Source: Fidelibacterota bacterium | Lineage (GTDB): Bacteria; Fidelibacterota; Marinisomatia; Marinisomatales; TCS55 | NCBI GenBank assembly: GCA_046861385.1 | Contig: JBHHTW010000015.1 | Coordinates: 1 to 47,551, forward strand | Reading direction: 5' to 3' | DNA: 47,551 nucleotides | Part shown: piece after piece, positions 1 to 47,551 of the stretch | How the letters are laid out: each line of letters opens with the position of its first letter | Numbering within the stretch: position 1 is the stretch's first letter | Notes under the pieces: generated by a model | What the model saw: only the letters and a program-made list of their open reading frames with translations | Database searches by the model: none | Told to the model about the DNA's origin: nothing | Made by a program: the position numbers and the translations under genes

Positions 1-84
1 AATACTATTTCAAGTTGGATGGAATTTGTAACTTTATTCATAAAATTAAAATTAATTACTTAAAATTGAGCAACCAAGTTGATC

Positions 85-150
85 AACCTTACGAAGGTTT
101 AACTTGTCGTGTCGAAACCATTTGGTGAAGACAGGAATCTTCGTAAGGTT
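85..150. repeat. REP-like inverted repeat (aaccttacgaaggtt / aatcttcgtaaggtt) interrupted by a 33-nt cttgtc...gacagg palindromic insert
   Basis: Arms at 85-99 and 136-150 are reverse complements with one mismatch. The insert at 103-135 has inverted termini. Confidence 0.7.
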
Positions 151-168
151 ATAGAATTTAGGAGACAA

Positions 169-1053
169 ATGAACAATATTACACTACTGATCATGGCAGC
201 CGGTATGGGCTCCCGCTACGGCGGACTGAAACAACTGGACTCCATCGGTCCCAATGGTGAAACGATTATTGATTATTCTGTTTATGATGCTATTAAAGCA
301 GGCATAGGTAAAGTAGTATTTATTATCCGAAAAGAATTTGAAGATGAATTCAAATCAAAGATTACAAATAAATATGCCAGGAAAATTGAAGTAGAATTTG
401 CATTTCAGGATTTGAATCACCTCCCGGATGGATTCTCCTGTCCTGAAGGCCGGGAAAAGCCCTGGGGAACGGGACACGCGATTCTATCGGTTGCCGGCGC
501 CATTAATGAACCTTTTATTGTCATCAACGGAGATGATTATTACGGCCGGGAATCGTTTCAAAAGATGACAGAATTTTATTCGGATGAATATCTATCATTC
601 AGTATGGTTGCTTTTCGTCTGGATAAAACATTGTCCCCCTTCGGCGGTGTCACTCGTGGATTATGTACGGTTAAGAATGAGAAACTATCTACTGTAATTG
701 AAACAGAAAATCTTCAAAAAATAAAAAACGGTGTTTCATCAAATAGAAATATTGAATTGGATGGCAGCGAACCGGTCTCTATGAATATGTGGGGATTTAC
801 ACCCGTTCTTTTTGATTATTTGCAGGAAATGTTTGTGGAATTTTTAAAGGGAGAAGGCTCCGAAATGAAAAGCGAATTTTTGATCCCTTCCGTAATCAAC
901 AATCTGATTCAAACCGGAAGGGAGGAAGTTCACGTATTGCGAAGTGATTCATCATGGTTTGGCGTCACATATAAAAAGGATAAACCATACGTCCAGACAG
1001 AAATACGAAAACTCATTGATGCTGGAAAATATCCAAAGAAATTATTTGGTTAG
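169..1053 (+). CDS. Sugar-phosphate nucleotidyltransferase family protein
   Basis: N-terminal IMAAGMGSRYGGLKQ motif, KPWGTGHA and INGDD. ATG at 169 is preceded by an AGGAG RBS at 160-164. Confidence 0.85.
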   Translation: MNNITLLIMAAGMGSRYGGLKQLDSIGPNGETIIDYSVYDAIKAGIGKVVFIIRKEFEDEFKSKITNKYARKIEVEFAFQDLNHLPDGFSCPEGREKPWGTGHAILSVAGAINEPFIVINGDDYYGRESFQKMTEFYSDEYLSFSMVAFRLDKTLSPFGGVTRGLCTVKNEKLSTVIETENLQKIKNGVSSNRNIELDGSEPVSMNMWGFTPVLFDYLQEMFVEFLKGEGSEMKSEFLIPSVINNLIQTGREEVHVLRSDSSWFGVTYKKDKPYVQTEIRKLIDAGKYPKKLFG

Positions 1054-1175
1054 TTCTCAATTCCTGAAGTGAATATTGAGCGTATATTTTAATTATCCCC
1101 TCTTTACCTTACATCTCAAAAGTATTAAAATTCATCCCAACTTTTTAACCCAATTTTATCAAAAAGGAGATATTA

Positions 1176-3041
1176 ATGTCCAAGCGTCAGTTTCAGACTG
1201 AAGTCAATCAATTACTGCATCTAATTATTCACAGTTTATATTCCCATAAAGAAATATTTTTACGGGAATTAGTATCCAATTCTTCTGATGCGATGGATAA
1301 ACTGAATTACCTTACTATCACCGATGACCAGTTTAAATCAATGGAGTTTGAACCACGCATAGACATCTCCTTTTCGGAAGGCGAACTAAAAAGGATAGAA
1401 ATCGCTGATAACGGAATCGGTATGAGTGAAGAAGATTTGGTTGAAAACCTGGGGACGATTGCCCGATCAGGTACCAAATCATTCATGAATAATTTGACGG
1501 GAGATGAAAAGAAGGATTCGAATCTCATCGGTCAGTTTGGCGTCGGATTTTATTCTTCTTTTATGGTGGCAGACAAGGTGGAAGTTTTAAGTCGAAAAGC
1601 CGGTGAAGAAACTGCCTATCGCTGGGTGAGTGATGGAAAAGGTGACTATGAAATCTCCAAAGATATTCGAAATGAACAGGGGACGACTGTAATCCTGCAC
1701 CTGAATGATAATGGTAAAGAATATGCCAGTAGGTGGCAGATTCAGGAAATCGTAAAAAAATATTCAAATCATATAGCATTTCCCATTTTTCTCCACTACA
1801 TGGATACAGAATACGATAAGGATGGTAAAGAAAAAGAAAAGAAACCAAAAACAGACCAGATCAATGCAGCATCCGCTTTCTGGAAACGCCCGAAAAGTAA
1901 TTTAAAGAAGAAGGATTATAACGAATTCTATAAATCCCTTTCCAACGATTTTGATGATCCAATGCATTATGTTCATACTCAAGCAGAAGGGACGCTGGAC
2001 TATACAACCTTGTTTTATATCCCCAAAAAAGCTCCAATGGATCTTTATTACGCTGATTATAAACCTGGTGTTAAACTTTATGTTAAACGAGTTTTCATCA
2101 CTGATGATGATAAAGAATTACTTCCATCTTGGCTGCGGTTTGTAAAAGGGATTATCGATTCTGAAGATTTACCACTGAACGTGAGCCGGGAAATTCTTCA
2201 ACAAAATCGCATCCTTGCTAAAATTAAAAGTAATTCGGTAAAGAAAATTATTTCGGAATTAAATAATATGGCAAAGAAAGATAAGACATATATTGAATTC
2301 TGGAAGGAATTTGGCCGTCCTATCAAAGAAGGTGTGTATCAGGATCATGATAATAAGGAAGCTCTACTTGATCTCTTAAGGTTTAAATCCACAAAAGCGG
2401 ATGGCTATACCTCATTAATGGATTATGTAGGAGGAATGGGTTCGGATCAGAAACATATTTATTATATCACTGGTGAGAATGAAGAAGCATTGCGTCATTC
2501 ACCACTCCTTGAATTATATAAAAAGAAAGAAATGGAAGTGTTGATTTTGGATGATGAGATTGATGATATCATCATGACATCCATTCCGAAATACAAAGAA
2601 TGGGAACTAAAATCTGTTAATCGCAGCGATGCGGCAGAGGATTTAAAGACCGAGGATGATAAAAAGGAAGAAAAAGACCTTAAACCTGTCATTAAAAAGA
2701 TCAAGAAAGTTCTTGGCGACCATGTGAAAGACGTCGTTGCATCTACCCGGTTAAGTGATTCTCCATCTTGTATTGTTGCTGATTCCAATGATCCCACCGC
2801 CCAAGTACAGGAAATGCTAAAAGCAATGGGACAAGCTCCGACCCAGGATATTAAACCAATTCTTGAGATTAATCCAAATCACCCCATCGTTAAGAAACTG
2901 ACTGAAATGCGTAAATCAAAATCATTTGATGATACCTGCTTTTTACTCTACGAACAGGCTTTGTTGATAGAGGGAGTAAAATTGGATAATCCTGCTGAAT
3001 TTGTTAAACGAATGAACGCTGTGATGGAGCGGGCTTTATAG
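1176..3041 (+). CDS. htpG: Molecular chaperone HtpG (Hsp90)
   Basis: YSHKEIFLRELVSNSSDA, NLGTIARSGT, IGQFGVGFYS and LPLNVSREILQ motifs. Confidence 0.97.
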   Translation: MSKRQFQTEVNQLLHLIIHSLYSHKEIFLRELVSNSSDAMDKLNYLTITDDQFKSMEFEPRIDISFSEGELKRIEIADNGIGMSEEDLVENLGTIARSGTKSFMNNLTGDEKKDSNLIGQFGVGFYSSFMVADKVEVLSRKAGEETAYRWVSDGKGDYEISKDIRNEQGTTVILHLNDNGKEYASRWQIQEIVKKYSNHIAFPIFLHYMDTEYDKDGKEKEKKPKTDQINAASAFWKRPKSNLKKKDYNEFYKSLSNDFDDPMHYVHTQAEGTLDYTTLFYIPKKAPMDLYYADYKPGVKLYVKRVFITDDDKELLPSWLRFVKGIIDSEDLPLNVSREILQQNRILAKIKSNSVKKIISELNNMAKKDKTYIEFWKEFGRPIKEGVYQDHDNKEALLDLLRFKSTKADGYTSLMDYVGGMGSDQKHIYYITGENEEALRHSPLLELYKKKEMEVLILDDEIDDIIMTSIPKYKEWELKSVNRSDAAEDLKTEDDKKEEKDLKPVIKKIKKVLGDHVKDVVASTRLSDSPSCIVADSNDPTAQVQEMLKAMGQAPTQDIKPILEINPNHPIVKKLTEMRKSKSFDDTCFLLYEQALLIEGVKLDNPAEFVKRMNAVMERAL

Positions 3042-3167
3042 CCGGTGGCTGGTGCAGTAAATAATTTCTTATTTATAGAAGAATGATGACTATGGAGAAG
3101 ACTGGAGATTCCAAAGGATGAATTTATCAACTGAACTATTAATCGTGGGTCTTTTGTAAATTTATCC

Positions 3168-3845
3168 ATGGCAGAGAAGACTAAACTTTGGTATCTGGAA
3201 AATTTCAATCTCTTTTCAGGGATGAATGAACAATCCATGGACTACATGGATCGCAAGAGTAAAATGAAATCCAATAAGAAGAAAGAAATTATCTATTTTC
3301 CGGATGATCGAAGTGATACAATTTATATTCTAAAAGAAGGCAAAGTGAAAATTTCCCGTATTGCAGAAGACGGTCGAACAACTTCTATGCAGCTCATTGG
3401 CCCTGGGGAAATATTTGGTGAAGGGGCTTTGTTGGGACAGGATATCCACGAAAATATAGCCGAAGTGGTTGAAGATGCTGTTATTTGTACAATCAGTAGA
3501 GAAACATTTCAAGAAATGATGAATGAAAATCCATCCTTAAATATGAGTGTAACCAAATTTATCGGATTTCGATTACGAACCATACAGGCTCATGTAGAAG
3601 ATCTTGTTTTTAAAAATGCTCAAGAGCGGATAGAATCCTTCTTACAACGGTATGTCAAAAACTTTGGGAAGCAATTAGTGGATGGATGGATTGTGCGCCC
3701 CTTTCTTAAACATCAGGAAATCGCTGATTTAACCGCAACCGCCAGACAAACAGTCAATATGGTATTAAATGAACTTTCAGAAAATGGAACTTTAAAATAT
3801 ACTCGCCGCTTTTTAAAAGTCACAGATCCTACTTGGCTTAATTAG
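3168..3845 (+). CDS. Crp/Fnr family transcriptional regulator
   Basis: cNMP-like domain (IYILKEGKVKI, GPGEIFGE) and C-terminal HTH (HQEIADLTATARQTVNMVL). No FNR-type N-terminal Cys cluster. Confidence 0.92.
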   Translation: MAEKTKLWYLENFNLFSGMNEQSMDYMDRKSKMKSNKKKEIIYFPDDRSDTIYILKEGKVKISRIAEDGRTTSMQLIGPGEIFGEGALLGQDIHENIAEVVEDAVICTISRETFQEMMNENPSLNMSVTKFIGFRLRTIQAHVEDLVFKNAQERIESFLQRYVKNFGKQLVDGWIVRPFLKHQEIADLTATARQTVNMVLNELSENGTLKYTRRFLKVTDPTWLN

Positions 3846-3850
3846 CCATT

Positions 3851-3868
3851 TTGTCAGTGAAATGACAA
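3851..3868 (+). promoter_or_regulatory. Putative Crp/Fnr-family operator TTGTCA-N6-TGACAA
   Basis: Perfect palindromic half-sites ttgtca gtgaaa tgacaa. A TAACTT -10-like hexamer lies at 3889-3894. Confidence 0.7.
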
Positions 3869-3899
3869 TAATCTACAGTCATGCATAATAACTTAATGC

Positions 3900-4166
3900 A
3901 TGAATAATATCCTAAATGGAGCACAAACATACGTTCACCTAGTTGTCCGGGATTCGTGTCCGGTATGCAGTGAAAACTTGCTGAAGCTAAATACACTCCA
4001 ACAAAATGATGTGCCGTTTAAATTAACAATTATTAATCTGGACAAGGGAGACACGATGCCGGATTATTATGGGTATATTATAACACCTTCTATTTTTATT
4101 AATAATCGGTTATGGAAAATCGGAAGTGTGAAAGAATCTGAAATTTTTAAAAAACTAAATCCCTGA
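3900..4166 (+). CDS. Small thioredoxin/glutaredoxin-like protein (CPVC)
   Basis: SCPVC CxxC motif after a beta strand and a cis-Pro-like ITPSIFIN motif. Confidence 0.7.
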   Translation: MNNILNGAQTYVHLVVRDSCPVCSENLLKLNTLQQNDVPFKLTIINLDKGDTMPDYYGYIITPSIFINNRLWKIGSVKESEIFKKLNP

Positions 4167-4206
4167 ATTAACAACTACACTAGATAACAAATAACAAGGA
4201 GGTATC

Positions 4207-4623
4207 ATGGATACTTTAAATAAGCTCAACGGTTATGGTCACTGGTTACCGCGATTATCTTTGGGAGCCACATTTTTGTTTCACGGATTCGGGAAATTCC
4301 CCATGGCGGAAATGATGGCCAAAGGAATGGGAATGCCCATTATGATGGTATATATACTGGCTCTTATGGAAATCGCAGGGGGACTGCTAATTCTTTGGGG
4401 TGGTGTCGGACCCGATTGGGCGACCCGTGTGGCCGGTTTAATTTTTGCCGTCATAATGGTAGGAGCCATCAGTAAATTTCACTTAGCCAATGGATGGAGT
4501 TTTACATCAGGCTGGGGAGACGGGACGAATCATATGGGAGGTGCTGAATTTCAAACCCTGATAGTGGCCGTTTCTCTCTTTTTTGCATTTAAAGGCAACA
4601 GTGTTAATTCTGTTAATGGTTAA
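4207..4623 (+). CDS. DoxX family membrane protein
   Basis: RLSLGATFLFHGFGKF, EIAGGLLIL and GGAEFQ motifs, four hydrophobic segments, strong AGGAGG RBS. Confidence 0.88.
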   Translation: MDTLNKLNGYGHWLPRLSLGATFLFHGFGKFPMAEMMAKGMGMPIMMVYILALMEIAGGLLILWGGVGPDWATRVAGLIFAVIMVGAISKFHLANGWSFTSGWGDGTNHMGGAEFQTLIVAVSLFFAFKGNSVNSVNG

Positions 4624-4650
4624 GCCTTCATCAAACGAGGTGTAGCAGAT

Positions 4651-4694
4651 AAGATGGGGAAACAATTATTATCGTTTCCCCATCTTTCTCTTTA
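4651..4694 (+). terminator. Rho-independent terminator after the DoxX gene
   Basis: 13-bp stem aagatggggaaac / gtttccccatctt followed by a pyrimidine/T-rich tail. Confidence 0.75.
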
Positions 4695-4706
4695 TAGCTC
4701 CGTAGT

Positions 4707-6071
4707 ATGAAATTCATGAAATCCATATTATCCATCTGGATGCAGCTGTTTCTTTTTAGCTGCAGTACTCCTTTTTCCATAGTAAACGACCTACCAATCG
4801 TTCACCCTAAAAACCCCATTATTATAATACCTGGCATGATGGGTTCACAACTGGTAGACTCTGAGACAGGAAGCGTTGTGTGGGGTAAGGTTATTGATTT
4901 AAAGTCTGAAAAGCCCCACGAAGCATTATTTCACCCGGATATTGACGGTCTCGAACTTCCAACTAACAAACGACCTATTTCTGAAAACAAAGACAGGTTA
5001 GTCCCCACCAATATATTAGCCAATTATGAAATGATTAATCGGATTGCTGAAGTGGACGCTTATCAGGGTTTGATCCAGCGGTTTTCTCAATGCGGTTTAA
5101 ATGAAGGGAATATTCATCAATGTACTGCTCGAGATAATCTTTATTTATTTGGGTATGACTGGCGACGGGATTTAGTAGAATCAGCCATTTTATTGGGTGA
5201 GCGGATCGATGCAATACAGAATGTATCTGAGAATCCGACGCAGCAAGTATCATTTATTGCTCACAGCATGGGTGGAATCGTTGCCATTTATTATCTGATG
5301 TATGGAAAGAAAGATGTCATCAGTGGAATTAGGGATTTCAGTGAAATTCCCGAACCGGATTACTCTGGAGCAACGAATGTAGATAAAGTGTTTTTTCTTG
5401 GAGTTCCTTTTGGAGGAACGACGTATGCTTTTAAAACGCTCAACGAAGGGGAATATTTAGGTCCGTTTGTTTCTACTTCCCAATGGACCACATTTACGAT
5501 GCCGTCCATATATGAAATGTTACCCTTGGATACATCTGCAGTATTTGCGGATGAACATTCTCAACCGATTTCAATTGATCACTTTAATGTTGAAAATTGG
5601 ATCAATTACGGAATGGGAATTTTTAAAGATGCTGATTGGGATCAATTTGTGGAGCAATGCGACCTCTATTTTCCTGAAAAAGGGCAGGAATTGTCCCGAT
5701 TGAAGTGGCTGGAATTTAAAGAATTTACCCGGGAATCTCTTTTGCGGGGGAAATTATTTCAAACTGCTTTGATCAAAATGGATTGGGAACAAGTGGAAAC
5801 ACAACAAATCATTTTTAGCGGAAATTGTTACGAAACACTGGATAAAATTCAATGGATAGAAAATGATGGACATAAACCAACGATTCGCGCAGTGAAAACA
5901 AAAAGGTTTATTGAAAAATATTATTTAACCGCCAAAGGGGATAACACAGTTCTCCTTGAATCACAGCTGAAAGCCAGTAAAGAAGCTGATTTTGTCAATA
6001 TAGGCTGTTATAAACATCGACAAATGCCCATTGACCCGGAAATTCAAAAAATAATTATTGAAAAATTATAG
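4707..6071 (+). CDS. Lipase/acyltransferase (LCAT-like alpha/beta hydrolase), probable lipoprotein
   Basis: IIIPGMMGS, FGYDWR and AHSMGG nucleophile elbow, GVPFGG, GDNTV, and an N-terminal LFSC lipobox-like motif. Confidence 0.8.
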   Translation: MKFMKSILSIWMQLFLFSCSTPFSIVNDLPIVHPKNPIIIIPGMMGSQLVDSETGSVVWGKVIDLKSEKPHEALFHPDIDGLELPTNKRPISENKDRLVPTNILANYEMINRIAEVDAYQGLIQRFSQCGLNEGNIHQCTARDNLYLFGYDWRRDLVESAILLGERIDAIQNVSENPTQQVSFIAHSMGGIVAIYYLMYGKKDVISGIRDFSEIPEPDYSGATNVDKVFFLGVPFGGTTYAFKTLNEGEYLGPFVSTSQWTTFTMPSIYEMLPLDTSAVFADEHSQPISIDHFNVENWINYGMGIFKDADWDQFVEQCDLYFPEKGQELSRLKWLEFKEFTRESLLRGKLFQTALIKMDWEQVETQQIIFSGNCYETLDKIQWIENDGHKPTIRAVKTKRFIEKYYLTAKGDNTVLLESQLKASKEADFVNIGCYKHRQMPIDPEIQKIIIEKL

Positions 6072-6079
6072 GAGAGACG

Positions 6080-6772
6080 GTGAAAAAGATATTTTTTTTA
6101 ATTAATATTTTTTCTTTTTTGTTATCCCAAGATATTCTTCGGGATGATTTTGAAAATCTTGATAACTGGAAACCTCTTACATTCAAAAAAATTGAAAAGT
6201 ATACCAAGTATTCAATTGAGAGGCTTAACTCATCAGAGTCATTTCTCAAAGCGAAATCAGATGGTTCAGCGTCCGGACTGGTATGGAAGAAATCGTTCAA
6301 TGTTAAAGAAACGCCCATACTCACCTGGAATTGGAAAGTATCGAATGTGTTTTCAAAAGGAGACGCTAAAACAAAATCAGGTGATGACTATCCAATTCGT
6401 ATTTATGTTATGTTTGAATATGATCCTGAAAGTGCCGGATTTTGGGAGTCGACTATGTATGAGTCTGTAAAATTGATTTATGGTGAATATCCCCCCTACA
6501 ACAGTCTAAATTATATCTGGGCCAATAAAGATCATGAAGAAGATATAATTCCAAATTCCTACACGGATAAGGCACAAATGATAATACTTCAAAGAGGTTC
6601 AAAACATGTTGGAGATTGGATGGTTGAAGATGTTAATATCCTAGAGGATTACCAACGTGCCTTTGGCGAAAAACCGCCCAAAAGAGCAACCATTGGTATT
6701 ATGAGTGATTCGGATAATACAAGTGAATCAGCTGTTGCATGGATTGATTATATTGAATTGATAGGTGAATGA
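6080..6772 (+). CDS. DUF3047 domain-containing exported protein
   Basis: Signal peptide and LTWNWKV, KSGDDYPIRIYVMF, LNYIWAN, IMSDSDNT motifs recognised as DUF3047. Confidence 0.8.
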   Translation: MKKIFFLINIFSFLLSQDILRDDFENLDNWKPLTFKKIEKYTKYSIERLNSSESFLKAKSDGSASGLVWKKSFNVKETPILTWNWKVSNVFSKGDAKTKSGDDYPIRIYVMFEYDPESAGFWESTMYESVKLIYGEYPPYNSLNYIWANKDHEEDIIPNSYTDKAQMIILQRGSKHVGDWMVEDVNILEDYQRAFGEKPPKRATIGIMSDSDNTSESAVAWIDYIELIGE

Positions 6773-6817
6773 ACATGAGTCCATTTCTAATAATGGGGTA
6801 TTTTTTCTCTTCAAGGA

Positions 6818-6869
6818 GTAGTGCAGACATTCTTGTCTGCACTAGGACGGACAGGAATGTCTGTCGGAC
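6818..6869. repeat. GTAG-tagged REP-like doublet (two inverted hairpins)
   Basis: Hairpin tagtgcagaca-ttct-tgtctgcacta (6819-6844) followed by an inverted related copy gacggaca-ggaa-tgtctgtc (6846-6865). Confidence 0.7.
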
Positions 6870-6885
6870 ATTTTAAAGGTCAAAT

Positions 6886-9015
6886 ATGGTTAAGAAAATT
6901 ATTTTTATTGGAGTTCTTGCTGCGATAGTAGCCTGTTACTTTATTTTTGATCTCAGTCAATATTTGAACTTTCAATATTTAAAAGAGCAACAAGCCCAAT
7001 TTACAGAATATTATAAAGAAAATAGAGTTTTCACAATTTCGGTCTATTCAGGAATATATATCCTGGTGGCCATGCTTTCCTTGCCCGGCGCTACGATTAT
7101 GACGTTAGCCGGCGGAGCTATTTTTGGTTTAATTACAGGAACCATCATTGTTTCAGTTGCCAGCACTATGGGAGCGACGTTTGCAATGTTAAACTGCAGA
7201 TACCTGTTTCGCAATGCATTCCAAAAAAAGCTAAAACCGGTTATGAAAAAGGTAAATCATGGTGTAGAAAAGGACGGCGTTTTGTTTTTATTCATGTCCC
7301 GATTGAGCCCGGTATTTCCATTTTTCCTGGTAAACGCTGCATTCGCTAAAACGTATATTAACGCTGTGACTTATTCACTGATAAGCCAAATCGGGATGTT
7401 ACCTGGAACCATTGTATATGTTAACGCAGGAACACAGATTAGTAAAATGGAGTCTGTCGGTAATATTTTATCTCTAAATATGATTCTTGCTTTTGCACTT
7501 TTGGGTGTGTTTCCACTTGCGTCGAAAAAAGTAGTTCGATGGTTAAAGAACAGAAAATTGAACAAATCATTCATAAAACCAAAATTGTTTGACTATAACA
7601 TGGTTGTTATCGGGGCTGGATCCGGTGGATTGGTGTCTGCCTACATTGCTGCAACAGTGAAAGCGAAAGTTGCCTTGATTGAAAAACATAAAATGGGCGG
7701 AGATTGTCTAAATACAGGATGTGTTCCCAGCAAAGCGTTTATTCGATCTGCAAAAATGCTCCATTATGCCAAACGTGCCAAGGACTGGGGATTTGATTCA
7801 ACAAAAGTAGAATATGATTTTGCTAATGTGATGGAGCGAGTTCAGAATGTCATCAAAAAAATTGAACCACACGATTCTATAGAACGATATACAGAATTGG
7901 GTGTGAATGTGTATGAAGGAGAAGCGAAAATACTTGATCCTTACAAAGTAGAAATAAACGGGGAAATTTTAACAACAAAAAATATTGTTATCGCAACTGG
8001 TGCCCGGCCATTAGTACCGATGATCCCCGGCATTGAGGATGTTCAGCCCCTCACGAGTGATACACTTTGGAATATTCGGGAACTGCCAAAACGATTGGTG
8101 GTTGTGGGTGGCGGACCCATTGGCTGTGAGTTAGCGCAGGCGTTTTCTCGGTTCGGATCAAAAGTAACATTGATAGAGGGAATGAATCGTCTACTTCTGA
8201 AAGAAGATTTGGAGGTGAGCGAGGCTGTCCGAACAAAATTTGAAGCAGAAGGAATTACTGTTCTTACCGGGCATATGGTAGAAGGATTCAAAAATGAGCA
8301 CGGTTCCAAAATAGTCAACTGTGATTGTAAACCGGAAAAAGTAGCAATTGAATGCGATGAAATCATTATGGCCTTGGGAAGAAGCGCAAATGTATCTGGT
8401 TTTGGATTAGAAGAATTGGGAGTAGAAATCAGGCAAAATGGTACCATTGAAACTGATAATTTCTTGCGTACAAATTATCCGAATATATATGCTGTGGGCG
8501 ATGTGACTGGTCCGTACCAATTCACTCATTTTGCTGCTCATCAAGCCTGGTATGCGGCAGTGAATAGTTTGTTTAGTCCGTTTAAAAAATTCAAAACAGA
8601 CTATCGTGTAATTCCCTGGACGACATTTACTGATCCGGAAGTAGCTCGTGTAGGAATCAACGAACAAGAAGCTGAAAAGCAAGGACTCGACTTTGAAGTA
8701 ACTCGTTATGGATTGGATGATTTAGATCGGGCAATCGCTGACGGTGAAGATAGTGGTTTCGTGAAAGTGATTACGCCTAAAGGGAAGGATATAATATTAG
8801 GCGCCACCATTGTTGGTTCTCATGCTGGAGATATTCTTACAGAATTTGTTTTGGCCATGAAACACGGATTAGGATTAAACAAAATTTTGGGTACTATTCA
8901 TGCATATCCCACCATCGGAGAAGCGAATAAATATTTAGCCGGTAACTGGAAAAAAGCCCACGCACCAGCAGGATTATTAAATTGGGTGGAGAAATTTCAT
9001 TCATGGAGAAGATAA
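6886..9015 (+). CDS. VTT/DedA (TVP38) membrane domain fused to a class I pyridine nucleotide-disulfide oxidoreductase (LpdA/MerA-like)
   Basis: N-terminal SLPGATIMTLAGGAIFG...RLSPVFPFFLVN, then GAGSGG, GGDCLNTGCVPSK, GGGPIG and HAYPTIGE. Confidence 0.88.
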   Translation: MVKKIIFIGVLAAIVACYFIFDLSQYLNFQYLKEQQAQFTEYYKENRVFTISVYSGIYILVAMLSLPGATIMTLAGGAIFGLITGTIIVSVASTMGATFAMLNCRYLFRNAFQKKLKPVMKKVNHGVEKDGVLFLFMSRLSPVFPFFLVNAAFAKTYINAVTYSLISQIGMLPGTIVYVNAGTQISKMESVGNILSLNMILAFALLGVFPLASKKVVRWLKNRKLNKSFIKPKLFDYNMVVIGAGSGGLVSAYIAATVKAKVALIEKHKMGGDCLNTGCVPSKAFIRSAKMLHYAKRAKDWGFDSTKVEYDFANVMERVQNVIKKIEPHDSIERYTELGVNVYEGEAKILDPYKVEINGEILTTKNIVIATGARPLVPMIPGIEDVQPLTSDTLWNIRELPKRLVVVGGGPIGCELAQAFSRFGSKVTLIEGMNRLLLKEDLEVSEAVRTKFEAEGITVLTGHMVEGFKNEHGSKIVNCDCKPEKVAIECDEIIMALGRSANVSGFGLEELGVEIRQNGTIETDNFLRTNYPNIYAVGDVTGPYQFTHFAAHQAWYAAVNSLFSPFKKFKTDYRVIPWTTFTDPEVARVGINEQEAEKQGLDFEVTRYGLDDLDRAIADGEDSGFVKVITPKGKDIILGATIVGSHAGDILTEFVLAMKHGLGLNKILGTIHAYPTIGEANKYLAGNWKKAHAPAGLLNWVEKFHSWRR

Positions 9016-9047
9016 TTCATTAACCAATTAAAAGGATTAATTAAGAA

Positions 9048-10688
9048 ATGAAAGCAAGTGATCTTTTTATCAAAGCATTGGAAAACGAAGGGGTGGAATA
9101 CATTTTCGGAATACCCGGAGAAGAAAATCTTGATTTTCTGAATTCACTGAAAGGGTCCAATATAGAATTGATTCTCACCCGTCATGAACAGGGTGCCGGG
9201 TTTATGGCCGCAACGTATGGTAGATTAACTGGAAAACCGGGCGTGTGCCTTTCAACTCTCGGGCCTGGCGCTACCAATTTTACAACACCGGCAGCCTATG
9301 CGCAACTTGGTGCCATGCCCATGCTTATGATTACGGGGCAAAAACCCATTAAAAAATCCAAACAGGGGCGTTTCCAAATTGTGGATATTGTGGATATGTT
9401 TCGTCCCATAACAAAATATGCGACCCAAATAGTGAATGGAAATAATATTCCATCCAGAGTTCGTGAGGCTTTTAGACTGGCGATGGAAGAACGACCGGGT
9501 GCTACCCTTTTAGAACTTCCGGAAGATATTGCTGCTGAAGAATGCCACGATCGAATTTTTGATGTGGTTGGTTCAAGAAGACCCGATGCAGATACGAAAA
9601 GCATTATGAAAGCAGCAAAAATGATTGAAAATGCCAAAATGCCGTTGCTATTAATCGGCGCCGGTGCCAATCGAAAAAGAACAAGCAAAGCGTTGACTGA
9701 TTTTATCGAACAAACGGATATTCCTTTTTTCAATACACAACTGGGAAAGGGGGTCGTGGATGAAAGACACCATCATTTTTTGGGAACTGCAGCTTTATCA
9801 GACGACGATTTTCTTCATTGTGCAATTAACCGGGCAGATTTAATCATCAATGTAGGACACGACGTCATCGAAAAACCGCCATTCTTTATGGAGGAGGGCA
9901 GAACCAAAGTGATTCATGTTAACTTTTTCCCTGCAAAAGTGGATGAAGTGTATTTTCCCCAATTGAATATCGTAGGTGATATTGCAACTTCTGTAACAAA
10001 AATTGCGTCCCATGTGAAGGATAAAAGCAACTGGGATTTATCTTACTATGACAGAATTAAGGAAGAAATAAGACAACACTTGTCAAAATATTCCCAAGAT
10101 AATCGTTTTCCTGTTTTGCCCCAGCGGTTGGTTCAAATTATCAGGGAAGAATTGCCGGATGATGGCATCGTTACCTTAGATAACGGCGTTTATAAAGTTT
10201 GGTTTGCAAGGAATTATAAATGCTATAAACCCAACACATTATTATTGGATAATGCACTGGCCACCATGGGAGCAGGGCTGCCGTCTGCCATATGCGCGAA
10301 ATTGATCAACCCGGAGAAGAAAGTTATTTCTATTTGCGGTGATGGCGGATTTATGATGAATTCTCAGGAGTTGGAAACTGCAGTGCGTATTGGACTCAAT
10401 TTGGTGGTTATCATTTTAAATGACAGCGCATACGGCATGATAAAATGGAAACAGGAAGGAATGGGATTTGACAATTTTGGTTTGGATTATAAAAATCCAA
10501 ATTTCGTTCAATATGCTGAAAGTTACGGCGCACTTGGACACAAACCGGAAAGTGATGATGAATTCAAAAATGTATTGTCTCACTGTTTAAATACGGATGG
10601 CGTTCATGTCATCGATTTGGCTGTGGATTATTCGCTGAATCACTCTATTCTAAATGTATTGCTAAAAGAAAAAACCTGTATTCTGTAA
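9048..10688 (+). CDS. TPP-dependent acetolactate synthase large subunit-like enzyme (possibly a 2-oxoacid decarboxylase)
   Basis: FGIPGEEN, RHEQGAGFMA, LGPGATN and the GDGGF...N TPP motif. No small subunit or ilvC nearby. Confidence 0.85.
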   Translation: MKASDLFIKALENEGVEYIFGIPGEENLDFLNSLKGSNIELILTRHEQGAGFMAATYGRLTGKPGVCLSTLGPGATNFTTPAAYAQLGAMPMLMITGQKPIKKSKQGRFQIVDIVDMFRPITKYATQIVNGNNIPSRVREAFRLAMEERPGATLLELPEDIAAEECHDRIFDVVGSRRPDADTKSIMKAAKMIENAKMPLLLIGAGANRKRTSKALTDFIEQTDIPFFNTQLGKGVVDERHHHFLGTAALSDDDFLHCAINRADLIINVGHDVIEKPPFFMEEGRTKVIHVNFFPAKVDEVYFPQLNIVGDIATSVTKIASHVKDKSNWDLSYYDRIKEEIRQHLSKYSQDNRFPVLPQRLVQIIREELPDDGIVTLDNGVYKVWFARNYKCYKPNTLLLDNALATMGAGLPSAICAKLINPEKKVISICGDGGFMMNSQELETAVRIGLNLVVIILNDSAYGMIKWKQEGMGFDNFGLDYKNPNFVQYAESYGALGHKPESDDEFKNVLSHCLNTDGVHVIDLAVDYSLNHSILNVLLKEKTCIL

Positions 10689-10706
10689 AGAAGAAAGGAA
10701 ATCATT

Positions 10707-12092
10707 ATGTTAAAAGTACTCTCACCTTATGACCAAAGTTTAATTCGGGAAATCCCATATATGGGAAAAGATGAAGTAGAAAATGCTCTGAAAACAGCTT
10801 ATGATTTATTCGAGGATTCGTCAAAATGGATTCCGGCACATGAACGGATTGCCGTTTTGGAGCGGACAGCAGATATTATGAATACCCGCGTGGAAGAATT
10901 GACTAAAACAGCAGCGCAAGAAGGGGGAAAGCCGTACGCAGATTCAAAAGTGGAAGTTCTCCGTGCCATCAATGGCGTCAAAATTGCTGCGGAACATATT
11001 AGTCAATTAAAAGGGGAAGAAATTCCCATGGGTTTGACAAAAGCGTCTGATAACAGGTTGGCGTTTACCATGCGTGAGCCCATTGGCGTTGTCGCATCGG
11101 TCAGTGCATTCAATCATCCATTGAATTTAATTGTCCACCAGGTCATTACTGCCTTTGCAGCGGGGTGTCCCGTGATTGTAAAACCTGCGTCTACAACACC
11201 GTTGTCCTGTTTTGCTTTGATTGAAATATTAAAAGAAGCGGGTATGCCCGAAGGCTGGTGCCAGCCGATTATATGCGACAATGAAACAGCAGAAAATTTA
11301 GTCACGGACAAACGGGTTCATTATTTTTCATTCATTGGTTCGGCGAGAGTGGGCTGGTACTTGAAATCCAAATTGGCGCCGGGAACCCGATGCGCATTGG
11401 AACATGGCGGTGCGGCGCCGGTGATTGTTGAGAAAGATGCAGATTTTAAATCAATGCTTCCATCTTTATTGAAGGGAGGGTTTTATCATGCAGGGCAAGT
11501 ATGCGTATCTGTGCAGCGTGTTTTTGTTCATGAAGATATTTGCAAGAATGTTGCGAATCAACTGGCGGACGCTGCGAAAAAATTAATTGTCGGCGATCCA
11601 ATGGATGAAAAAACGGAAGTAGGACCTCTCATAATGGCGAGAGAAGTAGATCGAGTGGAAGAATGGGTCCAGGAAGCTGTGGATGGTGGAGCAAAATTAT
11701 TATGCGGAGGCAAGCGCATTTCAGATACGTGCTATGAACCGACTGTTTTACTCGATCCACCGGCGAATGCTAACGTTTCCACATTGGAAATTTTTGGTCC
11801 GGTTGTATGTGTTTATTCCTATTCAGACCGGTACAAAGCAATTGAAATTGCCAATAGTCTGGACGTCCATTTCCAGGCATCGGTTTTTACAAAAAATATT
11901 GATATTGCCCTGGATTGTGTAAAAAGACTGGATGCCACAGCCGTCATGGTGAACGATCATACAGCATTTCGAGTGGATTGGATGCCTTTTGGCGGAAGAG
12001 ACGCTTCCGGGATCGGCATGGGCGGCATTCAATATTCCATGCACGAAATGACTAGAGAAAAAATGATGGTAATCAAAAGTGATGTTTTATAG
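10707..12092 (+). CDS. Aldehyde dehydrogenase family protein
   Basis: AFNHP, FIGS, LEHGG, GQVCVS catalytic Cys, EIFGP and PFGG motifs. Confidence 0.92.
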   Translation: MLKVLSPYDQSLIREIPYMGKDEVENALKTAYDLFEDSSKWIPAHERIAVLERTADIMNTRVEELTKTAAQEGGKPYADSKVEVLRAINGVKIAAEHISQLKGEEIPMGLTKASDNRLAFTMREPIGVVASVSAFNHPLNLIVHQVITAFAAGCPVIVKPASTTPLSCFALIEILKEAGMPEGWCQPIICDNETAENLVTDKRVHYFSFIGSARVGWYLKSKLAPGTRCALEHGGAAPVIVEKDADFKSMLPSLLKGGFYHAGQVCVSVQRVFVHEDICKNVANQLADAAKKLIVGDPMDEKTEVGPLIMAREVDRVEEWVQEAVDGGAKLLCGGKRISDTCYEPTVLLDPPANANVSTLEIFGPVVCVYSYSDRYKAIEIANSLDVHFQASVFTKNIDIALDCVKRLDATAVMVNDHTAFRVDWMPFGGRDASGIGMGGIQYSMHEMTREKMMVIKSDVL

Positions 12093-12103
12093 TGAATTAG
12101 ACT

Positions 12104-13201
12104 ATGTTTGATATCGTTATTATCGGCGGTGGTATTGGAGGAGCTGCTTCTGCACTCCGTGCTGCCCAAAATGGAATGAATGCGCTTTGGTTGTTGGGAT
12201 CGAAAAAGACACGTAAACAAAGTAGATCCCAGTGGGTCATGAACCTGGATAATATTGTGGGTTTCCATGAAGATATCATCAAAAATCAAGCCATAAAGAC
12301 ACTCCAAAAACACAAACAGACAGAAGCTGTTTCTCTACTTCAAAAAGAACATTATTATATCAATAACCGGATGCTGATTCAAAACACCATTCAGCGAATT
12401 CAAACAGGGTATCCAAATGTGGAAATAATTGATAGCAAAGTGGAGATATTGAAAAAAAATGAAAATGGGTTTGAAATTGGTTATAATGATAAAACAGCTT
12501 TTGCAGATGCAGTGGTTTTATCAACAGGAGTCATGGATAAACAGCTCCAAATCCAAAAGCAGAATAAAAAGGGTGAATGGGAAGAAACACCAAAATGGAT
12601 TTATCCCTTTGCCAACCGGGAACAATTCCTTTACTGTATTCGCTGTGAGGGACACTTAACGAAAGAGGAGCCGGTGGCTGTTATTGGTCACACCAACGTT
12701 GTAGCAGAATTAGCTATGATGCTCTATGAACGCTATGGCAACACAGTCACTATTTTAACCAATGGCGCCGTGCTTGACATTTCCAATGAACGATACACCA
12801 TACTAAAACATTATGGAGTTGAGATTATTATTGAACCTATCACTGATTTATTGAGTGAAGGTAAAAAGCAGCTCCATGGATTTGTATTTGAACAACATGA
12901 TTCTATTAAAGTAAAGTTTGCATTGGTTTCCTTTGGATTGCATCGGGTTTATAATGACTTGGCCAGGCAATTAAATGCCCGCCTCATGGATGAAGACCTA
13001 CCGGAGGAAAAACGGCACGTATGGATCAATCGTAAAGGAGAAACGTCCATTCATGGATTATTTGCCGTGGGTGATATGGCAAAACGGGAGGATGAACCGG
13101 TCATGAAACAGGTTTACACTGCCCAGGAATATGCAGTGCGTGCTGTAGATACAATAGATTCTAGAAGGCGAAAATCCATGAGGGAAAAAATTCTACGCTA
13201 A
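12104..13201 (+). CDS. NAD(P)/FAD-dependent oxidoreductase, thioredoxin-reductase-like
   Basis: GGGIGG FAD motif, STG, YCIRCEG CxxC, and TSIHGLFAVGD. Confidence 0.82.
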   Translation: MFDIVIIGGGIGGAASALRAAQNGMNALWLLGSKKTRKQSRSQWVMNLDNIVGFHEDIIKNQAIKTLQKHKQTEAVSLLQKEHYYINNRMLIQNTIQRIQTGYPNVEIIDSKVEILKKNENGFEIGYNDKTAFADAVVLSTGVMDKQLQIQKQNKKGEWEETPKWIYPFANREQFLYCIRCEGHLTKEEPVAVIGHTNVVAELAMMLYERYGNTVTILTNGAVLDISNERYTILKHYGVEIIIEPITDLLSEGKKQLHGFVFEQHDSIKVKFALVSFGLHRVYNDLARQLNARLMDEDLPEEKRHVWINRKGETSIHGLFAVGDMAKREDEPVMKQVYTAQEYAVRAVDTIDSRRRKSMREKILR

Positions 13202-13237
13202 CCCGACTTTATATTATCACTCTATGCCATACAAAAT

Positions 13238-14272
13238 ATGATTGAAAAGGTTGGAAGAATCAATTCAAATTGGTTTGACCTGGTTCCAAAAGTTGAACTC
13301 CATTTGCACTTGGAAGGTGCGATTCCCCATGATGCGTTGTGGACACTCATTCAAAAGTATGGAGGTGATCCTTCTGTCCCAAACCTGGATGCGCTGAAGG
13401 AAAAGTTCAAATTCCGGGATTTCCCCCACTTTTTAGAAAACTGGTTCTGGAAAAACAAGTTTCTTCGTGAATATGAAGATTTCACATTCATCGCCGAAGC
13501 TGTTGCGACGGACCTTGTACGCCAAAATATCCGGTACGTTGAAGCATTCTTTTCACCGCCGGACTTTGCCGAATATAGGCTCAAACCTCAAAATCTGGCC
13601 GAAGCCATCCGTGCCGGCTTATCATCTGTAAAAGGGATAGAAGTATTCCTCATCGCCGATTTGGTTCGGAATTATGGTCCGGAAAAAGCGGCAATCACCA
13701 TTGCAAAAGTAAACGAAGTTCAAGATTTAGGTATAATTGGAATTGGAATCGGTGGCGCAGAACACCAATTTCCACCAGAGTTATTCGAGAGTGTTTATAA
13801 AGAAGCTCGTCGCCTTTGTTTTTATACCAGCGCACATGCCGGGGAAGCCATGGGTGCGGAAAGCATTTGGGGAGCCATTCACAGCCTTCACGTAAATCGA
13901 ATTGGTCATGGAACCAGAGCGGAAGAAGATAGTGCTTTACTTGATTATCTCGTGGAACATCAGATCCCATTGGAAATGTGTCCCATCTCCAATGTGCGTA
14001 CCGGTGTAGTAAAATCAATCGAAGAACACCCCGTAAGAAGGTATTTCGATCGTGGGATTATTGTTACAATCAATTCCGACGATCCGAAGATGTTTGGCAA
14101 TTCACTGGCCGAAGAGTATCAGCTCCTTGAGGAAAAACTGGATTTCTCACGGGACGAAATACGTACTTTGATACTTCAAGGCATCCGGTCATCATGGCAG
14201 TCTGCTGAAAAGAAAAATCAACTCATAGAAGCATTTTGCAGCGATCCAAACTGGGTGCTGGATACAGAATAA
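13238..14272 (+). CDS. add: Adenosine/adenine deaminase
   Basis: PKVELHLHLEG, HAGE, RIGHG, CPISN and INSDDP motifs. Confidence 0.9.
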   Translation: MIEKVGRINSNWFDLVPKVELHLHLEGAIPHDALWTLIQKYGGDPSVPNLDALKEKFKFRDFPHFLENWFWKNKFLREYEDFTFIAEAVATDLVRQNIRYVEAFFSPPDFAEYRLKPQNLAEAIRAGLSSVKGIEVFLIADLVRNYGPEKAAITIAKVNEVQDLGIIGIGIGGAEHQFPPELFESVYKEARRLCFYTSAHAGEAMGAESIWGAIHSLHVNRIGHGTRAEEDSALLDYLVEHQIPLEMCPISNVRTGVVKSIEEHPVRRYFDRGIIVTINSDDPKMFGNSLAEEYQLLEEKLDFSRDEIRTLILQGIRSSWQSAEKKNQLIEAFCSDPNWVLDTE

Positions 14273-14381
14273 TCATATAGCTGATCATAGGAGTAAAACC
14301 TCAATAATATTTAAACAGACCGGAATATTCTGTGAAATAAAATTAATGGCTATATTTAATAAACTTACTGAATTAGACAAA

Positions 14382-14829
14382 ATAAAAACATTCAACACCT
14401 ATGGCGTTGGTGTTCTATTATGATTGGATGTTATAGACATTTGACTCCGAACGGAGTCTTAAAATATAAAAAGAAATCCCGCCCGCCTGCCAAAGTGAAA
14501 CGTCGGACAGGTAGGGATTGTATGTCTATAAAGGCGTTGAATACAGCGAACAAGAACTCCATCGGAGTTCAACGGTAGTACAAACAATATGCAAATCAGT
14601 TTATCATTAGAACATAGCCAATTTAATTTATCTGGCCTATCACAATAAAACGCGCCAAATAAAGTGAAATAGTTTGTCTGAATGCCTGTTTGCCGGAGGC
14701 GAAGTGTAGGCAGGCTGTGAAGAACCTCAAGCATAAAATGTCCAACTGACATTTGAGATTATTATCTGCCATAGTGCAACGTGGGCATGACTTTAGTCTT
14801 CCGATAAATCGAAATCCTTCAGAATGACA
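14382..14829. repeat. Cluster of degenerate, partly nested REP-like palindromes
   Basis: Hairpins gactccg-aa-cggagtc (14443-14458), aatccc...gggatt (14475-14519) and gaactcc-atc-ggagttc (14554-14570). Shared tatagacat / atgtctata tails. cctg...cagg-type inserts at 14482-14511 and 14685-14714. cagaatgaca end at 14820-14829. Confidence 0.65.
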
Positions 14830-14892
14830 ATATTATTTGTATATTTAACGTACAGCCCGAACTTGATTTATTTAGAATATTTTTCCTAAAGC

Positions 14893-14908
14893 TGTCATTT
14901 ATCCGACA
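14893..14908 (+). promoter_or_regulatory. Putative Crp/Fnr-family operator TGTCA-N6-CGACA
   Basis: tgtca tttatc cgaca. TAATAT at 14930-14935 lies at the same spacing as for the 3851 site. Confidence 0.65.
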
Positions 14909-14963
14909 ATACACTTTTGATACCTTTTGTAATATTTCACACGAAATTAGAAAAGGATTAATT

Positions 14964-15365
14964 ATGATTAATAAATATTTTGTGATTATTGGATTAGCAG
15001 CCACTTTATTAATGGCTGGAAGTAATGACCTTTTTGTAAAACACAGCTTGGATGAAGCACTGTCAATTGGGATAGCAGAAGGAAAGGGAGTATTGGTAAA
15101 ATTCCACGCTGACTGGTGCCATTTCTGCAATAAAATGGATAGAGTCACTTTTGCAGATCCAGGTGTACAGAAAGCCATGGAAGGTTATATTTCAATCAAA
15201 GTTGATATAGAAACGAAGGAAGGGCTGGCATTAGCCCGGAAATTTGGTGTCACAGGTTTACCCACCATTGTCATGTTTGATAAGAATGGAAAAAAAATAT
15301 ATCATCAACCCGGTTTTCATTCTGCAAAACAGATGGAAAAGGTATTGAATACAAGGCATGGCTGA
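14964..15365 (+). CDS. Exported thioredoxin-family protein (WCHFC)
   Basis: Signal peptide, FHADWCHFCNKMD and GVTGLPT cis-Pro loop. Confidence 0.88.
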   Translation: MINKYFVIIGLAATLLMAGSNDLFVKHSLDEALSIGIAEGKGVLVKFHADWCHFCNKMDRVTFADPGVQKAMEGYISIKVDIETKEGLALARKFGVTGLPTIVMFDKNGKKIYHQPGFHSAKQMEKVLNTRHG

Positions 15366-16083
15366 TTTACCGGCAATCACTGTTGACCAGATGCGGGAGG
15401 TTGATCGACTCATGGTGGAAGATTTCTATATTAGTCTCCCTCAAATGATGGAACATGCAGGGCGAAATCTAGCTGAATTTGTATTGGAGTGGCTTAAAAA
15501 ACGCAATGAGAAAAAACACTTTAAAATAATAATTGCTTGTGGTACTGGGAACAACGGCGGTGGCGGAATGGTTGCCGCCCGGTTTTTGGCAAACAGGGGT
15601 CATGAAGTGGCTGTTATTTTGGCTGGGAATGCCAAAAAGCTTAAACCTGTTCCAGCGAACCACTGGAAAACACTCCAAGCCATGAACATTCGAACGATCG
15701 AAGCAAACAGCAGAGATTCTATTCAAACATATAATGAATCAGACTTGATCATTGATGCGATGGTTGGATATAGTCTTCAGGGAGAACTGAAAGGTATACC
15801 TGCTCAAATCGCCAAGGAAATTATTCAATCAGGAAAAGAAGTCGTTTCATTGGATGTTCCTTCCGGTCTAGATGCAACAACGGGAAAATCCAGTCCCGAT
15901 TGTATTAAAGCAGTAGCAACAATGACATTGGCATTACCAAAAACCGGATTTAAGGCAGATAATGCAAAAGATTTTACCGGTGATATTTACGTTGCGGATA
16001 TTGGAGTTCCGCCTGTTTTGTACACTCATTTGGATCTATCGGTAATCGACCCTTTTCATGGTCGTTCAGTGATTAAATACTAG
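15358..16083 (+). CDS. nnrE: Stand-alone NAD(P)H-hydrate epimerase (YjeF N-terminal domain)
   Basis: MMEHAG, CGTGNNGGGG, IIDAMVG, SLDVPSG and ADIGVP motifs. Confidence 0.85.
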   Translation: MADLPAITVDQMREVDRLMVEDFYISLPQMMEHAGRNLAEFVLEWLKKRNEKKHFKIIIACGTGNNGGGGMVAARFLANRGHEVAVILAGNAKKLKPVPANHWKTLQAMNIRTIEANSRDSIQTYNESDLIIDAMVGYSLQGELKGIPAQIAKEIIQSGKEVVSLDVPSGLDATTGKSSPDCIKAVATMTLALPKTGFKADNAKDFTGDIYVADIGVPPVLYTHLDLSVIDPFHGRSVIKY

Positions 16084-16098
16084 AACAGTCTTTTTCTC

Positions 16099-17187
16099 CT
16101 ATTGAAACAGCTCAGTATTGGGATAAAAAGCAATTACCGAGAACCAATAAGCAATAAACCCATTAACTGCCCTTAGGTCATTCCCACTTGTGTTGATAGA
16201 GTTTCCTAAAATATTATAAGATTCGCCAGACTTGGACGATTTAAGGGATATTGTTCCATGGTCGATATCCCAATTTTCGATTGAAAGATCGTCATCCGTA
16301 AAAAAAGCAATTGCAATATTATCTTCACCGGAGATAATAGCATTAAAATGCTGTCCGTCTAAATCACCCCGGATAATTACAGGTTGTTTAAAATGGTTGA
16401 TACTAAATGCTTTTGTATTTCCATTTTCACCCACCAAAGCCAATACACGCTCCTTGGCCGGGAGTCTGTCATCTTCATAAGCAATGGGGAAAAATAGATA
16501 ATCTTTGCATTTTCGAGTGTTGCATGATCGATATTTACCATACGGATAGAAATCATAATTACGGGAATGATTTGTCTGGCTATTGATCACTTTTGTGTCA
16601 GGAAAAAGAGATTTCCAGGTTTTCCATGTTGTCTCTAATAAAGGTTGTAAAGCAAATGTACTGTCTTTTAAATCACCGGCGGCAGATGCAAGGTGGAGTT
16701 GGGGCCAATAACTGTCTGTTTCACGATCATACATAATCAGGTTGCTATTGTATAGCAGACCTGAAACCCCAAATTCATTATCTCCTCTGATATTTAAGGC
16801 ACTGCCCGTCAAAGGGCAGTAGGAAATGGAATAACCACTTTCATTAATAATTTCGTGCCAATCTAGAACCGAATGAGGGTAAGCAGTCCATCCATCGCCA
16901 TCCCTAACACCTACAACTAATTCGTCATCGTCTAAGAATTCAATATATTTACCATCTGATGTTGATCGATTCGGATTTTTCAAACTGGGGATACAATCTT
17001 TACCGGGGCATCCTTTTCGAATAAAGCTTGTATTAATGGACCACTCTAATCCAATAAATGATTTTTTTGATTGGGAGTTTGCTGCACAACCAGATAGAAA
17101 CATGAAAGTTGTTAAGGCAACTAAAGATATTATCCTTAAAATCAAATAACTTTGATTTGCTTTACCAGATATAGGATTTGACATCAT
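16099..17187 (-). CDS. DUF3179 domain lipoprotein (paralog 2)
   Basis: LSGC lipobox, KDCIPSL, AYPHSVLDWHEIIN, SYCPLTGS, FGVSGLLYNSNLIMYDRETDSYWPQ and AYWF. Confidence 0.82.
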   Translation of the reverse strand: MMSNPISGKANQSYLILRIISLVALTTFMFLSGCAANSQSKKSFIGLEWSINTSFIRKGCPGKDCIPSLKNPNRSTSDGKYIEFLDDDELVVGVRDGDGWTAYPHSVLDWHEIINESGYSISYCPLTGSALNIRGDNEFGVSGLLYNSNLIMYDRETDSYWPQLHLASAAGDLKDSTFALQPLLETTWKTWKSLFPDTKVINSQTNHSRNYDFYPYGKYRSCNTRKCKDYLFFPIAYEDDRLPAKERVLALVGENGNTKAFSINHFKQPVIIRGDLDGQHFNAIISGEDNIAIAFFTDDDLSIENWDIDHGTISLKSSKSGESYNILGNSINTSGNDLRAVNGFIAYWFSVIAFYPNTELFQ

Positions 17188-17206
17188 GTATAAGTAGATA
17201 ATGGAA

Positions 17207-18145
17207 TTACCTATTGAATATTCCGCCTGTAATAACGGAGACCGCTATCCTGGGGACAGGCTCTGTACCATCGGGAAAAATTCCATTTGAAGACCAGCTT
17301 GAAATAGGAAGAGAAAAGCGCACGTGAAACCAATCCCACGATGAATGGATGGGCGTTACGTCCACACCTATATTGATTTCACTTAACCAGCGAGACTCCC
17401 GCTGTGACTCAAATGGAGATAATGGAGCCAAAAGTTTTTGCGTTTGCAGAGTCGTAAATGGAGATAATGATACTATCTCTGAAAGAAATAGAGTGGAAGA
17501 TAGATGCATATATATCGCATCATCCAGATAAACATTATCCTGAATCTTCAGGTTTTTCCCAAATGAAAAAGATAAAGATACATCCGGAAAAATGAAGGGA
17601 TAATCTATGGACCAGGGGGTTTGGAAATGGTTTATCCAACCAAGGGTTGAGACGGGGACAGCCCCGGTTCTGAATGGAAAATCTTTATTGTTAAATTGGG
17701 GTGTTTGCGGAAAATTCAACTCTCCGAAAATAAACCCCCACTTTTTAGAAAGGAGGTGACGAATCCCTGATTTTAAAAATAGTTGCTGTACCTTGCTGCT
17801 ACTTTTTGAGAATGATAATGATTCCTGTAATTGGAGCCAACTGCCTTCAATTTGAATATATCCGACGCTGTTTTGTCCAATATAATGAGACACTTGGGTA
17901 TGAATGCCCAGGGAATTTCCATAACGAATATTTAAATCATTATCAGACGTATATGAGGAGGTCAATCCTGCCAACCAATTAACGGAATGGTGGTTATCAA
18001 ATCGGGATGGCCATTGAACTTTCCATTGAGTAGCCGTTGTACCACCCCCCTGATCAACTGCACCGACCAGGGAACAGCAGACCTGCCCAGTTAAAAAATT
18101 AATCCATATTGGGATTAATATTAAAAAGTACCGGAATTTTATCAT
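17207..18145 (-). CDS. Exported protein with N-terminal Cys-Cys (QVCCS), possible outer-membrane beta-barrel
   Basis: ATG at 18145 overlaps the upstream TGA (ATGA). Signal peptide, then QVCCS and alternating aromatic/hydrophobic strand-like segments. Confidence 0.6.
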   Translation of the reverse strand: MIKFRYFLILIPIWINFLTGQVCCSLVGAVDQGGGTTATQWKVQWPSRFDNHHSVNWLAGLTSSYTSDNDLNIRYGNSLGIHTQVSHYIGQNSVGYIQIEGSWLQLQESLSFSKSSSKVQQLFLKSGIRHLLSKKWGFIFGELNFPQTPQFNNKDFPFRTGAVPVSTLGWINHFQTPWSIDYPFIFPDVSLSFSFGKNLKIQDNVYLDDAIYMHLSSTLFLSEIVSLSPFTTLQTQKLLAPLSPFESQRESRWLSEINIGVDVTPIHSSWDWFHVRFSLPISSWSSNGIFPDGTEPVPRIAVSVITGGIFNR

Positions 18146-19167
18146 GAATGAATTTCTGTGTCCGGATAAAATGCTGCTTGAGAAAACCAATAGGAGATAA
18201 ATGACTTGGCTGCAACAAGATCATCACTTGCTGCATTTATTGATCGTCCCAAAATATTATATTGATTTCCATTTGAGTCCATAAGAAAAATGGTACCGTT
18301 TTCCGGATCCCATTGTGAGATTGACAAGGTCGACGATGCTTCAAATGCCACTGCCAAATTATCATTTGCCGAAAGGATGATGGCGTAGGTTGCTCCATCG
18401 ATAGTTTCGTTTAAAATGGTTGGTTGATCAAATTGATCAATAGGATATGCTATTTGTATGTTGTCTGTAATGATGGATAGTACTCTTGTTTTGGCTGGCA
18501 GCCGAGTATCAACCGGAGGAACCGGAAAATATATATAATCTCCGCAACTTGAAGAATTGCATGATCGATATCCGCCGTAAGGATAAACATTATAATCCCG
18601 TGAATGTCCCGTTTGAGAATTGACTACTATCGAATTCGGAAATAATTTTTTCCAGGTAGACCATTTTGTTTCTATCATTGTTTTCAGAGCGAGTTCCTCC
18701 CCCTGACGCGAACCTTCAGCCGATGTTAACAACATCTGAGGCCAGTGGCTTTCGGTATCCCTGTCGTACATGATCAAATTGGTATTAAAGAGCATTCCGG
18801 AAACCCCAAATTCACCGGTGGTTTCGATATGAAGAGCGCTCCCGGTTAATGGACAGTAGGAAATGGTGTAACCACTTTCATTCACAATTTCGTGCCAATC
18901 TAATATAGCGTGAGGATAGGCAATATATTGACTACCATTCCAGAGGCCCACGACCAGGTCGTTATCATTCAGGAATTCCAGATGGTCTCCTTCCACATGG
19001 GATTTGTTTGGCTCTTGAAGACTGGGAATACAATCCTTTCCGCTTAAGCATCCATACCTGAGGTAATCCGTATCGATTGTCCAGTCTCGTTGTTTTATTT
19101 CAATTGGTTTTTCATCTTCACAGCTCAATAGAAATAGTATGGGTAATATTAAACCAAAATACTTCAT
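18142..19167 (-). CDS. DUF3179 domain lipoprotein (paralog 1)
   Basis: LLSC lipobox, KDCIPSL, AYPHAILDWHEIVN, SYCPLTGS and FGVSGMLFNTNLIMYDRDTESHWPQ. Confidence 0.82.
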   Translation of the reverse strand: MKYFGLILPILFLLSCEDEKPIEIKQRDWTIDTDYLRYGCLSGKDCIPSLQEPNKSHVEGDHLEFLNDNDLVVGLWNGSQYIAYPHAILDWHEIVNESGYTISYCPLTGSALHIETTGEFGVSGMLFNTNLIMYDRDTESHWPQMLLTSAEGSRQGEELALKTMIETKWSTWKKLFPNSIVVNSQTGHSRDYNVYPYGGYRSCNSSSCGDYIYFPVPPVDTRLPAKTRVLSIITDNIQIAYPIDQFDQPTILNETIDGATYAIILSANDNLAVAFEASSTLSISQWDPENGTIFLMDSNGNQYNILGRSINAASDDLVAAKSFISYWFSQAAFYPDTEIHS

Positions 19168-19177
19168 TTATTTCTCC

Positions 19178-19987
19178 TCATTTTAATAAAACAATTTTAT
19201 GAGTTTTCCGATAGAATGGCGTTGAAACGTCTAAGAAATATATACCTGAGGACAAGTCATTTCCTGAGTAGGTAAAATGATGAGATCCTGCAGGTAATGT
19301 TTTATTAAAAATAGATGATACAATTTTTCCGGATAAATCAATAATGTTGGCTTCCACAAATGTCTCTCTCTTGAGATTCAAGTTCCAAACCATTTGAATA
19401 TTAAATGGGTTAGGAAATGGTGGGAGTATCTCAAAAGATCTTAGTGGTGATTCTCCCTCAATAGCAACCGTTGGAATTTCATTCAATAAGGATTGAATCG
19501 TGAATGCAATTTCGGCTGCATCAAAACCAAAATCGTTGTATCGCACGGTCATGGTGTGATCCAGAATCACTTGTTGCGGAACATACCCGAGACCAAACCA
19601 ATTCCATATGGATGTTGTATCGTCATCCAAAATAGGTGTTGATAATCCTAAATCACCCCATTCCTGACAACTATAAGGATAATCCCACTGACGCCCGAGT
19701 GAAAGGAGAGTAAGACCCTGCTCATTAAATTGATTATTTAAATCAGATACCAATGGAATTTCATTTTGACAATTTGTGCACCAAGTGGTAAAAAAATTCA
19801 ACCAGATTATGTGATATTCCCCACCATTGATTTCACCATTATACTGAGACAATAATGTGTAGCCGGAATCGTTTGCACACGCTTTGATTTCAACGTATTG
19901 ATGATCCAGAGAAATCTTAGATCCAAGTTCATAAGATTGACTGAACATTATAGAAACAAACAGGGTAAGAAGGGTAAGAACTTTCAT
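19178..19987 (-). CDS. Exported TlpA/redoxin-like protein (WCTNC) with C-terminal sorting (T9SS type A-like) domain
   Basis: Signal peptide, NFFTTWCTNCQNE, YVPQQVILD, and C-terminal PFPNPFN...LSSGIYF...KIVLLK. Confidence 0.82.
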   Translation of the reverse strand: MKVLTLLTLFVSIMFSQSYELGSKISLDHQYVEIKACANDSGYTLLSQYNGEINGGEYHIIWLNFFTTWCTNCQNEIPLVSDLNNQFNEQGLTLLSLGRQWDYPYSCQEWGDLGLSTPILDDDTTSIWNWFGLGYVPQQVILDHTMTVRYNDFGFDAAEIAFTIQSLLNEIPTVAIEGESPLRSFEILPPFPNPFNIQMVWNLNLKRETFVEANIIDLSGKIVSSIFNKTLPAGSHHFTYSGNDLSSGIYFLDVSTPFYRKTHKIVLLK

Positions 19988-22020
19988 TTTATTAGTGTCA
20001 CTTTTTGGGTTATGATTGAATTGCCTTTTTGCAATCGAACTAAATACTGTCCGGAAGATAACGGTACACCATTATCATTCATTCCAGACCATGATACGTT
20101 ATGGTTTCCCGCTGAAAAATACCGGTTTGAGAAAATAGTCGCCACCACATTGCCCTTAAGACTGACGATGTCCAAGGAGATCATGGCTGATGGGTAGATA
20201 CTAAACTGCAATGTGGTGACTGGATTAAAAGGGTTTGGATAATTGGGTAAAAGTTTTATTGTTTCCGGAAGCAATAATTCCAAGTCTGTAGAGACATTAA
20301 CGTCTCTATCCAGCAGATTCTCGATTACATTAATCATTTCTCCCGGATCGTATTCAGTTTTCGCAAGCTGAACGATTCCATTTTTATCCACAATGAAATC
20401 CCTTGGGTATGGGGATTGTCCCCCGGGAATATTATATTGACTATATATCCCCGAAACATCCCGCAGCACCGGAAATGTAATTCCCTGGTCTGCTATAAAA
20501 TTCTCAATGACAGCTAACGGTTCGTTTGAAATACCGATCACTTGGACTCCTTCATCTCGATATTCTTGCCAAATGGAAACTTCTATGTCCGAAAACTCCG
20601 GAGCGCATACAGGTCACCATCCTGTGAAAAAGGCAATCACAGCCGGATTTCCGTTTAGATCATTCAGACTCAAGTTGTCTGTTCCATTTACAACAGGTAA
20701 TGTAAAATTCGGAGCATGATCTCCCGGCATGGGACCCATTGGAAAATTCCCAAGTAAACGTACACGTGTTTGATTTTCATCATGATCATTGGATAGAAAT
20801 TCAAGGTTTGCAATCCAGACATTTCCAGAGGGCGAATAATTTACGACCATGGATTGAGACGTTTTGGGCTGAAGTGTCAATTCGATAGGATTGTGAGAAA
20901 AATCAGCTGAGTTAATGTAAATCCCACTGATATTTAGTGGACTAAGTCCATTATTTTCTATTTGAATATGTGATATGGACGTAAATCCATTTTCCGTCCT
21001 GGGATATTCAATCTTGCGAGTACTTAAATCAATATCAGCTTGTTGAATCTCACCGTATTCAAACACAGACATTCGGAGCCATTCTGCAGAGTAAATAATT
21101 TTTCCCATCATGGCTAAAGCCATAACTCTACCTCCAGTACTTTTATAACCAGTCAGCTCCAGCTCTCCCTTTGAATACTCCAGCACTTCTACATCATCCC
21201 AATCAGAGACAGCAACTAAAGAATCATTGACCGAAATGCGTGAGGCATAACCTGTAGTATTGTAATTTGAAACAAAGAACGGATCCACCGGTTCACTCAC
21301 ATCAATCATATCCACACCGGCTGCGCCCACAGCAACAAAAAGGAAATCTCCTCTCTTTTCAACATCTTTAGCGGTACCGGTTGTTACAATTTCAGAAACC
21401 TGAAATGGGGATGAGGGATCGGTGATATCAAAAATTTTAATTCCAAAACCCCCATCAGCGATATAAAGAAAATGATTGTCTGCCGTTGTCGCCCAGGCAT
21501 TATCTGTTTCAATCGTGGAAATCGTTTGTGGAGATTCAGGATTTTCAATATTAAATATTTCTACCCCATTTTGATGACGCGAGGCCAATAATAAATTTTC
21601 ATAAACACTAGTATGTTCATATCGAATAATACTGCCGTCGTTGGAAGTGCCTACAATAGTACTTAGGTGAGTTGGATGAGAAACATCATTGATATTCACA
21701 ACGTGTATCCCGCATTTTCGACCGGATCCATACGCAACATAATCTTTTGCAGACCATGCGTAGATTCTCGCCCAATCGCATCCAAATGCAAAGTATTCAC
21801 CCAATACATTTAGAGCGGAAGGATTTGATATATCTACAAAATTAGTTCCTCCCAACCCCCCGGGTATGATTGCAATAGGTATTTCCTGAACAGTATGTAT
21901 ATACACATCTAACAATTCAATATTACTAATAGACTCCCTTGAACGAATCTGTAGGTTTTTACCGATTAAAATCCCACTGATCAGGAAAATCATTAAGAAT
22001 AATTTCATTCGTAATTGCAT
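19984..22020 (-). CDS. Probable selenoprotein: signal peptide, LVIVD repeats, Ig-like segment, redoxin (W-U-P-V-C) and FlgD/T9SS-like C-terminal domain; in-frame TGA at 20614-20616
   Basis: Reading through TGA gives AVIAFFTGW-U-PVCAPEFSDIEVSIWQEYRDEGVQVIGISNE, in frame with the 19984..20541 ORF. A SECIS-like hairpin follows. Start is 22020 or 22008. Confidence 0.8.
20584..20609 (-). promoter_or_regulatory. Bacterial SECIS-like hairpin immediately 3' of the in-frame UGA
   Basis: mRNA UGA CCUG UAUG CGC UCCGGA GUU UUCGGA CAUA. Lower stem UAUG/CAUA, upper stem UCCGGA/UUCGGA, apical loop beginning GU about 17-18 nt after the UGA. Confidence 0.7.
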
Positions 22021-22073
22021 AATAAATCCGTTATTTGACGGTAAAATGTTAAACGGAATCACTCGTATCAAAA

Positions 22074-22089
22074 CGTCATGGCGAAGACA
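22074..22089 (-). promoter_or_regulatory. Possible Crp/Fnr-family operator TGTCT-N6-TGACG upstream of the selenoprotein operon
   Basis: 8/10 match to TGTCA-N6-TGACA. TAACAT -10-like hexamer on the minus strand at 22051-22046. Confidence 0.45.
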
Positions 22090-22233
22090 AATAATGTAAA
22101 AAAAGAAAGTAACTAAACATCACAGGACTTGACCTAAAAATCAGACCTAGGAGAAGACTTAACTTTAGGGCTGGGAAATGAGCAACATCGTCACGCTCCA
22201 TCGTATTTTTTTGTCCCTGGACGTGAACGTTAG

Positions 22234-22260
22234 CCTGTCGGAATGCTTCGGTAGGCAAGG
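22234..22260. repeat. Degenerate CCTG...CAGG-family palindromic element
   Basis: Minus strand ccttgcctaccgaagcattccgacagg resembles the elements at 14482 and 14685. Confidence 0.45.
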
Positions 22261-22279
22261 ACTCTCCACTCCAATAAAG

Positions 22280-22353
22280 TAGCGGCGCAGGGACTTGAAC
22301 CCCGGACACTCGGATTATGATTCCGATGCTCTAACCAACTGAGCTACGCCGCC
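22280..22353 (-). tRNA. tRNA with CAT anticodon, probably elongator tRNA-Met
   Basis: GGCGGCGTAGCTCAGTTGGTTAGAGCATCGGAATCATAATCCGAGTGTCCGGGGTTCAAGTCCCTGCGCCGCTA folds as a cloverleaf. CCA is not encoded. Ile2 identity is not fully excluded. Confidence 0.93.
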
Positions 22354-22510
22354 AATTATACTACCAACAGCCTAATCCACCTTCCTGCGGTGGACATAGA
22401 TCCGTTTATAATATCAAATAACTTTGGAAATAAAGCCAGCAAAATTAGAATTCTCCTTGTGGAAAACAAAGGTAAAAGACGTGAAAATATTTATGGATAG
22501 ATGGTGTTAG

Positions 22511-23899
<1,389 letters not shown>

Positions 23900-24000
23900 C
23901 GGAAATCATCAGATATTATTTATCAGGAATCTCATCCTTAAGCAGGAAAATGCATTCCGAAAAACTGGTGACTTTAATAATTGAGTGATTAAGAGTAATG

Positions 24001-24033
24001 TGAAAAAAGGGTTGATTTTCAGCCCTTTTTTCA
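24001..24033. terminator. Bidirectional intrinsic terminator between convergent genes
   Basis: tgaaaaaagggttga-ttt-tcagcccttttttca, with an A tract and a T tract flanking the stem. Confidence 0.8.
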
Positions 24034-27024
24034 AATTCCGGATGCTTCCTCTTCATCCATAACTTCCGGTTCATCTGGAATGGGTTTCAACACATGACCT
24101 TCGCCATTTAAACCATTTATGATGATGTTCATGGGCCAATCAGTTCGAATCCATTTTGTATACTTTAATTCCTTAACTATTTCTAGGCTCTTTAGCCAAT
24201 GAAGATCGATCATATCAGTCATGGATTTATGATTGATAGTAAAATACCCCAATCTCATAGATGTGACATTTTGGAAAAAATGACTGCCAAATGATGGATC
24301 AACTGGAAATTCTGGTATTCCGACTTCCACAATGACTTTTGCCTGGCTTATTTGCTGCCACTTAATGGGGATTCCGAGCCATGGGTCAGCTGTACCCCAT
24401 CTTCCTGGCCCGATTAATATGTAAGAAATTTTTGATGGGAGTAACTGAGTTATTGTATCTATTTCTTTTGCAATCAATTGACTATTGGCAGGATCAAATT
24501 GCTCTGGATCAACAAAAATAATATCCTGTATATCACTAAAATGACCATTTCCGAGAGTCAGAGCACTTTTACAAAAAACATTTTCCTTTTTCGTCAAATC
24601 AATTTCATGAATCAATTCTTCATGAACACCAAGAACCATAGGTTTGATTTGCAGTATGCAAAATTCAGGTTTCCGGCCGTCCTTGAATAAATTAACAGCA
24701 AATTCCATTTCAACTTCGCACCCTAATGCACGTTTTCCCATTTGTAATAATTTATCTAGAATCGTATCTAATGGAAATAAACCAAATCTTAATATCGGAG
24801 CAAAAGTAATAACTCTGGTTCCTTTATGCTTTAAGGAATCTCTAACAATGTTGTCCTGAGATGACACAACGCTCGCCACCCAAGATAGAACATTGTCTTT
24901 TTCAGCAGTGGATAAATCGAATAAATCCAGATTATCAGTTTCACTATTTAATAAACGGTTGGGTTTCTTTATCATATTTAACGCATAAAATGAATTTTGA
25001 GAACTGGCTAAGGTTGCTTTAACAGAAAAATATTGTGGAAGAATTGCGGGATATTTTGGTGAAAATCGTAATGATTTTTCACCATCAGCTATGGTTCTTC
25101 CAAGTCCGAGAGCAACATACGCCACTCCTTCATCCCGCTCCATATAAGATACGGGGTAATAATTAAAACTTTGAGCTGTCCCACTAAATGTTGGATAAAA
25201 ACGATTCTCAAAATTTTGTCCCACCAATTCCATGATGATAACGGCCATTTTTTCCTCTTCAAGCGAATGAACAGATGAATCAATTAATGAAAGTGTATCT
25301 TTATAAAACATGGATGCATAAACGCGCTTTATGGCAATACATAATTGGTCTAAAACAACTTTCCTATTTTTATCATTGTTAGGAAGCATATAGGTTGCGT
25401 ACATACCAGCAAGAGGTTGGTATTGTGAATCTTCCAACAAACTCGAAGAACGGACGGCAATGGGGAATTTTAATTCTTTAATGATGGCTCGAAGAGACTT
25501 TTTTAATCCTTTTGATAAAGATGCTTTCTGAAAGAGTTTATTTACTTGTTTATCGTCCTTTGATTTCAATGCTTTATCATAGAGGTTATTTTCTTCGATA
25601 AAGTTTTCAAACTCTGTAGTAGCAATTATAAAGGCTTTCGGTACACGGATCAGGACATTAGGAAACGCTTCAACTAGGGATGGGTCGTCTATCAACGAGT
25701 TAATAAATGCGAGACCACGGGCTTTGCCTCCTAATGAACCTGGACATAATCTTACGAAATTTTTGGTTGGATCGAAATGCTTTGATGAGAATTCTATCAC
25801 GCGCGTTTGTTTTTTTGATTTTATCGATTCATCAATTAATGATACTAAAACGTCTCGATGATCTTCATACGAATCAAATTCTCGATAATTAATCGGTCGA
25901 ATTTTTGAAGCAAGAATAAATTCGCCTCTTGCTGCGAGCCAATTTGAAAAATGATTGCTGCCTGCATGATATTCGATAGATTTTTTTGGTATGGTTTTTA
26001 TTGCATTTTTTAGTCCTTCTAAATTTGTGACTCGATCAATAACTTTACCTGAGGGAGTTTTAAAAATGAAATCTCCAAATCCGAAATTATCAATGATAAA
26101 CTTCCGTAAATCCTGCATGAGTGTTTTGGACTTTTTATGAATGAAATTTACATGGAGTTCTTTAGCTAATTCAGCATTGAACTGATGAGTTGACTGGAGC
26201 AAAATAGGAATCGAAGGGTCTTTAGATCTTGCCCAACGTACGAAATCTTGTCCCGCATTTTTATCATGAATTCCACTTTTCGGGAAACGGATATCGGATA
26301 TTATGCCGAGAGTATTATTCTGATACTCGTTAAAATAATTTTGAGCCTGTTCATAGGTGGTTGCTAACAGAATTTTAGGACGAGCTCTCATGTGGAGAAT
26401 TCGTTCAGTATCATTCAAACTCTTGTCCATTAAATGTTTAGTGTTTCGTGTGATTTCCTTATAGATCAAGGGTAAAATCATGGAATAATACCTGGGTCTA
26501 TCTTCGATCAAAATAATGCAGCGAATATTTCCAATGGAAACATCACGTTTGATATTCATTTTATCTTCGATATGTTTTACAATAGCTAGAAATACATTTG
26601 CATTACCAGACCAGATAAAAATGTGGTCAATCGAAGTATCTATCAGATTCTCAGGTAGTTGTTTTAATTCAGATTCGTCAAAAGTCAACAGAACGATGGG
26701 AAGTGAATTGTTGGTCTGTTTTATTTTTGCGGCAATGGATAGGGGATCCATATCTGATATGCGCATCATAACTATTACTAAATCAATTTTAGTATGCTGG
26801 AGCATATCCATGGCTTGTGCAGCGGTATCCGTGCGCCAAATCCTGGGTGCGTAACTAAAGTTCATTCCTATATATTCAAGCAATATTTGTTCAGTCAGTC
26901 CGCCATCTTCCTCCATCACGAATGCATCGTAAGGACTTGCAATCAATAATATTTCGTGAACTCTATTTAAAATGAGGTCCTGAAACGTATATTTGTCTCC
27001 TTGAGTTGAAATAGTCGCATCCAT
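24031..27024 (-). CDS. Receiver-like domains plus PEP/pyruvate-binding (PPDK N-terminal ATP-grasp) domain protein
   Basis: GSLGGKARGLAF, AVRSSSLLEDS, ALGLGRT, EMEFA, IGPGRWG and SFGSHFFQN. N-terminal ILLIASPYDAF. Confidence 0.85.
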   Translation of the reverse strand: MDATISTQGDKYTFQDLILNRVHEILLIASPYDAFVMEEDGGLTEQILLEYIGMNFSYAPRIWRTDTAAQAMDMLQHTKIDLVIVMMRISDMDPLSIAAKIKQTNNSLPIVLLTFDESELKQLPENLIDTSIDHIFIWSGNANVFLAIVKHIEDKMNIKRDVSIGNIRCIILIEDRPRYYSMILPLIYKEITRNTKHLMDKSLNDTERILHMRARPKILLATTYEQAQNYFNEYQNNTLGIISDIRFPKSGIHDKNAGQDFVRWARSKDPSIPILLQSTHQFNAELAKELHVNFIHKKSKTLMQDLRKFIIDNFGFGDFIFKTPSGKVIDRVTNLEGLKNAIKTIPKKSIEYHAGSNHFSNWLAARGEFILASKIRPINYREFDSYEDHRDVLVSLIDESIKSKKQTRVIEFSSKHFDPTKNFVRLCPGSLGGKARGLAFINSLIDDPSLVEAFPNVLIRVPKAFIIATTEFENFIEENNLYDKALKSKDDKQVNKLFQKASLSKGLKKSLRAIIKELKFPIAVRSSSLLEDSQYQPLAGMYATYMLPNNDKNRKVVLDQLCIAIKRVYASMFYKDTLSLIDSSVHSLEEEKMAVIIMELVGQNFENRFYPTFSGTAQSFNYYPVSYMERDEGVAYVALGLGRTIADGEKSLRFSPKYPAILPQYFSVKATLASSQNSFYALNMIKKPNRLLNSETDNLDLFDLSTAEKDNVLSWVASVVSSQDNIVRDSLKHKGTRVITFAPILRFGLFPLDTILDKLLQMGKRALGCEVEMEFAVNLFKDGRKPEFCILQIKPMVLGVHEELIHEIDLTKKENVFCKSALTLGNGHFSDIQDIIFVDPEQFDPANSQLIAKEIDTITQLLPSKISYILIGPGRWGTADPWLGIPIKWQQISQAKVIVEVGIPEFPVDPSFGSHFFQNVTSMRLGYFTINHKSMTDMIDLHWLKSLEIVKELKYTKWIRTDWPMNIIINGLNGEGHVLKPIPDEPEVMDEEEASGI

Positions 27025-27095
27025 GAGGGTAAAATTAAGTTGAATAATGGTTATTACGCATGAAAATGATTAGAGAATACTGTAATTTCTCAGGG

Positions 27096-27770
27096 ATGAA
27101 ATTTATAAAAGACATATATTTTTTACTCTTGGATCATATTTATCCCAATACCTGTATTGCTTGTAAGCAATTTGTTGGATATAGGGAACAGTCAATTTGT
27201 TCTTCATGCTGGAATCGTTTTGAAGAAATCCCAAAACAAAATAAAGTGAATGAATTGGCAGTAAATGATGGAATTGATTCCGCTTTTTCAATGTGGAGTT
27301 TTAATCATGGATTCGATAATGTTATTCATACCTTGAAATATAGTGACATGGCTAAATTAGGGAACGAATTAGGAGCAAGATTAGGAAAAAATATTAGTAT
27401 TAAAGATTTTCAGTCCGTTGACACGATTACTGCCGTACCGCTTCATCGTGTAAAATATCGAGATAGAGGATACAATCAGGCAGAGTGGATCGCCAGAGGG
27501 TTAGCATCCATTTGGAAAATCCCATTTGATAAAACAATATTAAAACGAATCCGTTTTACCATTTCACAAACTACGTTGAATAAGGAAAAAAGACAGGCAA
27601 ATATGGCAAATGCATTTTCGGTTGAAAAAGATGTGACCCATAAATCCATATTAATAATTGATGATGTACTAACCACTGGATCCACGACATCTTCCTGCGC
27701 ACAGGTATTAAAAAAAGCCGGAGCCTGTCACGTTCATGTTTTAACTCTTTCAGCCCCATCAACTTCATAA
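27096..27770 (+). CDS. comF: ComF family phosphoribosyltransferase-domain protein
   Basis: CxxC...CxxC zinc ribbon, VPLH...RGYNQAE and IIDDVLTTGST motifs. Confidence 0.88.
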   Translation: MKFIKDIYFLLLDHIYPNTCIACKQFVGYREQSICSSCWNRFEEIPKQNKVNELAVNDGIDSAFSMWSFNHGFDNVIHTLKYSDMAKLGNELGARLGKNISIKDFQSVDTITAVPLHRVKYRDRGYNQAEWIARGLASIWKIPFDKTILKRIRFTISQTTLNKEKRQANMANAFSVEKDVTHKSILIIDDVLTTGSTTSSCAQVLKKAGACHVHVLTLSAPSTS

Positions 27771-27777
27771 AAATAAA

Positions 27778-28962
27778 TTGATAAAAAATCTAAATACTTT
27801 TGATCTAAAAGATAAACGTGTTCTTTTACGCGTTGATTTCAACGTTCCTCTTGACAAGGGTGTTGTTGAAGACGATTTTCGAATTCGATCAGCATTACCC
27901 ACGATCGAATATTGTTTAAAACAGTGTGCCGGTGTTGTTATCATGTCCCATCTTGGCAGACCTAATGGAAGGGTGGATAAAAATTTTAGTCTGATTCCAG
28001 TAGGAGAATCATTGGCTGATCTTCTTGAAATGCCGATCAAATTTTCCGATAACTGTGTGAGTGAAGATGCCCATGATACGTCTTTGGGTATTAGCACTGG
28101 GGAGATACATCTTTTGGAAAACCTTAGGTTTCATAAAGAAGAAACATTAAACAATCAATATTTTTCCATGCAATTAGCTAAACACGGACAAGTATTTATT
28201 AATGACGCCTTTGGCACTGCTCATCGAACCCATGCTTCCAATGTTGGGATTGTTCATCACTTCAAACAAAAAGGGATGGGATTTTTAATGGAAAAGGAAT
28301 ACATGTTTTTAAAAGAGTCTTTTGAAAGCCCAAAACGTCCATTAACAATGATCCTCGGTGGGGCAAAGATTGGGACAAAGTTGACATTAATAAACAGATT
28401 CTTAAATAAATCCGATCTTTTATTAATTGGTGGTGGCATGGCTTTTACATTTTTAAAGGCAAAAGGATATAACATAGGAAACTCTCTTGTCGATGAAAAA
28501 ATGTTGTCTACTGCCAAACAAATTATGGACTCAGCAAAACAAAGAAATGTAACCATTATTTTGCCCTCAGATTTTTTATGTGCAGAAAATTTGGAAGCCA
28601 AACCGGAAGGTGTTTTTTCCAATCGAGACATCCCAGATGATTTGATGGGTTTGGATATTGGGCCAAATACAATTATTAAATTCAATAAGTATATCGGTCA
28701 GTCAAATACTATACTATGGAATGGCCCTATGGGCGTATTCGAAAATGAACATTATACAAACGGCTCAAAAGAGGTGGCAAAAAAACTCGCTGAAATTAAT
28801 GATAATGGAGCATTGGTAATTGTGGGTGGAGGCGAAACCGCTGCAGCCATCCGGAAGTTTGGATTTCAAAATAATGTTACCCATGTATCCACAGGTGGTG
28901 GAGCATCGTTGGAACTTTTAAGCGGAAAAACATTACCTGCTTTTAGTGCATTGGAGTTATAA
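27778..28962 (+). CDS. pgk: Phosphoglycerate kinase
   Basis: RVDFNVP, SHLGRP, LLENLRF, NDAFGTAHR, WNGPMGVFE and HVSTGGGASL. TTG start. Confidence 0.97.
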   Translation: MIKNLNTFDLKDKRVLLRVDFNVPLDKGVVEDDFRIRSALPTIEYCLKQCAGVVIMSHLGRPNGRVDKNFSLIPVGESLADLLEMPIKFSDNCVSEDAHDTSLGISTGEIHLLENLRFHKEETLNNQYFSMQLAKHGQVFINDAFGTAHRTHASNVGIVHHFKQKGMGFLMEKEYMFLKESFESPKRPLTMILGGAKIGTKLTLINRFLNKSDLLLIGGGMAFTFLKAKGYNIGNSLVDEKMLSTAKQIMDSAKQRNVTIILPSDFLCAENLEAKPEGVFSNRDIPDDLMGLDIGPNTIIKFNKYIGQSNTILWNGPMGVFENEHYTNGSKEVAKKLAEINDNGALVIVGGGETAAAIRKFGFQNNVTHVSTGGGASLELLSGKTLPAFSALEL

Positions 28963-29723
28963 TGAGTAAAAGATATATTATTGCAGCAAATTGGAAGATG
29001 AATAAGACGATTGAAGAGAGTAAAAATTTCATCGAAAAGTTCAATAATTTACTTTTGGATATCCCTTCGTCAAAAGTTATATTCTGCCCGCCTTTTTTCA
29101 CGCTATTTTACATGAACGAATTGTTACAAGATTCCCCTTATAGCACCGCAGCTCAAAATATGCATTGGGAGGATAAGGGTGCCTACACAGGAGAAGTCTC
29201 TGCAAATATGTTAACATCTTCCGGAATTTCCCACGTCATTATCGGTCATTCTGAACGAAGACATCTTTTTGGCGAGACGGATGCAAACGTGAACTTAAAA
29301 ATACAAAAGGCGCTTAAAAGTCTTTTAACTCCGATTATGTGTGTCGGTGAAACTTTGGAAGATAGGAAGAATGGTAACACATTAACGGTACTCAGAAGTC
29401 AAATTAAAACCGGTTTAAAAGATATCGCATCTGGAGTTTTAAGCAATATTATTTTTGCATATGAACCGGTTTGGGCAATCGGAACAGGTGAAAGAGCGGA
29501 GCCAAAACAGATTGATGAAGCGCACAGAACAATCAGGAGTATCGTTAAATCATTAGGTGCAAAAGACAATTTTTCAATCCTCTACGGGGGATCTGTTAAG
29601 AGCAGTAATGTGAATGAATTACTCAATATTACTGAAGTAAATGGTTTTTTGATCGGTGGTGCAAGTTTAGATGCGAAAGAATTTGTTTCCATCATTCAAC
29701 AAACAGAAACATATATTAAATAA
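28962..29723 (+). CDS. tpiA: Triosephosphate isomerase
   Basis: ANWKMN, GHSERR, AYEPVWAIGTG, YGGSV and IGGASL motifs. Confidence 0.97.
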   Translation: MSKRYIIAANWKMNKTIEESKNFIEKFNNLLLDIPSSKVIFCPPFFTLFYMNELLQDSPYSTAAQNMHWEDKGAYTGEVSANMLTSSGISHVIIGHSERRHLFGETDANVNLKIQKALKSLLTPIMCVGETLEDRKNGNTLTVLRSQIKTGLKDIASGVLSNIIFAYEPVWAIGTGERAEPKQIDEAHRTIRSIVKSLGAKDNFSILYGGSVKSSNVNELLNITEVNGFLIGGASLDAKEFVSIIQQTETYIK

Positions 29724-29734
29724 GGAATATTAAC

Positions 29735-30061
29735 GTGGTAGGATTTTTAATAACAATACACTCAATTGTCTGTCTATTGTTAATTGGTGTAATTCTTATG
29801 CAAGCCAGTCAAGGTGGTGGTTTGGCAGGTTCAATTGGTGGAGGAATGACCAATGCCGTTTTTGGCGGAAGAGGAACAGCAACCATACTGAGCAAAGCAA
29901 CCATTTATCTTGCCATCGGATTCATGTCACTGGCACTGATCATTGGATTATTTAGTACCTCAACAACGATTGAGACAGAGTCTTTACTAAAACAGGAAGC
30001 TGATGAACGAGTTTTGGATTTATCGCTTCCTGGTTCACAAGAACTTGAAACAACAGAATAA
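29735..30061 (+). CDS. secG: Preprotein translocase subunit SecG
   Basis: Two TM segments with an ILMQ...GGGLAG loop, in tpiA-secG-tRNA-Leu synteny. Confidence 0.93.
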   Translation: MVGFLITIHSIVCLLLIGVILMQASQGGGLAGSIGGGMTNAVFGGRGTATILSKATIYLAIGFMSLALIIGLFSTSTTIETESLLKQEADERVLDLSLPGSQELETTE

Positions 30062-30063
30062 AC

Positions 30064-30147
30064 GCCGAAGTGGTGGAACTGGTAGACACGCTGTCTTGAG
30101 GGGGCAGTGAGGGAAACCTTGTGCCGGTTCGAGTCCGGCCTTCGGCA
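30064..30147 (+). tRNA. tRNA-Leu(GAG)
   Basis: GCCGAAG acceptor arm, ctgtc-ttGAGgg-ggcag anticodon arm, long variable arm, GGTTCGAGTCC T arm. Confidence 0.95.
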
Positions 30148-30160
30148 CAAAAAATATGAA

Positions 30161-30211
30161 TGCCGGTTCCCTGCCTGCCGGCAGGCAGGGAGTCACGGCC
30201 TTCGGCACAAA
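30161..30211 (+). repeat. Duplicate of the tRNA-Leu 3' end interrupted by the perfect palindrome CCTGCCTGCCGGCAGGCAGG
   Basis: tgccggttc[cctgcctgccggcaggcagg]gagtc(a)cggccttcggcacaaa versus the original tgccggttcgagtccggccttcggcacaaa at 30122-30151. Confidence 0.85.
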
Positions 30212-30226
30212 CAAAAGAAAGATACT

Positions 30227-31531
30227 ATGCAGAAAATAATTATTTCACTCATATTAATTACGATCATTGGAGCACAAACTCCTGATGCTTTAATGCAAGA
30301 TGGACAATCCATGCTGGATAATAATGACTTGGAAGGAGCAAAAATGGTTCTAGAACAGGCGTTGCAGGCAGATCCAACATTTGCACCCGTTATGATTTTG
30401 CTCTCACACGTCTATCTGAGAATGGGAGATATGGATTCTACAAAAAAATATATTAACAACGCCATCGACACTGATCCGGAAAACCAAGAGTATCGCGATG
30501 AATTTGAACGCTTAAATGAGATCAATACACTGATGGCAGATGGAAAGCGTAATCTTCAGAATGGCGATTTAGCTGCAGCGTATGAATCATATCGGATTGT
30601 TTTGGAAAAATTTCCGTTCTTTTCAGAGGCAGATTATAGTATGGGGTTGGTAAAATTTCGCGAAAAGGATTTTCCAGGGGCTGTCTCTCATTTTAAAAAC
30701 GCTCTTTTATTAAACCCACAGCATGAAAATGCAAGAACCGCCATTTCAAATGTGGCAAAAAATAAATTTAATGAAGGAAATAACAGCTATAGGCGCCGTG
30801 ACTTAGAAGGTGCATTAACTTTATATAAAGAGGTATTAGACATTGACGAATCTTTTTATCAGGCCCATTATCAAATTGGTGTTATTCAATCCAAAATGGG
30901 TAACCGCGCTGTTGCCATCGAACACTATGAAAAAGCCCTGGAAATTGCTCCAAATTTTTACAAAGGATATTATGCACTTGCTTTGTCACAAAAGGCACGT
31001 GGAGATGTTGAAGCAGCCTTAAAATCGTTCCAAGCAGCCATAGATATTAATCCTGGATATGATAAAGCCTATGGCGCAATGGGGGATATTTATTTTGAGC
31101 AACAAAAATATGATGAGGCAATTAGCGTTCTAAATACATCAATTCAGGTCAATCCTAAATATGCAAAAGGATATTTAAATTTAGGAATCATCTACTCGGA
31201 GCAAGAACAATTTGAATCTGCAATTTCAAATTTGGAAATGGCCACATCACTTAATGAAAAGAGTTATATGTCGTGGTATCGTTTGGCTGCGGTTTATAAT
31301 GCCATTAACGATTGTGAAAATGCAAAACGAGCCGCAAGGAAATGTACAGATATGAAAAATAGCTTTGGAGGAGGATGGTTAGAATTAGGCATTGCAGAAT
31401 GGTGTGGCGGTAAAGGAAATAAGCGTGCCACTGAAAATGCATTGGAAAAGGCACGAAACGATCGATCCTGGCGAAAGTCTGCCGAATATGAACTAGATAA
31501 AGTTCGCAATCCTGAAAAATATCAGAAATAA
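30227..31531 (+). CDS. Exported tetratricopeptide repeat protein
   Basis: Signal peptide MQKIIISLILITIIGA and many TPR repeats (A..L.P...A...LG pattern). Confidence 0.9.
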   Translation: MQKIIISLILITIIGAQTPDALMQDGQSMLDNNDLEGAKMVLEQALQADPTFAPVMILLSHVYLRMGDMDSTKKYINNAIDTDPENQEYRDEFERLNEINTLMADGKRNLQNGDLAAAYESYRIVLEKFPFFSEADYSMGLVKFREKDFPGAVSHFKNALLLNPQHENARTAISNVAKNKFNEGNNSYRRRDLEGALTLYKEVLDIDESFYQAHYQIGVIQSKMGNRAVAIEHYEKALEIAPNFYKGYYALALSQKARGDVEAALKSFQAAIDINPGYDKAYGAMGDIYFEQQKYDEAISVLNTSIQVNPKYAKGYLNLGIIYSEQEQFESAISNLEMATSLNEKSYMSWYRLAAVYNAINDCENAKRAARKCTDMKNSFGGGWLELGIAEWCGGKGNKRATENALEKARNDRSWRKSAEYELDKVRNPEKYQK

Positions 31532-31566
31532 TTTCTGATCATTATCTTTTCTCGTAACTTCTCACG

Positions 31567-32250
31567 ATGATACAATCGGTCATATTCGATCTCGACAATA
31601 CGTTGTTGGATTTCATGAAAATGAAAGAATTTGCTGTGAAAGCAGCCATATCCGGTATGCAAGAAGCTGGGCTGGACGTTGATGAAGAAAAATCATATCA
31701 GAAAATCATCCAGATGTATAATGATCGAGGTTGGGAAAATCAGCAGATACTCAATGAATTTTTAATGGAATCAGTTGGATCTGTTAATAATAAAATACTA
31801 GTAGCTGGGATCGTATCTTATCGAAGAGCGAGAGAAGCTAATTTACAAGTGTACCCTAATGTAAATAGCACTTTGATGGCATTGGTTAAAATGGGTATGA
31901 AGCTGGCGGTTGTGTCTGACGCCCCCAGCCGGGAGGCCTGGATGCGATTGTACTATCTAAATCTCCACCATGTATTTGACGTTGTCCTTACTTTTGACGA
32001 TACACACGAACGTAAACCCTCTCCCATTCCTTTTAAACTTGCTTTGGAAAAACTGAACTCCTCACCGGAAAAAACCTTAATGGTCGGTGATTGGCCTGAT
32101 CGGGATGTGGTTGGTGCAAAACAAATTGGGATGAAAACAATATTTGCTCGTTACGGAGATACATTTGGAACCACACATTCCGGCGCTGACTGGGATGTAG
32201 ATGATATTCATCAAATCGTTGATATTATTAAAGAATTAAATGCCTCCTGA
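31567..32250 (+). CDS. HAD-IA family hydrolase
   Basis: FDLDNTL, VVSD, KPSP and MVGD...D motifs. Confidence 0.9.
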   Translation: MIQSVIFDLDNTLLDFMKMKEFAVKAAISGMQEAGLDVDEEKSYQKIIQMYNDRGWENQQILNEFLMESVGSVNNKILVAGIVSYRRAREANLQVYPNVNSTLMALVKMGMKLAVVSDAPSREAWMRLYYLNLHHVFDVVLTFDDTHERKPSPIPFKLALEKLNSSPEKTLMVGDWPDRDVVGAKQIGMKTIFARYGDTFGTTHSGADWDVDDIHQIVDIIKELNAS

Positions 32251-32611
32251 TGTCTATATTGGGACGGATATTGTTGATATTGCTCGAATTCGGGATATAA
32301 TAGATTCCCATCGGGACCGATTTCTCTCAAGAACTTATACATCCAAAGAACAATCTTATTGCCTAGGAAAGGCAAACCCCGGGATCCATTACGCTGGACG
32401 ATTTTCTGCAAAAGAAGCTATTAAAAAAGCACTTTTGACTTCTGGGATTCATGAACCCATCAACTGGTTGGAAATGGAAATCATTGCTGATACAACCGGA
32501 GCTCCCATTGTCAATTTAATTGGATCTAGATTTGAATCATTACAATGTCGAGTATCTATTTCCCATACAAATGAACTTGCAATTGCATTTGCTCTTATCA
32601 TAAAAAAATGA
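32240..32611 (+). CDS. acpS: Holo-ACP synthase
   Basis: IGTDIVDIARI, AGRFSAKEA and VSISH motifs. Confidence 0.93.
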   Translation: MPPDVYIGTDIVDIARIRDIIDSHRDRFLSRTYTSKEQSYCLGKANPGIHYAGRFSAKEAIKKALLTSGIHEPINWLEMEIIADTTGAPIVNLIGSRFESLQCRVSISHTNELAIAFALIIKK

Positions 32612-34125
32612 GGCTATTAACCACAGATCAAGCACGAATGTTAGATCAAATTTCCATGGATAAATATGGAGTTTCAGGAATTGAACTCATGGGAACTGCG
32701 GGTAAAGAAATCGCAAAAGAAGCTATATTAATGTTGGCAGAAATTCATGACCCGAGAATTTTGATACTTTCCGGGAAGGGAAATAACGGAGGAGACGGGT
32801 TTGCAGCAGCTATTCATTTAAAAGACTATAATATATCTATTTTTAGTATGATTGAGGATTCTGAAATCAAGGGAGATGCTGCCCATTTTCATGAACAATG
32901 TTTGAAAATGGAGATTCCCATCCATTACCATTCTGATATTCCGGAAGATACTGAGTTTGATCTCATTATTGATGCTATTCTGGGTACGGGAACCAAAGGT
33001 GAATTGAGAGATGATGTATCTAAATGGACTCAATGGATCAACAATCAGCTATGTCCTGTATTGTCTGTCGATTGTCCCACAGGGGTCAATGGAACGAATG
33101 GAAGTAGTTCTCCCAATACAGTTCGAGCATCAAAGACGGTTACATTTGGATTCTCAAAATTGGGTCTGCATTTGAAACAGGGTTCGGAATTTTCCGGTAA
33201 GATTAAAATCATTGATATAGGTTTTCCGGATGTAATGAATGAACTAGAGGGTCTTCTATGGTCAACATTTGAACAAATCAACCTATCGGACGGGTTAAAA
33301 ACTATTTCTATTGATACCTATAAACATAAACAGGGAAAAGTATTGATCATAGCCGGGTCAAAGGGTATGACAGGAGCAGCAATTTTAAGTACTTTCGGAG
33401 CTTTGAGGTCTGGTGCCGGTTTAACCATAACCTGCGCACCCGATTCTATCAATGATATATATGAGAAAACTATTATCGAGGGTATGACTGTATCCTGTGC
33501 AGACAATGGTACAGGATATTTTATTGAAGAAAGTTATGAAAAAATATCTTCAAAATTTGACTGGTGTGATGCGATAATAATTGGACCGGGTCTCGGCGAG
33601 AGTGACGCAACGAAACGATTGGTAAAAAAAGTAATTCTCAATTCAACCCGGCCTTTGGTAATTGATGCTGATGCATTACGAATATTTAATAAGAATACTG
33701 ACCTATTTAATCTCATTAATGTTCCATTCATCATAACACCTCATGAAGGAGAATTTTGTAGAATTCTAGGAATTCATCGTGATGAATTAATCAATGGATT
33801 TCCAACAATTATTGAATCCTTTATGAACACATTTCCCGGTGTGCTCATTTTGAAAAATGCGCCTACGCTGACATTTTATAAGCATAATGCAATCGTGAAT
33901 ACATCAGGGAATCCTGGAATGGCAACCGCAGGAATGGGAGATGTCTTGTCCGGTATTATTGGTGCGCTTGTTTCTCAGGGGGTGAATGCTTTTACGGCAT
34001 CACAAACAAGTGTCTATTTACACGGTTTAGCTGCAGATCATTTGTCTGTTTCAAAAGGATATAGAGGATTAATTGCATCTGATCTTTTAAATGAGTTACC
34101 CAATGTCCTCCACGAATTTGAATAA
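32608..34125 (+). CDS. nnr: Bifunctional NAD(P)H-hydrate epimerase/dehydratase (YjeF)
   Basis: GKGNNGGDG, DAILGTG, GKVLIIAGS...GAA, IDADAL, TPHEGE and ATAGMGDVL motifs. Confidence 0.92.
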   Translation: MRLLTTDQARMLDQISMDKYGVSGIELMGTAGKEIAKEAILMLAEIHDPRILILSGKGNNGGDGFAAAIHLKDYNISIFSMIEDSEIKGDAAHFHEQCLKMEIPIHYHSDIPEDTEFDLIIDAILGTGTKGELRDDVSKWTQWINNQLCPVLSVDCPTGVNGTNGSSSPNTVRASKTVTFGFSKLGLHLKQGSEFSGKIKIIDIGFPDVMNELEGLLWSTFEQINLSDGLKTISIDTYKHKQGKVLIIAGSKGMTGAAILSTFGALRSGAGLTITCAPDSINDIYEKTIIEGMTVSCADNGTGYFIEESYEKISSKFDWCDAIIIGPGLGESDATKRLVKKVILNSTRPLVIDADALRIFNKNTDLFNLINVPFIITPHEGEFCRILGIHRDELINGFPTIIESFMNTFPGVLILKNAPTLTFYKHNAIVNTSGNPGMATAGMGDVLSGIIGALVSQGVNAFTASQTSVYLHGLAADHLSVSKGYRGLIASDLLNELPNVLHEFE

Positions 34126-34465
34126 TCAAAAATATTTCAAAATTGCTTTTGTAATATATCTAATTACAATATTAGGTGTCTCAAGTATCCCGGGGAATTC
34201 TCTACCAAGAGTTATCATTTTATCACCCGATAAACTGCTGCACATGACTGAATACGCAATTTTGGCCATTTTAGCCTATTTAGGATTCAGGCGATTTTCG
34301 ATAACGCTTGTTTTCGGATTAGTAATTTTTACGTGTTTTGATGAAATATGGCAATCATTTATACCAGGACGGTCACCTAGCGTTTATGATGTAATTGCCG
34401 ATATTATTGGAATATTGATTGTGGTAACCATATTATATTTCCGTTCTTCAAAAAACCATGATTAG
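34103..34465 (+). CDS. VanZ family membrane protein
   Basis: DKLLHMTEYAIL and DEIWQSFIPGR...D motifs. The start may be 34091. Confidence 0.85.
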   Translation: MSSTNLNNQKYFKIAFVIYLITILGVSSIPGNSLPRVIILSPDKLLHMTEYAILAILAYLGFRRFSITLVFGLVIFTCFDEIWQSFIPGRSPSVYDVIADIIGILIVVTILYFRSSKNHD

Positions 34466-36113
34466 AAATATTTCCATAAAAAATTATGCCATATTCGATG
34501 AAATTGAACTTGATTTCAAAAACGGGTTAACGGTCATAACCGGTGAAACAGGTTCCGGAAAATCGATTTTATTATCCGCCATTCGTTCAGCTTTGGGGGG
34601 GAATGTCAAAGGCACCGATGTTCGAAGCGGTGAAAAAAAAGCGATATTGGAAATTAGTACCAGTCAAAATGGTATTGAAATAACCTGTAGAAAACTCATA
34701 CAATTATCTGGACGCAGCCGTTCATTTATAGATGATGAACCTCTGAAAAATAATGAATACAAAAGCAGGTTAAAAGTGATTGCAGATTTTCATGGCCAAC
34801 ATGAACAGCAATACATTATGAATAAAGAAACGCATATCGATTTTCTCGACACCTATGCTAAATTGAAAGATAAAGTCTCTCAGTTGGGATCGATATTCAA
34901 TGAATTGGTTCATTCGAAACAGAAACTTAAATCAATTCTCCAAAATCAAGCCCAAGACACTGACAGAAAAGCATTGATCTCGTTTCAACTCCAGGAAATT
35001 GATTTGGTTCATCCAGAACAGAGTGAGGATGATAAACTCTATGAAGAATTCAAAAAATTAAAACATTCTGATAAATTGATATCAACTGCTTTCGACTTGA
35101 ATAATCGGTTGACCGAACAAGATCAGTCACTATATAATGAACTATCCAGTATTCAGAAGGAATTGGATGAATTAGTTTCCATCGACGAATCATTGGAATC
35201 CCATTCCGCCGCTCTGGATGAATCGATGACAGCTCTGATGGATGCCTCTAACAGTTTACGACAATATGCATCTGGAATTGACCATGATGAGGCGCAATTA
35301 GAAAAAGTGGAAGCAAGGTTATTGGAAATTGAAGGACTCAAGAGAAAATACGGTGGAACACTTAAAGCAGTTATGAATTACCGTGATTCAATTGAAACGG
35401 AGTTGAAAACATTTCATAATCTGGGAGAAGAATTACAATTATTAGAGAAGAAAATAGAAAAGTTGCGTTCTAATTTCATATTTATTGCTAAAGAGTTGCA
35501 TGATGCCAGGAAACAGACCATATCGGATTTATGTAGAAAGATTGAAAGAGAATTAAATATTTTAAATATTCCCGGAGCAACTTTTGATGTGAATATGGGA
35601 ATTCAAAACGTAACAGATTCTGACATATCCATAAATGGGCAACCGGTTAAATATTATGCAAATGGCTATGATACTATTGAATTTTATATGAGTGCAAACC
35701 CAGGTGAGGCGATGAAGCCGTTAACAGATGTCGCATCCGGGGGCGAGGTGTCAAGAATCATGTTAGCCATTAAAACCATTTTTCAGGAAGTAGATCCTGT
35801 TGATACAATGGTATTCGATGAAATTGATTCAGGTATATCCGGGATATCAGCTGAAAAAGTTGCAGAATCATTAGCCAGATTGTCAAAAGAAAAACAGATT
35901 TTATGTGTAACTCATTTACCGCAGATCGCAGCAAAAGCACACCACCATTTACACATATCAAAGAAACAAAATAAAACCGGTACAATAGTTCAAATGTCCT
36001 ATTTGGATGAAGAAGAACGTGTTCAAGCCATTGCCCAATTATTTAGTGGTACATCACTCACAACGGATTCACTGGATTCAGCCAAAAGTATTTTAAGAGG
36101 TGCCCGTGGATAA
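34458..36113 (+). CDS. recN: DNA repair protein RecN
   Basis: ITGETGSGKS, HGQHEQ, ASGGEVSR, FDEIDSG and VTHLPQIA motifs. Confidence 0.95.
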   Translation: MIRNISIKNYAIFDEIELDFKNGLTVITGETGSGKSILLSAIRSALGGNVKGTDVRSGEKKAILEISTSQNGIEITCRKLIQLSGRSRSFIDDEPLKNNEYKSRLKVIADFHGQHEQQYIMNKETHIDFLDTYAKLKDKVSQLGSIFNELVHSKQKLKSILQNQAQDTDRKALISFQLQEIDLVHPEQSEDDKLYEEFKKLKHSDKLISTAFDLNNRLTEQDQSLYNELSSIQKELDELVSIDESLESHSAALDESMTALMDASNSLRQYASGIDHDEAQLEKVEARLLEIEGLKRKYGGTLKAVMNYRDSIETELKTFHNLGEELQLLEKKIEKLRSNFIFIAKELHDARKQTISDLCRKIERELNILNIPGATFDVNMGIQNVTDSDISINGQPVKYYANGYDTIEFYMSANPGEAMKPLTDVASGGEVSRIMLAIKTIFQEVDPVDTMVFDEIDSGISGISAEKVAESLARLSKEKQILCVTHLPQIAAKAHHHLHISKKQNKTGTIVQMSYLDEEERVQAIAQLFSGTSLTTDSLDSAKSILRGARG

Positions 36114-37356
36114 ACTAATGATTTATGGTCAAAAACCATTAAGTGGCACCGTAGAAATTAGCGGCGCTAAGAATGCCGTTTTACCCATGATGACAGCTGC
36201 ACTATTGGCTAATGGTGTTACCACAATTCATAGAGTGCCCGACCTTCGTGACACACGGACAATGGTCAGGTTATTGGAGATCATTGGTGCTGGTATCGAA
36301 TTTAAGAATGGAACGTTAAAAATTGACGCCTCAACGGTTTCTAACCTTATCGCACCCTACGATTTAGTCAAAACAATGAGAGCTTCATTTTATGTTATGG
36401 GTCCCTTATTGGGTCGTTTTAGGAAGGTGAAAGTATCCTTGCCGGGCGGTTGCGCATGGGGACCTCGACCGGTAGATATTCATCTTTCCGGAATGGAGAA
36501 ACTGGGAGCTTCTGTTAACCTGAATCAAGGATATATTAATGCCTCATGCACTCAACTGAAAGGAGCGAAAATAAAATTTAAATTTCCTTCTGTGGGAGCA
36601 ACTGGGAATGTCGTGATGGCGGCTGTTCTCTCGAAAGGCACCTCTATTATTGAAAATGCAGCTCGGGAACCAGATATAGTTCAATTATGTGAAATGTTAA
36701 ATCTAATGGGGGCCAAAATCTCTGGATTAGGAACTGCGCGTTTAACCGTGGAAGGGGTCGACGAATTAAAACCAACTGAGATATCAGTAATTCCGGATCG
36801 AATTGAAGCAGGAACATTTTTAATCGCCGGAGCCATGTTGGGAGATATTACTCTGAAAAATGTTAATGCGGCACACATCCAAACTGTTTTGGATAAACTA
36901 AAAGAAAGCGGTGCAAGTATTGTTGCAGATAAAGAGAAAATCCACATTCGGAAATCAAATGAAATTAACCCGGTTGATGTAATAACAAATGTATATCCGG
37001 GATTCCCGACTGATCTTCAGGCTCAATGGATTGCATTAATGTGTACTGCCTCTGGAAAGTCAGTTGTCACCGATACTGTGTATCATGATCGTTTTTCACA
37101 TGTGCCTGAATTATTACGTTTGGGTGCAAACATAACACTACATGACAATATAGTTGAAATAATGGGTGTTAGATTTTTAAAGGGAGCTAAGGTCATGTCA
37201 ACAGACATTCGGGCAAGTGCCTCATTAATTTTAGGTGGTTTAATTGCGGAAGGTAAAACGGAGGTGAGTCGTATTTATCATATTGACCGAGGGTATGAAC
37301 AAATTGAGAAAAAATTTAGAGCACTGGGTGCAGAAATATTCCGTGAATCAGAATAA
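36106..37356 (+). CDS. murA: UDP-N-acetylglucosamine 1-carboxyvinyltransferase
   Basis: SGAKNA, LPGGCAWGPRP, PGFPTDLQ and HIDRGYE. GTG at 36106 follows GAGG. Confidence 0.96.
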   Translation: MDKLMIYGQKPLSGTVEISGAKNAVLPMMTAALLANGVTTIHRVPDLRDTRTMVRLLEIIGAGIEFKNGTLKIDASTVSNLIAPYDLVKTMRASFYVMGPLLGRFRKVKVSLPGGCAWGPRPVDIHLSGMEKLGASVNLNQGYINASCTQLKGAKIKFKFPSVGATGNVVMAAVLSKGTSIIENAAREPDIVQLCEMLNLMGAKISGLGTARLTVEGVDELKPTEISVIPDRIEAGTFLIAGAMLGDITLKNVNAAHIQTVLDKLKESGASIVADKEKIHIRKSNEINPVDVITNVYPGFPTDLQAQWIALMCTASGKSVVTDTVYHDRFSHVPELLRLGANITLHDNIVEIMGVRFLKGAKVMSTDIRASASLILGGLIAEGKTEVSRIYHIDRGYEQIEKKFRALGAEIFRESE

Positions 37357-37422
37357 AACTAATTTTCTTTTTTCACATATTATTAACTGTATACATTCCC
37401 ACCAAGTTCGAACCAAAACAGA

Positions 37423-38772
37423 ATGAAGATTGTATTAATTGGCGCCGGAGAAGTGGGATTTCACGTTGCGAAGGCATTAATCGAAGATGGACACGATATC
37501 ACTGCTGTTGATATTAATCCTGAAAAATGCAGGCGTATAACCGAAAATTTAGATGCCATAAGCGTGGAAGGAAATGGAGCCAGCCCTAAAATCCTACATA
37601 AAGCAGGCGTGGAAAATGCCGATTACGTTTTATCTCTTACACGCGTCGATGAAGTTAATCTTATTGCTGCCCAACAAGCACTTGTATTAGGTGCGAAACA
37701 CAATATCGCTCGTCTGCGAAACCAGCAATACAGCCATCGAAATTCCATTATTAAGCCTGAAAAATTTGGCGTTGATCTTGTCATCCACCCGGAACAGGAA
37801 GCTTGCAATGAAATAGGGCGGTTGGTTCGTCATCCCTATGCAACTCAAGTGATGGATTTCGAAGACGGCCGATTGCAAATGCTTGGTTTTCAACTCGGGA
37901 ATGGTTGTTCCCAACTGATTGGTAAAAATGTCAGGGAAACGTGTGAGCATACGGAGGATTATAAATTTGGAATTATTACTGTCCTGCGAAATACTGAAAC
38001 GATTGTGCCTTGGGCAGATTTCGTATTTGAGGATGGTGATATAGTATATTTTATTCTTCGGACTGAAAATGTTCAGCATTTAAAAGCAATGTTGGGGAAA
38101 GCTTCAGATTATTCGAAACGAATAATGATCATCGGAGGTAGTAAACTTGGCAGATCTTTAGCCGAAAATTTACAGGATGAAATGAACATTCGTTTGGTAG
38201 AAAAAAATCGCGATAAAGCTGAGCATATCGCCAATACGTTTGATAATATTATGGTTATTAATGCCGATGGAACGGATATTGAATTTTTAAAATCTGAAAA
38301 TGTACAAGATATTGATAGCTTTATAGCAGTTTCAGCTAATGAGCAAACCAATATTTTATCCGGTATGCTTGCCCATCATTTTGGGGTTTTGCAATCTGTA
38401 ATTCACGTAAACACAACGGAATTTTTACCAATTATCCAGGAACTGGGTATTGGTCCTATTATCAGTAAAAATATGAGTACTGTAAATACTATCTTGCGGA
38501 AAATTCGAAGTGATATATCTGATACATCCGTCTTTACATTTGAAGAAATTGATGTCGATGTTCTTGAATTGCAGCCCGAACCGGGAAGTCGGGTTACATT
38601 GATGGAACTATCTGAATTATCATTTCCAAAAGACAGTATTGTTGGTGTGATAAACCATCATGGTCATTTAAACATTGCAAGGGGTAATTCCAGATTGACT
38701 GCAGAGGATACAGCATTGGTATTTGCTAAGAAAAATGCGTTTAATGCTGTTCGCAAGCTCTTCCGAGCATAA
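37423..38772 (+). CDS. trkA: Trk potassium uptake protein TrkA
   Basis: Two RCK-N/RCK-C pairs (GAGEVG and GGSKLG), adjacent to trkH. Confidence 0.93.
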   Translation: MKIVLIGAGEVGFHVAKALIEDGHDITAVDINPEKCRRITENLDAISVEGNGASPKILHKAGVENADYVLSLTRVDEVNLIAAQQALVLGAKHNIARLRNQQYSHRNSIIKPEKFGVDLVIHPEQEACNEIGRLVRHPYATQVMDFEDGRLQMLGFQLGNGCSQLIGKNVRETCEHTEDYKFGIITVLRNTETIVPWADFVFEDGDIVYFILRTENVQHLKAMLGKASDYSKRIMIIGGSKLGRSLAENLQDEMNIRLVEKNRDKAEHIANTFDNIMVINADGTDIEFLKSENVQDIDSFIAVSANEQTNILSGMLAHHFGVLQSVIHVNTTEFLPIIQELGIGPIISKNMSTVNTILRKIRSDISDTSVFTFEEIDVDVLELQPEPGSRVTLMELSELSFPKDSIVGVINHHGHLNIARGNSRLTAEDTALVFAKKNAFNAVRKLFRA

Positions 38773-40241
38773 TGAACATCCGGACTATTAATAATATAAT
38801 AAGCAGCCTTTTTGTGATCATGGGTCTGACCATGTTAATTCCATTAGGTATCGCTTATATGTACAATGAACCGGATTTTTTAGGGTTCCTCTGGTCAATG
38901 ACAATATGTTTAATAGTAGGTATTCCGATTTGGCTGATCACCAGAAAAAGCAGAACATTGACCAATAAAGATGGGTTTGCCATTGTGACCTTTACGTGGG
39001 TATTCGCAGCTGTTATTGGAGCTATGCCGTTCTATTTATCAGGAATGATTCCAAATTTTACTGACGCGTTTTTTGAATCCATGTCCGGAGTAACAACCAC
39101 TGGTGCATCCATTATTGGAAGTTCTGTTACGCTTCCCCATTTACCAAATGGGATTGAAAGCCTACCTCATGCAACCCTTTACTGGCGGTCATTCATCCAA
39201 TGGATCGGCGGTATGGGGATCATTGTTTTTTATATTGCGATATTACCGCTATTAGGGGTTGGCGGTGTACAGTTATTTAAAGCAGAAGTTCCTGGTCCGG
39301 TAGCAGATAAAATTCGACCGAGAGTGCGAGAAACTGCCAAATTATTATGGATAGTATATTTAGGTATTACAGCAGCTGAAATTATATTGTTGGCTATTAG
39401 CGGAATGTCTTGGTTTGATTCGATTTGTCATTCATTTACAACCATGCCTACCGGTGGTTTCTCAACAAAGAATGCCAGTATTGCCTATTTTGATAATCCA
39501 GCCATCCAATATATTATCATTCTCTTTATGTTTATCGCCGGAGTCAATTTTTCTCTCCATTTTCATGCCCTTACAGGTAAAGCAAAATCATATTTAAGAG
39601 ATAAGGAATTTTTAACCTATTTAGGGATAACTCTCATTGTAACCATCCTCATTTTTTCCAGCATTTCATCCGGAACTAATTCATGGTCTGAACATCATTT
39701 CCGGGATTCATTATTTCAGACTGTTTCAATTCTAACGACTACCGGGTTTGGATCCGCAGATTATGAGCTTTGGTCCTATTTTGCTCAATTTATGCTGTTG
39801 CTGATGATGTTCATAGGTGGTATGGGTGGATCCACAGGCGGCGGGATGAAAATTGTTCGGTGTTTGCTATTGGTTAAATATGCTGCCAAGGAAACGAGGC
39901 GAATGCTTCATTCCAAAGCAATAATTCCAATACGAATTGGGAGTCGATTTATTTCAGATGATGTCATAAAAAATACATTAGGGTTTTTCTTATTTTATAT
40001 GTCTATCTTTGCTTTAACAACTTTAATACTCACAACGATGAATATTAACTTTGAATCGGCCGTTGGCGCAGCTGCATCAGCTCTTGGAAATATTGGCCCA
40101 GGACTGGGTGCCTTCGGTCCAACAGATAATTATGCCTTATTACCTGCATTTGGTAAATGGATGCTTGCGTTTTGTATGTTATTAGGCCGCTTGGAAATAT
40201 TTACTGTTATGGTGATTTTTAGCAGAACATTCTGGAAATAA
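38772..40241 (+). CDS. trkH: Trk potassium uptake membrane protein TrkH
   Basis: FFESMSGVTTTGA, TGGFS, TTTGF, GSTGGG and MLLGRLE motifs. Confidence 0.94.
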   Translation: MNIRTINNIISSLFVIMGLTMLIPLGIAYMYNEPDFLGFLWSMTICLIVGIPIWLITRKSRTLTNKDGFAIVTFTWVFAAVIGAMPFYLSGMIPNFTDAFFESMSGVTTTGASIIGSSVTLPHLPNGIESLPHATLYWRSFIQWIGGMGIIVFYIAILPLLGVGGVQLFKAEVPGPVADKIRPRVRETAKLLWIVYLGITAAEIILLAISGMSWFDSICHSFTTMPTGGFSTKNASIAYFDNPAIQYIIILFMFIAGVNFSLHFHALTGKAKSYLRDKEFLTYLGITLIVTILIFSSISSGTNSWSEHHFRDSLFQTVSILTTTGFGSADYELWSYFAQFMLLLMMFIGGMGGSTGGGMKIVRCLLLVKYAAKETRRMLHSKAIIPIRIGSRFISDDVIKNTLGFFLFYMSIFALTTLILTTMNINFESAVGAAASALGNIGPGLGAFGPTDNYALLPAFGKWMLAFCMLLGRLEIFTVMVIFSRTFWK

Positions 40242-40257
40242 TTTCAGGGGAGGATTT

Positions 40258-41028
40258 CTGAAGCATATTATCATCAAATCATCTGAAGGTTTCGGATTCA
40301 TAACCATTAATCGGCCTCATGCATTGAATGCGATGAATTCTAAATTGATTATTGAACTTGACAATGCAGTTGGGCAACTCATTGAGGACGATACAGTCGG
40401 TGTTATCATCATTACCGGTAGTGGAGAGAAAGCATTTGTTGCCGGTGCGGACATTAAGGCCATGCAGCAGATGGATTCTGAACAGGCTCGCACTTTCGGG
40501 AAAACCGGCCAAAAAATGACACTAACGATCGAAAATTCTCCAAAACCTGTCATTGCCGCAGTAAATGGATTTGCTTTGGGTGGCGGGTGTGAGATATCGT
40601 TGGCGTGTCATATCCGTGTTGCAAGCGAGAATGCAGTCTTTGGACAACCTGAAGTATTGCTTGGGATTATCCCAGGTTGGGGTGGAACACAGCGGTTACC
40701 AAAAATTGTTGGAACCGGAATTGCCAATGAACTCATTACAACTGGCAATCAAATTACAGCACAAGAGGCTTATCGCATCGGATTAGTAAATCATGTTGTA
40801 GAACAAGAAGAGTTAATTAATACATGCAAAATAATGGGTCGAAAGATCCTAAATAATGGACCCAAAGCAATTGAAAAATCATTAAACTGTATTCATGAGA
40901 GTTTTAATAAATCAATTGAAACCGGGCTTGACTATGAGGTCAATGCATTTGCAGACTTATTCGAAACAACTGAAACGAAGGAAGGATTAGCGGCGTTTGT
41001 GGAAAAACGGAAAGCGAATTTCCGATAA
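40258..41028 (+). CDS. Enoyl-CoA hydratase/crotonase (probable CTG start)
   Basis: ITINRPHALNA upstream of the track's start, AFVAGADI, ALGGGCE, FGQPE and PGWGGTQRL. Confidence 0.9.
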   Translation: MKHIIIKSSEGFGFITINRPHALNAMNSKLIIELDNAVGQLIEDDTVGVIIITGSGEKAFVAGADIKAMQQMDSEQARTFGKTGQKMTLTIENSPKPVIAAVNGFALGGGCEISLACHIRVASENAVFGQPEVLLGIIPGWGGTQRLPKIVGTGIANELITTGNQITAQEAYRIGLVNHVVEQEELINTCKIMGRKILNNGPKAIEKSLNCIHESFNKSIETGLDYEVNAFADLFETTETKEGLAAFVEKRKANFR

Positions 41029-41033
41029 TATCA

Positions 41034-42071
41034 ATGAAACGAATTGTCATCTTAGCTAAAGGCGCTTTTGATTATATATTAAGTAAAACAGGAAATATGC
41101 TCCTCAGATATCGCCCCGAGGATGTCATTGCAATCATAGATCCAAAAAATGCCAACAAGACTGCAAATAGGGTACTTGGATATGGAGGGGATATCCCCGT
41201 TGTTTCAAGTTTTAAAGAAACGCTTCATTTAAAACCGGATTCTCTTGTGATTGGAAATGCTCCTCAGGGTGGGATCCTTAATGATGATTATCGAAGTGAA
41301 ATAATTGAAGCAATACATTCTAAATGTGATATATATAATGGAATGCATGTTTTCCTTAACGACAATGAAGAGTTCAAACAAGCTGCGAATAAAAATAGTG
41401 TATCATTAATTGATTTAAGACGACCGTCAAAACAACTCCATTTTCCGAGAGGCTCTTGGTTAAATCGAAAAATTCCGGTATTACTTATCGTAGGGACTGA
41501 CTGTGATACGGGTAAAATGACCACTGCATGGGAAATAACATTACGTCTAAGAGAAATGGGAAAAAATATTGCCTTCTTAGGGACGGGTCAGACGGGGATT
41601 CTTTTGGGAGGAGGAGGTGTTGCTATCGACGCAACCATATCAGATTTTATGGCAGGAGAAATTGAACATCAAATAAACTTGATCAGCGAAGGGATGGATT
41701 TGGTCATTGTAGAAGGACAGGGGGCTATCAGCAATTATGCCTATTCTGGTGTTACACTTGGTTTGATACACGGTTCCATGCCTGACTTTCTCATCATGAC
41801 ACATGATCCAGGACGAGAATTAGATGTTTTGGAATACCCTATGCCTGATATCCAGAAATTGATCGATCTTCACTTGGATCTTTTGTCTCCATTTAAAAAA
41901 TCAAAATTTATCGGATTTAATCTATTGACCTATAAAATGGATGAACAATCCGCGTTGGAATTAATAGAAACATTTTCCAAACAATATAATTTACCTGCAA
42001 CAGATTTGATCCGATTTGGAAATCGTGATTTGATTAATAAGCTATTAAATGTCATAGAAACATGGAACTAG
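41034..42071 (+). CDS. DUF1611 family protein (DgcN-like D-glutamate N-acetyltransferase)
   Basis: KTG..LLRY, NGMH, VGTDCDTGKMTT, GTGQTG and VEGQG motifs, next to an epimerase. Confidence 0.82.
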   Translation: MKRIVILAKGAFDYILSKTGNMLLRYRPEDVIAIIDPKNANKTANRVLGYGGDIPVVSSFKETLHLKPDSLVIGNAPQGGILNDDYRSEIIEAIHSKCDIYNGMHVFLNDNEEFKQAANKNSVSLIDLRRPSKQLHFPRGSWLNRKIPVLLIVGTDCDTGKMTTAWEITLRLREMGKNIAFLGTGQTGILLGGGGVAIDATISDFMAGEIEHQINLISEGMDLVIVEGQGAISNYAYSGVTLGLIHGSMPDFLIMTHDPGRELDVLEYPMPDIQKLIDLHLDLLSPFKKSKFIGFNLLTYKMDEQSALELIETFSKQYNLPATDLIRFGNRDLINKLLNVIETWN

Positions 42072-43093
42072 AATTCACGTCATATCGCATTCAGTGTATT
42101 CATCCTTTTGGCATTTCCCGAAGTACCCATGATTATTACGATGTAATTTACATTTATTTATCTCAAGATGGATTGGTTGGTCGTGGAGAAGCAGCTCCCT
42201 CAAAAAGATATAGTGAGTATCCGGATCAAATTTTGAAAATATTAAACCAATTTCCATCAATACCTGAATTTGATACCGTGGAAAAAGGTGATCAGTGGTT
42301 TTTTAGTCAATCAAATAATATTAAAGCATTGGAAGCAGCATTGAGTATGGCTTGGTTAGATTGGTGGACTCAAAAAAATAATATGTCACTGTTTCAATAT
42401 TTCGGAGCGAATCGGGATCATCGATTAAAAACATCCTTTACCATCGCCATTGGGGATTATAATCTTATCACTGAAAAGATTATGGAAGCAGAACCATATT
42501 CCATCATCAAAGTCAAATTGGGTCTTGGTATTGATGAGGATAAGCAAATCATACGGTTAATCCGAAATGAAACTGACAAATTAATTCGAGTGGATGCAAA
42601 TGAAGGTTGGGATTTGGAAACCGGAATAACGATGTGTCGATGGCTTGCAACTCAAAATGTGGAATTTGTAGAGCAACCGTTTAAAGCGGCAAATCTTCGC
42701 GATACAGCTCAATTAAAACAAAGATCACCTTTGCCTATTATTGCAGATGAAAACAGCATGAATTCGGGAGACCTGAAAGGTATTGCTCACGCATTTCACG
42801 GGATAAATATTAAATTGATGAAATGCGGATCAATGCTTGAAGCAATAAAAATGATAAAACTGGCCAGATCCCTTGATCTTCAAATTATGTTAGGATGTAT
42901 GATAGAGTCATCCGTAGGCATTACAGCTGCAGCTCATATATCACCCTTAGTTGATTATGCAGACCTGGATGGAAATTTGCTAATCAATAATGATCCGTAT
43001 GATGGAATGAAAATTATAGATGGATCCATTGTGATTCCCAATGGGAATGGGTTGGGGATTGAATTAAATTCGGGTCATCCTGGATTAGTTTAG
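42062..43093 (+). CDS. Enolase-superfamily dipeptide epimerase (L-Ala-D/L-Glu epimerase / DgcA-like)
   Basis: KVKLG, RVDANEGW, EQP, ADE, INIKLMKCG and DLDG motifs. Confidence 0.9.
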   Translation: MELEFTSYRIQCIHPFGISRSTHDYYDVIYIYLSQDGLVGRGEAAPSKRYSEYPDQILKILNQFPSIPEFDTVEKGDQWFFSQSNNIKALEAALSMAWLDWWTQKNNMSLFQYFGANRDHRLKTSFTIAIGDYNLITEKIMEAEPYSIIKVKLGLGIDEDKQIIRLIRNETDKLIRVDANEGWDLETGITMCRWLATQNVEFVEQPFKAANLRDTAQLKQRSPLPIIADENSMNSGDLKGIAHAFHGINIKLMKCGSMLEAIKMIKLARSLDLQIMLGCMIESSVGITAAAHISPLVDYADLDGNLLINNDPYDGMKIIDGSIVIPNGNGLGIELNSGHPGLV

Positions 43094-43501
43094 ATGAAAA
43101 TAAAAGGAATCGAACATATCGGCATTGCTGTGAAATCACTCAAAAAGGATGCTCCTTTTTGGAGTCATGTACTAAATATTTCACCTCAAGGGATAGAGAT
43201 AGTAGAAAATGAGGGAGTGACCACAGATATTTACAATACGGGGAGAGGAAAAGTGGAATTACTGGAATCGTTGAAAGATGATTCTCCAGTTACAAAATTT
43301 ATCGATAAGCATGGACCCGGTGTGCACCACATCTGTTTTGAAGTTGAAAATATTTACGATGCTATAAAAGAGTTATTGGAATCTGGAATTGATGTGATTT
43401 ATAAAGAACCTAAAAAGGGTGCAGAAGGACATTTGGTAACGTTTATTCACCCAAAGAGCAGTGGCGGTGTTTTAGTCGAATTAGCTCAAAAACAAAGTTA
43501 A
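43094..43501 (+). CDS. mce: Methylmalonyl-CoA epimerase
   Basis: IEHIGIAV, VELLE, GPGVHHICFEV and FIHPKSSGGVLVEL motifs. Confidence 0.9.
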   Translation: MKIKGIEHIGIAVKSLKKDAPFWSHVLNISPQGIEIVENEGVTTDIYNTGRGKVELLESLKDDSPVTKFIDKHGPGVHHICFEVENIYDAIKELLESGIDVIYKEPKKGAEGHLVTFIHPKSSGGVLVELAQKQS

Positions 43502-44148
43502 CCCCGATGGTAGTTTTTTAAATATTCCGGAAGATTAACTCCTTCTTTTAATCGTGAATCATCCACAGCATTCCCATACGTTTGAGTAATGGGAATCACA
43601 CCCGCCCAATAATTAAGATAATAATCTTCATCCTCATCCACAGGAGTTTTTGAACTGATTTTGGCAGATGCCTCATCAATAGTCATTTTCATAATGGCAG
43701 TTTGTTTTAATTCAACTTTATTGGGTTTTCGGGCATCATTCCATCGTCCCGGTGATAAATGATTAACGATTGCTTCAAATGCAGCCCACCTTTCCTGATG
43801 ATCTGTAATTATCTCACCTTTTCCAAATAACACAACAGAACGATAATTCATAGATGAATGAAAATGGGAACGAGCTAATACCAATCCATCCAATAACGTA
43901 ATTGTTACGCAAATATTATTGTTTTTTGAGGATTTAATTAATCGGCTTGCGTTAGAACCATGAAACACAACATCATCACCCATTCGGGCATGAATAGTGG
44001 GAATAACAAATGGTTTTCCATTTTGGATGATTCCAATGTTGCAATATAGTGCTTCATCAATAATAGAATGGATCGTTTCCTTACTATAATCAGCTTTTTC
44101 TGAAACGCGTTTGACTTTGCTTCTGTTTGAAATGGGATAATCGTTCAT
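43498..44148 (-). CDS. Pyridoxamine 5'-phosphate oxidase-like flavin-nucleotide-binding protein (NimA-like)
   Basis: PFVIPT, HGS and DGLVLARSHFHSSMNYRSVV motifs. Confidence 0.88.
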   Translation of the reverse strand: MNDYPISNRSKVKRVSEKADYSKETIHSIIDEALYCNIGIIQNGKPFVIPTIHARMGDDVVFHGSNASRLIKSSKNNNICVTITLLDGLVLARSHFHSSMNYRSVVLFGKGEIITDHQERWAAFEAIVNHLSPGRWNDARKPNKVELKQTAIMKMTIDEASAKISSKTPVDEDEDYYLNYWAGVIPITQTYGNAVDDSRLKEGVNLPEYLKNYHRG

Positions 44149-44150
44149 TT

Positions 44151-44408
44151 TCAATATACCTTTCTTCGATGGGAAATTCTGATAATGATAATAATCAATT
44201 CTTTGTTTTTCTTTTGAAATATGACTCGATAAGAACCGACTCTTAATCTGGCAAATCCCTGTTTTCCGCTGAGTGATTTTATTTGGTTCTTTAAAAAAAC
44301 AGGATTGGATGCTAAAATTTCCAGCTTTGTTTTAATACGTTTTTGCCAAATTGGATCAATACGTTTGAATTCAGCTTTCGCTTTTTTAAGAAATAACAGT
44401 TTATACAC
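44151..44408 (-). CDS. Type II TA system RelE/ParE family toxin
   Basis: Basic 85-aa protein with RLRVGSYRVIF and ISHRRKVY. Confidence 0.9.
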   Translation of the reverse strand: MYKLLFLKKAKAEFKRIDPIWQKRIKTKLEILASNPVFLKNQIKSLSGKQGFARLRVGSYRVIFQKKNKELIIIIIRISHRRKVY

Positions 44409-44641
44409 TAATCAAGCCCGAGATCTTTCCAAACCTCTTCTGCTTGAACGAGTTCTTCATTCCCTTCTTCCAATTCCTTAAAACGTTTTTCCGCAATTAT
44501 GATATCCAGTTCATCAAAGTATAGTTCAAGTGCCTTGACAATAATACCGCTTTTCTTATCATTAAGCTCCTTAGCAACACGATCTAATTCTTCAGAAATC
44601 GATCCTGGAAGTGTAATATTTATTCTATAATGTTTTTCCAT
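44408..44641 (-). CDS. Ribbon-helix-helix antitoxin
   Basis: RINITLP...ELD...KS.II.KAL RHH pattern, acidic C-terminus (EEVWKDLGL), 1-nt overlap with the toxin gene. Confidence 0.85.
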   Translation of the reverse strand: MEKHYRINITLPGSISEELDRVAKELNDKKSGIIVKALELYFDELDIIIAEKRFKELEEGNEELVQAEEVWKDLGLD

Positions 44642-44661
44642 ATTAATTGATTCGTTTATGC

Positions 44662-44697
44662 TGTATAATATACATCGTATAGTGTGTATAATATAAC
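44662..44697. promoter_or_regulatory. Putative TA autoregulatory operator (two TGTATA-A-TATA(C)A palindromes)
   Basis: tgtataatataca at 44662-44674 and tgtataatataac at 44685-44697, upstream of the antitoxin start. Confidence 0.55.
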
Positions 44698-44776
44698 GTA
44701 TTAAATTAAAAGAAATATTGTATTAATTAATGAATGTTTCCTTTTTCACATTTCTATATTCTAATTTCTAAACCTC

Positions 44777-47497
44777 ATGTCTGCCAATAAATTCAAACGT
44801 AAACGACTTTTCCTAATTGATGGTTATGCCTTGCTCTTCCGGGCACACTATGCTATGATTAAGAATCCGCTCATTACAAGCACCGGGCAGCATACCAGTG
44901 CATTATTTGGTTTCATCAATATGGTTTTCCGGCTCATTCGCCAGGAAAAACCTGAATATATAGCGGCAGCGTTTGATCGAAAAGAAAAAACAATTCGTCA
45001 CATCAAATACCCGGCCTACAAAGCTAATCGTGATGAAATGCCAATGGAAATGCAAGAACAATTAGATCATCTTTGGGAATTATTGGATGCGTTGAATATT
45101 CGAAATATCAGTCAAGCAGGATATGAAGCGGATGATGTTATTGGAACATTGGCTAAACAAGGTGAAGCGGAGGGACTGGATGTTTATATATATAGCGGAG
45201 ATAAAGATTTTGCCCAATTAATATCTGATCATGTCTATCTGTACTCTCCCATAGCCAGGTCTACAGAAATAAACATTATTGATCCAAATGGTGTAGTTGA
45301 TAAATGGGGCGTCCCACCTGATAAAATGATTGATTATCTGGGATTAATGGGTGATGCATCCGATAATATTCCCGGTGTTTTGGGTGTTGGGAAAAAAACA
45401 GCCGCTAAATTGATTCACGAATATGGTTCATTGGAAAATGCGCTGGAAAATGCGGAGAATGTTAGAAACAAAAGAGCGCGTGAAGGATTGTTGAATGGTA
45501 AAGAAAATGCAATTTTAAGCAAGGAATTAGTTACAATCATTACAGATCTTGATTTAAAATGTAGCATCGAGGAGTTTAAAAGAGAAAATTTTAATATCGA
45601 TTCCTTAACAGATCTATTTGTTGAACTTGAGTTCAACGCTCTATTAGATCAGTTGAGTACGTTCTCATCTGAGAAAATAGTTCAAGAAATAAAGTCAAAG
45701 AAATCCTATCAGACCATTACAAACATTGATGATTTAAAATTATACATAGATAAAATATCCAAAGCCGATATCATCTCGTTTGACCTTGAAACTGATTCTG
45801 TTTTACCCATGCAAACAGCATTGGTGGGATTAAGTTTTTCTATCAAGGAGAATGAGGGGTTTTATGTACCGATTCAATACGGGGAAAAAGCAAAAAATAA
45901 TTTTGGTAAAGATGATCTCCAGGTCGTTTTGGAAATAATCGGTCCATTACTTGAAAATCCAAAAATCAAAAAAACCGGGCAGAACATAAAATTCGACTCG
46001 CTAGTAATGAAAAATCATGGAATAAATGTAAACGGAATCGCATTTGACTCCATGCTGGCGGCTCACTTGGTAAAACCGGAGAGTCGGTCATATAAACTGG
46101 ACAATTTAAGTCAGGAATATTTGAATTATAGAATGATAGCAATCGAAGAATTAATTGGAAAAGGAAAAAATCAGATACCCATGAGTGACGTCGAATTAGA
46201 AAAAGCATCATTTTACGCCACAGAGGATGCAGATATTGCGTTACAACTGACAAAAATATTTCAAAAGAAAGTTGAAGAAGAGAATTTGGCAGAATATTAT
46301 TATTCAGTTGAATTACCGCTGGTTTCTGTTTTAGTGGATATGGAATATGACGGTGTTTTTGTGGATAAGGAGAAATTGTTGGAAAAATCTATTGATTTTG
46401 GAAAAAAACTCGATGGTTTATCTGCTGAAATAATTCAGCAAGCCGGGACAGAGTTCAACATCAATTCCACCCAGCAATTGGCAAATATTCTCTTCGATAT
46501 TATCGGTCTTCCACAGATTAAAAAAAGGTCAACAGCAGAAGATGTATTGGAACGACTTAGAGATGAGCATCCTCTGCCGGGACTTATGTTGGAATACCGT
46601 AAGTTGAATAAATTGAAAAACACGTATCTTGATCCCATTCCACAATATATTCATCCGGTCACAAAAAGAATTCATGGTTCATTTAACCAAACTGTGGCTG
46701 CGACAGGCCGCCTTTCATCCAGTAATCCAAATTTCCAAAATATTCCGATCCGAAGCGACGAAGGTCGCGAAATTCGAAAAGCATTTATCACTCAAGGGAA
46801 AAATAAAGTAATCTTTTCCGCTGATTATTCCCAAATTGAACTACGTATTATGGCACATTTGAGCAAGGATGCAGGTTTGCTCAATGCCTTCTCAAATGGT
46901 GAAGATATCCATGCACGTACTGCCAGTGATATTTATGGAGTTCAATTGGAGGATGTATTACCGGAGATGCGCCGAGTTGCGAAAATAGTCAATTTTGGAA
47001 TTATGTATGGTGCCGGTCCGTTTCGTATGAGTCAGGAGCTGTCCATTCCAAGATCAGAATCACAAATGATTATTGAAAGATATTTTGAACGATATTCCGG
47101 AATCCGAAATTATATTGAATCTACAATCGCCCATGCTGAAAAAAACCATACTGTCGAAACGATGCTGGGCCGACGGAGACCTGTATGGAATATTAACAGT
47201 GATAATCACATGCATCGAGAAGCTGCCAAACGCATGGCAATTAATATGCCCATTCAAGGAACTGCGGCTGAAATGATAAAATTGGCAATGATAAGCATTC
47301 ATCAGCAGATGAAAAAACAAAATATGAAATCTAAAATGGTATTGCAGATTCATGACGAATTACTTTTTGAAGTATTAGAAAATGAATTGGATGATCTGAA
47401 ATCAATGGTTGTTGAAGAGATGGAAGGAGCATTATCCCTCGACGTTCCTGTAATGGTTGATTGCGGCGTTGGAGAATCCTGGTTTGAGGCTCATTGA
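44777..47497 (+). CDS. polA: DNA polymerase I
   Basis: 5'-3' exonuclease (IDG, EADD, GDASDNIPGV), 3'-5' exonuclease (FDLET) and polymerase motifs (ADYSQIELR, QIHDEL). Confidence 0.97.
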   Translation: MSANKFKRKRLFLIDGYALLFRAHYAMIKNPLITSTGQHTSALFGFINMVFRLIRQEKPEYIAAAFDRKEKTIRHIKYPAYKANRDEMPMEMQEQLDHLWELLDALNIRNISQAGYEADDVIGTLAKQGEAEGLDVYIYSGDKDFAQLISDHVYLYSPIARSTEINIIDPNGVVDKWGVPPDKMIDYLGLMGDASDNIPGVLGVGKKTAAKLIHEYGSLENALENAENVRNKRAREGLLNGKENAILSKELVTIITDLDLKCSIEEFKRENFNIDSLTDLFVELEFNALLDQLSTFSSEKIVQEIKSKKSYQTITNIDDLKLYIDKISKADIISFDLETDSVLPMQTALVGLSFSIKENEGFYVPIQYGEKAKNNFGKDDLQVVLEIIGPLLENPKIKKTGQNIKFDSLVMKNHGINVNGIAFDSMLAAHLVKPESRSYKLDNLSQEYLNYRMIAIEELIGKGKNQIPMSDVELEKASFYATEDADIALQLTKIFQKKVEEENLAEYYYSVELPLVSVLVDMEYDGVFVDKEKLLEKSIDFGKKLDGLSAEIIQQAGTEFNINSTQQLANILFDIIGLPQIKKRSTAEDVLERLRDEHPLPGLMLEYRKLNKLKNTYLDPIPQYIHPVTKRIHGSFNQTVAATGRLSSSNPNFQNIPIRSDEGREIRKAFITQGKNKVIFSADYSQIELRIMAHLSKDAGLLNAFSNGEDIHARTASDIYGVQLEDVLPEMRRVAKIVNFGIMYGAGPFRMSQELSIPRSESQMIIERYFERYSGIRNYIESTIAHAEKNHTVETMLGRRRPVWNINSDNHMHREAAKRMAINMPIQGTAAEMIKLAMISIHQQMKKQNMKSKMVLQIHDELLFEVLENELDDLKSMVVEEMEGALSLDVPVMVDCGVGESWFEAH

Positions 47498-47551
47498 TGG
47501 AAGATGGAGCATGGAAGATGGAGCATGGAAGATGGAGCATGGAAGATGGAG
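47496..47551 (+). repeat. Heptamer tandem repeat (SATGGAR x8; 14-bp period), running off the window end
   Basis: gatggaa gatggag catggaa gatggag catggaa gatggag catggaa gatggag. Confidence 0.95.

Follow-up and report, generated by a model that had tools for sequence, protein, structure and literature searches.

A five-gene operon of a marine Marinimicrobia (Fidelibacterota) bacterium may encode a Mer-like relay that works by Cys/Sec exchange and crosses the outer membrane; this reading is favoured tentatively, and its chance of being correct is put somewhat below even. MerP hands Hg(II) to a Cys-Cys pair of MerT. In the proposed relay, the thiol of a putative DUF3179 lipoprotein and the Cys-Cys pair of an outer-membrane β-barrel would exchange a ligand in the same way, and a thiophilic cargo, either a soft metal(loid) (for example Hg, Cu or As) or a chalcogen (for example Se or S), or else reducing power, would cross the outer membrane. 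An outer end would have been added in this lineage by two proteins exported via T9SS, G1 with its Sec site and G2, which would capture cargo or keep thiols reduced; the propeller of G1 could bind substrate, and on the inner side the task would fall to the periplasmic DsbD-γ-like thioredoxin of a neighbouring gene. That the pair exchanges thiols, which way transfer runs and what is carried are inferred from the obligate pairing of the DUF3179 and barrel genes, conserved motifs, a haloarchaeal parallel, the linkage of G1 to the pair in two gene orders, the metal-related context and the selenoprotein forms of DUF3179.

The window, which is the whole stretch of 47,551 nucleotides that was analyzed, carries the genes G1–G5 in one orientation on the minus strand between positions 16099 and 22020 (Table 1). 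ORF coordinates and a readout of the junctions bear out the five-gene layout given in the initial annotation, with ATGA overlaps at 19984–19987 (G1/G2) and 18142–18145 (G3/G4), a 10 nt gap containing GGAG between G2 and G3 and a 19 nt gap between G4 and G5. The Cys/Sec motifs that it had reported were located in all five products (W-U-P-V-C, W-C-T-N-C, YCPLT in G3 and G5, and Q-V-C-C-S), and its view that all of the products are extracytoplasmic Cys/Sec proteins is supported, with signal peptides and lipoboxes judged by eye. Promoter-like and terminator-like matches across the region occurred at chance level (23 found versus 22.1 expected and 5 versus 4.9, respectively), so that it is the gene packing that suggests co-transcription of G1–G5.

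Table 1. Features of the operon and its surroundings as predicted from the sequence (positions in the window).
Feature	Position	Strand	Description
G1	19984..22020	−	Signal peptide, LVIVD β-propeller, Ig-like (choice-of-anchor D) domain, AhpC-TSA redoxin with W-U-P-V-C, T9SS type A tail; selenoprotein
G2	19178..19987	−	Signal peptide, TlpA/ResA-like redoxin with W-C-T-N-C, T9SS sorting tail
G3	18142..19167	−	Putative DUF3179 lipoprotein, lipobox LLSC, YCPLTG
G4	17207..18145 (ATG at 18145)	−	12-strand outer-membrane β-barrel, predicted mature N-terminus Q-V-C-C-S
G5	16099..17187	−	Second putative DUF3179 lipoprotein, lipobox LSGC
TGA read as Sec in G1	20614..20616	−	In frame, W-U-P-V-C
SECIS-like hairpin	20585..20604	−	6 bp stem, GUU loop
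Trx2	14964..15365	+	Exported thioredoxin-like protein (W-C-H-F-C), Thioredoxin_2 E = 3e-17; convergent to the operon

The putative DUF3179 lipoproteins and their barrel partner

The DUF3179 profile (PF11376) is matched over its whole length (positions 1–292 of 292) by both G3 (E = 5e-65, 220 bits) and G5 (E = 7e-62, 210 bits), which are 54% identical and share one Cys pattern, with the pairs C40/C46 and C203/C208 in G3 and C60/C65 and C222/C227 in G5. The lipoboxes were read by eye; at least 90% of 41 sequences retain C16, and C105, P106 and T108 of G3 are invariant in all of them. YCPLTG was found in every DUF3179 copy that was read, and its Cys is the sole thiol conserved across the family, with Sec at that position in some relatives; the CxxT form of DUF3179 is without a resolving Cys. 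DUF3179 is listed among selenoprotein families with the motif UxxC/T in tables of two reports (PMC9312934; PMC13188914), and none of the searched papers that mention it by name or accession gives a function. The family extends over both bacteria and archaea, and this query alone gave 1566 clusters (E <= 1e-10). An AlphaFold2 model of G3 has a pLDDT of 89; a Foldseek search with the DUF3179 model returned nothing from the PDB at E <= 0.001, and the best match of the sequence profile to the PDB was only E = 0.28. With VIA-align the C-terminal domain appeared Rieske-like (best Z 8.0, r.m.s.d. 3.1, 91 residues), a likeness at the level of common arrangements and in a domain with no conserved cluster-binding Cys or His; the comparison barely tested the N-terminal domain, which holds the reactive Cys. 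A second DUF3179 copy downstream of the barrel (G5) occurs only in the window and in three close relatives (L022, L023 and L024). A third copy in the genome (contig C78) lies between acyl-CoA dehydrogenase and PhoD-like genes, without thiol context.

No match to G4 was found in Pfam (E <= 0.01, including PF13557) or in NCBIfam. Its earlier designation as a putative outer-membrane barrel is supported by the AlphaFold2 model, which has 12 strands (pLDDT 78.8, pTM 0.75), and by the 127 PDB barrel chains that Foldseek returned at E <= 0.001, the best being 4rl8 (TM 0.56/0.64); structural neighbours in the Atlas carry PF13557. All of the 20 sequences compared have Q21, V22, C23, C24 and S25. Because the N-terminal Cys-Cys segment is modelled at pLDDT < 50, its position relative to the barrel lumen is not fixed by the model, which weighs against the relay. 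A predicted complex of DUF3179 (residues 17–341) with the barrel (residues 21–312) scored 0.00 and counts neither for nor against binding. A search of 1.84 billion proteins gave 14 representatives of the family and nothing remotely related; judged by sequence, this barrel family is new.

In 29 of 29 loci, representing eight families, a DUF3179 gene stands directly upstream of a Q-x-C-C barrel gene on the same strand, often with a 4 nt overlap. The loci comprise 16 of 16 in a set of genome contigs, 11 of 11 further distinct loci and two that were met while sampling G1; the related genomes are not independent samples, a point that also counts against the relay. Barrel identity falls to 22–31% across the loci, a distant barrel subgroup is joined to the family by hhalign (probability 98.6%, E = 1e-15) and Q-x-C-C-[S/T] at the mature N-terminus is conserved throughout. 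Since the order recurs in all 29 loci, the arrangement is judged to be far beyond chance, and DUF3179 followed by the barrel is, on gene order, an obligate core. The initial annotation had named co-occurrence of the homologues in other genomes as the test of its own reading; the core does co-occur, but the full set of five is not constant, and the interpretation as a dedicated relay system is upheld in part.

Neighbouring genes and what might cross the outer membrane

Trx2 matches the C-terminal region of DsbD (NCBIfam, E = 2e-19, under its cut-off) and lies within the examined stretch in 16 of the 29 loci, four of which (L047, L048, L070 and L076) have DUF3179, barrel and Trx2 in this order on the same strand; glutaredoxin or thioredoxin-like genes flank other loci. 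A cassette of MerT-HMA, CopZ-like, ArsR and small barrel genes adjoins the loci L025, L029, L047 and L076, and a MerT-like gene lies inside the cluster of L070, so that the metal(loid) link suggested earlier has contextual support in five of the 29 loci. That only these five have a mer-like neighbour, that neither MerA nor MerB was seen at any of them and that the window has no mer-like gene beside the operon speak against the relay; the MerT-HMA cassette of this genome is on another contig (C5). A DedA-FAD oxidoreductase at 6886–9015 was considered as MerA and rejected (391 bits versus a cut-off of 454, without the C-terminal Cys pair). Marinimicrobia have been reported as Hg methylators in a paper whose text makes no mention of merT, merA, uptake, arsR, thiol or transporter (PMC8163782). 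A link to Hg methylation was dropped: hgcA exceeded its cut-off in four of 401 phylum genomes, none of them with the barrel, which is a further point against the relay, and a search of this genome, which is 97.85% complete, did not detect the gene.

Beyond the phylum, DUF3179 adjoins a GDCCVxC (seleno)protein in Thiothrix, a motif for which a literature search found nothing, and lies inside a metal-resistance island in Deinococcus deserti. In six of ten plasmid contexts, all six haloarchaeal, a CxxT-type DUF3179 gene is followed by a gene for a membrane protein of 160–205 amino acids, which overlaps it by 4–8 nt in five cases and follows after a 116 nt gap in one. Each of these partners has exactly three Cys residues, including those of LLSGxxCCGP, and the partner shows a faint match to MerT (best E = 0.004, under cut-off); three bacterial copies of the CxxC type have no such downstream partner.

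It is possible, though doubtful, that no metal is carried at all and that the Cys-Cys barrel is an outer-membrane counterpart of CcdA/DsbD, with reducing power passing from the DsbD-γ-like thioredoxin to the N-terminal Cys pair of the barrel, then to DUF3179 and the surface redoxins and finally to an oxidized external substrate. Trx2 and the other redoxin genes beside the loci suit this explanation, as do the TlpA/ResA-like G1 and G2, for both of which ResA is the best NCBIfam match (E = 1e-16 and 2e-11, respectively); their scores of 60.9 and 43.9 bits are far under the cut-off of 170 bits for that equivalog model, so that neither is to be taken as ResA itself. Twelve-strand autotransporter barrels hold a polypeptide segment in the lumen, and the fold match of G4 is to a 12-strand barrel. 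In addition, selenoproteins of the UxxC/T type are characteristic redox catalysts (PMC9312934; PMC13188914). However, the only DsbD_TM gene of the genome is unlinked (contig C58), the MerT-like, ArsR and CopZ-like neighbours would be left unexplained, and in families f1 and f4 the adjacency of Trx2 may be inherited synteny, because the gene is there on the opposite strand and together with YjeF_N. Furthermore, there is no known precedent for a thiol relay through an outer-membrane barrel.

The surface redoxins and the selenocysteine site

The read-through ORF of G1 extends from 19984 to 22071, with the ATG at 22020 as the probable start. Its AhpC-TSA match (Pfam, residues 449–568, E = 6e-24, 84.8 bits versus a cut-off of 26) spans the TGA at residue 486. 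The earlier name of Sec-redoxin is correct for this domain but incomplete, since some 430 N-terminal residues consist of LVIVD repeats (Pfam, E = 3e-16) and a choice-of-anchor-D Ig-like domain; a weak match to the selenium-binding protein SBP56 (16.6 bits versus a cut-off of 34) was set aside. G2 also matches AhpC-TSA (Pfam, E = 8e-9, 35.9 bits versus 26) and, at 27% identity to the redoxin plus tail of G1, is a Cys paralogue of its C-terminal half. The C-terminal sorting domains previously assigned to both products were confirmed: TIGR04183 (NCBIfam) is over its cut-off of 23 in G1 (24.8 bits) and G2 (30.9 bits), and G2 also carries Por_Secre_tail (Pfam, 31.1 bits versus 27). The genome has T9SS (PorU, 584.7 bits versus a cut-off of 420, and 40 further tail-only matches), and in one relative (L048) G1 has a dockerin in place of the T9SS tail.

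G1 is present in 100 of 401 phylum genomes and the barrel in 36 of 401; no barrel was detected in 81 of the 100 genomes with G1, and at 16 of 18 loci centred on G1 DUF3179 is absent within 5 kb. This largely independent occurrence of G1 weighs against the relay and would suit a chance adjacency of two unrelated modules, with G1 and G2 as surface antioxidant or thiol peroxidase-type enzymes and DUF3179 and the barrel as a separate porin–lipoprotein pair, as would the different contigs on which G1 and the barrel lie in family f24 and genome G174 and the membership of peroxiredoxins in the AhpC/TSA family. Such an explanation is nevertheless decidedly unlikely, as G1 has been joined to the pair in two gene orders (families f1/f4 versus f5/f9/f19), namely G1-G2-DUF3179-barrel in the window and seven other loci and DUF3179-barrel-Trx2-(MerT-like)-G1 in L048, L070 and L076. 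Furthermore, G1 is found in 19 of 36 barrel-positive genomes versus 81 of 365 others, a comparison that ignores relatedness, and in the window ATGA overlaps and the 10 nt gap tie G2 to G3.

G1 is taken to be a true selenoprotein in which Sec is decoded at the UGA, because the TGA at W-U-P-V-C is kept in ten of ten orthologues read, with flanks conserved on both sides, a hairpin past it is invariant, and the genome encodes tRNA-Sec (62.6 bits; ARAGORN anticodon TCA) together with selA (521 bits), selB (360 bits) and selD (404 bits), all over their cut-offs. Nearly every one of the roughly 100 phylum matches to G1 shows a single TGA, and the paralogue G2 has a Cys counterpart, W-C-T-N-C, in the matching region of the AhpC-TSA active site. 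The SECIS-like hairpin starts 11 nt past the UGA within a 20 nt block that is identical in seven of seven orthologues, including six wobble positions, while the flanking codons vary at wobble; the hairpin has no covariation and a fold z-score of −0.13 versus shuffled sequence, and Rfam gave no match for it or elsewhere in the operon. That the TGA is a true stop, making two genes or a pseudogene of G1, is hardly credible: translation table 11 does split the frame into ORFs at 20614–22071 and 19984–20541, and the hairpin is no more stable than shuffled sequence, but the AhpC/TSA domain crosses the TGA, a stop would fall within the active-site motif, and the conserved TGA and flanks, the TGA in some 100 genomes, the wobble-invariant block and the full Sec machinery all argue against it.

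Significance and relation to known systems

For the large and uncharacterized DUF3179 family the operon suggests a role that can be tested, namely to move a sulfur-loving cargo or reducing power through the envelope, and the strictness with which DUF3179 is paired with Cys-Cys membrane proteins singles out two defined cysteines as a testable contact. A quarter of the sampled Marinimicrobia genomes carry a T9SS-sorted selenoprotein, which suggests that selenium chemistry at the cell surface is common among these abundant ocean bacteria. Should a trace metal(loid) or selenium prove to be the cargo, the relay would be relevant to the passage of these elements through the outer membrane. A broader proposal, which is rather unlikely to hold in full, is that CxxT DUF3179 and a vicinal Cys-Cys membrane partner form a previously unrecognized trans-membrane thiol shuttle of Bacteria and Archaea. 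In Marinimicrobia the partner would have become an outer-membrane barrel with an N-terminal Cys-Cys segment that acts through its lumen, and a widespread selenoprotein displayed by T9SS would extend the shuttle to the cell surface. No other thiol-exchange conduit is known to cross an outer membrane; this one would take up or detoxify a trace thiophilic element, for example Se or Hg, in the interior of the ocean.

G1 resembles the UxxC selenoprotein redoxins in its thioredoxin fold, with U-x-x-C replacing C-x-x-C, but adds an LVIVD propeller, an Ig-like domain and a T9SS tail, a fusion for which no counterpart was found in the available portions of the literature on such redoxins. G4 resembles the 12-strand COG4313/Phenol_MetA_deg channels (PDB entry 4rl8) in strand number, size and the TM scores given above; however, it has no PF13557 sequence match, and its family is set apart by the invariant N-terminal Q-x-C-C-[S/T] segment and by the obligate partnership with DUF3179.

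The CcdA/DsbD–TlpA/ResA reducing pathways, of which CcdA–Etrx–MsrAB2 of Streptococcus pneumoniae is an extracytoplasmic example, likewise place TlpA/ResA-like redoxins beside a thiol client, with a DsbD-γ-like thioredoxin alongside. Here, in contrast, one redoxin uses Sec, both carry T9SS tails and should therefore end outside the outer membrane, and the locus has no CcdA but a Cys-pair barrel where a membrane conduit would be expected.

The MerP/MerT Hg(II) relay of mer operons (Tn21/Tn501) differs in that MerT is an inner-membrane helical protein, whereas G4 is an outer-membrane β-barrel, in that DUF3179 does not have the HMA fold and in that no MerA, MerB or MerR was seen here. G4 was rejected as MerT itself, being a β-barrel with no PF02411 match and with only the vicinal Cys pair in common; this lowers the claim that G4 is MerT and not the claim that it works like MerT. 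The likeness lies in the proposed passage from an exported thiol protein to vicinal Cys-Cys on a membrane protein, in the MerT-like or MerT-HMA genes beside five of the 29 related loci and in the archaeal DUF3179 partner, which carries Cys-Cys-Gly-Pro in a hydrophobic stretch.

Gene order and conservation of the DUF3179–barrel pair

The initial annotation had read five envelope genes as one thiol/selenol relay operon, possibly serving metals or metalloids, and had proposed homologue co-occurrence across genomes as its test. These are G1 (an LVIVD propeller with a TlpA/ResA-like selenocysteine redoxin), G2 (its cysteine paralogue), G3 and G5 (DUF3179 proteins) and G4 (a barrel), and they lie on contig C93 of a 2.43 Mb genome that is 97.85% complete and whose relatives are labelled Marinimicrobia, Neomarinimicrobiota or Fidelibacterota. 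When re-read, the five co-oriented minus-strand genes showed exactly the junctions described, with ATGA overlaps at G1/G2 and G3/G4, a 10 nt gap containing GGAG between G2 and G3, and a 19 nt gap between G4 and G5. Promoter-like and terminator-like matches across the operon region did not exceed chance level, and it is from the packing that we infer co-transcription of the five genes. Because a tRNA-Met gene precedes G1 by about 260 nt on the same strand, the operon promoter must be located either in the interval between the two or upstream of the tRNA gene.

In 29 of 29 loci from eight family-level groups, the gene immediately preceding that of the barrel, in the same orientation, was DUF3179, so that co-occurrence in other genomes was borne out for this core pair. 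The loci comprise 16 from genome contigs, 11 further distinct loci and two met while sampling G1, the order having been seen in each. Among the first 16, L028 and L031 belong to a single assembly, as two contigs whose matches are identical, and contig ends truncate L033 and L037; the 11 come from 20 fetched regions, the other nine being the same contigs as earlier loci. The barrel profile matches 36 of the 401 phylum genomes, a lower bound because a diverged barrel subgroup scores weakly, and 27 of the 190 high-quality ones.

G1 is much more widespread than the core pair and mostly independent of the barrel: it occurs in 19 of the 36 barrel-positive genomes versus 81 of the 365 barrel-negative ones (raw counts, with kinship ignored), and 16 of 18 G1-centred loci have no DUF3179 within 5 kb. 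In family f24 and in genome G174, G1 and the barrel are both present but on different contigs. The order G1–G2–DUF3179–barrel is shared by the window and seven related loci (L022, L023, L024, L026, L027, L036 and L050), and the order DUF3179–barrel–Trx2–G1, where Trx2 is an exported thioredoxin, is found in L048, L070 and L076; L070 differs in having a MerT-like gene between Trx2 and G1. In L043, G1 lies approximately 2.6 kb away on the opposite strand, and the second, downstream DUF3179 (G5) is confined to the window and L022–L024. As a five-gene system, the proposal holds for the co-occurrence of DUF3179 with the barrel but not as a fixed unit; the system is modular, and the DUF3179–barrel pair is its sole obligate part.

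Properties of the encoded proteins

Translation table 11 breaks G1 at an in-frame TGA, and the read-through frame gives one 695-amino-acid protein in which a signal peptide is followed by LVIVD repeats, an Ig-like domain of the choice-of-anchor-D type, an AhpC-TSA/Redoxin domain (residues 449–568) with the motif W-U-P-V-C, and a type IX secretion (T9SS) type A tail. The AhpC-TSA domain model spans the TGA without a break, all ten orthologues read carry a TGA at this position between conserved flanks, and the family was detected in 100 of the 401 genomes of the phylum scan, with one TGA reported for nearly every match. A hairpin starts 11 nt after the UGA, and its 20 nt are identical in seven of seven sequences, six wobble positions included, while the codons neighbouring this block vary among the same sequences; the hairpin showed no covariation and a fold stability not above that of shuffles. 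The genome also encodes tRNA-Sec, selA adjoining selB, and selD. The sequence evidence for selenocysteine in G1, a predicted selenoprotein, is strong. Furthermore, because the selD match (403.6 bits) has one in-frame TGA, the organism probably makes its selenophosphate synthetase as a selenoprotein too. The G1 redoxin itself is of a known kind, since TlpA-like and redoxin UxxC selenoproteins are families already listed in the available part of the source (PMC13188914); a fusion of such a redoxin with a propeller and a T9SS tail is absent from the available literature passages on UxxC selenoproteins. G2 carries W-C-T-N-C and its own T9SS tail, and T9SS is represented in the genome by PorU, above its cut-off, plus 40 further tail-only matches. 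One G1 orthologue, in L048, has a C-terminal dockerin type I domain and no T9SS tail, which suggests a different mode of surface anchoring.

G3 and G5 match PF11376 over its full length and are putative lipoproteins, their lipoboxes having been recognized by eye. Every DUF3179 copy of the related loci contains YCPLTG and two Cys pairs, the latter being missing from more distant relatives. DUF3179 is a listed selenoprotein family with the motif UxxC/T, given with no function in the available passages of two reviews (PMC9312934, PMC13188914), and the literature searched by family name and accession gave none. The structure model is confident (pLDDT 89) and Foldseek returned no neighbour in the PDB; the C-terminal domain alone is similar to a Rieske-type sandwich (Z 8.0, rmsd 3.1, 91 residues), a likeness within the range of common arrangements.

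G4 has no match in Pfam or NCBIfam, from which its strict coupling to DUF3179 is likewise absent, and the family, having no name or accession, is not searchable by name in the literature. A word-indexed search gave 22 clusters, the three named ones all labelled Candidatus Marinimicrobia, and searching 1.84 billion representatives with the profile gave 14 proteins, all with E ≤ 1e-10, and no weaker relatives below them. The AlphaFold2 model (20 sequences) is a 12-strand barrel (pLDDT 78.8, pTM 0.75), for which Foldseek returned the 12-strand barrels of the COG4313 channel 4rl8 (TM 0.56/0.64), FapF and autotransporter translocators; its structural neighbours in the Atlas carry Phenol_MetA_deg. 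On this model, G4 is a predicted new outer-membrane barrel. Its mature N-terminus after the signal peptide, Q-V-C-C-S, is invariant in the 20 sequences and is modelled at pLDDT < 50. Q-x-C-C-[S/T] is kept in barrel relatives of only 22–31% identity, which hhalign joins to the family (probability 98.6%, E 1e-15).

Genomic surroundings

A four-gene cassette recurs near the pair, encoding MerT-HMA (NCBIfam MerTP, 130 bits, below the cut-off of 180), a metallochaperone of the CopZ N-terminal type (103 bits, exceeding the cut-off of 100), an ArsR-family regulator and a barrel-like protein approximately 250 amino acids long. It is convergent with the core pair in L025 and L029 and co-directional in L047 and L076. 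No family assignment was found for the barrel-like protein, one member of which matches Phenol_MetA_deg weakly (E 6e-4). A second unannotated exported family lies between the cassette and DUF3179 in L076 and L070 (41% mutual identity), the mature L076 product starting with Q-C-A-M-C.

Trx2 resembles the C-terminal domain of DsbD and is present within the stretch fetched for 16 of the 29 loci; the only DsbD_TM gene of the genome is unlinked to the operon. The stand-alone YjeF_N gene, which overlaps the Trx2 gene by 8 nt, is kept beside the operon in many relatives, and a second NAD(P)HX repair gene lies 16 kb away. For the DedA/VTT–oxidoreductase fusion, the best NCBIfam rows were FAD-containing oxidoreductase and MerA, both below their cut-offs, and lipoamide dehydrogenase; its product has no C-terminal Cys pair.

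Coordinates of the features in the window, elsewhere in the same genome (G000) and in related loci (L numbers)
Feature	Position	Strand	Remark
DedA/VTT membrane domain fused to class-I pyridine nucleotide-disulfide oxidoreductase	6886-9015	+	709 aa
Trx2	14964-15365	+	
Stand-alone YjeF_N	15358-16083	+	
Operon G1–G5	16099-22020	-	
TGA of G1	20614-20616	-	
Interval between G1 and tRNA-Met	22021-22278		
tRNA-Met	22279-22353	-	
Response-regulator receiver-like regions with PPDK_N (PEP-utilising, ATP-binding)	24031-27024	-	997 aa, unusual architecture
YjeF_N–carbohydrate-kinase fusion	32608-34125	+	full YjeF_N
mer-like cassette	G000:C5:26951-29322		contig other than the window
mer-like cassette	L025:9192-11679		
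mer-like cassette	L047:2515-5282		
selD match	G000:C97:10536-11462		outside the window
Second exported family	L076:1496-2446	+	
Second exported family	L070:9986-10684	-	
Dockerin-ended G1 orthologue	L048:2190-4076	-	

Proposed thiol exchange and comparison with known systems

Ten plasmid contexts of DUF3179 were compared. In six, from haloarchaea, a hydrophobic protein of 160–205 amino acids is encoded immediately downstream of a CxxT-type DUF3179 (4–8 nt overlap in five, a 116 nt gap in one); each partner has exactly three Cys residues, LLSGxxCCGP included, and matches MerT faintly (best E 0.004, 17.6 bits, below the cut-off). A downstream membrane partner of the Cys-Cys type is absent at three bacterial CxxC-type plasmid copies. 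The copy in Thiothrix faces genes for a GDCCVxC (seleno)protein and for a protein with a thioredoxin domain, and that of Deinococcus deserti lies inside a chromate and heavy-metal island. CxxT-type DUF3179, with one family-wide conserved thiol and no resolving Cys, is always accompanied by a gene for a vicinal-Cys membrane protein, a pattern consistent with intermolecular thiol exchange.

Two readings of this exchange remain. The mer-like, ArsR and CopZ-like neighbours tip the balance slightly towards the first, in which DUF3179 would hand a thiophilic cargo over to the vicinal Cys pair. In the other, reducing power would be carried outward to the surface redoxins, consistent with the presence of TlpA-like and DsbD-gamma-like genes. 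A link to mercury methylation tested negative: no hgcA was found in this genome, and none of the four phylum genomes (of 401) in which it exceeds its cut-off has the barrel. The cargo hand-over would be like that from MerP to MerT, with the membrane partner of DUF3179 being a helical protein in archaea, whereas in this lineage it is the predicted barrel.

What the first reader, a model, noticed from the sequence alone, without database searches (positions are those of the whole stretch)
19984..22020. Hidden multidomain exported selenoprotein: in-frame UGA in a W-U-P-V-C redoxin motif
Seen in sequence: the 485-aa ORF ends abruptly at ...APNFTLPVVNGTDNLSLNDLNGNPAVIAFFTGW, exactly where a TlpA/redoxin fold has its first active-site Cys. 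The codons after TGA (20614-20616) read CCT GTA TGC (P-V-C) and run without a stop into the 19984..20541 ORF, which holds the rest of the redoxin fold (VIGIS, ITFPVLRD, YPRDFIVDKNG). The next gene has the homologous FFTTWCTNC. Established knowledge: UxxC thioredoxin-fold proteins are a recognised selenoprotein class. Inference: one protein of about 675 aa with signal peptide, LVIVD beta-propeller-like repeats, Ig-like segment, Sec-redoxin and NYPNPFNP/FlgD-type C-terminal sorting domain. A surface-exported or secreted selenoprotein with this architecture is unusual, and standard annotation would miss it.
Basis: partly seen in the sequence, partly recalled or inferred. Interest (0 to 1): 0.9.

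Follow-up and report, generated by a model that had tools for sequence, protein, structure and literature searches.

The report
Hidden exported selenocysteine redoxin protein
The stop codon in the middle of this gene most likely codes for selenocysteine, so two database fragments are one large exported redox enzyme that is conserved across a major group of ocean bacteria.

Summary
On the minus strand, one 674-aa reading frame (19987-22008) carries an in-frame TGA (20614-20616). That TGA sits at the first active-site position of a ResA/TlpA-like redoxin domain (W-U-P-V-C).

- **Conservation.** In a sample of 401 genomes of the phylum, 100 carry the gene. All 103 matches that span the site have a TGA there, and none has Cys. 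All 70 fetched loci read U-P-x-C.
- **SECIS.** Starting 12 nt after the UGA lies a hairpin (UCCGGA-GUU-UUCGGA) that is invariant at the nucleotide level. Of 105 conserved, degenerate codon columns, only TGA and three hairpin codons (CCG, GAG, TCG) never vary. The hairpin meets all four constraints of the published bacterial SECIS model.
- **Machinery.** The genome has selA, selB, tRNA-Sec and a Sec-containing SelD. TGA also serves as an ordinary stop.
- **Architecture.** Signal peptide, LVIVD beta-propeller, Ig-like domain, Sec-redoxin, then a type IX secretion C-terminal domain. Other clades carry a dockerin-like tail instead.
- **Databases.** 112 of 120 listed homologues are cut off exactly at the Sec codon.

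The kind (a UxxC thioredoxin-fold selenoprotein) is known. The multidomain secreted architecture, with no Cys orthologue found, appears undescribed. Substrate and final location are inferred, not shown.

The parts
19987..22008 (-). Full coding sequence of the selenoprotein, 674 aa. The alternative start ATG 22020 gives 678 aa. The true stop is TGA 19984-19986.
   Evidence: Read-through frame. Public gene call P0002 starts at MKLFL. 35-orthologue alignment A2. AlphaFold model with pLDDT 89 and pTM 0.79.
21958..22008 (-). N-terminal signal peptide (residues 1-17, MKLFLMIFLISGILIGK), followed by the nearly invariant N18-L19.
   Evidence: Hydrophobic N-terminus seen in the sequence. The model has a helix at residues 2-12 with lower pLDDT. 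N18 and L19 are nearly invariant. No signal-peptide predictor was available, so this is inferred.
21049..21957 (-). LVIVD-repeat beta-propeller (residues 18-320), related to choice-of-anchor B.
   Evidence: Pfam LVIVD 58.9 bits, cut-off 20.2. TIGR04312 scores 28.6, below its cut-off of 100. The model is all-beta blades. Foldseek finds only generic propellers, among them PorZ 5m11.
20749..21033 (-). Ig-like beta-sandwich (residues 326-420), like DUF1573 / choice-of-anchor D.
   Evidence: NF012200 scores 27.7, below its cut-off of 45. PF07610 is precomputed on many homologues. Strands in the model.
20311..20721 (-). ResA/TlpA-like thioredoxin-fold redoxin domain (residues 430-566) with the U465-P-V-C468 motif, invariant E471 and invariant P535.
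   Evidence: Pfam AhpC-TSA 84.8 bits and Redoxin 62.4 bits, both over their cut-offs. Best solved relative is ResA 3c71, E 3.6e-14, with WCxxC, the Glu and the S-P-x-P loop aligned. Invariant columns.
20614..20616 (-). In-frame UGA read as selenocysteine (U465 from ATG 22008; residue 486 from TTG 22071).
   Evidence: TGA in 35 of 35 aligned orthologues, 70 of 70 fetched loci and 103 of 103 site-spanning matches. No other letter at these bases in any laid contig.
20588..20602 (-). SECIS hairpin core: UCCGGA-GUU-UUCGGA, a 6-bp stem with a GUU loop that starts 17 nt after the UGA.
   Evidence: Consensus fold of 10 orthologues. Invariant in 69 unique sequences. CCG470, GAG471 and TCG473 have zero codon entropy. 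Meets the bSECIS model quoted. The core motif is unique in the genome.
19987..20223 (-). C-terminal beta-sandwich (residues 596-674): type IX secretion type A sorting domain (NYPNPFNP ... KVTLIK).
   Evidence: TIGR04183 24.8 bits, cut-off 23. Pfam Por_Secre_tail scores 23.2, below its cut-off of 27, and FlgD_ig scores 28.8, cut-off 27. Model pLDDT is 81-93 for most of the domain and 71 for the last few residues. PorU is present in the genome.
19178..19987 (-). Downstream gene: a 269-aa Cys redoxin (W-C-T-N-C) with its own T9SS sorting domain. Its ATG overlaps the selenoprotein's TGA stop (ATGA).
   Evidence: Found next to the Sec gene in closer relatives, but only in some distant clades.
16099..19167 (-). 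Rest of the same-strand cluster: a DUF3179 lipoprotein-like gene (18142-19167), an unknown 327-aa ORF (17207-18190) that looks like an outer-membrane beta-barrel, and a second DUF3179 gene (16099-17187).
   Evidence: Pfam DUF3179 at E 5e-65 and 7e-62. The Atlas leads for the 327-aa ORF are leads only. DUF3179 is listed as a selenoprotein family (UxxC/T) in other organisms.

Best explanation
Window 19987-22008 (minus strand) is one gene for a 674-aa exported selenoprotein.

**Decoding.** The UGA at 20614-20616 is decoded as selenocysteine by SelB and tRNA-Sec. These are recruited by a small hairpin (UCCGGA-GUU-UUCGGA) that starts 12 nt after the UGA.

**Chemistry.** Sec occupies the N-terminal, attacking position of the redox motif (U-P-V-C) of a ResA/TlpA-like thioredoxin-fold domain. 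The selenolate would attack a disulfide, or a peroxide or sulfenic acid, on a substrate. C468 would resolve the adduct to an intramolecular selenenylsulfide, which an external reductant then re-reduces.

**Location.** The catalytic domain hangs behind a signal peptide, an LVIVD beta-propeller and an Ig-like domain, which are probably substrate- or surface-binding modules. It is followed by a type IX secretion sorting domain, so the enzyme is most likely delivered across the outer membrane.

**Shown:** the single reading frame, the conserved UGA, the RNA-level constraint, the Sec machinery and the domain architecture.

**Inferred:** actual Sec insertion, the direction of the redox reaction, the substrate, the reductant and the final location.
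For: 1. **One frame.** The redoxin domain spans the TGA, and the single confident AlphaFold model has a continuous Trx fold at residues 430-566.
2. **The TGA is conserved, never replaced.** 100 of 401 sampled genomes of the phylum carry the gene. All 103 of 107 matches that cover the site have a TGA, at protein identity down to 35%. 70 of 70 fetched loci read U-P-x-C.
3. **Protein-level selection continues after the TGA.** P466, C468, P470, E471, S473 and D474 are invariant, while P466, V467 and C468 use all their synonymous codons.
4. **RNA-level constraint.** Of 105 conserved, degenerate codon columns, only TGA465, CCG470, GAG471 and TCG473 have zero codon entropy. The motif CCGGAGTTNTCGG is invariant in 69 unique sequences and occurs once in the 2.43-Mb genome.
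5. **The hairpin fits the published bSECIS model.** The model asks for a loop of 3-9 nt, a stem of 4-16 bp, a G in the first two loop positions, spacing of 16-37 nt and MFE of -7.5 kcal/mol or lower (Fig. 2 legend of PMC13188914). Here the values are 3 nt (GUU), 6 bp, 17 nt and -8.8 kcal/mol.
6. **Machinery.** selA and selB are adjacent. tRNA-Sec scores 62.6 bits with anticodon TCA. SelD is itself a Sec form, GSGUACK. Two further AhpC/TSA ORFs carry TGA at TPGU and WUKYC.
7. **TGA is also an ordinary stop.** It ends 303 of 1045 ORFs of 300 codons or more.
8. **selB and the gene go together.** The gene was not found in the three families without selB (f12 0/37, f26 0/33, f25 0/2).
9. **ResA-like hallmarks align.** WCxxC, the Glu three residues after the second Cys, and the S-P-x-P loop all align.
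10. **Export.** The T9SS type A domain is over the NCBIfam cut-off, PorU scores 584.7 bits, and 40 further weaker matches to the C-terminal end of the PorU profile are scattered across the genome.
Against: - No direct evidence of Sec insertion or even of transcription. No RNA run holds the stretch.
- The hairpin folds no better than shuffled sequence (z = -0.10).
- Because the stem never varies, there is no covariation: 0 of 6 pairs show compensatory change. The structure rests on invariance, not on compensation.
- 12 of the 100 genomes that hold the gene had no selB match at E <= 1e-60 (my by-eye comparison). Of 5 of these re-tested, 3 have the SelB-specific domain and 2 (86% and 88% complete) do not.
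- Pfam's own T9SS model falls below its cut-off (23.2 against 27), and some clades carry dockerin-like or other tails. Location may therefore differ or be misjudged.
- No reductant for a surface enzyme is identified. The one DsbD-type transporter in the genome lies elsewhere.
- The neighbouring redox genes are conserved only in part of the family: 3 of 10 distant loci.
Confidence: 0.85

Rival explanations
1. The TGA is a nonsense mutation, a pseudogene or a sequencing or assembly error. Only the 464-aa propeller fragment is made, or nothing is.
For: Public gene callers stop there: 112 of 120 listed homologues end at the site. One relative (G034) has a decayed copy, with TAG before the TGA, Cys to Tyr, and a second TAG.
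Against: The same TGA is present in 70 of 70 loci and 103 of 103 site-spanning matches from many genera and families. The protein is conserved downstream with synonymous variation. The TGA is intact in every laid contig, including one from a second study (record 18 of run X6).
Confidence: 0.01
2. These are two separate genes. Translation ends at the UGA, and the C-terminal part is started independently at GTG 20541 or nearby.
For: An ORF with a GTG start exists at 19984..20541. A database entry of exactly that 185-aa ORF exists (P0128).
Against: Such a product would lack the active-site motif and the first helix of the Trx fold. The 24 codons between the TGA and the GTG are the most conserved part of the protein. 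The GTG column holds a start-capable codon in only 3 of 35 orthologues, and the first possible in-frame start lies anywhere from 2 to 93 codons after the TGA.
Confidence: 0.02
3. The UGA is read through, but not as selenocysteine. It would be read as Trp, Cys or Gly by a near-cognate or suppressor tRNA, or under an alternative genetic code.
For: Four database homologues are written with W at the site (P0068, P0069, P0076, P0077).
Against: In the nearest fetched loci that W aligns with a TGA, so these are most simply table-4 gene calls; I could not see their own DNA. TGA ends 303 of 1045 long ORFs in this genome and ends this very gene. The site is the nucleophilic Cys position of a CxxC redoxin. 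A SECIS-type hairpin and the complete Sec machinery are present.
Confidence: 0.04
4. It is a genuine selenoprotein, but it works in the periplasm, not on the surface. There it acts as a DsbD/CcdA-fed reductase like ResA/TlpA, and the C-terminal domain is not a functional secretion signal.
For: All characterised ResA/TlpA relatives are periplasmic or extracytoplasmic-membrane reductases (established knowledge). The genome has one DsbD-type transporter. The Pfam T9SS model is below its cut-off. No electron source is evident outside the outer membrane.
Against: The NCBIfam T9SS type A domain is over its cut-off, and the domain is a confidently modelled beta-sandwich. PorU is present. Other clades swap this tail for dockerin-like repeats, another extracellular module. 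The propeller and Ig parts resemble 'choice-of-anchor' domains, though below their cut-offs. The DsbD gene is not linked to this locus.
Confidence: 0.2

Closest known systems
'Prx-like thiol:disulfide oxidoreductase' and 'Redoxin family protein' selenoprotein families. These are PF00578 / PF08534 with a UxxC motif, computationally predicted and listed in Table 1 of PMC13188914 and in the GOS table of PMC2398784 (passages read).
   Same: An AhpC/TSA-Redoxin type thioredoxin fold with Sec at the first position of UxxC. A bacterial SECIS lies just downstream. The families are marine and predicted by comparative genomics only.
   Different: Those families are listed under a single redoxin domain in the tables read. 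Here the domain is the fourth module of a 674-aa exported protein (propeller, Ig, redoxin, secretion tail). No Cys orthologue of the whole protein was found. I could not test whether short GOS reads counted as 'Prx-like 1' already include fragments of this gene, because figures and supplements were not available.
ResA / TlpA / CcmG (DsbE) extracytoplasmic thiol-disulfide reductases, e.g. Bacillus subtilis ResA, PDB 3c71 / 1st9.
   Same: Best solved relatives by sequence (E 3.6e-14). W-C-x-x-C, the Glu three residues after the second Cys and the S-P-x-P loop all align. Both are extracytoplasmic.
   Different: They use Cys rather than Sec, are small membrane-anchored single domains, and are fed by CcdA/DsbD. 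This protein scores 60.9 bits against the NCBIfam ResA subfamily cut-off of 170, so it is not a ResA orthologue.
Type IX secretion cargo with a type A C-terminal domain. PorZ (PDB 5m11), with propellers plus a CTD, is a structural example.
   Same: Signal peptide, beta-propeller, and a C-terminal beta-sandwich sorting domain ending in K. A PorU sortase is present in the genome.
   Different: I know of no T9SS cargo reported to contain selenocysteine. One paper holds both 'selenocysteine' and 'type IX secretion' (listing only), and its title concerns other matters. PorZ is a secretion-system component, not a redox enzyme.
Predicted outer-membrane selenoproteins: the FCYXU-type TonB-dependent receptor, the MtrB/PioB-like barrel and the ExtKL cytochrome. 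See Table 1 of PMC13188914 and the deep-Sep paper PMC12013277.
   Same: These are selenoproteins predicted to lie at or beyond the outer membrane of Gram-negative bacteria.
   Different: They have different folds and different roles, and none carries a secretion-tail architecture or a catalytic thioredoxin fold.

Membership tests
Bacterial selenoprotein gene (SelB/SECIS-dependent UGA recoding) | The in-frame UGA aligns with a catalytic Cys of homologues. | tested here: met
   The U of W-U-P-V-C aligns with the first Cys of ResA's WCxxC. The Pfam redoxin domains span it.
Bacterial selenoprotein gene (SelB/SECIS-dependent UGA recoding) | The UGA is conserved in orthologues, with coding conservation on both sides. 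| tested here: met
   103 of 103 site-spanning matches, 70 of 70 loci, invariant residues after the UGA with synonymous variation.
Bacterial selenoprotein gene (SelB/SECIS-dependent UGA recoding) | [quoted passage not shown] | tested here: met
   GUU loop, 6-bp stem, 17 nt spacing, -8.8 kcal/mol, set against the model text. The hairpin is invariant at synonymous sites. There is no covariation and the z-score is not significant.
Bacterial selenoprotein gene (SelB/SECIS-dependent UGA recoding) | selA, selB, selC (tRNA-Sec) and selD are present in the genome. | tested here: met
   All are over their curated cut-offs: selA 443 bits, selB 359.7, selD 403.6 (with one TGA), tRNA-Sec 62.6 and ARAGORN tRNA-SeC(tca).
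Bacterial selenoprotein gene (SelB/SECIS-dependent UGA recoding) | Selenium is physically present in the protein. | not testable with these tools
   Needs 75Se labelling or mass spectrometry.
ResA/TlpA-like thioredoxin-fold oxidoreductases (Pfam AhpC-TSA / Redoxin) | Family models are matched over their curated cut-offs. | tested here: met
   AhpC-TSA 84.8 bits (cut-off 26) and Redoxin 62.4 bits (cut-off 26.6).
ResA/TlpA-like thioredoxin-fold oxidoreductases (Pfam AhpC-TSA / Redoxin) | A CxxC motif, the acidic residue three positions after the second Cys, and the cis-Pro loop. | tested here: met
   Alignment to 3c71 and 1st9. U465, C468, E471 and P535 are invariant in 35 orthologues. The role of these residues in ResA is recalled knowledge.
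ResA subfamily proper (NCBIfam NF002854) | Score over the subfamily cut-off of 170 bits. | tested here: not met
   60.9 bits. It is a relative, not a ResA orthologue.
Type IX secretion cargo (type A CTD) | A C-terminal type A sorting domain. | tested here: met
   TIGR04183 24.8 bits against a cut-off of 23. Pfam PF18962 scores 23.2, below its cut-off of 27. The domain is modelled as a beta-sandwich. This is a marginal pass.
Type IX secretion cargo (type A CTD) | The secretion machinery is present in the genome. | tested here: met
   PorU sortase at 584.7 bits, cut-off 420. Only PorU was searched.
Type IX secretion cargo (type A CTD) | An N-terminal Sec-type signal peptide. | tested here: inconclusive
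   A hydrophobic N-terminus and a predicted helix at residues 2-12. No signal-peptide predictor was available.
LVIVD / choice-of-anchor B propeller proteins | LVIVD repeats over the Pfam cut-off, and TIGR04312 over its cut-off. | tested here: inconclusive
   LVIVD scores 58.9 bits against 20.2, which is met. TIGR04312 scores 28.6 against 100, which is not met.

The most novel reading that the evidence does not exclude
This would be the first selenoenzyme family displayed on the cell surface or secreted by the type IX system. It would be obligately Sec-dependent, since no Cys orthologue was found, and it is carried by about a quarter of the sampled genomes of the Marinimicrobia/SAR406 phylum. 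Its selenolate would work outside the cell, where no NADPH-linked reductase is at hand. It would attack S-S bonds (disulfide-crosslinked organic matter, polysulfide or elemental sulfur) or peroxides on substrates held by the propeller. Sec would be indispensable there because it resists irreversible over-oxidation and can be recycled by weak environmental reductants such as sulfide. That would create a previously uncounted selenium demand in the dark ocean and in oxygen-deficient and vent waters.
Probability: 0.25. Interest if true: 0.8.

Novelty: new variant of a known kind. Interest (0 to 1): 0.65.

Why it matters
- **Annotation.** A protein carried by 100 of 401 sampled genomes of an abundant marine phylum is wrong in public databases. 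112 of 120 listed homologues are cut at the Sec codon, and they are named 'hypothetical' or 'DUF1573'. The catalytic half is lost or called as a separate small ORF.
- **Selenium biology.** The family has no Cys orthologue in any search made here, whereas the 2026 review says nearly all selenoproteins have Cys homologues. That makes it a clean natural case for asking why Sec is kept. Its predicted place outside the cytoplasm, possibly outside the cell, is unusual for a thioredoxin-fold selenoenzyme.
- **Ecology.** selB is over its cut-off in 291 of 401 sampled genomes of this phylum. A 2016 survey listed SAR406 single-cell genomes among carriers of an 'orphan SelD' (passage of PMC5029168). Selenium use in this lineage therefore looks general and under-appreciated.
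- **Methods.** The 15-nt invariant hairpin is a ready probe for finding the gene in metagenomes. Many contigs of other organisms in two studies align only on it.

Tried and rejected
- **RNA folding statistics.** The hairpin region folds no better than shuffles (z -0.10). RNAalifold finds no compensatory change because the stem is invariant. I therefore used synonymous-site invariance instead.
- **Rfam.** A scan of the window found only one tRNA at gathering score.
- **Promoter and terminator scans.** Over 15900-22600 they are at chance level: 23 found against 22.1 expected, and 5 against 4.9. No operon boundaries could be drawn from them.
- **Foldseek against PDB.** It gave only generic WD40-like propellers, with no functional lead for the propeller. 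A weak Pfam SBP56 hit (E 0.0036, below cut-off) was set aside as general propeller similarity.
- **The search for related loci in genome contigs.** It returned one true relative and two tail-only matches.
- **Exhaustive representative search.** It was swamped by giant LVIVD-repeat proteins. True orthologues appear only as pieces of about 466-485 aa ending at residue 464. It shows no full-length Cys form among the best 150, but it cannot exclude one lower down.
- **Region search of residues 440-600.** 3 hits, all fragments of Sec forms.
- **Expression.** No RNA holder is listed for the stretch.
- **Neighbourhood as a guide to function.** The redoxin2 and DUF3179 neighbours hold in closer relatives but in only 3 of 10 distant loci. 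I therefore do not claim a fixed system.
- **Second hidden selenoprotein.** The thioredoxin-like ORF at 14964-15365 is an ordinary WCHFC protein.
- **Earlier findings of this scan.** Nothing is on record for this genome.
- **Supplements and databases.** Supplements of the selenoprotein papers and the BSepDB database itself could not be consulted. They may already list members of this family.


Full report
**1. The observation**

The ORF table shows, on the minus strand, a 485-aa ORF (20614..22071, TTG start) ending ...NPAVIAFFTGW at TGA 20614-20616. A 185-aa ORF (19984..20541, GTG start) lies in the same frame. Translating 19984-22071 with TGA=U gives one uninterrupted frame with W-U-P-V-C at the junction and a second TGA as the real stop. 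Pfam places one AhpC-TSA domain (E 6e-24) and one Redoxin domain (E 5e-17) across the TGA. It also finds LVIVD repeats upstream and FlgD_ig / Por_Secre_tail matches at the C-terminus. The next gene has FFTTWCTNC.

**2. Is the UGA conserved?**

I searched 40 relatives with the read-through protein. Orthologues in eight further genomes had 39-81% identity, each with a TGA inside. Reading the loci showed the TGA at the same codon: W-U-P-V-C in seven loci including the window's own, and G-U-P-V-C in two.

I then took a sample of 401 genomes of the phylum, using residues 1-600 as the query. This gave 107 matches in 100 genomes at E <= 1e-40.
- Four matches do not reach residue 486.
- All other 103 carry a TGA.
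- No match has a sense codon at the site, at identities down to 35%.

I fetched 40 more of the distant loci. Together with the loci the search had stored, 70 of 70 read U-P-x-C, followed by [ASGI]-P-E-[FL]-S-D.

Extra TAA/TAG stops are listed for a few matches (G183, G274, G378, G159). Their alignments start at query residues 5-8, that is, upstream of the true ATG at residue 22. I take these stops to lie in the 5' leader, though I did not check them.

Two copies do look decayed. G034 has TAG directly before the TGA, Cys to Tyr, and a second TAG. A second copy in G029 has one TAG.

**3. Is the stretch after the UGA translated?**

In a 35-sequence alignment (A2), U465, P466, C468, P470, E471, S473 and D474 are invariant (numbering from ATG 22008). 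In the matching codon alignment, P466 uses all four Pro codons, V467 all four Val codons and C468 both Cys codons. That is purifying selection on the protein in this frame.

The GTG at 20541 that opens the 185-aa ORF is a start-capable codon in 3 of 35 orthologues. The first possible in-frame start after the TGA lies anywhere from 2 to 93 codons downstream. A conserved re-initiation site does not exist.

**4. A SECIS element**

The bases (U)CCGGAGUUNUCGGA, which start 12 nt after the UGA, are identical in 69 unique sequences.

In the codon alignment, 105 columns have a conserved amino acid with degenerate codons.
- Exactly four have zero codon entropy: TGA465, CCG470, GAG471 and TCG473.
- Every other column mixes codons. 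Other Pro columns hold 3-35% CCG, and other Ser columns up to 26% TCG.
- This shows a constraint on the RNA itself.

RNAalifold folds the element as a 6-bp stem with a GUU loop. With N = A or G the loop is AGUUN.

The 2026 review gives the bacterial SECIS model as a loop of 3-9 nt, a stem of 4-16 bp, a G in the first two loop positions (mostly N-G-[G/U]-N-N), 16-37 nt between the UGA and the loop, and MFE <= -7.5 kcal/mol (Fig. 2 legend of PMC13188914). Here the spacing is 17 nt, the loop is (A)GUU(U), the stem is 6 bp, and the 45-nt segment folds at -8.8 kcal/mol. All four constraints are met.

Against this:
- The fold is no better than shuffles (z -0.10).
- An invariant stem offers no covariation.

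The core motif occurs once in the whole genome. By my reading of the printed sequences, the other three TGA-containing candidates of the genome also show hairpins with a G early in the loop, 17-33 nt after the UGA. RNAfold's own minimum-energy fold differs for one of them.

**5. Machinery and code**

The genome (2.43 Mb, 97.9% complete) has the full set:
- selA and selB, side by side.
- A tRNA-Sec with anticodon TCA.
- A selD that itself has an in-frame TGA at G-S-G-U-A-C-K.
- Two further AhpC/TSA-family ORFs with TGA at T-P-G-U and W-U-K-Y-C.

TGA ends 303 of 1045 ORFs of at least 300 codons. It also ends this very gene, overlapping the next gene's ATG. There is no genome-wide reassignment.

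Across the phylum sample, selB is over its cut-off in 291 of 401 genomes. The three families without it (0/37, 0/33, 0/2) also lack the gene.

By my by-eye comparison of the two tables, 88 of the 100 holders have selB at E <= 1e-60. The 12 others are 61-95% complete. Of five of these re-tested with the SelB-specific domain PF09107, three have it and two (86% and 88% complete) do not.

**6. What the protein is**

AlphaFold with the 35-sequence alignment gives a confident model (pLDDT 89, pTM 0.79):

| Residues | Part |
|---|---|
| 2-12 | helix (signal peptide) |
| 18-320 | beta-propeller |
| 326-420 | beta-sandwich (Ig-like) |
| 430-566 | thioredoxin fold, with the helix starting at C468 |
| 567-595 | low-confidence linker |
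| 596-674 | beta-sandwich (sorting domain) |

The redoxin domain's best solved relatives are ResA structures (3c71, E 3.6e-14). WCxxC, the Glu three residues after the second Cys, and the S-P-x-P loop all align. Sec takes the N-terminal position, which is the attacking one in this family (recalled knowledge).

NCBIfam has no dedicated model for the protein:
- ResA subfamily: 60.9 bits against a cut-off of 170.
- Choice-of-anchor B and D: below cut-off.
- T9SS type A sorting domain: 24.8 bits against a cut-off of 23.

The genome has PorU (584.7 bits), plus 40 further weaker matches to the C-terminal end of the PorU profile.

In other clades the tail is a dockerin-like repeat pair, a different domain, or a long extension before a T9SS tail. 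A swappable extracellular anchor behind a constant core speaks for a location outside the cytoplasm and probably outside the outer membrane. This is inference.

**7. Surroundings**

The gene heads a same-strand cluster:
- A Cys redoxin with its own T9SS tail, whose start overlaps the selenoprotein's stop.
- A DUF3179 gene with a lipoprotein-like start.
- A 327-aa ORF whose Atlas look-alikes are outer-membrane barrels (leads only).
- A second DUF3179 gene.

DUF3179 is itself listed as a selenoprotein family (UxxC/T) in other organisms (tables in PMC9312934 and PMC13188914). The copies here are Cys forms (C-P-L-T).

The redoxin and DUF3179 neighbours recur in closer relatives, but in only 3 of 10 distant loci. 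The constant unit is the selenoprotein gene itself.

One DsbD-type membrane electron transporter exists elsewhere in the genome, next to another redoxin. No reductant for a surface enzyme is evident.

**8. State of the databases and the literature**

Of the 120 best homologues among 5.8 billion proteins:
- 112 end exactly at the Sec codon.
- 4 are written with W at the site. That W aligns with a TGA in the nearest genomes, so these are most simply table-4 gene calls; their own DNA was not seen.
- 4 are other pieces.

Names given by the sources are 'hypothetical protein' or 'DUF1573 domain-containing protein', from Candidatus Marinimicrobia, Fidelibacterota, Neomarinimicrobiota, 'FCB group' and one KSB1 bin. 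A listing title equates Fidelibacterota with Marine Group A / SAR406 / Marinimicrobia (PMC11652737).

No full-length Cys form appeared in the phylum genomes, in the best 150 of an exhaustive search or in a search with the redoxin region.

Paper searches:

| Terms | Papers |
|---|---|
| selenoprotein + LVIVD | 0 |
| selenoprotein + Marinimicrobia | 3, none about this protein by listing or the passages read |
| selenocysteine + type IX secretion | 1, by title unrelated |

The 2026 review lists 119 families. Among them are 'Prx-like thiol:disulfide oxidoreductase' (PF00578, UxxC), 'Redoxin family protein' (PF08534, UxxC) and several outer-membrane selenoproteins. In the passages I read it mentions neither this architecture nor this phylum.

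The GOS survey counted 225 'Prx-like 1' (pfam00578, UxxC) reads. Some may be fragments of this gene, which I could not check. The domain-fusion section of that paper does not describe this fusion (section 9 read in full).

**9. Independent sequence support**

Contigs of four public runs were laid on 20400-20800. No run shows another letter at 20614-20616. A 732-nt contig from a second study spans the whole stretch with 9 differences. The differences next to the site (20605, 20608, 20620) are synonymous third positions. Many contigs of other organisms align only on about 20559-20652, the active site plus hairpin. Runs X1 and X2 may be the source of this DNA and are not independent.

**10. Verdict**

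This is a genuine, widely conserved and systematically mis-annotated selenoprotein. The chemistry (a UxxC thioredoxin fold) is a known kind. The multidomain, secretion-tagged architecture and the apparent lack of any Cys orthologue make it a new variant. Substrate, reductant and final location remain open.

Noticed in passing
G000:C86:129-512 (-) and G000:C37:10226-10540 (+), outside the window: Two more AhpC/TSA-family ORFs of this genome carry an in-frame TGA at the active site: ...KASTPGUIVEG (the TxxU peroxiredoxin type) and ...RGNWUKYCNRQ (the UxxC type). By eye, each is followed by a hairpin with a G early in the loop.
   Followed up: partly
L010:1531 (G000:C97, selD): SelD of this genome is itself a selenoprotein (G-S-G-U-A-C-K). 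A CCCAG-GUU-CUGGG hairpin lies about 33 nt after the UGA.
   Followed up: partly
phylum sample: selB is over its cut-off in 291 of 401 sampled genomes of the phylum, but in 0 of 37 genomes of one family of about 1-Mb genomes (f12) and 0 of 33 of another (f26). A 2016 survey had listed SAR406 single-cell genomes as carriers of an 'orphan SelD' (PMC5029168, passage read).
   Followed up: partly
L029:1501-3200 (G034:C18): The orthologue in one relative looks like a decaying pseudogene. It has TAG in place of the Trp codon directly before the still-present TGA, Cys to Tyr in the motif, and a second TAG upstream. The hairpin bases are still intact.
   Followed up: partly
L069-L084, L102 (dockerin-like tails); L086, L100 (another tail); L090, L091 (forms of about 1000 aa): Different clades attach different C-terminal modules to the same propeller-Ig-Sec-redoxin core: a T9SS sorting domain, dockerin-like repeat pairs, an unidentified domain, or a long extension that ends in a T9SS tail.
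   Followed up: partly
window 16099-19167 (-): Two DUF3179 genes (Cys forms, C-P-L-T motif) flank a 327-aa ORF that resembles outer-membrane beta-barrel channels. DUF3179 is a listed selenoprotein family in other organisms, and its function is unknown.
   Followed up: partly
window 14273-14963: A stretch of about 690 bases has no ORF of note on either strand and no Rfam match at gathering score. It lies between an adenosine-deaminase gene and a small periplasmic thioredoxin-like gene (WCHFC).
   Followed up: no
window 20559-20652: In marine and vent metagenome contigs, many records from other organisms align to the window only over these roughly 90 bases (active site plus hairpin). This is an island of nucleotide conservation that could serve as a probe.
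   Followed up: partly
G000:C58:13077-14894 (L117): The genome's only DsbD/CcdA-type membrane electron transporter lies in a 652-aa open frame next to another AhpC/TSA redoxin. This looks like a separate periplasmic reducing pathway, not linked to the selenoprotein locus.
   Followed up: no
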